The notes beneath the pieces are model-generated. The model had not been told where the DNA came from and searched no databases. It worked only from the letters and a program-made list of their open reading frames with translations. Positions 1 through 64,000 of a stretch of 64,000 bases of DNA are shown piece by piece. The DNA is taken from the NCBI GenBank assembly GCA_964188305.1, contig OZ076887.1; one strand, 5' to 3'. The DNA comes from Podarcis bocagei (lineage: Eukaryota). The translations under genes and the position numbers were made by a program. Each line of letters starts with the position of its first letter. Position 1 is the first letter of the stretch.

Positions 1-229
1 TTAGAGATGTCTAGCGTTACACTTTTGTTAAAAAAAAGCAGTGTATGCTGAAATGTGGGTTGACAATATTTTAATACAGCCTGTAGCACATAATGTATTT
101 TATAAATGATAAAGCACGTTCATCTCTGAAGAAAAAAAGTAAATGTGACTCCCCCCCCCCAGCACAAGTCTTGACTTACAAAAGTTGTTGCTCTCTTTCT
201 TCCTCCAATCTCTCCCTTGGCCTGTGCAG

Positions 230-347
230 CTTTTACAGAAGAATGGACAGATATCCATTATTAATGGAATTACAGAAGAACAAGTGGAGCTCAGCCTTAA
301 GCCAGAAGAGCTGAAAAAGGAGCAGGGAGAAGCAGTCATAACAGATG
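230..347 (+). CDS. AKAP12: AKAP12 (gravin) alpha-isoform internal coding exon: LLQKNGQISIINGITEEQVELSLKPEELKKEQGEAVITD
   Basis: Pyrimidine tract + cag| at 227-229; 118-nt exon ending G|gtaagt. The translation resembles mammalian AKAP12-alpha LLQKNGQLSTINGVAEQ...VIVTE. The phase-1 end joins TT at 13194 to give GTT (V-G-Q-R). Confidence 0.9.
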
Positions 348-2357
348 GTAAGTAGATGCCTATAATGACATGGAAGATTACCCAGGACTATGGGACACAC
401 AAAAGGAAATTGGTACCTTGAGCCCTTTACTATAGTACAAAACATCACTTTATTAATTTAACACTTTGATCCCAGGTTCCTTAATTGGGGATGCCCTCCC
501 CCAAACAAATGATTGGCATTGCCAGCTTTGATAGTAATGACCACCTGTTGGAGAAGAGCAGGTGCCTGGATAGAGCGGCCCTCACCGCCTGGTCCAATCA
601 TAATCGGTAATGTTACAGATTCTTTGTAATAGTAAAGGTTCAATCTAGCTCCACTGCAGGTACTGTACCAACATGCATAGGTTGCCTGTATTGTCCAATA
701 TGACTCTGTTTTTCCTGCCTTCACCTAAGTGCTTACATGTGTAGGCTATATAAGGAGCCCTTGCAGGGAAAAGGAAGCACATGTGCTCCTCCCATATCCT
801 CATCCAACCTTATTTCTCTGTACCTTGTTAGTTACTTGTGTTTTGGAACATATACAAGTAGTAGAGCACATGTGCAGAAGTCAAGTTGGAGGCACAATAT
901 CCATGCATGGACCTTTCATTTCTTGCAACAGCCCCTGTGTGCAAACCCTTAGAAGAAATGGGGCTTTCTGAACCCAGTGGGAATCTTGTGTGTGGTGTTG
1001 TATCCAAGGTGAACTGGGTTAGGCCCAGTGTTTTTGAAATAGTCTGTGTTTTCATTCTTCACTCCCTTACTAATAGTTGATATCTCTAGAGAGGCCCCGA
1101 ACAAACTGTGTTACAAAGAAAGCATGCAGCAAGTTCATCCTGTTGTTAGAAAGTCCAAATAACTTTCTCAATCATTGTGTAAATGTTTCGGTGTTTTTAT
1201 GTTGATTTAATATACCCAAATTGCTTGCTGAATTTGGAGATACCTCTGAATGTTAGAAACTTTTTCTGCCTAAGCCCACCTGCTCCTGCTGCTGAGCCAC
1301 AGCCTCTTACATGCCTATTTCTTATCTTGTCCATTAATAGAATCACACTTTTAAAAGGCATATGTCTGCAGTCCTCATAGCTCAGAAATGAAGTTTTATT
1401 TATTTTCATTATAGATGGTAGTACAAAATCTCACCAAATTTGTTTCAGCCTCTGTTCTTTATGCCAACCATGTTTGCAACCCATATTATTTATAGTTTTT
1501 CCCATCAGTACAGTGCCATAACCTGACAATCTTCAGGGTGAAACTTGACATGCTGATTTTGACTGACCAGTGCAGATTTTTAGTTGTTCTAGTGTATTTG
1601 ACTGATACTAGGACTGATACAAGTTTTCAAAAAGTCTAAAAGTCTTTTTCAAAAAGTCACATGAGGATTTAAATAAGTAGTACTAACAGTAGCTTTTGTT
1701 TTAATTTATCTGTTTGCTATAAAGGGAACAGTATATATGGTTACTGTTGATGTTATAAAGAGCTTTTCATCTTCTCCATTGTTAAGATTGTATTTGTTTT
1801 TTCAGAAACCCTTTGATATAGAGGCATAACTTCAAAAACTTTCATATGCACATTCCCTGCAGTTAAAGCTTATTCAGTTTTGGGCTCATAGGAAATGCTC
1901 TGTTACTTCCTTCTTTCTATATACAAAAGCTGCTGTTAAGACAACGTATTCACTTTTTACATGTTTGATAATGATTTTGTGTAGGCAAAGCTCTCTTAAT
2001 TCCAATTGTGAGTCAGGAAGGGGAAATGTACTGGGTAGCCTTATCCACAGTCCAATTAAGCTGATGTTCTTAAAACCAGCTTTGTCCTACTGATTAAGAC
2101 AGCTTTTTAAACAGTTTGATTGGAGAATGTCAGGGATGACGCAGTGTTTATAGTCGAAGTCTGTTTTAGTCTGTTTCATGGCCTAATTGAGAGAGAGTGG
2201 GGGATAATGGTGGCAATTAGGATTTTTTTTTATTTCATACAAATTATATACCTTTTGATATTTAAAACATTAAAAACCTAAAACTTAAACAGATTAAAAC
2301 ACATCAGTGTTCTAGATACCTAAATACAATTGATTTTAGCAGGCAGCAAGAAGAGTA

Positions 2358-2599
2358 CAGTCATACCTTGGAAGTTGAACGGAATCCGTTCCGGAAGTCC
2401 ATTCAACTTCCAAAGTGTTCAAAAACCAAAGCACGGCTTCTGATTGGCTACAAGAAGCTCCTGCAGCCAATCAGAAGCCCCGTCGGACGTTTGGCTTCCA
2501 AAAGAACACTCGAAAACCGGAACAGTCACTTCCGGGTTTTGATTGTTTGGAAGCCAAACCCTTCGAGAACTAGGCTGTTCCAAAACCAAGGTATGACTG
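2358..2599. mobile_element. Tc1/mariner-superfamily (Tigger/pogo-like) MITE, family A
   Basis: 14-bp TIR CAGTCATACCTTGG/CCAAGGTATGACTG; 5' TA; internal 15-bp inverted repeat GGCTTCTGATTGGCT. Confidence 0.8.
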
Positions 2600-4087
2600 C
2601 CCAGCTATATCAATCGGCAGGGAATTCCAAAGTATATTATGCACTGCCACATTAATATATTAATTTCTTACAAATGTGGAACAGATATTATGTGCCACCT
2701 GTAAAAGTGGTAGTTCCGCAGATCAAAGCAATTGAGTGGGCATATATGGGATGAAGTGATCTCACAGGTAAACTGATCCTGAGTTAAGGGTTTTATATAG
2801 CAATAGTAAACACCAACCTGGCCCAATAGGCATCCTAGACCTTTTAAGCTTAGGAATTTAGAGTACCATAGACCAGAAGGAATGTTTGGTACCAGGAACT
2901 TATCAGGTAAGGATTTTAATACCAAAACAAATAAAAGTTGGAGACTCTCTAATGTTGGTCTTCAGAACAGTAGCATAACTTGCAGTTTTGGGAGCAAAAA
3001 ATGAGTGCTGAAATATGTGTAAGAGTGTTGAGAATTGAGTATGGACACCAAATCTCTGTGCATCTGTCAAGCTTGCTGGGTAGCCTTCAACAACAGCACC
3101 TTCCTTTGTAAATATGATCGGGGTATAAATGATGTGAAGACCGTAAAGGGTAGTACACCAAAAAGTCTGTAAGACTTAAAACTCTTAACAAATCAATATT
3201 GTGGATTCAAAAATAATACAGTCTCTTTGATTTAGAGGTGACTGGTTTGTGATGGTGTATGGGGCTGGGCATTTCATTGGAAGGAAAATGTTCACAAGGT
3301 AATAGGAGTAGCTGAACTCTTTCTTAAACAAAGCAGGTAAATTCTTCTGCATTCCAGACTAGCTAAATCACTGAAATACAAGAGAGGGCTTACCAATGAG
3401 TCAAGGGGCCACTTCTCACATTACTTTTTCCTACAGAAGAACTGGACCTGTTGGTGTGGAAACTGCAGAAAATGCGTGCCTGCTTTATCTTGAGATTAGC
3501 TAGACATATTTCTATTTTACCACTGAGACACATCTGGTTTCCATCAAACATTTGCTTGTCAGATGCTAGTCCTAGCAGAAAATAGGAAGTATTTTTTTGG
3601 ACATTCTCATATTACAGCCCACATGTTTCTTTTTTGCTCTTTCTGACATACTTTTGACTTCTGGAGGGTCTTGATGAGAATCAGAAATGTCCCTAGTTTA
3701 CAATCATGGTTTTCAGGGCAAGTGCAAACCATAGTTTCCCAGGTCAGCTATAATGTTAAATTGGTTTGCTGTAAACTAAGACATAATTCATTAAGCAGAG
3801 CACAGTGGAGAGAGGACTACACAAGCATAATGCTTGCTTCCTTAGTGCATAAATGCTTAAGAGAAGACCAAAAGATCAAGCTAAAGGCCTATGTAGTACA
3901 GCACTCCATGTCTTCACAGTGGACAACCAGATGCCCACAGGAAGTCTGCAAGCAAAACCTGAGCACAACAGCTCCCCCCCTCCTGTGATTCTCATCAATG
4001 AGTATTTAGTGGCATACTGTCTCCAACCATAGAAAATAAAGGGAGAAAGGTAGAAGACATGGAAGTAGAAGGTAGAAAATATAGCCA

Positions 4088-4250
4088 ACATAGCCAGTAG
4101 TCATCGATAGCCTTATCTTCCATTAACTTATCTAATTTTTTAAAAAAGTTATCCAAGTCCATGGCTATCACTACCACTTGCCAGTTAATTCCATAGTTAA
4201 CTATGTGCTTTGTGAATAAGTACTGTACTTTCTTTTGTCTGTCCTGAGAC
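4088..4250 (-). mobile_element. CR1 LINE 3' remnant
   Basis: YLFTKHIVNYG...VVIAMDLDNFFKKLDKLMEDKAIDDY resembles the CR1 ORF2 end (FFTQRIV.LWNSLP..VV.A..LD.FK..LDKFMED..I.GY). Confidence 0.7.
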
Positions 4251-5848
4251 TTCCAGCCTTCAGCTTCATTGGGAAAGGCTCTCTCCAAAAGTAGCTTTAA
4301 ATAGTCAGTGACCACTTGAAGGCTTGCTTTTTTTGGAGGAGAGTGTCATGAAGAGAGCATAGCTGACTGGCAACCTGAGTTTGAGCAATCCATGCTGCAA
4401 TATTTTGTTGCAGCTTGTTAATTGTAGTTTTAAATGTGATACATTCACCATGGGAAAAATAGTCATGGCATAATGCTGTTGCATCGTTGCCTATGCCAGT
4501 CTTGGGTTTGTATTTTATTTTTGCTAAGGTTAGGCACAAGCATGTCAATGGTTTTCAAATTATTCATTGGAATTCTGGGTTAGAAGTTATTGGGATTGTT
4601 CAGTGAGAAGAATAGTAATGCTAGATAGTGTCTGAAGGACAACTCATTCGTCATTACTCGCCTTCCTCTACAGTGCACACTCTGGGCCAAATGAAATGTA
4701 AAACTAAATGTGTGAGTGTTCCTTTTTTTCTCCCTTTTTAAATAACAGCCTCTGGAGATAGGTGGGATTGGGATCAAGGTGCAAAGGAAGGAGGTTTCAG
4801 CCTTTCCCTTCCATTATGGATCCATGTGAGAGAAGCTTTCTTCCTGGGTTTAGTCATCAGGACTATGACTGTGATAGGAATGGCATGGTGAATCCCCTCC
4901 GTGCTGATATGATCCTGATATCCCGAAGCTATTTAGAAAAAAACTAGACCTGTTAAATGTATTCACACATTTAACATAATGTTCACACACAATGCTGAAC
5001 CAAACCATGGTTTATTGTATCCACAGCTATGGATTAAGCAAAATGTTAGACATGTAATTTGCTTGTCTGCAATCTGACAAATTTCATGCATTTGAACTTT
5101 AATGAAAACGTTCCACACTATTTGTATTTCATTGCAATTTGATCCCACTGTGTTCAAATCCCCCCCATCCTGCACCCCAAATATGTATACATAATTGCCA
5201 ATTGAATATAATGTTTCTTGCATCTGATGCAGTGGTTTCCAGCCTATGACATACTATGCCATAATTGCCATAATAATTGCTTTAGCATTTGAGGTGTTAC
5301 AAGGTTGCAAGGTTCTTCACTGAACTTTCAACCATGGCATTGAACTGTATATATGAGATTAAAGTTCCCAGAGGAAAGAGTCTGGTTGTTGGAATATTCT
5401 TATTTTTGTATATGGAAAGTGATTCTGGAAATTTTTCTCCTTTCATTTAGTAGGCATATAGTAAATATGAGAGAGAGGTATGTTACACACCCTCCTTAAT
5501 CTAAAGGACTTCCAGTGATCTGCATAAAGCCCTTTGTAACAATAGGGGATGTGGTTTGGTCAGAGGGTGGAGATCTCATTGTTAAATTTAGGAATATAGC
5601 CTGCCCACTCAATGAGCAGCTAAGGAGGGGATGGGCCACAGAGAGCTGTCTGTCAAGGACCAGTCTGCTGAAACACAACTTCAGTCTGCCTTTTTCATTA
5701 GACACTGAAGGACTGAAACGTGTTTCTGTTAGCTCTGCTTCCCTCCTACCCCCCCTCCCTCTGATTGCACTGTGACTTGGAGAAATAAAAATAACGGAGT
5801 GTCTTGCTTTGAGGAGAGGAAAATCCAGGTTGCCAAAGGGTAGAGAAA

Positions 5849-5873
5849 ATGCTGGGAACTATCACTCTAACAG
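5849..5873 (+). CDS. AKAP12: AKAP12 beta-isoform first coding exon (MLGTITLT)
   Basis: ATG CTG GGA ACT ATC ACT CTA ACA G|gtatga matches the mammalian beta N-terminus MLGTITIT. The phase-1 donor is in frame with the large exon (25+7100 nt = 2375 codons). Confidence 0.9.
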
Positions 5874-8800
5874 GTATGAAATGTTTACATTTTGAATTGT
5901 ATTGATGGTTCTGTTGTCTAATTGTGATGGTGATTCTATGCAGCAGCACTTTTGTCCACGACTCAAGCATGTGACACACATATTGGAGCAGTTCTTTATT
6001 AAGCCATGTACAGCATAGTCTATACATGTCTACCTGGAAGTAAATCCCATTGAGTTCAGTGGTGCTTATTTCCGGATAAGTGGGAAAAGTATTGCGGCTA
6101 TAATAACTTTTAAAACTTATAATTTATGTTTAAATAGGAGTGGGGAAGTGTTTTTGGATTAAAATCCTAAAGCTGCAGCTCTATGCACACTTATCTAGAA
6201 AGCCTGTTGCAGTTACATTTACTGCTGCGTAAATATGGTTGAACTCAAGCATCTTTATGTGGTTGAGTTAGGTCAATTTCCCTACATGTTTACGCTTTAA
6301 ATTAGGAAGTTTAATTTATAGAAAAATGTATTTCAAATGTAACAGTATTTCTTAGATTACAAAGTACTTTAGGATTAGTGATTTTATATTGGCAGGGGTA
6401 CTTTTTATTCTCTGGCATCTTTTCTACTCACAGAAGCATGCTTGTTTTTGATCTTTCAAATGCCAGAGAATTCTGTACTTATAAGTTTAAAAAAAGTTTC
6501 ATTTCTCCCCCAACATTTACTCTTTAGTCATGTCATTTAATTACCATATTATTTCACTTAATTTACACTGTGAGTTTTCTCTCAGCCATTTGATCCTAGG
6601 TTTCATATTTTTTTGCAACCTCCCATGTCTTAAAAGTAAACTTCCTTTTCCTTAATTTCCATTATCCTTGACCCCAGGCACAACCTTTCTACATAAATAA
6701 TGGAGCAAACATCTGTTTTAACTTCTGAAGTTCAAGTGATCACTGCTCACTTCATCTTATTCATTAAAAAGTGGACTATGTATCTGCTCATAAACACAAA
6801 ATCATTAAATTGGAGTGAATTAATTAGTGTGCTTGGAGGGAAGCTATAACCCCCTCTGCCCCCAAACTCCTTTACAACTTAATTTTGGAAACAAAGACCT
6901 TTGGAAACTCATCAGTATATTGCTGAATGGTTGGGAACAGTTGCTGAAAAACAATACTTAGAAGCACCAGGGTTTAGACACTTCATTTTATCTTTCCTGC
7001 TGAGATGCTTGTTGAAACATTCCATCATTTATAGGGGGGGGGGGAAGAACAGTGATGGTAGACAGTATAGTATATTTATTGCAATATAGGCAATAAATAT
7101 TTTCAGCTTATGCAAATGTTTTACTGCATCTCTGTGAGATTTCCCCTCAGTTTTGCCTATTAGTCATTTTTGTTTGATCTTTTCTCATAAACATTAAATA
7201 GTACTAGCACCAACAAACAGAACTATGACTTTTTTCTTTTCTTTTACAATATCAGTGCTGTGGAATGTATATGCATCCCATGTGGACAACCGAAAGAGAC
7301 CAATTCTGTTTTGACTTTACTGTAACTCGTTCAGAATGCTAATGTGTTTATTATCATTCTGATAGTAAATTGGGACATCTTAAAACTCCATATGTCATAT
7401 ACAGTTATATGCCAAAATGGCTTCTCTTACAGTTGTAAAGTGCTGGTTGAACTGACATCACCACAGAGGTCAGTTCATTTGTTTAATGTAGGTAAAATAC
7501 ATTTTAAAGCTTGCCCTGCATAGCCTTTACTAATCTCAATGTAACTGTATCCAGCAATTGAATTCCTATAACAAAAAGCCAGCTTATACTTGGAGTGAAG
7601 AAGTATGGCAGTTCAAATTCATTCTTAAATTGTTCAGTTGGACCAGCTGTTGTTAGACTCATGACAGTGAGCAATTTTCTTTCCACATTAAATATGTTGT
7701 AACACTAGGTACAAAATAGAGCTGTGAATTTTTTAACAGCAGTTGGTTTAAACCAAATATTTCAAGGCAATGATCTGCTCTCAGTTAAACACAATCAACG
7801 ACACTGATGGCAGTGGGATTAACTATGAAATAGAGAGACTATTCTGGTCTTAGATGTTTAAATATGGAATAAACTTAAGTTTTGTTTTAAAAATTGTTTG
7901 GAGACTTTCAGTGGCTAGAGAATTTTGGAACACTAGAGACCCGGGCGTGTATGACATATATCTGATGGATACAGAATGTAGAGAATTCATGGAGAAAATC
8001 CAGGGCAGGGCAGCAAATCCGGGGGGGGGGGGGGAGAGAGAGTCAACCAGCTCCAGATGTTGACATGGCTGACTGCAAGCACATGAGGTGTTTCAGATTT
8101 AACTGTTACAGCCTGAGAAATACTTTCTGTCTTCCAACTACAAGAAATGGTATCTCTCCTTTCTTGTGAGAAGGTGGGGGAAACGGAAAAAGTATGAAAT
8201 ATTTGTTAGAAGTAAAATGTATGTGTAACACTTTTTAGGTATTGTGGCAGTAGACACTCACTTGATTCTATTCATGTTGGAATGGATATTTTATCTTCCT
8301 AATCAGGGAATCGTCATAAAACAACTGCTTTAAGGCCCAAGCTATAGAGTTTTCCCTAATTACACATTTATTTAGAGTAATAAGGAAGTGTTTTCTTTTT
8401 ACATTGTATGTCAAATGACTGTAAATGTTGGACCTACATTTCTAACAGCACGTTCTAAGTAAGATGAACTCTATAGTACCAACCACATCAGTATCAACTG
8501 TGGGAATAAATGAGTGCCTGTGTATTATACGAACAGAAGTTATAGTGAAGAGAGATTGAGTACAAGTACTTGCAACAACTAGTAGCCATAGATATAATGT
8601 GTATTCCCATGACTCATCCAGCCTGTGGAGTGGGACTGGATGAGTATCATAATTTTGAATGTGCATGTTCTCATTTACACCACCTGCATGCGTACCTTGC
8701 CAGATCTTCCTGGCTTGATCAGAGGACTAAGAAAGGGTGCCTTTTGCTCTTTGTTCTGCTTCTCATTCAGTGACAGAGAAGGCTTAAATCATTCTAATGC

Positions 8801-10289
8801 CTCATTAAGGCTTTTTTTTTTTAAAAAAAAGGTATAGTACAGGAGTGAGAGAATCTCAGCTCCTGGTATTCTGGTTACATAGAAATCTGAAAAAGTAATG
8901 CTGGTGTCTAAAGTATAAATTAAAATTGTGATTACAGTGCTGGAGTTGATCCTTCTTCAAGGTCCTATTTTTCAGATTAAAATCTTCCTCTGCCCCAAAG
9001 TATTGGGGGCACAGGGGGAGATGAAACTTAACGGAACCTTAAAAAAAAAGCTAGCTGAAATTTCATTACATGTATACATGTGACATTCTGTTAAGCTGTC
9101 TTGTCACTTCTTTTCACACTGCACAATTAAGAAGAAAGTCAATAATGCTGACTTCATTGTGAGTCATTACTGCCATATATAAGTATGAACTGGCATCTCA
9201 GAGAAGCAAACCACAAACAGCAGAGTTCTACTAAGAGACACTGTTCTCTCTGGTTGACAGATAGTTTTGAATGTCTTTAGATCTAAAATCAACATTGTTT
9301 ACACCATCCCTTTGATGTAACTGCACATAAAGCTACTCTGCAAAGTAACGAGGGCTTCTTCCAATAGTGAGCAGCGTTGTTGGGCACTCACAGAATGGAA
9401 CTATGGAGGAGACTTGATTTAGGACGGTGTGGCTAAAGAAGCCTTGGGGTACAATATTTGGATGTTTGGGTGGAGCCACTCCTTGACACACTGTGGTTTT
9501 CAGCATTTTCAAGTTGATCTGGGGTAAACCTTTCTAGAATTGTAATTAGTACTCTTAAAAGCAGTAATCATACTTTTTCAGTGAATTTTATTTTATTGGC
9601 ATCGTTGCTATTCATAGGCATCATTGAAAGTTATTTTGTTTCGGCATGCTTTTTCTTATGAATCCATAAGCATAGCATATCTTGATTTTTAAAAAATACA
9701 TTGAATGTAGTTATAGCCAATCTCATCTATATATTATGCACCTAGTATTTCACATAAACCTTGAGATTTGTTAAGTAAAATAGCAATGAAATACTGCCCT
9801 CTGCTGTTCATTTTTGTCAACAAATTAGTTTTTCTTTTTGAAGATAATGGTTTTGCTTCTGACATGTCAAATGACAATGGAACAATAAGACAGCGCCTGA
9901 TAAACTTGCAGTCATTAATTTCTAAATATTATGGTCTGCTTCACAAGTCACTTTAAATGAGAGTTAAACTAAACTATGGTTTAAAGCTGCAAACTGCTGT
10001 AGCGATTTTGCTCCTCTGCTGGGAATGTGGCTTGTTTGGGGAAAACAAGCCACAAACCTTGGTTCGAACATAATACTAAGCCAAACCACGGCTTAGCTCC
10101 TAGCAGCATGGTGATAGCAGGAGCAGAGGAGAAGTGAAATGCCTGTCCTTTCAGCAGCATGCACCCACATGCTGTGTGCTAACCTTTAAACCACAGTTTA
10201 AAATGGTGTATTAGTAGCAAGAGGAATGTGTATCTCAACAGCTAATGCTTTCTGGGACCAATTTGTTTATGTTTTAATTTATATTCTGC

Positions 10290-10730
10290 TTAAATTCATA
10301 GAAATTATATCCTACACTTCCTCCCAAAGGAGTTTAGGGTGGCAAACAACAAGCAATAAAAACACATTAAAAACAATTTGAACACAGATGCAGACTGGGA
10401 AAGAACTCAACCTAAAAGGCTTGTAGGAAGAGGAAGGTCTTTAGTAGGCACCAACAAGACAACAGAGATGGGGGGGGGGCAGTCTGTTTAATATTTAAAG
10501 AGAATGAATTCAGAAGGGTAGGTACCACAGCACTAAAAGCCTAATACCTAAATTGTGCAGAACAGAGCTCATAATAAAATAGTATTTGCAGGAGGCCTTC
10601 TTCACCTGCAGAGTGCAGGGGTCAACTGGATATGTAAGGGGTGAGATGATATTTCGGTATCCTGATTCCAATTTGTATAGGGTTTTATACACTAAAACCA
10701 GCACATTAAACTTAGTCTGCTGGCTAATAT
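10290..10730 (-). mobile_element. L2-clade LINE 3' remnant
   Basis: Minus-strand TKFNVLVLVYKTLYKL..GY motif followed by a degenerate 3' region. Confidence 0.55.
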
Positions 10731-12693
10731 TCCACCATCTAGTCTTCAAGGTGGCTTATGATATGGAATAAAACAACAAAAAATAAATCCAATTAAAAGA
10801 ACAGCATCAACTAAAATGCATTCCTAATAATAAGATTTTCCAATCCAAATTCTCAAAATGTCTGGCAGGGTAGATCTTGTCTTTACTGAAGTATTAAAAA
10901 ATTGGTAACAAATTGTAGCTGCACAGTTCTTCAGGTAGAGGATTTTTTTTTTGTCTTCAAAGCATTCACCAGAAAGTCTCAAAGTAAAGTTACGGTGCAA
11001 TTGGATAATAGATTTCTCACAGAAACATCCTAAATGTGGACACTTTTCTTTTGACAAGCAAACATTCTCAGGCCACTTACTGCAGCTTCATCTCATTGCA
11101 ATTTTAAGTAAAGCTAAATGCATACAGTTTATCATAGGAGTCTAGTGGATGGTTTGAAGGTTGCTAGTGATAGTTTGTGATTAAGCAGGTCCAATTACAG
11201 CAGTAGTAGTAGACCTGGATTTCTCCTCCTGTAAAAAGCCTGGGAACAGAGGCCCAATACTGTACTTGGCCAAATCTAGTACAATTATATGTAGTCAAGG
11301 TTCTTAGGTAACTGGAAATTGTTCAGATTTGAATTGCTTGGCCTGTTGATATGGAAGGTACTGCATTGCAGATAATGACTATAAAATGTTAGTGCTCTCT
11401 GAAAGTATGCATACATCTCTTGAGGAATTATTCTGGGGATGGCTGGAGATGGAAGCCATCTGTATGGAAGGGCAAGTTGCCATTGATCATTGCTTTATTA
11501 TGGTTTGATCATGGTCAGGAAATGTGCTTAATGTAATGCAAATCAGATCAGATGTGATTTAGTTGTTAGAGGATCTGGAGCATTTTTAATAGAGCGGTAC
11601 TTTTAAAAGATTTCTTTACAGCAAAAGCAGAGAGACAGATTTGTTTTTTCTTTCTTTTGCTATATAATTAACACGTCAGAAAATACTCCTTCTTCTTAAT
11701 CCAGCAGATGCCCTGGAAGGAGATTCAGGACAGACAAAACTACGGTTCTTCACATAATTCATTTATTTAACATTGTGGCACTTTGCCTGTGGAATTCGCT
11801 CCCTCTAGCAATATACCAGATAACTTCATTTTGGGAGTTTTTGTTGACAACTTGGTACATACCTGTTTACCTAGGCGTTTGTGCTGTCTTGAGATCAAGT
11901 GTTGGGCTTATTTCTGCTGCACGGTGTATTTTTCATCATCATAATTTTATTTGTATGCTGCCTTTCCTAATTAAATCCATGCTCAGGGTGGCTTACAACA
12001 TAAAAAGATTTATATAATTATAAACAAAGCAAAAGTAAAACACATCAAAAAGTGCACAGCCAAACTGAACAATTTCAACATAACTCATAATACCTAAAAA
12101 TAAAGATACAAAAATTAACAGCAATAATAGCAAACAAACAAATCCCTAAACAGTACCTCAGCAGCCTCCTGGAGTCAGTCATTCAGGGCCCCTCCCTCCT
12201 AGGCCAGGTGGAAAAGGCTTGCAAGGCATGGAGCAGGTCTTCCAGGAATCACAACCAAAATTTATTGTTTGTTTTATAAAATTGATAAACTGCTTGATTG
12301 TAAGAAACCTCAATGTGGTTTACAAAAATATAAAACAAGAAAAGCCTCTTAACTAATGAAAATAGACTATGGTCTCTGCTGCTGGCTTGACTCAGATACT
12401 ATTAAAAAAATTAACTCCTTAAATTTTGGAAGTAGAATGTCAGGTTGGGAACATGGTGTGGCTGCCTTTACATTATCAAAATTCTGAAAGCAAAATATTT
12501 GTTTTCCAATGTCCACAGTTTATTTAAAATTCTTTTGATGCCCTAGGTTTTTCCAGTATGAAGCTTCCAACCAAATTTTGAAGTGACTTTATTTCACTTC
12601 ATTATCTCTCTATATAATTATGTTTTGTTAATTTTATGCATAGATACCCTTAAAATAATGGAATTATTTTTATCATGCATTTTAAAAGACATA

Positions 12694-12943
12694 CAGTCAT
12701 ACCTTGGTTCTCGAATGGAATCCATTCTGGAAGTCCATTTGACTTCTGAAAATGTACAAAAACCAAGGCATAGCTTCTGATTGGCTGCAGGAGCTTCTTG
12801 CACTCAATCAGAAGCCACAGAAGCCGCATTGGACATTTGGGCTACAAAAAAGTTTGCAAACCGAAACACTCACTTCTGGGTTTGCGGCGTTCGGGAGCCA
12901 AAACCTTCGAGTCACAAGGCGTTTGGCAACCAAGGTACGACTG
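12694..12943. mobile_element. Tigger/pogo-like MITE, family A
   Basis: TA|CAGTCATACCTTGGTT...AACCAAGGTACGACTG|TA; homologous to 2358-2599. Confidence 0.85.
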
Positions 12944-13193
12944 TATATAATGTCCACAATCTTGTACAAAATTGAATATGTTTAAGCTCATTAATTTCAA
13001 TGCATTCGACTTTTAATAATAGTGCAGTGTATTCCTATATGGGTTTATTTGGAACTAAGTCCCACAGCCTTACTCCCAAGTAAGTGTGCCTAGGATTAGA
13101 GGAATAGTGATTGTTTCTACTTCTTATGCAATTTAAATAGAATTGTAATAACAGAATGCCTAATTATTTATTGCTTTTAAATGTCTCCTACAG

Positions 13194-16100
13194 TTGGACA
13201 AAGAGAAACTGCAAATGTGATTCTAAAAGAAGAGCCAGCTGAAAATATGGAGACCAAGCCAGCAGAATCACCCGATAAATCTAACATAGATGTGGAACAG
13301 AAAGATGCAGAAGATGCTGATCAGCAATTGCCATCAGAAGAAGAAAAAGTGGAAGAGCAGGCAGAACCTGGTGAATCTCCATCAGCAAATGATGTTGGAT
13401 TTAAAAAAGTTTTTAAGTTCGTTGGATTCAAATTTACCGTCAGAAAGGAAAAGACTGAAAAAGCAGAACCTGTTCAGTTGCTGAATGTGAAAGCAGATGA
13501 GACAGAAGTGCTATCGGAAGGAGCTGGAGATTGTAAAGAAATCAGGCTAGATACAGTGGAGGAGGAAACACAAAGTGAGGTGCCCTACCCTGTAGAAAAG
13601 ACTGAGCAAGAAACTCAGACTGAGCAGACAAAAGAAGTAATTTCTCCTGAAAAGGTAACAGAAGGTCCTGTTGAAGCAGGAAGCAAGGAGACCGAGATTA
13701 AAAGTGATGGTAGCAAGTCTCCAGAGTCTCCAACAAGTCCATTAACTAATGAAACAGCATCACCCCTAAGAAAGTTCTTTACCCAGGGTTGGGCTGGGTT
13801 TAGGAAAAGGACAAGTTTCAGGAAACCTAAAGAAGAAGAACAGCAGGCCACTGAGAGAGAAATGCAGGAGCAAGAAAAAGGAGTGATAAAAGAGGAAGCC
13901 ACTCCCACTGAAGAATCAGAAAAAGAAAAACCCATACCAGAAAAAGAGAAGGCAGAAGTGTCTATAGAAGCCAGTGATGCTATAGTAGAAAGAGAAGAAA
14001 CAAAAATGATAGATGTCTCAACAGAAACACATAAGGAGGAAGCTGTTGCTGCCTTTGAACAGCCATCACCACAAATGTCTGCTGAAAGTGTAGACATAGA
14101 ACCCAGTAAAAGCTTGAATAAAATTGACTTTGAGAACTTGGAACCTGCACAAAAATGTCAAATGGCCCTGGAGCATAGCCCTCTTGCATCATCTGAGAAA
14201 AAATCTGAACTAGCAGCTCCTTTGGCAACTGAAGTATTTGAAGAAAAAACAGATCAGTCTGCACCAACTTCTCCAATGCCTATAGAAACACCTGAGGAGC
14301 ATTTTGAAATAGTTGAAGCCATATCTGAACCGAAGGCTCCTCTGGCAACGGAAAATTTTGATGACAGACCCACAGAGATATGCACTGATGTTAGCACTAC
14401 TGTGGAGAAGAAAGAACCAAAACCAACTGAAAAATCAAAACTTGTTCTTGAACAGTTCGTTGAAACTGATGTTGAGATTAAAGGACAAGCCACTGATGAA
14501 CAGCTAAAAGTCAAAGAAAGCTTGGTTGAACTAGCAAATGAGCCACTCAAGCAAACTGAACCAAGCAGTGGAGATTCAGCAACAATCAAACCTCTAGAAG
14601 TCATTACAAATGAAGTTGAATTACTTTCATCTCAAGAAAGAGCCAAGTTACAAGGCAGCCCCCTAAAAAAGCTTTTTACAAGTTCAAGCTTAAAGAAGTT
14701 GTCAGCAAAGAAACATAAAGGAAGAAGAGAAGAAGCTAAGCTAGGGGAAGCAGCAGAACAAGCACAGCAGTTGTCTGATTCTGCAGAAAGTCCAGAAGAT
14801 CCAAGAGCAGAAAGCTCTGCTTCTTCCCCTGAAGAAACAACAGAATCTGTAGGAAAAGTTACAGATGCAGCACAGACCACTGAAACGGAAGATGGTTCTA
14901 CTTCAGATATGGAGAGGAAAAGAGACATTGTTACACCTTGGGCATCATTTAAAAAAATGGTGACTCCTAAGAAACGGGTCAGGAGGCTTTCTGAAAGTGA
15001 TAAGGAAGAAGAGCTTGAGAAGGCAAAAACTGCTACTCTATCTTCAACTGAAAGTGCACCTTGTGAAGAGCAGGATGATATAAAAGAAAATGTTGAGGAA
15101 CAGAAATTAGAAAAAAGCATAGATGAGCCCAAGAGAAAGGTTGATACTTCTGTATCATGGGAAGCCTTAATTTGTGTAGGTTCATCTAAGAAAAGAACCA
15201 GAAAATCATCAACTTCTGATGAAGAGGTAGGACAAAGACTTGCTCAAGAAGGACAGAAAATAGATGAAAATGGGCCCAATAAAGAAACAGCACCAAGCAT
15301 GACCATTACTAGCTCACAAGAAAGTGATCAAGGACAAGGAGGTTTTTCACCAGAACAAGCTGGAAGCCCATCTGAAGGTGAGGGAGTTTCAACATGGGAG
15401 TCCTTTAAAAGACTAGTAACCCCAAGAAGAAAATCTAAAACAAAAATGGAAGAGAGAAATGAAGAATCTTCCACAGCTCCAAGTTTAGAACATTATACTT
15501 CAGATGGAGAGTCTGGAAAGGAAGAATCATGGGTTTCATTTAAAAAACTAATGCCTGGTCGTAGGAAGAAGAAGTCAGATGGAATACCAGAACATGCTCC
15601 TGTTCAGGAAGCTGGAGAAGAAATGACTGAAATCCATGAGGACGACTCTGATGTTCCAGCCGTTGTTCCTTTATCAGAGTATGATGCTGCTGAACAAGAG
15701 AAGTTTGAAGCTCAAAAGGCAAAACAAGATGATTTAACTAAGAAAACTTCAGACCAGTCAGAAAGTACTTTGATTATTGAGCAGTCCAATGAAGGACTAG
15801 TTCATGCAGTTACTGTCACAATGGTAGAAGGAGAGAGAGCAGTTACAAGTATTGAAGAAAGATCACCATCTTGGATATCGGCTGCTGTGACAGAGTCCAT
15901 TGAACATGCAAAGGAAGATGAAGAGAAACATATTGATCAGATCTCTGAAACTGGAATTGTGGAAGAAATGGTGGTGGTTACTAAAGTCATGCCAGAAATT
16001 CAAAAGGAGTTTAGCGGTGACACACTAACCTCAGAAGCAATCACAGCCAGAGAAGAAACTTCAGGTGTTGAAGAAACAGCTGAAGTATCCTGTGCTGAAG

Positions 16101-19100
16101 AGACAACGGAAATGGTTTCAGCAGTTTCAAGGCTAACTGAGTCCCCCGATACAACAGAAATAGTAACACCTGTGCAGGAGGTAGAGGAAAGCCAGCAAAA
16201 CCTAGAAGAACTAAATAAACAAACACAGGAAATTCTGCAAGAAGTTGCTGAAAGAGTTAAATTGTCCAGCGAAGCACAGGAAACAATTCTGCCTGAGAAA
16301 ATAGAGAAAACAGGGCAAGAAACTACTATCATATTTCAAGAGGCAGAACCACCCTCAAAGGAAGAACCACAGAAGACAGATATCCAAGTTAGTGAAAGTA
16401 GTCAAAGTCAAGATGAAGCTAAAGAAAGTAGTTCGAAGGAAGCGCTGGAGAAGAGTAATGACATTTGTGTAGAGGTGAAGGAAAGCTCGAAAGAAAGTGT
16501 TAGCTTGGATAAGACTGATGAGAGTCATGATTCAAAGATTGAACAAGAAATTGTTCAAGAAATCATTGAAAAACAGGCTGCTGAAGAGGAAGGATTTGTC
16601 ATTATCACAGTAACCCCTGAAGAAGGGCCAGAAGTAAATGTTGGTGACTTGGTAAAGGAAGCCAAAACAAATTTAAAAGATGCAGTTGAAGGTGGGATTA
16701 CAGATACTGGTCGAGCAGTTGATGAACTGGCAAAAATATCACATGAAGAGAAGCCTCAGTTCTCCCAGAAACTTGAACAAGTGGTGAACACCATACCTGA
16801 CTTGGAAGCTAAATTAGTAACTGCTGCAGATGAGGTAAAAGCCCCTGTGCAAAAAGAAATAAAAGAAGCTGAGCCTCCGTGTGCTGAAGTTTTTGTGCTT
16901 GAGGCACCCATCCAGAGCAAGATAACTGAAGTTCCAGTGCAGAATGCAGTAACTGAAGTCAGTGACCTAGGTATGGCCAAACATGCCACACTTGGCTTAC
17001 TACCAGGAAGCACAGAGAATGTTGTAGTTGAGGCCTGCATCCAGAACAAAGACACAGAGGTTTCTTTGGTAACTGAGACCCATGTACAGAAGGTGGAACC
17101 CAAGGGCCAACTACAGAAACCAGAAACCAATATTTCTATGGTAAATGAGAAACTTGAACCTCTCCATGCTGAGACTGTAGAAGAAGACTTGCCCACAAGA
17201 AAGGTGGAAGTGGAGGTCCACAAGCAGAATGCAGAGACTGAGACCCATAAGCAGAGTGTAGAAACAGATGGCCATGTCAAAGAGGTGGAAATGAAGTTCC
17301 TTGAAGAGAGGGTAGAAGCAGAGAAGGCAGGATTAAAGGAGGACTTGGAGCTTCCCACAAAGGCTGAAGCAGTGTCCCCCTCAGAAAAAGAAGTGGAGGA
17401 ACATATAAAAGACACAGAAGCACAGATCTCTACAGAAAAGGCACATGCAAAGTTGGAGGCAGATGCCTGCACAGAGAAAGTAGATGTGAAGGCAGATGTA
17501 GAAAAGGTGGAAGTTGAGATTTCCAAAACACAGATGGAAGTACAGACCTCCACGGACAAGGGGGAATCAGAGGCTCCCTCAGAGATTATGAAAGTGGAGG
17601 ACCCTATAGAAAAGACAAAAGCTGCAGCAGAAGAATCAAATGCACCTGTTTGTGTGGAGGCCATCACAGTGAAGCCAGATGTGAAGGTGCAAGCAGAGGT
17701 TCCTATAGAGAAGGCAGAAACAGTGGCCTCATCAGATCAGCTAGATGAAAAGCTGGATATGGAAACTCCTGTAGAGAAGGTGGATATAGAGTCTGCTGTA
17801 GAGATTGCCAAGGAAAAGAGTGAAGTTGAGGTTCCTGCAAAGAAGTTGGATGCAGAGGACTCCGCAAAGAAGGCAAAAGTGGCATCCTCTGTAGAAAAAG
17901 CAGAAGGTGATACTATTCTTAAAGAGAAAACAGAAGCCCCCATAGAGAAGGCAGCCATCAAGGCTGGTGTGGAGGTCTTTGCAGAGAAGGAGGATGCAAA
18001 AGTGGAAGTGAAATTTCCTTCTGAGAAGGTGCATAAGGAGGTCTTTTCAGAACAGTCAGAAGAAATTATGGAAGCAGAAACCACTGCCACCAAACAGCAA
18101 GAAGTAAAAGAGATCCTGAAGAATGTGGAGAATGAGGTCAGTTTCAACTCTGAGGTTGAAGATACTTCAGATTCCCTAGCAACATCTGTTGAGATAATTT
18201 ATGATAAAGCCTCTGTAATTAGTGACAAGACTGAAGCTCCTGAGCAGACGGAAATGCAAGATGTTTCCCTTTCCTCAGAATTAAAATGTTTTGATGCAGT
18301 TGTTACTGAGGAGCTTTCAAATAACGAAGTAAAAGATGACTCTCCCCTAGTAAAAACACCAACAGAGCAAGCTGTAGCTGAGAGATCTGTGGAAAGGGGA
18401 CTAGTTGAAGTCTCCACACCTGATCAAAATGCAGTGGATGTCATCCAGAAGGATGTAGCAGACGCCAGCCATACCTTGAAATTGGAAGGCACAGAAGGAA
18501 TTGCGGTTGACGTTCCAGAAAGTAATGAACTGAAGGATGTCACACTTGTAACTGCAACTGAAGGATCTGTGCAGAATGAAAAGGAAGATGCACTTACTTT
18601 GGGATCAAAACACACTGAGGCTGAGTTAATAGAGGACAGCACTGTGAAAAGTGAGGCAACTGTGGATTCTGTGAAAAAAGAGGTTGAAAACATAGAGCTA
18701 ACAACTGAAGAGAAATTCACAGGAACTGTAGCAACTGAAGCAGTAAAGACCAAAGTTGGAGACACTCTCATCTCTGACTCTGGTGCTTTATCAGATGTCA
18801 TCTCAGAAAAGAAAGGAGAGAGTTCTGTCACAGAAGGCAGTGAAGCAGGTATAAATGGCGTTTGTGTACAGAGTGAAGTGTGTCCTCGTAAATTGCCCCT
18901 GGAAACAGTCTTTCCACTTCCACAATCTGCCACAATTTCAGATAGCTCTGAGAGAAGGCAAGCATTGTCGGAGAAGGTGCTAGTAACAGAAACAGAAATA
19001 TCAACAGGGAAAATTAAACTTGCTGATGCTGATGCACTTGGTGCAGCTCCAGTGCAGCAAGAAATGTTCACTGAGCAGAAGGAGGTTATCACCACTGACA

Positions 19101-20293
19101 TTCCTGAAGTACAAAGTTATGGAGTTCATAAATCCTCTGTAACAGTAACAGCTGCAACAGCCGAAGAACAAGTTATTGCAGAGAATGTCACAGTTACGGA
19201 AACATTAACTGAAAACCTGCAGTCTGTCCTAGAGGAGCCAAAAGAAACCACGTTCAAAACAGTCCAGCAGGTGAGCTTTGCTCAACCAGGACTTGAGGCT
19301 CTAGGTACTGATAAGGATACAGTGTCATGGTCTGGGAAAGCAAATTCAGTGGTAGAGGAGGCAGTTTTAGCAGCAGTAACATGCACCAAAGATGATTTGA
19401 TCCAGAAGTCTGTATTGGATTCCAGCCCAGAAATGAAGCTTCAGAGATTAGAATCAAGTCAAGAAGGTGAAAAAAAGACACCTCCAGAAAGAAGCCCCTC
19501 TTTAACTCATATAGAATTTCAAAAAGATGTGGTTCAATCGGTGACTATAGAGTCACAGAGTACAAAAATTGTGCTGAAAATCATCCAGAATGCTGTTGAT
19601 ACATTGGAGGAAACAGAAGAGTTGCCATCTGTGTCAAAGCAACAGAGTGAGCCATTTTTAAAGAGTGTAAATAAATCTGAAATTCAGGAAAGTTTGCAGA
19701 CTGGTCAGATTCTTCCTGTAAAAGGCAGAGGAGAGAAAAATCTAGAGATCCAGCCATCAACTATAATTTTAACTCAATCTGCAGAGAATCAAGAGGCCTT
19801 CAAAGTGGCAGAAGAAATGCATTTTGCATCTGATAAATCCGAAGACGCTAAAATGAAACTGATGTTGCAGCCAGATGAACGATCAGGCACTGTGACAACA
19901 CTAGCACAAGACCCTCAATCTCTGAATGAAATTGTGAAAGAAATTAAGCAAGAGACAGATTTCCAGAAAGAAAATGGTGAACCAAAGCTGCATTCTGCAG
20001 GGGATATAGCCACTCCAACAGAGATTCAGAGACCAGCAGTAGAAGATACTGCCTCAGGAGATCTACCCAAAGAGTCACTTGAAGTGGCCCAACCAAGGCT
20101 GACGGATGTAGAAGCTGGGCAGACTGTTCAGATCCAACAGCAGTTTATAGAACAACAAACACCTGTGAAAAACAAAGATGACCACAGCCAATCAACAGGA
20201 TTCGTGGAGACATACACAGAGAAAGATGTAAATAATCAAGACTACACCATCAGTGAGAGTCCACAGCTAAGCTTAGAGCTCACTGAATCCTGA
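13194..20293 (+). CDS. AKAP12: AKAP12 large coding exon (A-kinase anchor protein 12 / gravin / SSeCKS)
   Basis: Acceptor ctcctacag|TTGGACAAAGA. Contains the basic motif GFKKVFKFVGFKFTV, three WSK motifs (TPWASFKKMVTPKKR, STWESFKRLVTPRRK, ESWVSFKKLMPGRRK) and a PKA-RII docking helix IESQSTKIVLKIIQNAVDTL (~19547-19606). C-terminus ...ELTES*; donor T|gtaagt at 20301/20302. Confidence 0.96.
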
Positions 20294-21728
20294 GGTTTAA
20301 TGTAAGTATCTACTATTTAAATTCAGAATAATTAACTATTTTCAGTGGCTTTTTAAGCTAGATAACTGAGCTAGATAACTTGCTATCAGAACTACAAATT
20401 GTGGTCAAATATTTCATTGTCAAATGGCTTAGAACAGGTTTTCAGTTTCTTGTTTGAGAGACTGTACTTAGTATTTAGTATTTTTTTAAGAAATATCTCT
20501 TAAGCTGTCTTTTGCATTCAATTGAACTTCAGAATTTAACTTTGTTCCAGGTAACAAGTTTCCCTAATATGCAGGCTCTTTATGGGACAAAGCTTGACTC
20601 CTCATGCATATGCTTGTCTTCATATGGCCTGGTTAGTGCCTAATGGCGCGATGGGAGCAAAACAACTGGTTTTCTAAATGTGCACCAGCATGCTTGCTTG
20701 CTCATACTAACCCATTTTTTTTTGGCCTAGAACTATGTGTGAACTAAGCCTGTGAAGATCCATTATTTTGCCATCACTTTCAAAGGATATTCTTTAAAAG
20801 AACAGTGAAACCTAGAGGAGGAGGCCTTCACACAACTTAAAGCCATATACAGCTGTGGCTGAACAGGAAATGTTCATTTCTGTAATTACAACAGATGGCT
20901 TTATGGCATTGGCCTAGTCTGTTGTCCCCCCGAATGATGCAGCAGGTTAACAGGATATATTCAGAGCCCCAATTTTACTCGGGTTTGTAGAAGCAACTTG
21001 AGTCTCTTACCCCTTTATTAAGGTGGTCTGAAACTCTTCTTACCATAAGGTTCCTGTGAGGCTTAACTGTACAGTTTTAATCGCTACCCAAGCTTTTTTT
21101 ATATACACTTTTCCCTCGCCCTAGGATATATCCAGTGACCAGCACCATGTAGTTGCTCCACTCACAATGCTGTTTTAGCTGTCCCCACCTTAAATCTTAT
21201 CTGCTGTGGCTGGGCCTGTATTTGCTGCTGTGTGTTCTTGCCTCTCCTCCGCCATCCCACATATTGCCTTATATGCAGGTGGGAGCTGAGTCAGCATCTT
21301 CAGGCTGTTCCTGCAGCCATACCACGTCCTCTCTAGCACAATAATCAGATCTAGTAAGATAGCAGCCAAGGCTGTTCCTGGCTACCTCCCAATAGGTTTC
21401 TTAATGTAAAAAGAGGAGTCAACCGCACATTCCTCAGCTGTGCTTAGAGCATACCTATCACAAGCAAACTATCGGACAAATCGAAACACCGATTAAAGCT
21501 AATCACTGCTTGCCTGCTTCTTTTGCTTACCGACTACTGCAGGGAAGATGAACCTGTGGTTGTCCAGTGGTTATTGGAGTTCCGTTCCTTCAGTTTCAGC
21601 CAGCATGGTGAAATACCAAGTAAGGGTTGTACAGTAGTCCGACATTTGGATGGCCACAGGTTTCCCACCTTTGCACCACTGCATTCTCCTTTTTTCTGGC
21701 AAGGGAAAGTTAACAATTCAGCCTTATA

Positions 21729-21864
21729 CAGGCTTCCTCAAACTCGGCCCTCCAGATGTTTTTGGCCTGCAACTCCCATGATCCCTAGCTAGCAGGACCA
21801 GTAGTCAGGGATGATGGGGATTGTCTTCTCAAAACATCTGGAGGGCCGAGTTTGAGGAAGCCTG
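21729..21864. mobile_element. hAT-type MITE
   Basis: 34-bp perfect TIR CAGGCTTCCTCAAACTCGGCCCTCCAGATGTTTT; perfect 8-bp TSD GCCTTATA. Confidence 0.92.
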
Positions 21865-21900
21865 GCCTTATAGCTGGGTGTTGGAGGCAGGAATAAATTA

Positions 21901-22108
21901 CAGTGGTACCTTGGGTTAAGTACTTAATTCATTCCAGAGGTCCGTTCTTAACCTGAAGACCACTTTAGCTGATGGGGCCTCCTGCTGCTACCGTGCTGCT
22001 GGAGCACGATTTCTGTTCTCATCCTGAAGCAACATTCTTAACCCCAGGTACTATTTCTGGGTTAGCAGAGTCTGTAACCTGAAGTGTATGTAACCTGAGG
22101 TACCATTG
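21901..22108. mobile_element. Tigger/pogo-like MITE, family B
   Basis: TA|CAGTGGTACCTTGGGTTA...TAACCTGAGGTACCATTG|TA; homologous to 57441-57655. Confidence 0.85.
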
Positions 22109-22459
22109 TACGCTGCTTATGTCATGAGATTTTGCTAACTTTTCCAAGCTGAAAAACACATCGTTAGCCCCTTTTTAATGCTACCTTAGGTTGGTGAACG
22201 CTTAGTCTGTCCTGCCTTTAAGGGCTTATGACTGAGTCATCTCCAGCCTGGGCAGTTTCCCACATAGTTCCACTGTTGCCAGCCGCTGCATAGCAGCAGC
22301 ATGCTTAACTACTGACTGCTTCCATTGATGTGGCATCTAGTTTTGGTTCATGATGTGCATAGAAAAAATCTATTATAATATGATGGTACTGCCATCTCTC
22401 TGGATAAAAGGCTCGGGCTGCAATATTTTGTTGATTTTTCTTTACTTCTGTTTCCACAG

Positions 22460-23710
22460 TTCTGGAAAAGTTTTGTCTTTATATTTGGAGGGACCAGTTC
22501 CTGAAGCAGCAGCAGAAGATAATGGATTCTGTTTAATTGGGTTGGAGGTCACTGATTTGGAACAGAGAACAGATGTCTGATGTCATTCTGAGAAATATAC
22601 CTGACAATCCTGAGATACCATCAGGAGCTTGAACCGTCGTCTTTTACTATTGATTGTCAACACTTGCTCTTCACAATATTCTTTTATATTTTTTTGCTGA
22701 TGAGTTGGAGTGGGGGGCAGAAAGTGTTAACTTTTGCTGAAATGACGTCCATACCTTAACCTGGGAAGGAAGTTGGCATCTTTTAAGCTCCCCATTTTAT
22801 CAGTGCTTCCAAAACTGGATTGTAATTCTTTGTGTATTTATGTGTATATCTTCAAGCAAAATCCAATTTTAATGTATATTTCCTCCTCTTTATATGTGGA
22901 AAGAAAAAGAAAGAAAGAGAATGAAAGAAAATGATCTCACTTGTCTCACCCAGTAAAGAAACAATATATGTGACCAATAGGGAAGAATTGTGAGTGAGCT
23001 ACAGTTGGCCACAGATAGATCAGAATACATATGCATTGGCTTTCCATGGTGTAGAATGGTGTGAGAACCATGTTTAATGTTGTATTGGGTCTTGATTTGG
23101 TACAAGTCATACTCAAAAGACATAGTTTTGCTTTGGAATAGTTGTGTTACTGGTTTACTAAACAGGACTTTATTTTCCATCACCTTTTATAAGCATGGCA
23201 CTATGGCATTGTGTGTTGAAAATATGTCAGTTACATTCAAATGGAGAGTTAGGTGTACTTAAAAAGAAAGATTTCAGTGTACTTAAGCCTTCCTAAGTCT
23301 GCACTGACTTTCACATTTATCTGAGTACAGTTTAATTCTAAGGGAAAGTGGAAAGTCTTTAGAAGCCAGACAAATAAATAGCCCCATCAATGTTTCTTCG
23401 GCCTTCCCTTAGTCCATTTAAGAAACTGTCATACCATCATAACTTTAGGCAAATGCTGAACTGGTTTGAAGCTATCAAGAAAAATAAAGATGGTTCAATT
23501 TTTAGCGTAACATTTAATGCTCTCCTGTTTTTGGAACATCCATGTCATGAAGTAAGACAATTTATTTTCAAAAGGTTTTTGATGAGTAAAGGATTATGTT
23601 TGCTCTATATGTGTGTCCCCTCAGTAGGAAAGTATATTTCATTATGCTTGTGTACATTTAGAAAACTCTGATTTCTGAAAAGTGATTTAAACAAAAATTT
23701 GGCTTATACT
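22460..23710 (+). other. AKAP12: AKAP12 non-coding terminal exon (3' UTR); 3' end approximate
   Basis: Acceptor tttacttctgtttccacag|TT at 22459/22460 followed by AT-rich UTR-like sequence. The mammalian gene also has a purely 3'-UTR last exon. AATAAA occurs at 23373 and 24254; the true end is uncertain. Confidence 0.6.
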
Positions 23711-24115
23711 GAGCTTATACTGAGCTCTTAATTAATAATTTTAAAAGCCCCAGAATTTAGGAAACATTGAGCAGGAGTCACTCTTCTGTTTTGTTAATGG
23801 AGAATTGCAGAGTTTAGTACTGGTCAGTATAGATTGTGCATAAAACTGGGCAGGCTTGAAATGCTAAATAATTGAAAGATAATTAAAATATTCAAAGCAT
23901 CTAGTGTTTGATCTTCTAGACACCAAACATGTCTAGCAGGTCAAGTTATATTGCACTTTGTAGCCTTCGTACCTGTCTCAGCTGTGTCTTGCATGGCTCA
24001 GCAGCTTCATTGTCCTACATGTATAGTAATTTATTTGGAAATTATCTACGTGAGCCAAATAAGACCTTTGGGGAGCTGCACAATGAGTAAAGAAAGAAAA
24101 CTGTCACTGGTCTAA

Positions 24116-24134
24116 TAGTACCATCTAGTGGTTG
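24116..24134 (-). promoter_or_regulatory. Candidate CTCF site between the convergent AKAP12 and ZBTB2 3' ends
   Basis: Minus strand CAACCACTAGATGGTACTA closely fits the CTCF core CCASYAGRKGGCRS. Confidence 0.5.
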
Positions 24135-27100
24135 CTGTATGCATAATGTAGCTTAGAAATACTTTTAGCTAACAATACTGCCTTTCTTCAAATAGAATAT
24201 GGAAAGTTGTGAGTTTTTTAAAATTCATCTAACTTACCTGGAACAGCTCTGCTAATAAAATGCAAAATAATAATATGCAATTTTCTCAGTGTATTGGCAA
24301 AATTTGCAGTTCTGCGATGAAGTAGCTGATTTATGAAAATTAAAAATGGAACAATGCTTTTTATAAACCCTCTTAAAAGGTATAAAGACAACAGGGTTTC
24401 TTTGAACATCAGAAAAGTGAAACACTGATACATCAGTTTGTTTCAAAATATAACTCTGAAATAATTTTAAATAGCTAGGTGGATAAGAAAGGTGAGTGGC
24501 CATTATTTAAACATGTACGTTATCTACAGCCGTTCTTTCAGTTTCAATTACTGCCTTCTCTGACGAAGATCCACTGGTGTCACCGTGCAAGAAATAATAA
24601 CATCATTTTGGTATAATCATTGAACCCTTTTGGATTACAGAGTTGCCAAACTGGCAGCCTGGATAATTGTTTAGCTTTCAAATTAGCCCATGAGTTGGGC
24701 CAGGAAGTACTGAATAGTAAATTGCGGTGGGTGGGTTCCCCCATCTCTTTACTGGCAGCTATTGAGCAGTGCTGCCAGAACAGATGGCAGCTGCTTGCTA
24801 GTAAGCCTCCTCCATCTCTGTCTCTTGATTGCAGCTAGTACACACGGTGTAACAGTGGCAAGGTATTCTCTCCCAACCCTAGGCCCATCAACTGAAGACT
24901 CTCCATGTATCTGCTAACTTCTCCAAAATGATGGCCTTCCCCCACCCCCAATCACACCACTATTGTGAGCAGTTTGCTTGTTCAGTTTGGATCAAGTTTG
25001 GGATAAATGTGTCTTACATTTGTAAGACCAGGGTAGGAGAGAATAATCAAAACCAGTAACCCTTTCACTCCTAGTGGGTGCTAGTCCATGAAGCCTCTTC
25101 ACTAAGCAAAACAGTGAGCTAGTGAATAGCACCGCATCAATCTGTCTCCCTGAAAAGTAGGTGGTGTATGTATGTACACAAGTTAGCACATGCATCTCTC
25201 TGGACTTAGTGTGATAAGATATGAACTTCTTGATATGAATGAATTTGTAAGAAAGTTTAGTTTATTCAGTGCAAAATGGAAACTTTAAAAAGTATTGAAG
25301 GTTAAAGCTCAATGGCCTCCAAGAATAAGAAAAAAAAGAAATACAGGTAGGCGCTTGTTTGTGGATCAGTTAGATGTATTCCATGTGTGTGTCTACAATG
25401 TGTACAAATGTGTAAAACATTCAGTAACATGGTGTGTTCCAAAATTATTTGGGGGAATCTTTGGTTCTCCCCCACCTTAGTGGCAGCTTCCCCAGTTAGA
25501 GTATGAATTAGAAAGTTTGTTCTGATTGCCAAATGCTATTTTGATCACTTTCATTGCGTGCTTTACAACAAGTCTGTCAAAGTCATTGTCCCTGAACTTC
25601 ATGTGGCCTACCAGTCATGGGTTTAGTTGATGCCTGATGAACCTTTCATAGCCGAAGGGGACCTCGAAATAAGTTTATCTCACACCCGGCAGGCCACAAA
25701 ACATGGCCTGTGAATTTCACAGCCCCGTTTTACAGTGCTAAGCAAATGGAAAACCCGCTGTGAAATGCAACGTGTGTATGGAAAGCCATATTGCAGTAGC
25801 TGCAACAAGGTAAATAATAATAATAATAATAAAACAATGGCATGGCCTATGTTATCCTGGTTCTAATCTTTATAGCTCTGAGGCTGTTAATAAATATGTA
25901 AAGTTATCTAAACATTTAAATAAAACCTAGTAATCACAATGTAAATTACCTGGCTAGAAGTTGGGGAACAAGCGCTTCGTTCTTGCTTGGGTTTTTTTTA
26001 AAAAAATACTGATCTAGGGCCTTTCTAAGCAATGCAAAGAACACAAATCACATTACCAATATTTCTGCTTTTAACTGACCCGTCTCCAAAAACCAAAAGC
26101 ACCAATAGATTTTTTTCCATGGTGCAGGGAGCATGTCTCCATACACAGATACTGCTTTGTTACAGTGTATTGCTTTGGCCTCAGAAATACTCAAGACGAG
26201 GCTGCAAACTTTTAGCTTGTGCCACAACTCCAAGCTTTTGCAGTTTCTTCTTAATCCAGTGTATTGGATTAACTGATACTTTGATTTTATATGTTGTTTT
26301 TAAGGTAGATTTTCATGGACTAAATAAAATACAAACACAATTCATGCTCACTGTGTCCTTTGTCATTCTTATAATTGCTGTTCTTTGTAGTCTCTTTGTC
26401 ATCACACTGATGGGATTTGTACCTGAGAAGAGCAACTTTGAGAACTTCTAGCCAGGGAACTAGCATTCATCTTTTCCTGAAAGCTGAGGGGCCCATGAAA
26501 TAACACCATTACTCCATTGATCCCAAGAAATGGTGGAATGCACCAACTGGGTAAGGGAAAATCAGGCTTTGGCTTGTGACAAGGACCACTTGCAGAAGCA
26601 TTTTCAGGTGCACATAAAGCTATGGGATTCCCTACTGCTTTAAATGCCAAATTGCAGCCTGGGCATCTCGGAAATACCAAAACCTTTTGGTTTAAGACTA
26701 AATTGTGGTTGTGGGGTTTTAGTATAGCTTGCTTTTTGCAATCCTAAACAGTTACTCTGAAATTCTCAGTGGAACATGCTTTTATGTACATATATTTAGG
26801 GTCAGGTGATTATCTGCATTTTTATTACTTAGAAAGAATTCATAATATTGTTGCAAATAACCCTTGCTAAATATACACTGGCAGCAAGCGTTGTTAAAGC
26901 AATCCACCATATTATCCACACTAATGCAGCTACAGTAAGATTCTGTGCAGTTGTTTCATTTATGAAAATTGCTACTAATGGAGCATGTTCAGCAATTCTG
27001 AAGACTTGCAGAAGAGCATCTGGTGTGTTTGCGCTAATTGTGCAATGGTGTAGCAGTTGTAACCCATCCACATTTCTGGACAGTGCAGCAGCTTAGGTTC

Positions 27101-29007
27101 TTAGAATGTGAACATCTAGAAATGGAAACATTTCTGTTTTGCATTAGCATTGTCTTTATAATATCTGTCCCAATAACATTTGCACTCTATGCAGTTTAGT
27201 TCCTCCCCTTTAATCCACTGTCATTCAAATAGCTTGTCATTCCTAAAGGATTTTGGAGAGCCAAGTCCTCACTGCCTACTAGTACAAAGCAAATATTAAA
27301 TGAGATTAGATTAATGCAGAATAAACGAAGAATTGGATTTGGCATGCCCATGATCCTGCCCTTATGCATGCTGACATCTTTTGCAATAGAAACAGTGTGA
27401 TGATAGCCTTGACAAGAGATGCTCGGTACAATCTCTGCAAGCTTTATGAACATGCCAAAAGGGCAATTACATTACAATTAGAATAATCATATCACTGAAC
27501 CTAAAGGTAAACGTACACTGACCCAATCCAGCTAAAATGGTGATTTCGGGTTGAATTTAGAGAAAAATTGAGAATGTGGTCAGTCCCTGATCCCAATCCA
27601 CCCCCCAAAAGTGTCTCCTCTTTCCAAAAATGATGTTTTTCAAAAACCAAAAGTGTCACCCATTTGATTTTTAGATCTCACCGCCTCCACAAGCTTCACT
27701 GTGCCACAAGCCACCACATTCACCAAGTGCCTTGAACTGCCAACAGGTTTGGGGAGGGAAAAGGGGGAGTTGGGGAAGTCTACAAGTACCTTTCCATGGC
27801 TTTTCACTGAATTTAACCCTTAGATAGCAATCATTTGCATATATTTAGGTGTAAGACCCTTTGAAAGCAGTGGGACTTCTTTGAGGTTTTTTTTAATAGA
27901 CTTAATAGTCAATCTTTTAGAGTGCATCAAAAGGGGGGGGGGGTTCAAATTAGCCTGTGGAAGGCATTCCAGATATATAGCCATCATGGTACCAACTTCA
28001 CTTCTTTCACCAGTGAACCAGAGCTGATTTAAAAGGTTAGGTGCCTAGAGGTACAGGTGATCTTTCTAAGTAGCCAGGCCCCAAACTCTTTATAGAGCTG
28101 TGAAGGTTAATGCCAGCACTTCATAAATTAAATGGAGCCTAGAATTTAATAGGCAGCAAGTAATTTGTGCCACTGACTTCAGTGAGGCTGTGTGGGTCTG
28201 AGTAGCCCCTTACGGTGGACAGCCAACCTATACCACTTGAAATTGCAGGTGGCAAAACATGTATTTTATTGCGCCACTTTGCAAATTTCCTATAAATAGC
28301 ACAGCAAGGAAGGGGCTCAACTAGCCCCTTATTCCCTGTTGTACCTAAAGGGAGCTTGGTTTAAACATGCAACACATGTCCTTGTAGTCTGAATTGGTGT
28401 AGCGCACACACAGGCTAGCTTTGACATTTTCTGGAGTGGGGCTCTGTCATGAGTGTGAGGCAGTGTGCTTTTTAAATTTCTGGGGTCCAAGCAAACGATA
28501 ATGGAGTAAAGGGTAGGAACAGTGGGGACACACTCTTCACATGCAGCTTCCTGGATCAGGAACTTTGTTTAAACATGGCGACTACATTTTTTTCTTTGTG
28601 GACTCTGAGCTGCAGTCATGAAATCTGATATCTAAGAACATGCTTACTTCTAGTCCTTCAATTTTTTAAAAAGAAAGCCTTATAGTTCGATTCTATCCCT
28701 TCACATGCTTGATCTGATGCAAGCATAGGCCCATGACAGAACAGTTACATTCTGTGTGTCCCTTTCCAGAGTGGCTGTGCAGTGCAGTAATTTGGGGACA
28801 TAAGAGGCCCATGATCACAAACTGCATAGACTTTCCCCTCGCAAACACACACATTTCCCACATCAGTTGTTCCTGCTGCTTTGGCCCCCAAACAGCCTCG
28901 TGCTGCATGTTGAGTTCATTTCTAAGATCTGCACAGCATGTACGTATGATCAGCTCACATTCAATCACCTTTGACTTGACAAAAATCAAATTTTGTTTTA
29001 TACCTTT

Positions 29008-29013
29008 TTTATT
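29008..29013 (-). terminator. ZBTB2: Probable ZBTB2 polyadenylation signal AATAAA
   Basis: tttatt on the + strand at the end of ~1.6 kb of AU-rich UTR-like sequence downstream of the stop codon. Confidence 0.6.
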
Positions 29014-29967
29014 CCATAAAATAATGTATAAAAACTTACAAACTGGAAAACATAACTAGACACAAAATAGGATGATACTCAAATAAAACATGTATACAAA
29101 AGCAGATTTGTATCTGCCTCTCTCTCCCCCATCAAAACACACACTGCCCCCATTTCTGGTGGAATGCCTCTGCTTCTTGAAACTTTCCCACCAGGACAAT
29201 TGACCTTTCAATGGACTCCCTCCTCGCAGGTTATTTATACTATTGGAGAATATTATTATATTTATATATTAAAAAGATAAAAATCAACAACTTGATTTTA
29301 AATTTGCATACGGTACTATCCAGAGCAGAAACTTGAATGTACACTGCGTCCCCTTTATTCCTTTTTGCACTTTGACTGGTGCCCAAATTGAAGGAACATA
29401 AAGAATATATAGCTTTCCACTCAATGTTGTACTGTTACTTAAAAACCAACCATGATACAGTTTCATCATTATACCATTTGCTATGTTACAAGAGGATGCC
29501 AGTAGCTAAATATTATTTAAGACCAGATTTCCTTTCCCTTAATTCCTACATGTTAATCACATAAACTCAGATTGCTGCTTTGATAAAATAAAAAAGCCAC
29601 AATGTTTTTCCTTTTTCAGTTACACTATAAAGGCTCAAATCTATTATTCCCACATTTAGCACAGGGCTCACTATGTACAATTCTTCTAATCTCTGATTTC
29701 CTTCACGTTTTGGGTGATAGCACTGTTCATCATTATCAATTACTAGTCAGCAGGATAAAAAAAATGCATACACCCTGTACCAATTCAAATGTAAATATGC
29801 TTTTAAAAAGGACCAATTTGTGAGACGTTACAAGCAGTGGCCAGTTTGGAAAGGGTGCATGCACACATTTTACCTGCATTTACCTGAAGTACACACACAC
29901 ACACATACATACATTTTTATGCATATAAAACGATTGCCATCACATTATTACTGCTATTTTAGCAAAA

Positions 29968-30057
29968 TCTGGTCCTAAACACATTTATCTGGAAGTTTTA
30001 AGTCCCACTGCAGTTAGTGGGGTTGACTACCAAGTCACTGCGCTTGGAGTCAAGCCT
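29968..30057. repeat. Old ~90-bp palindromic interspersed repeat in the ZBTB2 3' UTR (related copies ~6011-6099, ~13022-13100, ~57055-57140, ~58906-58990)
   Basis: Shared pattern: CCTA.ACA..TTTA.CTGG.AGTAAGTCCCAYTG...AGTGGG..TTAC..CC.AGTAA...AGGATTG; central hairpin CCCACT/AGTGGG. Confidence 0.55.
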
Positions 30058-30638
30058 TAATAATACATTTTTAATGGACATAATGTCAATGAAGTTACCT
30101 GGAAACAAACACTTGACAATAATCATGTGGATTAAAATAGTGTTCTTGGTTCATTAAGGGAATTTCCAAGCTTTTGTAAAATGACAACTTTACACAGCTT
30201 ATAGGTGTGTAACCGTGAGAATTTTGTATCTTCGGTATTCCCTCAAAATGCTATTTGTTGAGAGAAAATATTGTAGTTTAATGAACATGTTTAGTTTCCT
30301 TTCTGTCTTCTTCTCATATTGCATCTCACTGCATTCAAGTATATATATATAGAAACAGTCTTAGAACTCGCTTAGAGTATGTTACAGATGCATTTTAGCA
30401 TTATTCACATAGTTAGCTGAGTTACCCTTATACATTTTCTTCTTGGTTAAAATCAATTGTTATAATGTGATACAACACCCTTTATTAATTTTATACTTTT
30501 GCTGGAAAAAGGAACAGAGCCAGACTTCCTTCCATGTCAGTGTAGTTATGGTTGTGGGGAGGGGAGGAGGATTGGTTTAGTAAAAATGAGTAAGACAAAC
30601 TGTTTTCTTAAAAAATAATAATGATATGAGCCTCACAG

Positions 30639-32004
30639 TCAGTCTAACAACACTGCTTCCTGTTCTTTTTTGATAGAGTCTAAGACCGAATGGTCACTCT
30701 CTGTGGTTTCAGCATCCCCACCACCTAGCAAAATGGATCTATCCTCGTCTAGAGTAAAGACAGAGTTCTGACTTTGGCACGAATGTTTGACGACTTCATT
30801 AGGCGTAGAGAACGTTTTGTCACACAAGTTGCATTTATAGGGTTTGTTGGTCTGTACCAACATGTTGTCCATTTGGTTGCCTTCCTCAAAAGTACAAAGC
30901 TCCAGAGTCTGCTTGTCCACCATGGTGTAGGTGTCCATGCTTTGGTTTAGACATACATGTCGAGCAGCTTGATTGGCCCGGCAGAAGCTTTTGTCACAGG
31001 TGCTGCACTTGAAAGGCTTGCCAGTATGAATGTACATGTGCTCCCTCCAGTGGCTTTTCTGAATAAATTTGCGCCCACAAATGGAACACTCGTACTTCCG
31101 CCTTTTAACTTCCCTTTCTTGATCTGCTTGCTCCAAGTTGTCTATGTCAGCAATGTCAGAGGGTGGCGGTGTTTCAGCCTGCGGTTGTCCATCAATGATG
31201 GGTGAATCCGAGATCTGCTGCAGCTCGCTATCGCTAATCATTCCAGCTTCAGCAACTTCCATAGAATCTTTTTCAGGAGCGTTATTACAAAGAGATAAAG
31301 GAACGCTACTTTCCCCGTGCTGGCTTGATGAGAAAGGCACCCCTGTGTGAATCTGGAGATGCTCACGCAAACTACTTCGCAAATTGAATCGCCGACCGCA
31401 GAGGTGACAAGCGTAGTATTTGGGGAAGCTTCCGTTCTTTTTCATAATGCTTGGCTTGACGTGCGCAATTGTGAGAGAAGCAGGCTGATCATCTGAGGAG
31501 GAGGCTTCCATGTTGTTTTCATCACCTGGAGGAGAAGGATGAGGAGCAGTAGAAACCAGTTCAGGAGACAATGGAGGCTGTAATGAGTCTGAAGTGGACA
31601 TATTTGTTGGGGGCACTTGAGGCAGCGGTGGTGGTGGTATCTGTGACAGTTGGGTGGCTTCATGCATCTGTTCTTGATTTGCTCTTGATGACTGTGGCCT
31701 TGGTCCTCGAACAGGTTTGTCAGTTGTGGCGGCTGCTTTTGTGGAATTTCTTGCCTGGTGATCCGCAATCTGAATACCGTATAATGAAGATGCCAATGGA
31801 AAAATCTGCTCCGGGTGTGTAAAATTTCCTTGACTGGCAAGGCTAGCCTCTTGAATAAGCGGGAATGCATGCAGAAACTTTATTCCTTGCTCCAATCGAA
31901 CAGGATCGATGAGCTGAGGTGCCATTTTTCCAGTGTACATCAAATGTAAGAGATAGCTGAAAATATCTGGCTGTATGTCAGTTGCCTTCAAACGGACACA
32001 TTCA
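30639..32004 (-). CDS. ZBTB2: ZBTB2 last coding exon (end of BTB domain, linker, four zinc fingers)
   Basis: Acceptor ttctttcag|TGAATGTGTC; ECVRLKATDIQPDIFSYLLHLMYTGK. Two C2H2 fingers (CHLC..HLQIH, CSIC..HMYIH) and two atypical C2HC fingers (CSTC..HVC, CNLC..HSC). Ends IKKEQEAVLLD*. Confidence 0.96.
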
Positions 32005-32179
32005 CTGAAAGAAATTTCAAAACAGTATTAAAGAGGAAGATAAAATGCTTCTGAAGGATTACAATAATTAAGTATACAACTAAGTGCACAATTTTAAGTA
32101 TACAAGAATGCAATCCTAGACATGTTCATATAAATAAAATAAATCTGTTATCATGGTTTAGGCATTACTTCTACTGCTG

Positions 32180-32181
<2 letters not shown>

Positions 32182-32219
<38 letters not shown>
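32182..32219. repeat. (TA)n microsatellite, left flank of the Penelope element
   Basis: Direct reading. Confidence 0.98.
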
Positions 32220-32221
<2 letters not shown>

Positions 32222-32301
32222 TTTCGTAGATTTTCACGGGTACAGGAATGCAGGTTTTGGTGTCTTCGGGTGTCTTCCCGTGTAAGAGTTGGGGTGTCTA
32301 G

Positions 32302-32339
32302 GCGACGTTTCGACGAGGTCTCACTCGTCATCTTCAGGC
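32302..32339 (-). ncRNA. Second copy of the minimal hammerhead ribozyme motif (sense to ZBTB2 pre-mRNA)
   Basis: Exact reverse complement of 33634-33671. Confidence 0.75.
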
Positions 32340-32729
32340 TGGTGCTTTCGGCTTCTTGTTACTGGAACAGAGCAGGATCTCAGTGTTTGAGTTCCTATAA
32401 ATACTGTTGAGGGGGTGTGGTGTATAGCCTCCAACGTTCTGGGCAGAGAGGAAGTTCCCAGGTTAGTGTGTCTTTTCTTCTTTTGTTCATTAATTACTTG
32501 AGGGATATCTTGAGTGATTTCTTGAGTGATATTCTGAGTACCACTTAGGAGGGTCATTAGGTGTGGATTAGTTGCTAAAGCTTTCGTGTCTTGACCTCTT
32601 GACCTTGTGAAGAGTTTTTTCTGAGAAGATGGCTGTACTGCACTTAGTTGTGCTCTGGCTTGGCTTCGTGTATAGGGGCGAGCTGTGGTTTTGTGCCCTG
32701 TGCCAGCCAGATCTGTGTAGGGATTGCAG

Positions 32730-33652
32730 ACCAAAAAATAGCCAATATCCTCAGAAACCCCAAAGATAAAATCCAGTTAGAAAACCAAGGGGTCTATGAA
32801 ATACCCTGCAAAGTCTGCCCAGCCACGTACATTGGACAAACAAACAGACGAATAAATGCACGTATCGCAGAACACAAGAATGCCGTCAAAAAAGAAGAAA
32901 AAACTTCCTCTCTTTACCAACACATGAAAGAAACAGGACACGAAATTAATTTTTCAGATTCCAAATTGCTCTTTAACATGGAACACCACCACAAGAGAAT
33001 AATCATGGAAGCCATCGAGATAGAGAAACACCCTCACAACATGAACAAGCGTGACGATACGTCCCGCCTGCCAGACATCTGGAAAATAGCCCTCCCCACA
33101 AAAACCGACACCAGAACCAGAGGCACACAGAACGCCATCTCCAATCAACCACACCAGACCCAAACCCAGACCCTCTCCACAGATAAATTACAGACACCAT
33201 CCAGTAGCCAAACCATAGTGGCACCTCCGGATGCTGCACCCCCCTGCAATCCCTACACAGATCTGGCTGGCACAGGGCACAAAACCACAGCTCGCCCCTA
33301 TACACGAAGCCAAGCCAGAGCACAACTAAGTGCAGTACAGCCATCTTCTCAGAAAAAACTCTTCACAAGGTCAAGAGGTCAAGACACGAAAGCTTTAGCA
33401 ACTAATCCACACCTAATGACCCTCCTAAGTGGTACTCAGAATATCACTCAAGAAATCACTCAAGATATCCCTCAAGTAATTAATGAACAAAAGAAGAAAA
33501 GACACACTAACCTGGGAACTTCCTCTCTGCCCAGAACGTTGGAGGCTATACACCACACCCCCTCAACAGTATTTATAGGAACTCAAACACTGAGATCCTG
33601 CTCTGTTCCAGTAACAAGAAGCCGAAAGCACCAGCCTGAAGATGACGAGTGA
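32730..33652 (+). pseudogene. 3' part of the Penelope-like ORF: GIY-YIG endonuclease plus a ~195-aa T/Q/S-rich C-terminal extension
   Basis: ILRNPKDKIQLENQ-GVY-EIPCKVCPAT-YIG-QTNRRINARIAEH...SSLYQH...IIMEAIEI...NMNKRDD shows the GIY-YIG signature with conserved R, H, E and N. No stops or frameshifts, but 5'-truncated at the inversion junction. Confidence 0.9.
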
Positions 33653-33671
33653 GACCTCGTCGAAACGTCGC
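33634..33671 (+). ncRNA. Minimal type I hammerhead ribozyme motif (Penelope pLTR)
   Basis: GC-CTGAAGA-T-GACGAG-tgagac-CTCGTC-GAAA-C-GTC^GC: CUGANGA and GAAA core boxes, 6-bp stem II, palindromic ACGU stem III, GUC cleavage triplet. Stem I is only ~2 bp. Confidence 0.75.
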
Positions 33672-33720
33672 CTAGACACCCCAACTCTTACACGGGAAGA
33701 CACCCGAAGACACCAAAACC

Positions 33721-33723
<3 letters not shown>

Positions 33724-33780
<57 letters not shown>
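33724..33780. repeat. (TA)n microsatellite, right flank of the Penelope element
   Basis: Direct reading. Confidence 0.98.
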
Positions 33781-33782
<2 letters not shown>

Positions 33783-34049
33783 CTCTGCAAAATGTGATCT
33801 AATTTATTCCAGAATATATACCTTCAGGGCAGCAGTTCATGAACTTGATCCACAAACTAGTTAGGAGTGAAATCCACAGGATTAGCACTGTAATCGGGTT
33901 AATTGATTTGTGGATGAAGCTGGATGTTTAGTTATTGTGATTTATAAAGCAACTCACATTAGGCTGCCTTAACACTTTCTAATTCCTTCAGACTATTTTA
34001 CCTTAACTAAATACCATTTTTAAAGTGTATTCTTTTATAACTACTGTAC

Positions 34050-34222
34050 CTGCTTTGATGAACAAACAGCATCTTGAAATAGTTGGAAAAAGAGGCAAGG
34101 ACAGATTTGTGTGCCTTGAAGTAAACATCACCAATAGCAACTGTACAGTCACACAGGAAACCAAACTCCCGTTGAGCATTGAGCTGCTGCAGAAGAATCA
34201 GTCCATGGTTGGCTAAATCCAT
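34050..34222 (-). CDS. ZBTB2: ZBTB2 first coding exon (BTB/POZ N-terminus)
   Basis: [57 protein letters not shown]. The acceptor puts the exon start at 34232; donor CAG|gtacag. 173+1366 nt = 513 codons (512 aa). Confidence 0.96.
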
Positions 34223-34772
34223 CTTTTAAATTCTGTAAAGCAAATATACTTGTTTAAAACAATATCCTCAAACATACTGTTACAGATCTGGGGTAAACAG
34301 AATTTGGGAGTAAAGGGGTACCCATAACTGCTAGGGCTAGTGAATGTTAGAAATAAATAAATGGTAAAATTTAGATAATATTTGAAGTATTGAAGGGAAC
34401 ATGCCCAACATTAGGAAATTGCCCTGGGGAAAAGTGCAATCAAGGTGCAATTACTAGACAATGGCCAGTGATTGACCCTGTTCCTGAGCTCAGGGTATAT
34501 AGCAGAGTTGGGAGGGGGAGGTTACAGGTGGTGTAATGTCACTAGGGCTGGGCAATATATTGCCCAAAACCAGTTTGAAGTCCATATCATGATACTGGTT
34601 TCATAATTTTTGACCTGACTATGATGTGTGTGTGCGTGCACAAAAAAACACGATGCGGGGGGAACTGTGAACCCAGCCAGTGCCTGAACAGAGCTCCATC
34701 CTTTCATGATGTTAAGCGGGTTTATTTACACATAATGTATATACAACCTGGAGCCTACAATGGAGGAAGTTT

Positions 34773-34795
34773 GCAGCAGCAGCAGCAGCAGCAGC
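34773..34795. repeat. (CAG)7 microsatellite in ZBTB2 intron 1
   Basis: Direct reading. Confidence 0.9.
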
Positions 34796-35004
34796 CCAAA
34801 ACATGTCAGCTTATTCCATTGCAGCAACAACAATAAGCTCAGCACCATCTTTTCTCTTCAGCCTATCTTGCACTGCAGGGCACAACATAGCTTAGCAGTT
34901 CCTTTCTGCTTCCTGATTACATCAGTCCAGCCCTAACCTCAGAGCTTCTTTCCTAGCCTCAGCTCTGGTCCCTCCTTTGCTATGCTAAAGCAAATTACCT
35001 CAAA

Positions 35005-35363
35005 GGGATATGGATGGTACTGTGGTATAACCACTGAGCCTCTTGGGCTTGCTGATCAGAAGGCTGGCAGTTCGAATCCCTATGACAGGGTGAGCTCCCA
35101 TTGCTCTGTCCTAGCTCCTGCCAACCTAGCAGGTTGAGAATACCAGTGCAAGAGATATATAGATACCACTGTGGCGGGAAGGTAAAGAGTGTTTTCGTGC
35201 GCTCTGGTTTCTGTCACAGTGTTCCGTTGTGCCAGAAGCAGTTAAGTTCTGCTGGCCACATGACCCGGAAAGCTGTCTGTGGACAAACGCTGGCTCCCTT
35301 GGCCTCAACCCCATAGTCGCCTTTGACTGGACTTAGCTGCCAAGGGGTCCTTTACGTTTTACC
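35005..35363 (+). mobile_element. Sauria SINE, older copy with TSD
   Basis: Homologous to 59454-59791 with CpG decay; B box AGTTCGAATCC; degenerate ACCTTT tail; TSD TACCTCAAA at 34996-35004 and 35364-35372. Confidence 0.85.
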
Positions 35364-35709
35364 TACCTCAAAGGGGATTAACTTTTCACACATCTCTTTT
35401 GAGGCTTTGAACTTCAAATGGTCTATGCCCCTCCCCCTCCTTCACCTAAACAAGGAAATTAGTCTTTTCAATCAACACTTGTTGATTGGCTAGCATTACT
35501 GACCTGATACACAACTTCAGAAAACTGCCTAATTTAATTAGTGGCTTACCCACAGTAATTATTGATGCTTAGAATACATCACTTCCCACGGCACATAATT
35601 TGTAACACAAGCCAAATTAAACACATAAAACCTTAATTACATTATGGCACTATCTCGATCTGGATTTTTAGGCTGTCTTGCACCCCAGATTATTAACAAT
35701 ATCCCATGG

Positions 35710-35990
35710 CCAAGTTGCTCACCAGGGCAATGATTGTAGCTTATTACACCACTCCTTGCCTGACTGTACTGGCTGCCATTTAGTTTCCAGGCCCAATTCA
35801 AAGTGCTGATTTTGACCTATAAAGCTGTAAATGGCTCAAGACCACAATACCTCAAGGACTGCCTCTTTCTATATGAACCTACCCGGACCCGCAGATTATC
35901 TTCTAAGGATCTTCTTCATGTGCCCACAAGATGTCCAGAGGGCAGCAACACAAAAACAGGTCTTTTCTCGCCAGGCAACAACATTCGTCT
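35710..35990 (+). mobile_element. L2-clade LINE remnant
   Basis: Degenerate LYWLPFSFQAQFKVLILTYKAVNG..PQYLKD, matching the L2 ORF2 C-terminal motif LHWLP..RI.FK.L...YKA. Confidence 0.7.
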
Positions 35991-36149
35991 TCCACCAAGC
36001 CTTTGGCTATTTAACATCCTATACTCTTTTAAATGTGTTTGTGGAAGGGAAGGGTTTTGTTGTTTTTATGTATGGTTTTTTAAAAATTATATTGTATTTT
36101 TATGGTGTGAAACTCAGATCCTTGGATTAAGTGTTATATGCAAATGAGA

Positions 36150-36424
36150 GCTCACTGGAAAGACAGATCGTGAAGCTGAGGCTCCAATACTTTGGCCACC
36201 TCATAAGAAGAGAAGACTCCCTGGAATAGACCCTGATGTTGGGAAAGATTGAGGGCACAAGGAGAAGGGGACGACAGAGGACGAGATGGTTGGACAGTGT
36301 TCTCGAAGCTACCAGCATGAGTTTGACCAAGCTGCAGGAGGCAGTGGAGGACAGAAGTGCCTGGCGTGCTCTGGTCCATGGGGTCACGAAGAGTCGGACG
36401 CGACTAAACCACTAAACAACAACA
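36150..36424 (+). mobile_element. BovB (RTE) LINE 3' fragment
   Basis: Translates SLERQIVKLRLQYFGHLIRREDSLE*TLMLGKIEGTRRRGRQRTRWLD...AWRALVHGVTKSRTRL, the typical BovB C-terminus; (CAA)n tail. Confidence 0.88.
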
Positions 36425-36599
36425 TTGCTATTCCAATGTACAGACCTGAAACACTTGGATTTAAAACAAAGGAGTCCCAGGGAATCTGGTGATAACTTAA
36501 AAGTTAAATATCCCCCTTTAACGGATTTGTTTTTCAGTCCAAGATGACCAGGACATTGGGTTGGGGGCACTAAATAAAAATTTGAGGCTCTTGTGGTTG

Positions 36600-38400
36600 T
36601 GATCCTGGTTCATCGCTACTGCGCGCAAACAGAAATTATCGAAATAAAACACTTAAGAGCTTTAAGGCGCCGAATAAAAGTGGCAAATCCCGTCTGCATC
36701 CCGGCCAGGAAGGAAGCGGGGGAAAGGAGCATTTTGCAAACTAAGCGGCTGCTCGCTCGGCAAGGAAGCAGACCGTGCGGCTCCTTCTCTAAACAACCCA
36801 CAAGAGCCAGCGAGACTCCGAGGCGGCGCTCATAGGCGACAGCCGGACGGAGAGAAATCAACAGCAACCAATAGCGGAGGAGCGCCGCAACCTTCCTTTT
36901 AGCTCCTCACCCGGCGCTTCCCGCGGTGAATCACGGGGTGCCTGCGCTGACGGCGTTTCCTATTGGCTGCCCGTCGGTGGGCGGGCGGGGGAAAGAGGAC
37001 AGGCAAAGCCAAGCCGCCGCAGCCATCGCGCGCGCCCCCGGGCACTCGCAGCCGCAGCTCCGCCTACGCCACGCCCCCTGCCCTCCCTCCCCCTCCCCTC
37101 GGCGACGCGAGGTCTCCACGTGCGCGTACACGCAGCTCCCGGAGGGGGGCGGGGCGTACGCGAGGACGGACGGCGGCGCGAGGCGACGTAAGCAGCGCGA
37201 GCGAGCGAGCTGCGGCGCCTAAGGCGCGCGAGAGACGGGATCCGCCGCTGTCGCCAGGGCCGCCTAGGCTGCTGAAGAGACGCAGACGGAGCCGCCCACC
37301 ATCAACCCCCCCGCCCTCCCTCCTTCTCGCTCCCTCCCTCCCCCTCCCTTTCCCGCTCCGCGCGGCTGCCTCAGCGCCCGCCCCTCCCCCCTCTCTAGGC
37401 CGGGCTGCTGCTGCTGCTGCCGCTGGTGAGAGAAAAAGCGGGGAAGGCCGCTGCGTAGCTCGGCGGCTCCATGGGAGGGAGGGAGGGAGACCGGAGGGAG
37501 CGGGGAAAGCAGGCGCACAGGGGCCCGAACCGAGCCCAGCTCACGCTGACCCCGCGGGCCAGGGCTGGTGGGAGCAGAAATCCCCCCCTCGGGTCCTGAC
37601 CGGGCGACCTTCCCACCCGCCGACCCCGGGGGGGGGCAACAGCCTCCACCGTCTCGAGGCCGCCGCCGGTTAGTCGCGAAATCCCCCTCAGGTGCTCGGG
37701 CCGCCCTTTCCCTCCTTTCGGGTCCCGACCTGGCCTAGCCCAACCGCCAGCACAATGGTGGGCATGGAGCGGGTGGGGGAGTAGCCGGACGCCTCGGCCT
37801 CCTCCGCCGCCGCCGCTCACGCTTCCCCCTCCCTCTCCCCCCCCCGCCGCCCCGATTCACCTTGTGTATGCAGGGGGAGCAGACGGAGCTCACCTGGCTC
37901 GCGCTCTCCGGGAGCCCCCGCCGCCGCCTCGGCGCGCGCCCAGCAGCAGCAGCAGCAACAACGGAGTCGGAGACGGCGGCGGCGGCGGCTTTTCCTGTCC
38001 GGTTACGTTAGGGTCACATGACCGAGAGCGGAGCAGAGAGGCTGTGGCGAGGAGCCCCCGCCGGGGAGAGAGGCAGAGAGGAGGGGGAGGGGAGGCGGCG
38101 ACGAGCGCTGTGGCGGCAACAGCAGCAGGAGCCACCCCTCCCCCCTCGCCTCCTTCCCCGCCCGCCTCGCATTTTCGCGCGCCGCTTCCAGCGAGCAGCA
38201 AGCGGAGGCCGCACCGGGCTCGGGGCGGGCGGGCGCTCTTTTGCAACGGCGGGGAGAGAGGGAAAAACGAAGCCGGGCCTGTCGGCTGTGGCTGCTTTGG
38301 GCTGTAATGCACCGACATAGGCGGCGTACTGGAGCGAGAACTGCATCTTCAAACATTCGCTCCATGCGATGTTCTCTCCCCCGAGCAGTTATAGGAGGGA
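36600..38400. promoter_or_regulatory. CpG island, ZBTB2 promoter region
   Basis: Abrupt rise in GC and CpG density against an AT-rich background. Contains GC boxes, CCAAT boxes (~36868, ~36962) and the E-box GGTCACATGACC (38012-38023). Confidence 0.9.
37894..38100 (-). other. ZBTB2: Probable ZBTB2 non-coding exon 1 (5' boundary unknown)
   Basis: Donor CAG|GTGAGC on the minus strand at 37894/37893 inside the CpG island, with an alternative AAG|GTGAAT at 37861/37860. GC-rich, triplet-repeat-rich 5'-UTR-like sequence. Confidence 0.5.
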
Positions 38401-40279
38401 GGGAATTGCCACGAGGTGGCCAAAACAACAATAAGATACGCTTATTTGAGGGTAAGAAAGTAAAGGTGCGATGGGGGGAGAGCTACAGCAGCTAGGGTTA
38501 ATGACCAATACTATTTTTAACGTGAGGTTTATTTATTTTCAAAGGATTGAATTGGCACTACAATATTTATAATATGCAATTTTAAGTGGCTACTTAAGCC
38601 TTGCTTAGAATATAAAATATACTTACTCTTCAGTGCATTTTTGTAGGTGTTTATGGTGGGCCAGATAATATGTAATTTTTTGAATGTATTAGCAATCAGC
38701 AGTTGTACTGAGGAAAAGGCTTGAGGATGAGAGTTAACCCTTTAAAAAAAAGGGATCCAGTGGTGTCATAAGTAACTGAAAAAGTACTATGCCATAGTTG
38801 GCAGTATAGATATATAGGCCACAATCGGTACAAAAATACATGCATTTGGCTTGGCACCTGTTGAAATGTTTTGATTACATGTGGCTATTGCTTCGATGCT
38901 TTGTGGCAGTAGTCAAATGTCAGTTCACGACTGGAGTGCTGAGACTCTAGAACTGCAGTAAAAAAAGAGAGCTTGCTGAGTAGCCTTTTGTGTTTATAAA
39001 AAAGGAGAGAAATCCAAATAACAATGGTGCATATGAGAATTAACCTAATCTATAAATGGCATCATCTGCCCCAAAGTGAATATGCTTCTGCTTGCTAGTG
39101 CTTTGAATAATAGGTGTCCTTATATCTGAACATAGAAAGAAATGCGATTGCAGTAGTGAGTTCTCAATATGTAGGATTGCAGCTATAATACATACTTATG
39201 ATATTTTCCCCCAGTCATGTTGAGGCATGGGTCTGGAATACTTAAAAATTGCTGAATTTGCTTTTGTTCCCTGAATTGCTTCCTGTAACAACTTGGACAG
39301 GCTATTTGTGTTCTTCTGTATGATCTGTAGCTGTACACTGCCTTTCCTGTTAAGCTTCAAACATCTACAATGCTAGGTGTTACAAATATTATGTTGTAAT
39401 GATATTAAGAGAAAAGGTTGCAGAATATTTTACTTACTAAATTTTAATCAAACCAGGATCTAATAAACTGTTCTATCTGCATTTATGTATTTACTGGAAG
39501 CTTGCTGTTAGAGAAAAAAGTTATTTGTTAGAAAATGTAAGGAGCCCATAGGATTTAAAATTGAAGATTCTGTTTTGTGTAGTTCTGTGGTGTGTAGCTA
39601 TTCTTTGTTGGTTCAAGAAAGTTGATGTGGAGTTTTAAAACTGCCATAGGCAAAGGAGTTCTAATAATGTTTTGTTATGGAGTGTCAGGCTCCATTGTAC
39701 ATAACATGTTTAATACATAATATTTGCATTTCTTTGATACCACTAATTTTATTATATAAGTTCAATGGATCTGAAAAGGCTTGAAATTAAGTATTTCATT
39801 CAGACTGACTTACTTATACTGACTTAATCCCCACAGAATTTAGTCGGACTTAAGTGTGCTTAAGGTAGTAGCCTCAGGTCTCATCCTTGTGCCCATACCA
39901 GGGCAGTCAAGCTTTACCAAATGGGCCACAAGACTACTTTGACATGGAAACCATGGGCCGCACACCCCCTTCCCATAGGCATCTAAGCAAGGAGCCAGGC
40001 TTTGGGAAGAAGGTGCAAGGCTCTGGCAGGGTCCTAGAGTCCTCACACCTCCTTCCCAAAGCCTAGTTAGCACTTCCCAGCTGTGGGAAGGAGGTGTGAG
40101 GACTCTAGAACCCTGTCAGATCATTCATGGCTTCCTCCCAAAGCCCAGCACTTCACTTTACTGGCTTGGGGAAGTCAGTGTGAGGGCTGAGGTGTGTGTG
40201 TGTCAAATGTTGTTGAGGGTCACCCAGAAATGCCTCGAGGGCCACGTGCAGCCCTCAAGATAAGCATTGGATATATTTG

Positions 40280-40700
40280 TACATCACCTCACCCAACTAG
40301 TTCCCAGAGCAATTCAAAACAATTAAACAGTGCAAACCCAGAATAAAATAGTAAAAAGGAAGATTGAGTAGAATAAGTAGATAAAAACAAAGATAGTCCA
40401 GAGCTTTAAAGGCCTGTGGTAACAAAAAACATCTTTGCCTGATGCTGAAAAGATAAAACAGGCAGGGCAGGTATTCCTGGAAAGGGAATTCTGTAAATGT
40501 AGGATCCTCTCTGAAAAGGCTTTCCCTATGGTTTGCCATCTACCTCTCATGAAAAGGAGAGGCTTGCTTGCTGACCTAAATCGTTGGGCTGATGGATGTC
40601 CTTTAGGAACTCAGTACTCAAAACGGTTTATGGTTTTGGAAATTTGCATCAATACCTTGAATTCTGCTTGGAAACAAACCAGCTGGTGAAGTTTTTAAGC
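40280..40700 (-). mobile_element. L2-clade LINE 3' remnant
   Basis: Minus-strand RIQ/FKVLMQISKT-like motif and a 3'-UTR-like T-rich tail. Confidence 0.45.
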
Positions 40701-42238
40701 CTAATGTTGCAATGCCTGTAGTTTGGTAGCTGTATTCTGTACCATCAGTAACTATCATGCAAGTCTTCAGATGCAGTTCCACATATAATTCATTATAGTA
40801 AACAATACTGGGTGGTTTATCAGAGTATGGAGAATAGCCAGGCTCTCTCTGTCCAAGCCAGACTATGGCTGGTACAGCACTCACAGCTAATGAAAGGTGC
40901 TATGTACCACAAGACACAAGATCCATAAACACACCCAGACTGAATCTTATCTTATAGGGTAGAGTGCAAACCCATCTAGAACAGGCTGAACACCCATCTC
41001 CCTGAGCAAATAAACCATCTGTGCCCAGAACCTCTGTTTTGTTAAGATGGTTTAGTGCTCATCTAGCCTATCACAGCATTTCAGTGATATACATACAGAC
41101 TCCAAATCACTTCTGTTAAACCACACAGTAACAAGTAATCACATGTCTTAAACACAGCTTTTGAATATCAGGTAGGTATACAATTCTAACCCCATCCCCA
41201 ATGTTTGAAGGCTGAGCACTGTAGTTGACTCTGCTGGCATTGAGTCACACGGCTAGTTGTGAGGGGTGCTACCCAGGTGGGCAGAAGCTATCTCCAGTGT
41301 TAAGCCCTGAAGTGGTAAGTATCACAGGGGTGGTGTACTGGCAGTTTTAGAGCCAAAGCCTTGTGTATCCTTGGGCCCCACAGTTGTGCCAGCCTGGAGA
41401 TGGCATGAATAATTTCAAGAAACCATTCTCTCCATTTTTCAGCCCGGCTGGCATGAGCCAACAGTGTTTGGGATGTGGTGGTGTATCTACCATGTTTTTC
41501 CTCCAATCCCACCTAAGATTGCTCTGCTAGTGACTTCGCACCTGTCAAACCTTGAGGTATGCTTGCAGTCAGGTGTGCCAACTTGAATAAAATAGGGGGG
41601 TAGGTAAGCCCCTACTCACATAATCACATTTCATGGCACACGCACACCATTTGAATGGCAATGCCCATCAACTTTGCAGGGGTGTGACGCCTTCAAATAT
41701 TTTATTTGGGGAGGCGAATGGGCCCTCGGCCCCTAGAAATTGGCTCCTATGCTTCCAGTACTTAAGTGTTCATATGTAGTACATATCCAGGTATTTGAAA
41801 CAAAACATGAAAGTTTGCCTTCATGCACTGATTGTAGACTTTTTTAAAAAAGCAGTTTCAAAAGATCAGTAAACTTGTGCAATTTCCACATTAATGTGAA
41901 ATAAATTAGCAGGACTTTAGTGTATGAGTTCTGCTTTTAACAATTGGTTAATGAGTTTTGAAATGTGAGACTTTGTATGTGTAAGAGCTGCTTTACACCT
42001 AATGGATGGAAATGATAAATATGTTGTGGCATGTGATTGGTTGCTGGGTAAAAGCAGTCATAGGACCAAAACATTGCTCACTACTTAAATGGTATAAAAC
42101 AATAAAGCTACACATGTAAATTAAGAACAAGACAGAATCTGAGGATTAGTTGTGGTTGTGTGATTAATCTGTATGTTTTATTTGTTATTTTTTGTGGGAA
42201 ATTGTGCTTCACATTCATGAAGAAAGGAATCTATATAC

Positions 42239-43432
42239 CAGTGATTGCGAACCTTTTAGACATCGAGTGCCCAAACTGCAACCCAAAACCCACTTATTTA
42301 TCGCAAAGTGCCAACACGGCAATTTAACCTTTGTATCTTATTTTTTTCTGTGTGTTTCATGTTTCTTCTTTATGACTGTTGTAATAAATAATGCTTCATA
42401 AAAGTTATTGCATTACATTCTTCATTAAATTATCTTTCCATTTATATATAATTTTATGGTATAACTCAGTGCTTTTTTTCCTAAAAAAAATATTTAAGGG
42501 AACTCTCATTTTGACTCAAGAAAATCACCACCAGGGGAAAAATAAATACAGTTCAAATTGGAGAAAATAAATACAGTGGCACCTCAGTTTTCAAACAGCT
42601 TAGTTCTTGAACTACTGGGAACCTGAACCTGTTCCGGTTTTGGAACTTTTTTTGGAAGCTGAGGAGCACCTGGTTGCCTTCAGGTGGTGCAGGGGCTCTC
42701 ACATGCAGCTTCCAGGCTGCCTCCACCTTCCCCAACCCCAGCAACTATTCAGCCTGGCTGCCTTCACGGGCTTGCAGGGGATCTGATGCAGTAGTGGGGA
42801 CTCCTTTAAACTACTCCCTTGAGGGGAGTGCAGCCATGAACCCTTCAGTGAGCCTATACCTCCCCAGCTGAGCAGGCCCGATCCAGCTCCTGTTCCCATG
42901 CAAGCAACAACGCTGCCTAGCAGAGCAGCCCAATCCCACTCCTACTTGCCTGCAAGCAGGAGGGAAGGCAGGGATCTCTCAGAAGTGGAGCAGGCAGGGT
43001 AGGGGGTGACATCCCTTGCCTGCTCGCTTGCCGCCCGGGCCCAGCCTTCCCTCACTCAGCATTGGGGCCCGCAGGGCTGCATTCAAAATAAAAGCTGAAA
43101 CTCCAGAAAACCACAAAGCCAACAAACTTGCAACTCGTGAAAAAGCAGCAGCACAACAAATTGAAAAAAGCAAACCAACTGCAAATGAATCAAAATCACA
43201 AGAAAACATAAAACAACACTGACCCTAATCCTAACCCTAACCCAGTCCTCTCCTCACTCCTCCCCTACCCCTGGCACGGAAGCTACGGCACCAGGGCTGC
43301 AGGCTTTGGATTCGCTTGCGAGCCCTCCCCCACCCCCAGCATGGAAGCTATGGCTCTGCTGGGGCGTGCATGCCCACAGAGAGGGCTCTGAGTGCCCTCT
43401 CTGGCATGCGTGCCATAGGTTTGCCACCACTG
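42239..43432. mobile_element. Composite hAT element with nested or captured interior
   Basis: TIR CAGTGATTGCGAACCT vs CAGTGGTGGCAAACCT (13/16); 8-bp TSD CTATATAC/CTATATAG. Confidence 0.7.
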
Positions 43433-44961
43433 CTATATAGTCTAGCTGATCACTGCCTGAAAGGTTTACTGGAAGCACAGTAGTAAGTGTCGGGTGCGTA
43501 ATAGGGCTTCTTTCACGATCACTAGGACTTGAGGCTGTAGCAGCTACCCATGGAATTGGACAAAATGCTGTTTTCCAAATATCCCAGCTAGACGCAATCC
43601 TTACATGCACTGAAGGTTTGTATAACTTCTAATAATCTTGCAAATTTTGAATTTATTTTTTTAAATACTTTGTTTGGGGATGTTAAATATTAGTGATTTT
43701 TTTCTTAGTGCCAAGATCAAGTTAGGACTTGCGAGAAACTTTTCTTAAGTATAAAACAGGAATGGGCCTTAGGTACGTAAGAGATCCATGCCCACTCAGA
43801 TTTGTACACGTTGGGCTCAGTTTACACATTGAGGTGTGAGAGCTTGCTGGTTGCTTACATGCTATTGGGGATGGGCTCCCTTCTGTCAATTTTCAAGCCC
43901 TGAATAGAAAGAAGCCCTTTTGGGAACTCCGTTTTCCACAGCTGGAGCAATAGCCTCCACGCTTGGCTAGGGCAAACAGCTGCTTTAGAGCTATACAACT
44001 AGTAGTGCTAGGATGATGTGTTAGTGAGACATTGGCAGCACCTCTTCCCACTTATCTCCTGCCCCTTCAGGTAGTGATGAGTTGTGAATGCTGGAATAGA
44101 GCCTTTGGTTTTAAACAGCCTGAAAGCATCCTTTCACATGGTTGGTTGCTATGTGAACCAGTTTCTAGAGGGATAACCATATTCTGCAGCAAAAATTAGA
44201 CTTCCTAGCGCCTTTTAAGCCTTAAATTTACTAGGGACAAGCTATATCACGGGTTCATGCAGCCTAGTGGTGTATTCTGCCGAGCAGCTCTGATTGCAAG
44301 ATAGGTGTTTCCCTGGCCTGCTGTGATCCTTTAAATGGGATTAAACCTTCCACTCTTGTTTTGGATGGCAAAAATCAAAAAATTATATGGCAAACAAGAA
44401 AACCCTCTTAGGGTATTTTCATTTTGTCTGAAATTATTTCCTTTACATACTCAGTTTTCTCAAGTTATTAAAACCTCTAGGTGCTATTAGACACAGTTCT
44501 CAAATCCTCATCTATTTCAAATTCCTCTTGTCTTTTGCAGTATAGGAAATAAATTTGCTTGTTCTTCAGTACATTGAAATAAAATATGCAGACTCACAAA
44601 TGGATGTTTTTCCAGAGAGATGCTAGAAAAGAGGAATTGTAGCATATGCACCACCCCGCCATAGTTACCTCACAGGTTTTCATATTTTGTGTGTGGTTCT
44701 GGATCTATAGTTCATCTCCATATATTCGTCATTAAGTAGAATAATTTTCTCTCCCTGTTACTGGTTAATCCATTGCCCCAGCTGCCAAACTAAAATACGT
44801 TTAGAAACCTGGGAAGAATTTTCCTCCCTTCACACTTGCTGGAATTAAGGAATTCATGGTTGTTATATGAACACAAACAATACAGTTGTGGACAAAGTTA
44901 GTAAAAACACGCTTCTTGTAGAAGTCTGGCTTATGGACTTTGTTTAGCTCACTACAGAATG

Positions 44962-45062
44962 AAAGATGAGCCTGGATCAGGCCAATGGCCCATCTAGTCC
45001 AGCATCTCCACAGAGGCAAACCAGATGCCTGCAGGAAGCCCATCAAGGGGGCCTGATCACAA
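44962..45062 (-). mobile_element. CR1 LINE 3' UTR fragment
   Basis: CTGGATCAGGCCAATGGCCCATCTAGTCCAGCATC resembles the reverse complement of the squamate CR1 3' terminal stem region. Confidence 0.55.
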
Positions 45063-47636
45063 GTAACCCATGTACTGTAATCAATCTGAAACCAGAATCT
45101 CTGTTACTGCAAGATGTGAAATAACCATGCTTAATAGTTGCTTAAAAATACAGTTAGCATTTGATACGTAATTCAGAAAGTAGATTGTGACCATAAAGCC
45201 CTGTTGACAAGGACACATGTTCTGGCACTTGCAAAATACAAATTTGTAATTAAAACCCTGTTATTCCAATTCAACCCATAAATGATAGAACTGAACCTTT
45301 TGATAAATTGTACTTCAGTGGAGTCTCTGAGCTCTCTTTGAAGTCCCCCCATTTTAAGAACAGTCAAGCGTCCCATCATTAAGCAAGAAAAGGGATTAGA
45401 TTCAGGATAATTTGAAGGATATCAAAGCTGCTACCCAGGATGTTAAGCCCAAATTTCATCATTCAACTATGTTTATTTCCAGTTCATGTTGCCTTTCAGA
45501 AGTGGTTCAGTAACTTGTTCAACCCACTAAGAAGCAGTTCAGATACATTTCGTACAGGTAATCAAATTCTTTTGAGTGCTACATGAAGTGTAAAATGAGA
45601 ATATTCAAATGTTTAAAACATGTCGTTTCCTTGTACTAGTAACACACCCTACAGAAGTTTGTCATTTCACTTGACCAGAAGAAAAACAAGCACACGCTAA
45701 GCCTTGCTGGTATGCTGCCCAAAATGGTGCCCTTGTTCTCTCTCTCTCTCTCATGTAGCATTTTAGGTACTCTGCATGCAATGAAGCACTATGATGAGTG
45801 TTTCTCAGCTCCCTCTTCAAATGTCTGGCTGCCAGTGGTGGTGGGAGAAACTCGTAATAACCTATCAAATCGCAAGTGTACTTGTAACACTACAGCAGGG
45901 AGATTTTGCCATGTGAATGCTGTTTTTGGTGGGCGTACTGCTGGAGTGGGCCACCCTCAGTCTGCTTTTGTGTGTTCCCTAGAGCTATCTGACTTATTTT
46001 CCTCATACTTGTACTTGTTGTGATGAGGAGAGAAAACACTAAGTGAGAAGAGGAAGAAATATATATTACCACAACCATTTCTTGCACGCACGCACACACA
46101 AACACATTCACATTCCCCTACCTCCAAAGTAGTATGTGACACTTGGGGGGGGGGGAATTGCCCACTCCTGGTGTACTTCAAAATGCATAAAACCACAAAG
46201 TTTGATAACTACTGACTTAGAGGGGAAAAAGATGATGAAATTTTTTATTACTATTAGCTATAATTTGACCACGCACTTCCTTTAGGATCCCAGGGCAACA
46301 AATAGATAGGCAGTTAAAATCTTGAAGGGATACAAAACAGTATCAGCAAAACAATTTAAAATACATAATTCACAGTACAGACAAGGAAGAACGTCATCAG
46401 CCATTTTCACCCTTCCCCAAAGATCCAGATAAACAAATAGGCCTTTAGCTGTCAGTGGAATGATGTTTGTGCAGGGAAACTAACTCTTAGGAGAAGATCC
46501 ATAGGGTGCGACAGTGGAGAAAACCTTATTCCCATGTTTTCATTTTGACAAAGCCTGTTGGTTGGAGATTTCAAGTAGGACTAAGACATCTGTAAACATT
46601 TTGATGAAATTTATGCCTACACATTTATTAGTCCCGCTTGAAATCTCTCATAAGCAAACTTGATAACTGTTGCTCCTTGGAGAAGTAGGTTAAAGTCAAT
46701 CTGAACTAGCTAGGTGCTTCTGATTGAAGAGACCGTCATATTTAGTGCATCATCTGGATAGAAATTTTGGGGTCATTCCAAATTTGAATATGGTTTATTT
46801 AGATCAGGACAGCGAAATAACTAATCAGAAAGAAACTGTTTGTGCTTGGTGTGGGGAGTTGAGATAAATGCAGGATAACTTACTTTCTGAGTCCTTTTTC
46901 CAATTTCCTACAAAATACATTCTCTTTTGTCCATGTCTCTAGAGTTAGAAGAGACAAATGCCCTCATCCTCAAAAGAATCTCCTAACTTCCTGGGACAGT
47001 TACTGGTTTTTCTGTTTATGGATTCAGTTTCAAGACTGAACCAGTTCATCAGTTTGGGCTCCTACTTCTGGCCCAGGCCAAGAGCCAGTTTATACTTGGC
47101 AGTGTAACATGGACATGTTTTTCCTGAGCTGTTCCTATGTATGCTGCAGACGGGGGGAAACATGTTTAAATCTTTCCCTATTTAAAAAAACTGCACAAAA
47201 CAAATTAGCATGTTTGGGAGAAGAGTTCAGCCTATTTTTCTCCCAACACACTTATTTTTCTATGGATAACTTATTCCCCACATACACAGTAGTACAATAC
47301 TGGAAGCGCTTCCCTCAATTCTGGCAAATGTGTCACAGTTGTGGCAAAATACGCACCACACAGTGAGACATAACCCATATAAAAGCCTTATTTTACATGG
47401 CACAGACTACTGCATCATTACATAATTTCCTGCTATACAGCAGATAAAAAAACTAAAGCTGTGGGTACAGCTTTAGTAAGCCAGTCTTTGGTTGTCTGCT
47501 TTCTAAACAAAGGTACAATATCTTAAAGAAGGATCAATATACTCTGAATCATGATTTCTTGGAAACAATCCCCAATTCAAGCTTTGGTTTAACCTCAGTG
47601 AATTCAATTGTTTTGTTAGCAGCAAGTGTCCATACA

Positions 47637-47642
47637 TTTATT
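47637..47642 (-). terminator. RMND1: Candidate RMND1 polyadenylation signal AATAAA
   Basis: First AATAAA on the minus strand, ~115 nt after the stop; another lies at 46624-46629. Confidence 0.4.
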
Positions 47643-47758
47643 ATAACACTTGCTGAACTTTTCAGAAGTGTGAAGAATAAAGTTGAAGTCCAGCAAACAC
47701 AAGGCTGTTGGGATTATCTTCACAATCTTCTCAAACTTCTCTTATCATTCACAAGTTA

Positions 47759-47791
47759 TCAGAAAAGAACTCTGCCAAGTTCAAACATGAC
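47759..47791 (-). CDS. RMND1: RMND1 last coding exon
   Basis: cttttgcag|GTC ATG TTT GAA CTT GGC AGA GTT CTT TTC TGA = VMFELGRVLF*. Total CDS 1344 nt = 447 aa. Confidence 0.92.
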   Translation of the reverse strand, partial: VMFELGRVLF

Positions 47792-49073
47792 CTGCAAAAG
47801 AAATAGAATTTTATTATATTTTTTTCCAAGTGTTTTCATTGGTAATGAAAGTCAACAGATCCAAACTCTTCCTTACAGTGGTATTTAAAACCACACTTAA
47901 AAAAACACACACCCTAATGCTAAATAATACAAATAGGGCCCCTTACTCCAGCACAAGCAATCTGTTCAGCAGCTAAAGGCAAAGGGATGGTTAACATTTT
48001 CATAAGTGACGGAAGATTCTAATGTTGCTCACTCACCCATATAAGCCTGGTGGCTAGAAAGATAAAGAAACAGTACTATTCATGCAAGCAAAGGCCTCTG
48101 TAAGTCAGAGGTAGGCAGGTGGGGAGGGGATAGGATGACAGGATAACAACCTTCTTTCAGACACTGACTTAAAAGGTGGTCACTGAACAGCTCCTTTCAT
48201 CAGCAGGTACTACTTGAATTGCTATTCAAAGTCTTCTGCTTTGCTCTCGCACTTGCACCTCAGTGTGTGGAGACTGACTGGGGCTCTGATTTTGTACATA
48301 GCAGTTCCTTAACTGGAGAGAACAGTTCCCAGCCATTGCTTGACTTAACAGGTGTAACTGCTGTTGATTGCCCCCAGAAACCAAATGCATTTGTAGTTTG
48401 CGAAATAAAAACTACACACATTCCAGTAACACGGGAAGGAGGTAATTACAGATCAATATGCATTCTTAACTTAGAAATGCATCATGTGACATAGAAAACA
48501 GTGTAGACAATGTAACTTGTGGCTTTCAGGGCATGTAAACTCAGAAAGCCATGAATACGCTTGGCACTTGAACTACATGCAGGTTACATACCATCCCATG
48601 ATGGAATTTTGTGATGTGAAGACGTCCTAGATGACTAATTTTGATTTCTTCTTACATATAGGTAAAAATTATGCTGGTGCAGCGTAGTGGCCAAGTTGCT
48701 TGTTCAAATCTCATTTAATCAAAGTCCCTATTCTCTCAGTTTCAGTTCGGCATTTATGATTTAGGGATAATACTGGCCTACTTTATAGTTCTGTTGCCAG
48801 AATCATCAAAATAATGTGTGTGAACCATTTTGAACACTAGAGTGTGCTATATCTACATAAATTCCTAGAGGATATTTACAAACTTCTCCCCAACTTTCCC
48901 TCATCATGTTTAATTAAATTGAAATTGTATCAAGACGTGATTCAGTGAACTTGCTAACATTATAGGAAGTGATATACTGATTGTACTCACAAGGAAAGAG
49001 CTCAATACATGTTTGTTTCAACAAAGCTGTTAAGTTCATACTAGTGCACAGCAGCACATTGTTGCAGACTTAC

Positions 49074-49190
49074 CTCTATGGTGATGAGTATCACTATCAT
49101 CCACTCTAAACGCAAAGCATGTTTTTCACTCAAATGATTTCTCATCAAATCTGTCAGCTCTGTGCAGTGCTGGAGCTTTTCATTCACCAC
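49074..49190 (-). CDS. RMND1: RMND1 coding exon 10
   Basis: [39 protein letters not shown] (coiled coil + TM start); cag|...|gtaagt; 117 nt. Confidence 0.94.
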
Positions 49191-50094
49191 CTGCAATAGA
49201 GGAACTGATACTTCAGAAATCCTTGGGTAAACAACTTGTTCAAGGTATTCTCACCTAAACAGCTTATCCACTGAATGGGGCTTAATGAACATACTGAAGT
49301 TTGATGAACTATATCAGAACTGATGTTTCTATTAATGAATGCAGCAGAGCACCCAACACCATAAAGTTAGCATTAGGAGTTTTGACATCTCAGTGTTAGC
49401 AGATTTATTGAACTGTCGTTTACAAATATAGACCACAAGGACTACATCAGCCGGAACTTTGTTCATTAATAGTTACTAAAATTGAACAGTTTCTAAAGTT
49501 TTGGGTTTAAGTAATGGAAGATGAAGGCAAAATCCAACTCAATCCAGTGCAAAGCGTCAACTTGTAAAGGATTCCCATAGACTTAACTGAACTATAATTT
49601 CTCCTCCCCTACATGCATGTGTGCATAAGCATGGGATAGCTGCAAACCATGAAGAATGAATTAGAAATGACTGCATTCCTCTCATATCTCCATCAAACAC
49701 TCCTGTCTGTTCAATCAAGTGACAATCAAGCTGGACTGCCCTAACTGCAACATATTTTCAAAATAATGTCCCTTTCAAATGCATTTTAGCAAAAAGAGTG
49801 CAATTTTGGACTCTTATCACCTGGAGGGCAAAAATCATCACTTCCTCAAGACCTTGTTTACATAATACAGCTCCTAGTTCTTACCAATGGAGACCCTTTT
49901 TCAAACCAAGTACCAGCCACATAGGAATCAGAGAAACTCACTAATGTAAGACTTGTACAGGCCTGCCAGAGTTTTCACAGGCAGCTATGGAACCACACCT
50001 ATCAGCAGGAACAGCAGTTAATAGATTGTCAAAAGATTCATTGTGATAAGCAGATTAATATTCTTTAGGAGAGAAAACCTGGCTTCATGGGAAT

Positions 50095-50245
50095 CAGGTT
50101 ACAGACGCCGCTAACCCAGAAATAGTACCTCGGGTTAAGAACTTTGCTTCAGGATGAGAACAGAAATCGTGCAGTGGCGGCGGGAGACCCATTAGCTAAA
50201 GTGGCACCTCAGGTTAAGAACAGTTCTTAACCCGAGGTACCACTA
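50095..50245. mobile_element. Truncated family B MITE (opposite orientation)
   Basis: Reverse-complement similarity to 57441-57655; one end TAACCCGAGGTACCACT is retained. Confidence 0.8.
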
Positions 50246-50929
50246 TAACGCGGGATGAGCTTGCTATATGAGAAAACTATACTGTAATTAACAAAATTAA
50301 ATACAATACCAGCAAGCCAGCTCTGAGTAGGAATGGAAAAAAACTGGACATATTACCCAAGAGAAAGAGAGAATAAGATTTCCAAATAGTTCACCTTGCT
50401 AAGAAAGCAAACAGAATACTAGTTTACTACTGGGATTGGGTTTTTTTTGTTTGTTTAAAATTAATGGCATGAAGCCCCAAACCACGTAATGTTCTGCATG
50501 TGCACTGCCCCATGGAAGCCCTTTGCTCCTAGAAAAGATGCTCCCAAAATTTGGTGGACCCTCTGGAATGGCCTGTAAAGAGGGTAGTATATACCCTGTG
50601 AAGTGGGAAGAATCAACAATCCCCCAGCCAATACTAGGCAGAAGTATCTTCTAACTACACATGGGTCACTTTGAGTCCATGCCCATATTCTTGCTCATCA
50701 ACAATGAAATACTTGTACACATCAAGTGCCTTTATTTACTTAAATTTATGTCCTGTCTTTCCTCCAAGAAGCCCAAGGTGGCACACACGACCAAGATGAC
50801 CAAGAAAACAGAAGAAGAAAATGGAGAAGGATGAAAAGTTTAAGCCTTCTTTGAGGTGAACCAATCTGTGAACAATTGGCAAAAACTGAAGTTTTTGCTG
50901 AGGCAGGAAAGCTGGAATTGTGTGCCTAC

Positions 50930-51050
50930 CTTAACTCTGCGATTAATGCTGAGAAACTGGCAAGTTTTATCATATAACTGTTCAAGATGCTCTCTATCCC
51001 AATAGAAATCTGGAGTCATCAGCAGGTCGGAACTCAGATTTATGCGGTGC
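50930..51050 (-). CDS. RMND1: RMND1 coding exon 9
   Basis: [40 protein letters not shown]; cag|...|gtaggc; 121 nt. Confidence 0.94.
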
Positions 51051-52629
51051 CTGAGGAAAGGTAGGTAAATACATAGATTCAGAGCAATTATGGGTGGTTC
51101 TTCCCTCCTAATCTGAGTTAATAATTATACCTAGGTGGTTCAGATGTAATGCCAAACCATGGTTTGACACAAAATGGATAAGCACTGGAAAACTCTCAGG
51201 CTTACACAATCCATTTTTCTATCACATGCTACAGCTGCTTCACTTGCTTGAAGAAAAATAATAATTTTCCAGTACCAACAAAATGGCAACCTATGGTGTG
51301 CCTCACACCAGGAAAATATGATTTTATCAGAGTGAAAAGGGGGTATTTCAGGCTCCTTTTTGTGCCAAACCATGAAGGCTCTATGAAGGCTATACTGGTC
51401 ACTCAAAACAAAGTGATGATTTTCGTATTCCCTTATGGGCTTCTTTGAGAGGAAGCCTGGACTATAAATTTAAAAAGTAAATATTCATTACTTTAAAAAG
51501 GTACAAATTTAATTAAGAAATTGGGTGGGATTCACCTAATGAATCCTGTCAGTGGAAGTCCTGCAGAAGGGGTTCCACAACAGGGCTCCCCCCCCCCCAC
51601 ATGCCCCCCCATTGGCGCAGGAGAAGCTTCAGAACAGCACATGGAAATTGTTCTGTCTGGCACACTGATACACTTGCGCAGATGGAACTTTTGGAATAGC
51701 AGGACATTGAATTCCACCCATTATTTTTGAACAAACAACTATGTTTGTTACTGAACCGCTTTTTTCCCTTGACTACACTATCCTACCAATAAGATCTGGA
51801 AACAATCCTGCTCTCTGGTTAAGACCTGTTCCTGCAGCAGGACTTCTCATGATTAGTACTTCTCAGTGGTACTTCTAAATTCTTATGATTAAAGGATTTA
51901 GGGCTTATCTCCCATCTCTAAACAAAAAGAGATTCCCTGCTCTCAGCAGCTGATCTAAGCTTTATTTACCATTACCCTTCACAAATCATACAGGTCTATT
52001 ACAGACATTCCTAGAAACAGGATTTGGGGAAAATACAGAACTTGTTAAGGTTATAACAGACACACTTGCTTATGCTCTTATCACATATGAAGGCTTAAGT
52101 GCAGCTGCACTGTACACTGTAGCTCTTAAAAACTGTTACAATAAATCCACAATGTTATTCAATAAGATTTCCATTCAACTGAAGATTCTAGTTTCATGTT
52201 TAATAAACACCAGTTAACAGGGTACGTATTTCCAAGTGTTTAGATAATATGGTGCTAACTGGGGTGTGTAGGAAGAGACATGACTGCATTGTGCTCTTCT
52301 ACTGTATTTAACATTTTTGTTTCTAATCCTTGGTGCCCTAAATCGATCCACCTCTTGCAATTAGTAGGCTTGACTTTGGGTGTGAGCTTAGGATATCTTT
52401 AAAAAGATGATGCTAGATTTCTATAGGAAGTTTTGCTTCTTAAAAGGGAACCAATAACTGTGTTGGTAGTGAAGGCAGGGGATAGAAAACGAAGGTGGCT
52501 GGAAGTGAAGGATCAAAATATATTGTAAACGTCTTCAGGATGCCTTGTGGGAAGCTATTTATAATTGAAATAAATAACAACGAAGTGTCCTGGGAATTAA
52601 GTTAAGTTTCCTTGTTTTAATGAAGATAC

Positions 52630-52706
52630 CTCAACGCAAATAATTCCCCAATTTTCTGCATCACATCAGCATGAGAGAGCTTCACCTTCCTTCTTGACTT
52701 TAGTAT
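52630..52706 (-). CDS. RMND1: RMND1 coding exon 8
   Basis: ILKSRRKVKLSHADVMQKIGELFAL(R); cag|...|gtatct; 77 nt; preceded by a 96-nt intron. Confidence 0.92.
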
Positions 52707-52802
52707 CTGTTAAAAAGAAAGTAGTGAGACGTTAAGAGTGAATATATGTTGCAAATAGCTCAATTTAATAATAGTACGTAAGACCAATGAAGTAGTGAAT
52801 AC

Positions 52803-52867
52803 CTCAGGTATTGACTGGATAGATTCTACAAAATTATCCAATGATGATTCCCAAATTGCCAGCTTCA
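52803..52867 (-). CDS. RMND1: RMND1 coding exon 7
   Basis: (V)KLAIWESSLDNFVESIQSIPE; tag|...|gtattc; 65 nt. Confidence 0.92.
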
Positions 52868-52954
52868 CTACATTAGGGAAAAGTACAAGAGATTTATTAT
52901 TCAAGTTCACTACCCTTTAATGTTATCACAAAACCAAGTCCCTACTTTCAAATA

Positions 52955-53491
52955 CCGTATTTTTCCGTCTTTAAGACACCCCCAAGTATAAGGACACCCC
53001 CCCATTTTTGGGGACTCAATTTTAGGAAAACAAGGGGAGATGGTCCAAAGTTGTTGAGCCTCTCCCCCTACACAGCTGCAGGCAGGAAACACTCCCTGCA
53101 TCATTTCCCACGTGCAGCGGCATCAGGGGAAGTTGCACTCACACCAGCCATCCGGTTGACGGGAGTGCAACCTCCCCCAATGCCGCCGCACGCGGGAAAT
53201 GACCCAGGGAGCACCCACCATGTGCAGCAGCATTGGGGGAAGTTGCACTCCCGCCAATGAGCTGGCTGGCTGCACACAGCTTCTTCCCCCCCCCCCCAGC
53301 AGATGCGGGCAAGAATCACCCCCCAGATCGCTCGCTGCGGCATTGGGGGAAGCCACGCTCCTGCCGACTGGCTGGCTGGTAGCACACTGCTCCCCCCCCC
53401 CCATATGCCACTATCCGTGTATTGGATGACCCCAATTTTTTAACATGATTTTTGAGTCAAAAAACCTCGTCCAATATATGGAAAAATATGG
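52955..53491. mobile_element. Non-autonomous Tc1/mariner-superfamily (Tc2-like) element in an RMND1 intron
   Basis: TA|CCGTATTTTTCC...GGAAAAATATGG|TA; GC-rich interior with three copies of GCAGCRGCATYRGGGGAAG-like repeats. Confidence 0.75.
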
Positions 53492-54078
53492 TATATGATG
53501 TCTTCGCAAGGAACCTAAAAAATGAAAGCTTGAGGGCCAAAACAGATGTCAGGTGGGAGACTTGCAATCAGACTTCCCAGTTGTTAGGAATTAAAAACAA
53601 ACTTTAAAACAGCAATGGAGTAGGGATGTCCAGGTTTTATTCTAGAAGTGACAGCAGGTAATAGGTGCTAAACTCCCAATCTAAATCCTCCCCACCACAA
53701 ATTATTAGCCTTAGGCTACTTCCTGCAAAGCTGAATTGCTTTAAGTGGCACTGAACTCTAGAAGTAACTCAAGAAATTGTTTATCATTTGAATTTGATAT
53801 CAAGAAGGAATTGTCCAAAACAGACATAGCAACACACATTTTAAGGATACTTTATCAGTGTACCTCTGTAATGATCTCTGAAGTTCACTTCAAGTTCTTT
53901 GCATCATGCCGAAGTAATACTACTATACATAACTTATCTCTGGTGCACATTCCCAAGCTATCCTCATACACACATTTTAGGTAACACTTTGGGGGAAAGT
54001 TTTTCGCAGCACATGCTACACATCCCAAATTCTGATGCAAAATGCTGCTTAAAAAGCCTGATGCAATATATCACTTAC

Positions 54079-54185
54079 CAGAAAGGCAAAGAGCATTTGA
54101 AAAAGCAAACTTCTCTAGAGTAATTTCATCAGGATCTAGTTCCGAATTTATCAGGATTTCTCCTCTATGAAGCTTTGACTGTGCT
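54079..54185 (-). CDS. RMND1: RMND1 coding exon 6
   Basis: [35 protein letters not shown]; cag|...|gtaagt; 107 nt. Confidence 0.92.
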
Positions 54186-54991
54186 CTGTAAAGAGCAAGA
54201 GGAATACTTTAATTGACCACATGCACCAAAACAGAATATGCCTAGTATGAATCCATGACACATAGGAACTAGCTATACTATACTTTAAAAACAAAAACAA
54301 ATCAGAGCACCTAAGAACATGCTTAGTTCCCGTCACAGATAATGGAAGAAAACTTCAGACTTGTTGAGCTTCTTTTTCAACTCTATTTGTCAAGCAAGAA
54401 AAGCTCTTCGCCTGAACAGGGAGTTTCAAAAGCTGCTTAGCAAGTTATTTGGGATTTTTTTTTTAAAAGGGCCAAGTATATATGCTGGCTGACTGAGGCG
54501 GCAGAACTCTCAGTGGCCCATTGCAATTCCTTTCTGAGGTTAGTTGCATCCACCATTACTTTCTCTTAAGTTAGTGCAGGTGATTCTTAAGGTTAATTTA
54601 TCTTGGAATGAGTGTCAGTTGGTGCAGACTGAAGATACTGGTTGGATGTGTGCCATCGCTTGCTGATCCATGTCCCTTGTGGCTTATAAAGGGACCAATG
54701 AAGTTATTAATACAGTACCTCATTATGAGAGGCAGTGGTCCCCAGTTCCCTAAAGGTTTTTTTTTATTATTTAAATAAGTATATTTTTGTGCTCCCTGTC
54801 TCAAAGATGGCAATGGCAATACTTTCTTACTTTGCAAAGGAATTGCAAATGCAGCTTTATTACAAAGATTATGGGAGGTCTAAACAAGCTGGCAGAGTAG
54901 CGTAAATATTTAGCAATGTTTTCAGGAAACAAATACATGCAAGAAGCTACATTGAACAGAAACTAGCACTTGATGGCATACAAACACTTAC

Positions 54992-55092
54992 TCTCCTAAT
55001 CTGTAGTTCATCTCTTCATTTTCCCAGTGAACAAGCGCAACTTCATATGGCTGAATTTCATGCCTTTCCAGCATTTGCATGATACTCTTAAT
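54992..55092 (-). CDS. RMND1: RMND1 coding exon 5
   Basis: [33 protein letters not shown]; tag|...|gtaagt; 101 nt. Confidence 0.92.
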
Positions 55093-55969
55093 CTAGAAAA
55101 GATCCTGCATATTAGAATTGCTGACAAATGCTAGGAGGTCATCATATAAACCTGCAGGCTAACAGTCATGGTGCCTTCAGCCAGTTTTGAAATACCATGG
55201 AGAGGGAGGGTGGAACTGCACATCACAAGGAAAACAACTCCAGCTTTTCCTTACAATGCAAATACAAGGGCAGAGAGAGGCATACTTACAAAGGGAGAAT
55301 TGACCTAGGAGAGGAGATGCTTCACACTTCCCATCTCTCAATCCCTCCCCCAGAAAATGGTCTCAGGCAGTTTTTGTTTTTTTCTTAATCTGGGCTCTGA
55401 AACTGGAAGCAAGCCCATTAGAGGAATAAACCTTAAAAAGAGGAGGGTGTGCGAAGGAAGGCTAAAATGGTATGTGTGAGAGAGGTTAAGCATCCCTGCC
55501 TCCTACTTCTTTCCCCCCTACAAGCAACCTCTGACACCACACTTCTGTAACTTTGCTAGGCGCAGATGTGGGACTCTGTGCTTGCAAAGGCAAAATGTAA
55601 CTCTCAGAGTCTGGCTCTACTTTGCACATGGCCACGACCCATAATATCTTCTGTCTCATCTCATCGATTTCCTACAATTTTCTACACTGACAACATTGTC
55701 TTTATTCTCAAATAATAACTTGCAGAAATACATCATTGTGAATAACTTAGTTTTTTTAAAAAATTAAAAGCATCAAAAGACATGGGACAAAAACTCCCAC
55801 TGCCCTTCATATACAATTTTTAAAAAAACTGAAAAATTAGACTGTAAAATGTAAAAAGATACATTAATAGCATTTGCTAAATCTACACTTAAATCTAGCC
55901 AAACCATTTTATTTTGTGGAACTGCAAAGACCAATGGAGTTTACCTCATAAAATTTGGCTTCCACTTAC

Positions 55970-56009
55970 TGTTTTTTCTTCAACATTCCAGAACACAACA
56001 GATCCTTCC
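55970..56009 (-). CDS. RMND1: RMND1 coding exon 4
   Basis: EGSVVFWNVEEKT (DUF155 start motif); cag|...|gtaagt; 40 nt. Confidence 0.92.
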
Positions 56010-56900
56010 CTGTATGAACAGAATTTCAAGGTGGTGTTAGCACAGATTATGTTTCATGCTTACATGTGTATTTCTTGGCAAGAATAAATACTCTATTCTA
56101 GATAATGATGGAGAAGAATTTAGTTTGTTCCACTTTAAGTGAACTGACATAATTCACACCCAAATTAATACACAATCAAAACAAAATTATACTTTTAAGA
56201 TTTTAGTGGCAATACGTGGCTCAGAAACATACAGATGCATACACTGAGGGGAAAATACATATTTAAATAATATTTTGTGATTAAAAATTAAGTACATAAA
56301 TACAATTTTTAATGGACTTTTAAAAAACCCAGAATAAGGCAGAAGCAGCATGGAATCAATTTATGACTGTACTGATGTGAAACTGACGCAGACTGAATAT
56401 AGACTGTTAAACCTACAGTCCTCAACTCATCCAAAATTTTAAATCTTAGTTATCTGGCTTCATGTGATCAATTAACCAATTACGATGGTGATGGTGTGTT
56501 TATGAGGGTTCAGAAAATATTAAATAGCTTTAAAAAAACTTTTAAATGGTTGCAATTATTTATTCTCAAAAAAATATAGAGTGCAGAGGCTGGCCATCAC
56601 ATAGTACAATTCTATACATATCTAGAAAGGCATGAAATTGCAGTTGTCAGTCCTTGCCCCTGTACTCATTGGGAATTACTCTGGAGTTTGTGTATAGCTG
56701 ATGGCCTTAGGAAAGCGCTGCCACCCCAGCCTCCTTCATTACAGCAAAGAGGGAGGGGAAAAGATCTGTAGTTGCTTGGGGTTAAGGCCTTTTGAAGCCC
56801 AAGTCCCAGAGTTGCTATCAAGCTAAGCAATAAAACCTATCATTTTGTGTTACAATAATTTTTTTAGTTCACATGCACTTTATTGCTGGGCATTGTTTAC

Positions 56901-56976
56901 CTGAAGAAAAAAATTATTCCAGGATCACATTCTTTCGCTGAGCTTTCTGTACCAATCACCAAAACGTTTGCTGCAT
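56901..56976 (-). CDS. RMND1: RMND1 coding exon 3
   Basis: (D)[24 protein letters not shown](R); ag/gt boundaries; 76 nt; phase consistent. Confidence 0.92.
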
Positions 56977-57158
56977 CTTGTTTAAAAGAAAGCAGATTTA
57001 GAATCATATTCTGAGACACAGAAACAGCGTTTAAAACCCTGTAAAACATTTACCCTACAACCCCAGATATAATTATCTGGGCTAAACCCCACTGAGAACT
57101 GTGGTGATTACACCTAAGTAAAACTACTGGGTTGCATTGCATGTGTCCATTTAATATA

Positions 57159-57343
57159 CAGTCATACCTCAGGTTGAAGTAGCTTCGGGAGAAGTATTTT
57201 CGGGTTGCGTGCTGTGGTCAAAATGATGTCACGTGCATGCGCAGAAGCAGCAAATTGCGACCCGCACACACACGGGTTGCGTTTGCTTCTGGATGCGAAC
57301 GGGGCTCTGGAACGGATCCCATTCACATCCAGAGGTACCACTG
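57159..57343. mobile_element. Tigger/pogo-like MITE, related family
   Basis: TA|CAGTCATACCTC...GAGGTACCACTG|TA. Confidence 0.75.
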
Positions 57344-57440
57344 TAGTCCTATTTCAGAACCTCTGAAATGTTAAAGGTACCACCTGCTGATGTGGGGAGA
57401 GAGAGATTTGGCCTGCTTGAGTCCATAACAGTTCCTAGTA

Positions 57441-57655
57441 CAGTGGTACCTCGGGTTAAGAACTTAATTCGTTCTGGAGGTCTGTTCTTAACCTGAAACT
57501 GTTCTTAACCTGAAGCACCACTTTAGCTAATGGGGCCTCCCGCTGTCGCTGCGCAATTTCTGTTCTCATCCTGAAGCAAAGTTCTTAAGCCGAGGTACTA
57601 TTTCTGGGTTAGCGGAGTCTGTAACCTGAAGCGTCTGTAACCCGAGGTACCACTG
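57441..57655. mobile_element. Tigger/pogo-like MITE, family B
   Basis: TA|CAGTGGTACCTCGGGTTA...TAACCCGAGGTACCACTG|TA; perfect 18-bp TIR with TA TSD. Confidence 0.9.
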
Positions 57656-58425
57656 TATACTGAAAACAGAATTAGGGGTTTGAAGTACTCATACAGCTCC
57701 ACACCTAAGCCTCAAGCCCTTTAGCACTATATAGCACAGCAGAGGAAGCTCTAGGATGGCTGGTGATGTGAATAGGAGTACTTCTATTGCATGCAGAATA
57801 CACATGGCAACTTTTTCTTTTCACTTGTACATGTGTACAAGTGCTATTTTCAGATTAAAGATCTACAGGCATTGATGAAAAGAAATGCTGTCAACATCTG
57901 CAAATAAAAGTATGTTCAACAGTGGTATTGTTTTACCCTCTGATCTAGAGTGACAATTTATGTTCAGTTTAAGAACCAATAAGCCGTTATACGAGGCCCT
58001 TCCTCAGTTTACTCATGTAATAAATAATATCTCCGAATTACTTTACAATGCTTGCCTACCAAATTGCTCTTATGAATTTAAACAATATCAGAAAATATAC
58101 AAGAAAGTGGAGAGGATTACCACAAAGAACAGGTCATAGGAAAATGTTTTGCCAATGTGCTTCTAAGTATTTAAAGTGTTTGTCTCATTTCAAAGCATTA
58201 GAAAGATTAAATAGGCATGCTTTTGGTGAAGTAGCAGCTAAGCCACATTACAGCATGCAATGGAGCATGTTTCAAGATGCATTTCTGTTCAGAAAGTTTT
58301 GAAAGAGAATTTTACAAGGTGATAATCATTATTCCACAGTTGATATAAACACTGCAATTTTATTACTAAGAGGAACTGTGTTCCATGCATTCAACAGAAG
58401 AGGGGCAAACTGTTCAGAGGTCTAC

Positions 58426-58534
58426 CTCTAGGTAATGTTGTTATTTCAACATAGCCATATGACGTCAGATCATGGCATAGGGTACCAAGATTATATTCTT
58501 CTGCTGTTGCAAAGGCTGTGCACTGCATCAGATC
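58426..58534 (-). CDS. RMND1: RMND1 coding exon 2
   Basis: [36 protein letters not shown]; ag/gt boundaries; 109 nt. Confidence 0.92.
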
Positions 58535-59453
58535 CTGTGCCAAAGGAACAAAGTTTAATTTAAGAAAACAATCGAGTGATATATTTAGAGGACATTTATT
58601 TGGCTTATTCACCAGCACTGTGATACACTCGACTGTTCTATGACCCCTGGTATCAAAATGCAAATGTCACACAAATACTAGGAGAGCTATCCTAGGATTT
58701 TTGCTAATAGGTAAAATCACTGTGCTTCACAAATCCTATAATTAAGTTTCAAACTGCAAGCCTTTCATGAATACCATGGTATAAGATTCCATGTGTAAGA
58801 TCTTGCAATAGGCTTATTTATTCATTTTGCCTGTTGAACAAGACCCTTTGGAAGCATCCTGGAGTTTGCAGGGTGTAGAGAGATGCAAAAGACTCAAATG
58901 CAATATGGCTATGATCCTATACAAACTTAGTTGGGTTGCAAGCCCAACAGATTTTGTAGGATTCAATTCCAAATAAATAAAACCAGGCTACAAGTGAAGT
59001 ACTTGAGTAAATTACTGCCCAAATGTTTTATCCCCTTCTTTCTCTCCCCTTAAAAAGGCAGCATTATAAAGATTACTCTCATTTTCTGTAACTGGAATAA
59101 AGTATTTTTTTGTTAACTTCAGCACTTCATATAATCTAAAAAAATGTGTTACTGACAAGTATTTTGTTATCTGGTGTGTGTCAAGATTAACACTTGCCCT
59201 CGCAAAAAATCCAACATTAACATCCAGCAGGTGGTGCTCTGCATCAAAGAAAGAGACAATTTAGTAACTCCAAATGTTTTTATGTACTATAGTCTGAGTC
59301 AGTGCAATCTCTGGCACAAGGTTTTTCCATGTGGCAGCTTTCACTGAAGTAACCTACCCTTTCACCATGTCTGACACTTTGCCCTGTATTTTTGAGATGG
59401 AAAAAACCACAGCAACAGAAAAAGGTGTCTGCAAAACATTTATTTGTGTGTAC

Positions 59454-59791
59454 GGGACGCGGGTGGCGCTGTGGGCTAAAGCCTCAGCGCCTAGGGCTTG
59501 CCGATCGAAAGGTCGGCGGTTCGAATCCCCGCGGCGGGGTGCGCTCCCGCTGCTCGGTCCCAGCGCCTGCCAACCTAGCAGTTCGAAAGGTACCGCTTAC
59601 CAGCGGGAAGGTAAACGGCGTTCCGTGTGCTGCGCTGGCTCGCCAGATGCAGCTTTGTCACGCTGGCCACGTGACCCGGAAGTGTCTCCGGACAGCGCTG
59701 GCCCCCGGCCAATAGATGTGAGATGGGCGCACAAACCCCAGAGTCTGTCAAGACTGGCCCGTTCGGGCAGGGGTACCTTTACCTTTACCTT
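59454..59791 (+). mobile_element. Sauria SINE (tRNA-derived), young CpG-rich copy
   Basis: 5' GGGACGCGGGTGGCGCTGTGG (A box), GGTTCGAATCC (B box) and (ACCTTT)n tail. Confidence 0.88.
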
Positions 59792-59913
59792 ACGGTAATT
59801 ACAACCCCCCAAACGTTTTGGGTGTTTAAAACATCAGTGTTTTCAGAAACCAACCTGCATTTCAGTGACATGGAAACTTAAGAGCATACTCCACACAGCA
59901 CAATATGTGCGTG

Positions 59914-59916
<3 letters not shown>

Positions 59917-59944
<28 letters not shown>

Positions 59945-59952
59945 GTACACAC
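59917..59952. repeat. (CA)n microsatellite
   Basis: Direct reading. Confidence 0.95.
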
Positions 59953-60096
59953 AAACGCTTGTCGCAATGTAACTTGACCAGGAGCAGCACTTGGGAGATT
60001 GCATCACGAGTTACACAGAAATTTCACCGTATATAACAATTATGAAAAAAACGATGCTCTTTGGTGGAGGGAGCAAAAAAAGAACCTACCTAAGGC

Positions 60097-60252
60097 CAGT
60101 GCTTTTTTTCCTGGGGGTACGCATACCCCTACGCATTTTGTAAATCTTTGTACTTTTGTCCATTTACTGTATTTATTTTGAACTATAAAATGGTGATTTT
60201 CTTGAGTCAAAATGAGAGTAGCCCTAAACATTTATTATGAAAAAAAGTACTG
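60097..60252. mobile_element. hAT-type MITE
   Basis: TIR CAGTGCTTTTTTTC/GAAAAAAAGTACTG; 8-bp TSD CCTAAGGC/CCTAGGGC (1 mismatch); related fragment at 42467-42552. Confidence 0.8.
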
Positions 60253-60670
60253 CCTAGGGCCAAAGAAAAAGTTGGCAAGCTCTGGGGGAAACATTTTTAT
60301 AAAAAGATGCTTGATTTGGAAAGAATGGTGGTTTTCTTTTATTTCTGGATGGGGTGTCTGTATTTTTCAGTTCCTGTAATGAGGATACTTGCAAGGGAGG
60401 TGGGGGCAGGTAGTGTAGCTTCTAAATCGGAAAGTACAGTGACTCCAGCCTGGGAGGAAGCCTTCTGTCTGATGAAAGCCCTTCTCTTTCTTTGAGGCAG
60501 GAGAGGTTTGGTGGGAAGATAAAAGCATTCTTGCCTGTGCTCAGAGTCACTTTTTGCACATTTCAGCTGACTAGTAAAAAATATTGTCAGGTATCAATTC
60601 CAGCTACAATTCGCATGCCTACTTCACAATGTGGTTCACTGCAGATGTTTAAAAAAGGAATGGTTTAGAC

Positions 60671-60933
60671 CAGGGGTCAGTAAGGTTTATCTTGCCTGGC
60701 CTGTTCGGTCGCACGGTGATCCCTCCATGAGCCGGATCGCGTGCGTGCGATTTTTGGCCTCTGCGTCTGCACAGACGCGATTTTCGGCGCTGCAGAAGCA
60801 AGTCCCCGTGCCATGCTGCACCAGTTTAGCGCAGTGCGTGAGCAGGCAGCTCGGTTTGGGGGAAGCTCGTGGGCCAGTCAAATGACCTCTGCGGGCTGCT
60901 TCCGGCCTATGGGCCTTAGGTTGCTGACCCCTG
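60671..60933. mobile_element. hAT (Charlie-like) MITE
   Basis: TIR CAGGGGTCAGYAA; perfect 8-bp TSD GTTTAGAC; CpG-rich, so probably young. Confidence 0.92.
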
Positions 60934-62321
60934 GTTTAGACTGAGACTGGGAAAGTAGCCATAGTTTACTGTTAGTCTATATTGATACCATCTGTGAGCC
61001 AGCTAGGGTTTTCAGAGCTGTGCTCTACAGTGCAGCAGTGGCTAAACTGCTTTGGCCCAAGGGCTGCATTGACGGTCAACCACCCCGCTAAGGGTTATAT
61101 GCCAGTGGCGTGCATAGATGACATATTCACATTTGTATACACACACTCTATACACACCCCCTCACCACAACGCATACACAACGCACATATATACTCTCAC
61201 TAGACATGATGGTCTCTTGTCTCTCTCTCTGAAATATATGCATTCATACACTCTCACATATAAACACATGCACACACAGGTGCAGTCACATAACCAACAT
61301 TTCCATGTCTGTCCACTCCAGGTGGCTGAAAACACTGCCTTTTACTTTGCAGAGTAAGCAGCTGTATTTCTCTCCACCCCACTTCAGCGCTGGAATGAAG
61401 GTAGGTAGAAATGCTGCCTTCTACTCTTAAAGAGCAGGCAGGGGGTATTTCTGATGTTAGAAGAGCCTTCTGCCTGCTCTTTATTTCTAGAGAGCAGCCA
61501 TAGATTTCAGAGGGGCTCTCTGTAGCTGCCAGTCAGCCAATCAGTATTTACAGCAAGCCTCTTTGAAGACACGCTCCAAGGAACAATCAGCTGCTTGGTG
61601 CTGAAAGTACATCTTCAAAGGAGGTTGCCAAATCCACCAATCAGTTGATTGGCAGATACAGCTACCTCCTTTCAGATTTAACAGGTACCAATCACCTGAT
61701 GTCATTATGAGTGGGTGCTCCTTCCCACCTGTCCAAGATGGCCTGCAGGGATTGAGGGAATTAGGAATCCAAATCACCATCCAGATTCAGCTCCCTATCC
61801 CTGAAACAGTTGCTTGCTGAGTATATTTAAATGCCACATCTATTCAAATACTGGTTTTCTTTTCACAATTTAAGCAGGTTCATTTTTGTTCTATCTAGGG
61901 TTTTTAACATGCATTTTAAGTGAATATTATTTTTAATTCACAGAGGGTCTTAAACTGTGCCTAGCAAGCCCCCTCACACCAAAACTGATGCAACATATCT
62001 TCAACAGCACTCAAATGCCACCACTAAGGCAGGAATGAAAATAGAAGTAACATGACAAGAGCCATAGGGACTTTAGTAAAAAGAAAACGAAAGCTCATAT
62101 TTGTGCATGAATGCTCTTCCTTGGTCTGCAGTCATCGACACAGCCAAAGTTGAGGAATTGGGTCAAGAAAGAGTTCATGCTTTCATGGGCTGTCCCACCC
62201 TGTACTGTTAGGAAGACAGGAGTTTTCTCATTCCTGCATAATACTTGTTGTGAAACATTATTCTGGTCTTCATAACCCTTCAGTGTTATAAGTACTACAC
62301 TTCAAAGTTTTAATACTTTAC

Positions 62322-62819
62322 CTCAGTTTCAGACGGTAGTGGCAGATTAGCTCTAGATGGCTGCTTGGTCCTCGATGCTTTTGGTAGCCTTTTAGCTGGC
62401 AAAATATGTTGATTTGGCATAATTTTACTACTTGATAAAACTGAATAATGTCTATTTGGTATATCTGTAAATTTTCTCATACACTTTGCATTGTGCTTGA
62501 AACTTGTGTTTTTAAGAGCACAAAATTGTTCCCTGTGTGGTGGACAAACATGCATACTCAAATAATTCACAGTCTTTGCTGCAATAGGAACGTTAGCTTG
62601 TGGTCTCTGCCATTCCTTGGCTTGCACACAAAGCCTGCTTAAGCAAGAAGTTGTTGCCTCTGGAATGCACATACTGATGGATCTACATGCTAATAAAGAA
62701 TTGCTTGACACCCCTTGAAGATTGTTGCTTGATGCTGAAAGCCCATATTTATGCAAGTGTTGGCAGTCGCTTGTTTTGTGTGAAGATCTAGCCAGGAATC
62801 TCAGTAGTTTAGTTGCCAT
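62322..62819 (-). CDS. RMND1: RMND1 coding exon 1 (ATG; mitochondrial presequence-like N-terminus)
   Basis: Acceptor ctctcattcag| 14 nt before the ATG. MATKLLRFLARSSH... is basic/Ser-rich and ends KASRTKQPSRANLPLPSETE|gtaaag; 498 nt. Confidence 0.88.
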
Positions 62820-64000
62820 CTTTTCACTGTGTCCTGAATGAGAGAGTTATAGTGCATCAACTTTCTGACAAGGAGCAATATTTATCATTTTATAAAAACA
62901 GTTCTGCACTACAGCAAGTCAATCACATCAATAATAGGGCTCGTTCTGCATTCATAGGCTCAGCTTCAAATGAAGCAAGCAAGGAAGACTGCAGCAATAC
63001 ATTTACTTTACCCACCACAGCAACATAATGGCCAAACACGGGGTCAGATCAAAATATTCTCATCAAAATATCTGTTCTCAAACATATTAAAATTTGGTTA
63101 ACGGCAAACAGGGAGATGCATCTTTATTCCTTTTAGCATAACTTTAACCAGCCAAAGGTAAATAGTGCAGTCTATACTCAACAGAATCTGTGAGTCAGCC
63201 AATGACTAAGACAGTGAGTGTTCAGTTTCACCAACTGGGGAGCAGGATAGGCTAATAAATTAGACACATCATACACTGAAACACATTGAATAGCATGGTA
63301 CTCTGACTGAATAAGGTCAAAATGTATTCCTTAGACCCTAGGTTCTTAGATTGTGGTGTGGCATAGGGCACCTAAAGGAAAATTATTTGGGAATGGCCCT
63401 ACAGTAGCTGGGGTCCACTAGTGAAGGTTTGGCATTTCAGTCACCTCTGCCTTCATGTAGATGGCACAACTTTGCTGTGAGGTGTGAGGAGATGAAGTTA
63501 TAGTGACAGAAGCTCATATGACACTTTCCACTTCTCCTCATCCCTGCAGGTGAGACTTGGCTCTGCTCAATGTACAGATGGAGGAGCTACTGCCATATTA
63601 CCTAGCTTCAGGCCACATAAACACAGCTTTGTGAAAGAACTAGGCACTTGCCTGCATAAAGATTGTCAGCGCTGAGCTGGGTGGAATGGAATTACGGTAA
63701 CTGAGAAGCAGAACCCAGTTCCAAGAGCTTGAGAAGTGCTGCCTTAATGGTCTATCTTGCATTTGACTGTCACTCACATGATCGTTCCCCCTACAACTGC
63801 CGGATATCTCAACACAGGTCCAATCTTTCCTTCACTGCAGAATTTTCTCCCTCAGGCCAGGCCATTCCTGCACCAATCATATTAGTATTATTTGGATCAG
63901 AAAAAGCTGGACTCCGGGGCCCCCAGGAACTACAGGATACATGGGAAATGCCCAGGAATCATGGGAGCCGTAGGGCCTCAGTATATTCCCAGCCTTGCCC

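Follow-up and report, generated by a model that had tools for sequence, protein, structure and literature searches.

The window, a 64-kb stretch of OZ076887.1, contains the sole intron that interrupts the ZBTB2 coding sequence (32005-34049, minus strand; 2045 bp between splice sites read from the sequence), which lies between the exon carrying the ATG and BTB region and the large last exon. The ZBTB2 exons were searched singly, exon 3 by reference; translated exon 3 shows 99% identity to P. muralis ZBTB2 and 98% to that of Zootoca vivipara, mammalian ZBTB2 proteins are also among its matches, and the start of the BTB region is in the upstream exon (ORF 34007-34222, minus strand). An insertion of 1506 bp occupies 74% of this intron (1599 bp and 78% if the flanking TA tracts are included), in line with a preliminary description, made from the sequence alone, which had placed a Penelope-like element (PLE) in the ZBTB2 intron and put its share at about three quarters of the 2045 bp.

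The insertion consists of two 5'-truncated PLE copies lying head to head, with their 3' ends outward and abutting directly at 32729/32730 (Table 1). A repeat search finds two arms of 482 nt each that are 100% complementary and separated by a 514-nt spacer; paired arm positions sum to 65973, and the ORFs of both arms translate to the identical peptide CNPYTDLAG...PEDDE. A frame of 334 codons (32648-33652, plus strand) is open throughout, and its mirrored part (32321-32734, minus strand) encodes the same peptide. The left, inverted copy extends 28 nt past the right copy and these nucleotides have no counterpart on the right side: read in the sense of the element, the left copy terminates in ...CCTGCATTCCTGTACCCGTGAAAATCTACGAAAGC and the right copy in ...CCTGCAT, each followed by (AT)n, and counted from the ATG at 33642 the ends fall at +112 and +84 respectively. 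The final 1-2 nt (AT) of the sense copy could be assigned equally well to the microsatellite. No target sequence lies between the two copies at the inner junction and no microhomology is evident there, as judged against L001, another copy of the element from a Logan run, which runs on upstream via ...GCACCA ahead of ACCAAAAAAT.

When the whole window was scanned, the (TA)n flanks measured 38 nt on the left and 57 nt on the right, and the sole other long TA tract is 12 nt. There is no other copy of the element within the 64-kb window by blastn, and tblastn with full-length PLE proteins finds no reverse transcriptase (RT) in it; these proteins match only 32729-33649 and its mirror, and the homology starts exactly at 32729-32738. 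The perfect inverted arms, the uninterrupted GIY-YIG frame in the spacer, the missing RT and the (TA)n on both sides were all features of the preliminary description and are borne out here.

Table 1. Features of the PLE insertion in the ZBTB2 intron. Positions are those of the window; a point marks features without a strand.
Feature	Position	Strand	Content or evidence
Left (TA)19 microsatellite flank, target sequence	32182..32219	.	P. muralis empty site is also (TA)n/(GATA)n
Inverted 5'-truncated PLE copy, 510 nt	32220..32729	-	C-terminal tail coding region, hammerhead, first 112 nt of next ORF; tblastn, P0151 residues 234-368 on 32728-32324
28-nt PLE 'tail', left copy only	32220..32247	-	Next-ORF positions +85 to +112
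Left arm, perfect 482-nt inverted repeat	32248..32729	.	Repeat search
Putative minimal hammerhead, copy on ZBTB2 pre-mRNA strand	32302..32339	-	Descriptor scan
Sense 5'-truncated PLE copy, 996 nt	32730..33725	+	Endonuclease, C-terminal tail, hammerhead, first 84 nt of next ORF; 95.5% identical to L001
GIY-YIG endonuclease domain with CCHH motif	32732..33127	+	Conserved residues all intact
C-terminal extension of same frame, 174 codons	33128..33652	+	Q/T/P/S-rich
Right arm, perfect 482-nt inverted repeat	33244..33725	.	Repeat search
Putative minimal hammerhead, element sense strand	33634..33671	+	CUGAAGA-U-helix II 6 bp-GAAA-CGUC
Start of next ORF unit, 84 nt	33642..33725	+	ATG 33642 is hammerhead A9-U-G10.1
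Right (TA)n microsatellite flank	33724..33780	.	

The endonuclease and the clade of the element

A phmmer search with the 306 residues encoded by the element against 1.84 billion representatives gives 6135 matches at E<=0.001, including 687 at E<=1e-10. In the long matches (P0039, P0035, P0030, P0140, P0143, P0144 and P0129) an RVT_1 domain is followed by the C-terminal region homologous to the query, an order of domains that is the ORF layout of PLEs. The Pfam search proposed in the preliminary description does return a GIY-YIG match (E 3.8e-4), but at 21.1 bits it falls short of the gathering cut-off of 22.6; the identity of the element as a PLE therefore rests on the 6135 phmmer matches, proteins with both RT and endonuclease (EN) among them, and together with the intact CCHH motif these agree with the original assignment. 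A phmmer search of the PDB with the EN domain gave no meaningful match. RT is missing upstream of EN in the 5'-truncated window copy, while the long EN homologues carry RVT_1 there in the same ORF, and the truncation of the copy is no argument against its membership of the PLEs.

Alignment of the EN with ten relatives shows that the GVY, CxxC, YIG, the Arg residues, HxxxxxH, the EAIEIE block and the Asn are all intact in the window copy. The residues invariant across the ten relatives are G20, Y22, C26, C29, Y33, G35, R39, R44, E47 and H48, followed by H64, H70, E93-E98 and N105. The CCHH motif, a mark of PLE endonucleases (PMC8557442), has its two Cys between the GIY and YIG and reads GVYEIPCKVCPATYIGQT ... 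QHMKETGH.

The lack of a Cys-rich knuckle ahead of the GVY motif had been taken earlier to favour Penelope/Poseidon over Neptune. The window copy itself is too short to show this, as it retains only 20 residues upstream of GVY and the state of its own knuckle cannot be read, but the argument holds for relatives that extend further upstream: a CX2-5CxxC Zn-knuckle is absent from the 60-200 residues scanned upstream of the GIY-YIG in P0151 (90% identical), P0154, P0155, P0004, P0035 and P0039. The knuckle-less linker of these relatives places the family, as far as their sequences indicate, in the Penelope/Poseidon type and not with Neptune or Nematis.

Past the EN, the frame remains open for another 174 codons, across the whole of the supposed pLTR. 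It has 0 stops between 33128 and 33652, against 8-10 in the other two frames (P(0) ~0.001), and ends at a TGA in loop II of the hammerhead, 10 nt past the next ATG. The ...HQPEDDE end is also present in P0151 and in P0024, the latter ~40% identical, and many copies have a -1/+1 indel pair near 33353.

Coding pieces derived from PLEs also occur in annotated gene models, namely P0003, P0157 and P0161. The first is P. muralis TSNAX (UniRef A0A670HLY4), in which the 105 C-terminal residues correspond to the PLE tail frame (97% identical), and the other two are the Ahaetulla prasina P2Y purinoceptor 1 isoform X3 and an Erythrolamprus reginae olfactory receptor 10A7-like protein, respectively. The PLE pieces in these models are either exonisation or annotation errors.

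Hammerhead motifs and the ends of the copies

Each arm contains the sequence CUGAAGA-U-GACGAG-(UGAGAC)-CUCGUC-GAAA-CGUC, and a descriptor scan of the 64 kb matches at exactly these 2 places, with 0 matches in 200 shuffles. The motif comprises a CUGANGA box, an additional nucleotide ahead of G10.1, the G10.1-C11.1 pair, a helix II of 6 bp, GAAA and the palindrome ACGU; its helix I is just 2 bp. The minimal hammerheads of PLEs are described as having the G10.1-C11.1 pair and a long helix II, and with palindromic 15.2-16.2 and helix III missing they should act as dimers (Cervera and De la Pena, PMC4209133). The arm motifs match these features and are putative minimal hammerhead ribozymes. No Rfam hammerhead family matches 31500-34500 at E<=1, where the matches are to low-complexity TA only; we do not count this against the motifs, since minimal hammerheads lack the helix III that the Rfam models expect. 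The hammerhead core is identical letter for letter in L001, in L004 (a contig filed as a metagenome, with a protein ~40% identical) and in L005, from the agamid Phrynocephalus forsythii, and the adjoining sequence differs.

A9, the extra U and G10.1 together make up the ATG at 33642, and the distance from this start codon to the predicted cut site is 25 nt; the predicted cuts fall after 33669 on the plus strand and after 32304 on the minus strand. Both here and in L005 a CACGGG...CCCGUG stem is predicted to close an A/C-rich loop, weakly favoured by z scores of -1.75 and -2.84, and the +84 end falls inside the predicted loop.

These features can be compared with those of Poseidon_Ac (PAc), a Penelope/Poseidon-clade PLE of Anolis carolinensis (Arkhipova 2006; Frangieh et al. 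2024, PMC11167929). Reverse transcription of PAc begins at two adjacent internal start sites, of which the main one lies 111-118 nt from the beginning of the ORF, in an A/C-rich stem-loop, and the stretch between the two sites is the optional 30-40-nt tail of PAc genomic copies; its targets are AT-rich, and its protein cleaves and extends both strands in vitro, in contrast to R2 or L1 (PMC11167929). PAc and the window element have in common a C-terminal GIY-YIG EN with the CCHH motif and no upstream Cys knuckle, a minimal hammerhead in which A9-U-G10.1 is the start codon of the ORF with the cut site ~25-26 nt past the ATG, copy ends at two sites ~30 nt apart and roughly 85-115 nt into the ORF, and an AT-rich target of which both strands can be used. 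The ends in the window at +84 and +112 thus stand beside the PAc start at 111-118 and its tail of 30-40 nt.

The two elements nonetheless belong to different families, with ENs only roughly one-third identical as judged by eye on short motifs, and because of this difference the motifs of the window element are not found in the Poseidon_Ac supplement. The PAc hammerhead given there (PMC11167929 supplement) reads CUGAGGA-U-GCCUGC...GUGGGC-GAAACGUC, so that helix II is GCCUGC/GUGGGC in PAc and GACGAG/CUCGUC in the window; by eye it differs on both strands and the pairing is kept. The ends of the ORFs differ too, the PAc ORF stopping 126 nt ahead of the next ATG and the window frame overlapping the next ATG by 10 nt.

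Integration of the two copies

The copy in L005 (positions 3645-5917) has the same head-to-head layout, with ~470-nt arms at 97% identity and (TA)n on both sides, and is older. Here a tail is present at both ends, each terminus reading ...GAAAATCTACGAAA[G/A]C then ATAT, and in one of the hammerhead copies a C-to-T change has produced a G-U pair in helix II. As the layout is the same, the head-to-head architecture recurs in nature. L001 ends in CCTGCA and then (TA)n, as do many contigs, whose loose ends fall at 32248. Copies elsewhere thus also adjoin (TA)n (L001, L005 and the contigs) and the preference for (TA)n is strong; with the tracts on both sides of the window element and a (TA)n at the P. 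muralis empty site, this upholds the (TA)n targeting proposed earlier.

The typical architecture of PLE insertions is said to be covered also in an account by Evgen'ev and Arkhipova from 2005. Typically there is a 5' truncation and an inverted 5'-truncated copy abuts the 5' end, forming inverted repeats (Craig et al. 2021, PMC8557442); a tail of 30-40 bp is present at one end only, the hammerhead lies in the pLTR, and there is a bias towards microsatellites (PMC8557442, Fig. 2). The window insertion is like these in its inverted 5'-truncated copy, one-sided tail, hammerhead and microsatellite target, and unlike them in its tail of 28 nt rather than 30-40 and in the truncation of both copies; it has no RT and no complete pLTR-ORF-pLTR unit. 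The preliminary description had called the inverted 5' copy a known feature of PLEs, and it is indeed among those described as typical as well as recurring in L005.

We put at about 80% the probability that the locus is a dead-on-arrival insertion of a Penelope/Poseidon-type PLE into a pre-existing (TA)n, in a Podarcis-like lacertid, within the intron of the ZBTB2 coding region. The anatomy of the insertion, taken with the in vitro data on Poseidon_Ac, a different family, suggests a single event with priming on both strands. A dimeric RT-EN protein would cut both strands of the AT-rich (TA)n target. The left top-strand 3'-OH would prime a cDNA at the +112 site, with synthesis halting after 510 nt, and the right bottom-strand 3'-OH a cDNA at the +84 site, with synthesis halting after 996 nt; the start sites would lie in the A/C-rich stem-loop, at ~84 and 112 nt within the ORF of the following tandem unit. 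Different start sites for the two cDNAs would leave the 28-nt tail on one end only, and the two incomplete cDNAs would then be joined directly at 32729/32730.

There is some resemblance to the twin priming inversions of L1, reportedly set out by Ostertag and Kazazian in 2001, in which the 3'-OH of the second target strand is said to prime a second cDNA and an inverted 5' segment becomes joined to the 3' segment in one event. The inverted part in L1 reportedly comes from another stretch further upstream in the same RNA, with no sequence duplicated, whereas both cDNAs in the window begin at 3' initiation sites of the element, so that 482 nt are present twice. Snap-back (fold-back) synthesis was considered and rejected, as it would leave the 3' end unduplicated and would invert the cDNA at its 5' end, with a spacer that is short or missing. 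We also rejected the element as the sole source of the (TA)n, given that P. muralis has (TA)13 at its empty site.

The strong preference for (TA)n and the very many copies of the family make repeated strikes on one tract conceivable, and the two copies could then be independent insertions, in opposite orientation and at different times, into the same (TA)n. We consider this unlikely, since no (TA)n or other target is left between the copies and their junction is direct, since arm identity is 100% across 482 nt where other copies differ by 1-5%, and since the head-to-head layout recurs in L005 and is typical of single PLE insertions (PMC8557442).

The locus is a clean natural example that agrees in detail with the in vitro model of PLE integration, with two RT starts, both strands and an AT-rich target. 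It illustrates known biology: the architecture, the ribozyme, the tail and the target preference have already been described for PLEs, and neither the kind of element nor the mechanism is new.

Age of the insertion and its setting in ZBTB2

The orthologous site in P. muralis (L002, from GCA_964188315.1) consists of (TA)13 followed by (GATA)n, without the PLE. The flanks of the two genomes differ at 0/177, 4/269, 6/1366 and 2/639 positions, or 12/2451 in all (~0.5%). In Zootoca vivipara (L003) the differences are 18/184 in the left intron, 12/269 in the right intron, 31/1366 in exon 3 and 11/648 downstream, and the site contains neither the PLE nor a dispersed repeat present in P. muralis, and no microsatellite. 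With the PLE absent and the (TA)n present in P. muralis, the element must have inserted into an existing (TA)n, after the lineage of the window split from a genome that is ~0.5% different.

The preliminary description had judged the insertion very recent from the identity of the arms. Since both arms would come from one event, their identity does no more than bound the age; the lack of any difference between them sets a 95% upper limit of ~1.5-4.5 My, if rates of 2e-9 to 0.7e-9 per site per year are assumed. A recent insertion is nevertheless supported by the sequence comparisons, in which the empty sites in P. muralis, with flanks ~0.5% different, and in Zootoca carry the case and the former is stronger evidence than arm identity. 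The locus shows very recent movement of this PLE family in lacertids, present at this site in one genome and absent from another ~0.5% different, and the insertion could serve as a presence/absence marker.

Word depth, summed across the element, is 1e5-1e6, compared with 14-94 for the single-copy flank (four runs, three organism labels), values that are not copy numbers, and many contigs of the family in the four sequencing runs resemble one another at 99% or more. This PLE family is very abundant and is likely to be currently active.

An older insertion whose arms were kept alike by gene conversion, or a simple 5'-truncated copy that was later duplicated in inverted orientation, is less probable still than two separate insertions. 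Conversion can occur between close inverted repeats, so arm identity by itself gives no date, but a site that is empty in a genome only ~0.5% diverged speaks against great age, and the left copy cannot have been copied from the right one because its 28 nt are missing there.

PLE structures cause assembly problems (PMC8557442) and such structures call for long-read confirmation. The Logan contigs of the four runs stop at the TA tracts and bridge neither the flanks nor the inner junction, so the structure of the locus is that of the assembly alone; the contigs speak neither for nor against the junctions or a filled or empty site, and the left-flank holes in X1, X6 and X3 carry no weight. A false inverted duplication of a high-copy repeat beside a microsatellite would yield perfect arms through collapse or duplication error, with junctions that reads leave unconfirmed, but we regard it as the least probable of these alternatives given that the outer ends differ as the biology predicts (tail and no tail, at two known RT start sites), that the spacer is unique and in frame, that the flanks are the correct orthologous halves of the intron, and that the independent L005 genome has the same architecture.

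For the host, the single insertion into (TA)n favoured here is presumably neutral. In the ZBTB2 pre-mRNA (minus strand, 32248-33725) the arms are predicted to form a perfect 482-bp stem around a loop of 514 nt, with the 3' splice site ~240 nt further downstream, and this stem would bury the one hammerhead that reads in the sense of the pre-mRNA (32302-32339). A more ambitious proposal is that the insertion is a lineage-specific, possibly segregating allele whose hairpin and sense-strand hammerhead, lying in the pre-mRNA of a conserved transcription factor, could measurably change how ZBTB2 is expressed, whether by dsRNA editing or processing, by slower splicing or by cleavage at the ribozyme, and that it is, separately, a natural single-event record of two-strand, two-site priming by a PLE dimer; we think this improbable.

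A second recent presence/absence difference lies within the same intron. At the edge of the TA tract P. muralis has a GC-rich dispersed repeat of ~355 bp (L002:1443-1800) with a TTTGCAGATATA-like flanking duplication, in which ARAGORN finds no tRNA. The window lacks this repeat, and its first 26 nt recur at 59764-59789 on the minus strand with 2 mismatches. Upstream of the ATG exon on the ZBTB2 strand, the region 36900-38300 is very GC-rich with long open frames on both strands, and looks like a CpG-island promoter with a non-coding first exon.

Follow-up and report, generated by a model that had tools for sequence, protein, structure and literature searches.

HH9 and HH10 are conserved hammerhead ribozymes found in introns of amniotes. 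They are active in monomeric form, with loop-loop contacts and a stable helix III, and occupy conserved orthologous sites. The minimal hammerheads (min-HHRs) of PLEs are characterized by a base between A9 and position 10.1, a G10.1-C11.1 pair, a palindromic 15.2-16.2 stretch, a long helix II and a short helix I, the latter being 2 bp in Penelope of D. virilis, and pairs of motifs on opposite strands have been reported (PMC4209133). For single min-HHRs cleavage was undetectable, and dimers displayed low activity (PMC4209133). Typical of PLEs are copies that are inverted and truncated at the 5' end, targets of (TA)n and, optionally, a tail of 30-40 bp at one end (PMC8557442). Among squamates, PAc, the Poseidon element of Anolis carolinensis (Mob DNA 2024, PMC11167929), has an ORF that begins at stem II and is cut 26 nt after the start codon; the PAc sequence opens with the ATG, a 6-bp stem II that differs from the one reported here, and then GAAACGUC. 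The PAc hammerhead is inactive without the PAc protein, its core mutants and their rescue have been tested experimentally, and no RNA-seq reads end at the cut site in vivo (PMC11167929). PAc activity requires RNA as far as +172. Reverse transcription of PAc starts internally at 111-118 (AC-rich stem-loop), the tail spans the interval from one start site to another, and the DNA that is cut is AT-rich (PMC11167929). Introns that are cut by a slow hammerhead are still spliced, with only fast ribozymes aborting splicing (PMC2995048, summarising Dye 2006 and Fong 2009).

Here, we investigated a hammerhead motif in a window of 64,000 nt, by which we mean the whole stretch of DNA that was analysed. 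A preliminary description of this DNA had placed the motif in an intron of ZBTB2 and had proposed that it could cut the pre-mRNA of this gene. We find it highly likely that the motif is one of two identical PLE min-HHRs that came with a young insertion and that it is a passenger in the ZBTB2 pre-mRNA. The motif is an ordinary example of the minimal type I hammerhead known from retroelements of the Penelope/Poseidon clade, where it sits at the pLTR-ORF junction; every PLE carries one, and both the kind of element and its arrangement are already known.

The host gene is ZBTB2 of a lacertid lizard, encoded on the minus strand. Its large exon, which was used alone in the homology search, is 99% identical to ZBTB2 of Podarcis muralis and 98% identical to ZBTB2 of Zootoca vivipara. 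The junction ...FVHQS-S-ECVRL fixes the bounds of the intron at 34049-32005, and since the intron ends at 32005, 299 nt of it follow the predicted cut site, matching the distance of about 300 nt to the 3' splice site that had been given earlier. The coordinates of the gene, of the insertion and of the two hammerheads are collected in Table 1.

Table 1. Features of the ZBTB2 locus in the 64-kb window, with positions counted from the first nucleotide of the window.
Feature	Position	Strand	Basis
ZBTB2 first coding exon, ATG 34222-34220	34050..34222	-	
ZBTB2 intron holding the insertion; 5' splice-site GT 34049-34048, 3' splice-site AG 32006-32005	32005..34049	-	
ZBTB2 last coding exon (remaining BTB domain and zinc fingers), starts 32004, stop at 30639	30639..32004	-	
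(TA)n target tract, left flank	32182..32219	.	
28-nt 'tail', inverted copy only; copy ends +112 from its ATG	32220..32247	-	
Inverted 5'-truncated partial PLE copy (left arm), 100% complementary to 33244-33725	32248..32729	-	
Unique insertion centre, encodes GIY-YIG endonuclease domain of PLE ORF	32730..33243	+	PF01541, PLE homologues
Right arm, 3' part of main PLE copy	33244..33725	+	
(TA)n target tract, right flank	33726..33780	.	
Minimal type I hammerhead, ZBTB2-sense	32302..32339	-	sequence, descriptor, family model R1
Sense hammerhead: stem I 5' strand	32339-32338	-	
Sense hammerhead: core CUGAAGA	32337-32331	-	
Sense hammerhead: extra U	32330	-	
Sense hammerhead: stem II and loop	32329-32312	-	
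Sense hammerhead: GAAA	32311-32308	-	
Sense hammerhead: CG	32307-32306	-	
Sense hammerhead: U16.1-C17 (predicted cut after 32304)	32305-32304	-	
Sense hammerhead: stem I 3' strand	32303-32302	-	
Identical hammerhead, main (ORF-sense) PLE copy	33634..33671	+	exact pattern, model R1

Read along the minus strand from 32339 to 32302, the motif is GC CUGAAGA U GACGAG UGAGAC CUCGUC GAAA CG UC GC. The catalytic boxes CUGAAGA, GAAA and GUC follow each other in type I order at 32337-32304 (-), and a single unpaired U (32330) separates A9 from G10.1. Stem II has 6 bp (GACGAG/CUCGUC) with a 6-nt loop and is closed by G10.1 (32329)-C11.1 (32312), while A15.1-C-G-U16.1 forms the palindrome ACGU and there is no helix III hairpin. 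Because C3 is at 32337 and C17 at 32304, the cut site is predicted between 32304 and 32303. Stem I consists of 2 bp only (GC/GC, 32338-32339 with 32302-32303), and no longer stem I, bulged or unbulged, was seen when the flanks of the hammerhead were inspected by eye. The sequence thus agrees with the preliminary description in its core boxes, the extra U after A9, the 6-bp stem II, the ACGU palindrome, the cut site and the stem I of about 2 bp, and all of the PLE min-HHR traits of Cervera and De la Pena 2014 (PMC4209133) are present.

An exact pattern has two sites in the window, 32304-32337(-) and 33636-33669(+), compared to 0.00 expected, and a generic min-HHR descriptor recovers exactly these 2 sites in the 64 kb against 0.035 expected from 200 Markov simulations, so that the motif exceeds chance. 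The family covariance model R1 also returns two sites only in the 64 kb, one per strand, in keeping with the earlier statement that each transcript carries one sense copy; the sense hammerhead scores 68.8 bits (E 2.7e-15) with R1, whose training set includes this copy. A candidate at window positions 1495-1544(-) (15.2 bits, E 0.38), with neither a UH site nor a palindrome, was treated as a chance match. The plus-strand hammerhead, with C3-C17 at 33636-33669, is antisense within the ZBTB2 pre-mRNA. In this copy A9-U-G10.1 reads ATG at 33642-33644 (+), with the predicted cut 25 nt downstream of it, and the extra U would therefore be the middle base of a putative start codon. The TGA in loop 2 (33650-33652, +) terminates the endonuclease ORF, in a frame other than that of the ATG. 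An ATG and a TGA thus lie inside one hammerhead (33642-33652 +), and this is mirrored at 32331-32321 (-). Given that the ATG and the endonuclease TGA are both inside the hammerhead, the ORF of an element in a tandem array would start and stop inside the ribozyme.

The insertion consists of a PLE truncated at its 5' end, next to which lies a partial copy in inverted orientation. Its arms are 482 nt each, 100% complementary and 514 nt apart, and the window contains no N. The right arm holds the C-terminal tail of the ORF, the hammerhead and then 56 nt to the first 3' end (+84 from the ATG). A mechanically called ORF, the plus-strand open frame 32648-33652, carries the GIY-YIG domain, for which the PF01541 match (E 3.8e-4, 21.1 bits) is under the 22.6-bit cutoff, and the RT portion of this PLE is absent because of the 5' truncation. 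The PLE ORF stays open for about 190 codons past the GIY-YIG domain, and this stretch aligns to a Phrynocephalus locus (L002) at 38% identity. Due to the inversion of the partial copy, one hammerhead is sense to the host gene, and the earlier proposal that an inversion is the source of the host-sense ribozyme holds, the sense copy lying in the inverted partial PLE copy.

Counted from the hammerhead ATG, the 3' ends of the two PLE copies are at +84 (33725) and +112 (32220), 28 nt apart, which, by analogy, agrees with PAc, where reverse transcription has two internal start sites and a 'tail' is known. Together with the ATG at 33642, the 28-nt tail on one side and the (TA)n flanks, these ends make up an arrangement of the PAc type. 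In Zootoca vivipara (L012), the orthologous ZBTB2 intron aligns collinearly with both flanks and lacks the element; at the site, L012 1446-1457, it has a short AT-rich stretch, as opposed to the (TA)n-element-(TA)n found here (window 32195, 33768). Absent from the Zootoca intron, the insertion is lineage-specific, and as its arms are identical, it is young. No target-site duplication is clearly readable at the insertion, where the (TA)n repeat obscures it. We propose that a young 5'-truncated PLE entered the ZBTB2 intron via target-primed reverse transcription, at an AT-rich site that is now (TA)n, and that it would have arrived with the adjacent inverted partial copy, giving the host-sense hammerhead. 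In the life cycle of the element, the hammerhead would overlap the start codon of the ORF and is thought to process tandem transcripts, either as a dimer or aided by the element protein.

Upon examining the relatives of the ORF, we observe PLE fragments of squamates (Phrynocephalus, Podarcis, Pseudonaja, Erythrolamprus) and insects, many of which also have RVT_1 and HTH_animal domains. The motif lies on the same strand and 3' of the GIY-YIG endonuclease here and in 7 related loci, namely L001 (a Logan contig, 90% protein identity), L002 and L003 (the agamid Phrynocephalus), L005, L006 and L011 (the firefly Pyrocoelia) and L008 (the phylloxera Daktulosphaira). This context, together with the GIY-YIG ORF at the locus itself, upholds the earlier assignment to the pLTR-type minimal type I hammerheads of PLEs. 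The inverted-pair architecture recurs at L002, 2784(-)/4807(+), and at L005, 1148-1178(-)/3786(+), with the hammerhead-bearing ends head-to-head; the plus copy of L002 has G10.1-U11.1, and the decayed minus copy of L005 has a perfect stem II, GGCAAA/UUUGCC. The strict descriptor has no match in L004 (snake), L007 (metagenome), L009 (Aedes) and L010 (Wyeomyia), and model R1 gives weak chance-level matches only on these four loci, which are degraded or differently arranged PLE fragments and were excluded from the alignment. Core-only matches at L005 4265-, L007 1761, L008 1739- and L010 5190- were set aside as chance, as they are wrongly placed and none has more than 3 stem II pairs.

Several further observations concern the family as a whole. 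There are (TA)n tracts after the 3' end of the element at L001 1384-1436 and L003 4546-4872, where they appear as miR-297-like chance matches to Rfam; the family as a whole may thus prefer (TA)n targets. Pieces of the PLE ORF are also found inside squamate gene models, including translin-associated factor X, acyl-CoA thioesterase 12 and an olfactory receptor, which are probably annotation chimeras with intronic PLE fragments. The endonuclease domain of the lizard is 51-64% identical to the firefly PLE copies (L005, L006, L011), and the lizard copies share the loop 2 sequence UGAGAC exactly with firefly L005; this similarity is unusually close for elements of a vertebrate and an insect.

Next, we investigated conservation in alignment A1, a small covariation set of 9 rows, of which 7 are distinct. 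GAAACGU and much of the core are invariant in A1, and ACGU is invariant in every aligned copy; with no helix III hairpin present, this accords with the dimer action that the preliminary description had read from the palindromic stem III. Stem II is GACGAG/CUCGUC in lizards, GGGAAA/UUUGCU in firefly L005, GGGAAC/GUUCCC in L011 and GGACUC/GAGUCC in phylloxera (L008), and the squamate copies of the motif are nearly invariant. Across A1, 96.8% of cells are paired and 8 of the 9 pairs change on both sides, these being five of the six stem II pairs, for which there is an ascertainment bias as copies were picked partly by stem II pairing, as well as both stem I pairs and C3-G8, which lay outside the search descriptor. 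None of 500 shuffles reached the observed value on four of five measures, and 39 of 500 did so on further pair types, while controls with slid partners had 25-62% of cells paired. At one stem I position the pair types are GC, UA, AU and CG, and at the other CG and UA; the G10.1-C11.1 pair is kept in all nine rows (as G-U in two), and C3-G8 becomes U3-A8 in two firefly copies, a variant known from Cercyon PLEs (PMC4209133). Among the aligned copies the 2-bp stem I is therefore a conserved, covarying family trait and not a defect of this copy. Conservation and covariation of core and stem II within the family had been named beforehand as a test of the motif, and both are found.

A scan with the Rfam hammerhead models had been suggested as well. 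RF00163, RF00008, RF02275, RF02276 and RF02277 have no match at gathering in the whole window, and at E<=10 none on the 351 nt around the motif or on five related loci (L001, L003, L005, L008, L011), the sole Rfam matches in these scans being (TA)n-driven, miRNA-like chance matches. Since the copies of the relatives are missed equally, the null result reflects the models and not this copy.

During transcription of ZBTB2 the antisense copy (33669-33636) is made first and the sense hammerhead follows about 1.3 kb later. For the 1581-nt pre-mRNA segment, thermodynamic folding, which ignores kinetics, helicases and proteins, predicts an MFE of -1190 kcal/mol with the arms fully paired, in which the antisense copy pairs with the complete C3-C17 stretch (34 bases) and the arm duplex contributes about -1005 kcal/mol. 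In the monomer the hammerhead fold has -8.5 kcal/mol as opposed to an MFE of -10.2 kcal/mol and is not the minimum even locally, and in the dimer the double hammerhead has about -19 to -20 kcal/mol as opposed to -27 kcal/mol for the best cofold, with the intermolecular ACGU helix contributing only about 3 kcal/mol. Stem II could form briefly during transcription. About 390 nt of the second arm precede the sense hammerhead, and we infer that by the time it is transcribed the hairpin can already be zipped for the most part. In the host pre-mRNA the hammerhead would then be zipped into the 482-nt arm duplex, its perfect complement having already been transcribed, and it would have no sense partner for helix III and helix I. 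With the complement made first and no sense partner, we expect from the hammerhead either no catalysis or catalysis too slow for an effect on splicing, and we infer that it very probably does not cut the ZBTB2 transcript in vivo. The predicted, perfect 482-bp dsRNA hairpin of the ZBTB2 pre-mRNA (32248-33725 -) is a candidate substrate of ADAR or Dicer.

The claim that the ZBTB2 pre-mRNA is cut, in cis, in trans with PLE transcripts or with PLE protein, such that expression is lowered or modulated, is in our view improbable. Its strengths are the intact core, the young age of the copy, the clear structural constraint on the motif across the family and the precedent of protein-assisted cutting in PAc (PMC11167929), which are countered by the predicted sequestration of all 34 bases in a perfect 482-nt arm duplex whose opposite strand is made first. 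A dimer in trans would rest on 4 bp and two 2-bp helices, with alternative folds being more stable, and the hammerhead fold is likewise unfavoured in the monomer; in vitro, monomers are inactive and dimers weak (PMC4209133). The ribozyme of PAc, the nearest relative for which activity has been assayed, needs its protein, and no RNA-seq ends are found at its cut site in vivo (PMC11167929); PAc also requires RNA to +172, whereas this copy stops at +112. Slow intronic hammerheads leave splicing unharmed (PMC2995048), and the absence of the insertion in Zootoca indicates that there has been no long-term selection at this site. The preliminary description had added that activity might be negligible, and given the predicted fold and the literature, this caveat is the better reading. 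By analogy with PAc, where the element protein can switch on such a ribozyme, an expressed active relative could in principle act on this copy. That an active, expressed Poseidon-type element, through its protein or partner transcripts, switches on the host-sense min-HHR, which then cuts within the ZBTB2 intron, 299 nt upstream of its 3' splice site, we regard as very unlikely; if true, retroelement activity would be coupled to ZBTB2 output or to the freeing of a 482-bp dsRNA. Cutting of the host transcript would, more generally, make this a rare retroelement ribozyme that regulates a gene, against which the evidence here argues.

Two further accounts question the motif or the insertion itself. 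The match to the hammerhead consensus would be fortuitous if conservation were purely coding, reflecting the end and start of the ORF; the motif does overlap the endonuclease stop codon and an ATG, and the squamate copies are almost invariant, but the insect relatives and PAc keep the pairing despite wholly different stem II and stem I sequences, coding constraint would predict neither the compensated U3-A8 core variant nor the re-paired stems, and the core mutants and rescue of PAc have had an experimental test (PMC11167929), making this account extremely unlikely. It is also highly improbable that the perfect inverted duplication, and with it the sense copy, is an assembly artefact of the PLE insertion. 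Independent genomes show this inverted architecture too (L002, L005), and it has been described as a trait of PLEs; the template positions at which the two arms stop are not the same, and only one side bears the 28-nt tail, in keeping with two RT start sites and not with a mirrored mis-join. Both junctions enter (TA)n, the flanks are collinear with Zootoca, and no N interrupts the window; these points outweigh the trouble that tandem and inverted PLE structures are said to cause in shotgun assemblies (PMC8557442) and the 100% identity over 482 nt, which is unusual for old repeats. Finally, the effect relevant to the host may come from the long perfect dsRNA hairpin and not from the ribozyme, by way of ADAR editing, Dicer products, nuclear retention or slowed splicing. 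The predicted folding energy of the 1581-nt segment, -1190 kcal/mol with fully paired, 100% complementary arms, speaks for such an effect and the many intronic inverted repeats that are tolerated speak against it, so that we consider it possible but rather doubtful. It does not compete with the reading of the ribozyme as a passenger.

With the hammerhead read as a passenger, the locus is mainly of value as a clean annotation, in which a convincing intronic ribozyme motif is fully explained by the architecture of a PLE insertion. It combines several PLE features, namely an inverted partial copy, a one-sided tail, a pair of 3' ends of the PAc kind and an orthologous site that is empty in a related lizard. 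Possibly worth keeping is the match between the two 3' ends in the genome and the reverse-transcription start sites of PAc in vitro, and so is, as a separate finding, the perfect 482-bp hairpin in a host pre-mRNA. In addition, the covarying 2-bp helix I, seen in lizard, firefly and phylloxera, is a small but useful constraint for hammerhead descriptors; the Rfam models miss this whole class.

When compared to described systems, the hammerhead shares with HH9 and HH10 (RF02275, RF02277) the type I fold, the sense orientation in the intron of a protein-coding gene and a retroelement ancestry. Unlike them, it has no stable helix III or loop-loop contacts, no Rfam match and no counterpart in the orthologous Zootoca intron, and neither the stable monomer fold nor the orthologous conservation of a functional intronic hammerhead of their kind was found. 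The metazoan PLE min-HHRs (PMC4209133) likewise lack a helix III hairpin and occur as paired copies on opposite strands, and the Penelope variant of D. virilis also has a 2-bp helix I, although it carries a helix II bulge and a 2-nt palindromic insert in helix III, both of which are missing from this copy. PAc differs in the sequence of stem II and in its loop of 7 nt, as opposed to 6 nt here, and this locus is a 5'-truncated inverted insertion in a host intron with no tandem array. Both are squamate elements of Penelope/Poseidon type in which A9-U-G10.1 is AUG and a 6-bp stem II is followed by GAAACGUC, with a cut about 25-26 nt after the ATG (predicted here), an AT-rich target and an AC-rich downstream region where genomic copies end.
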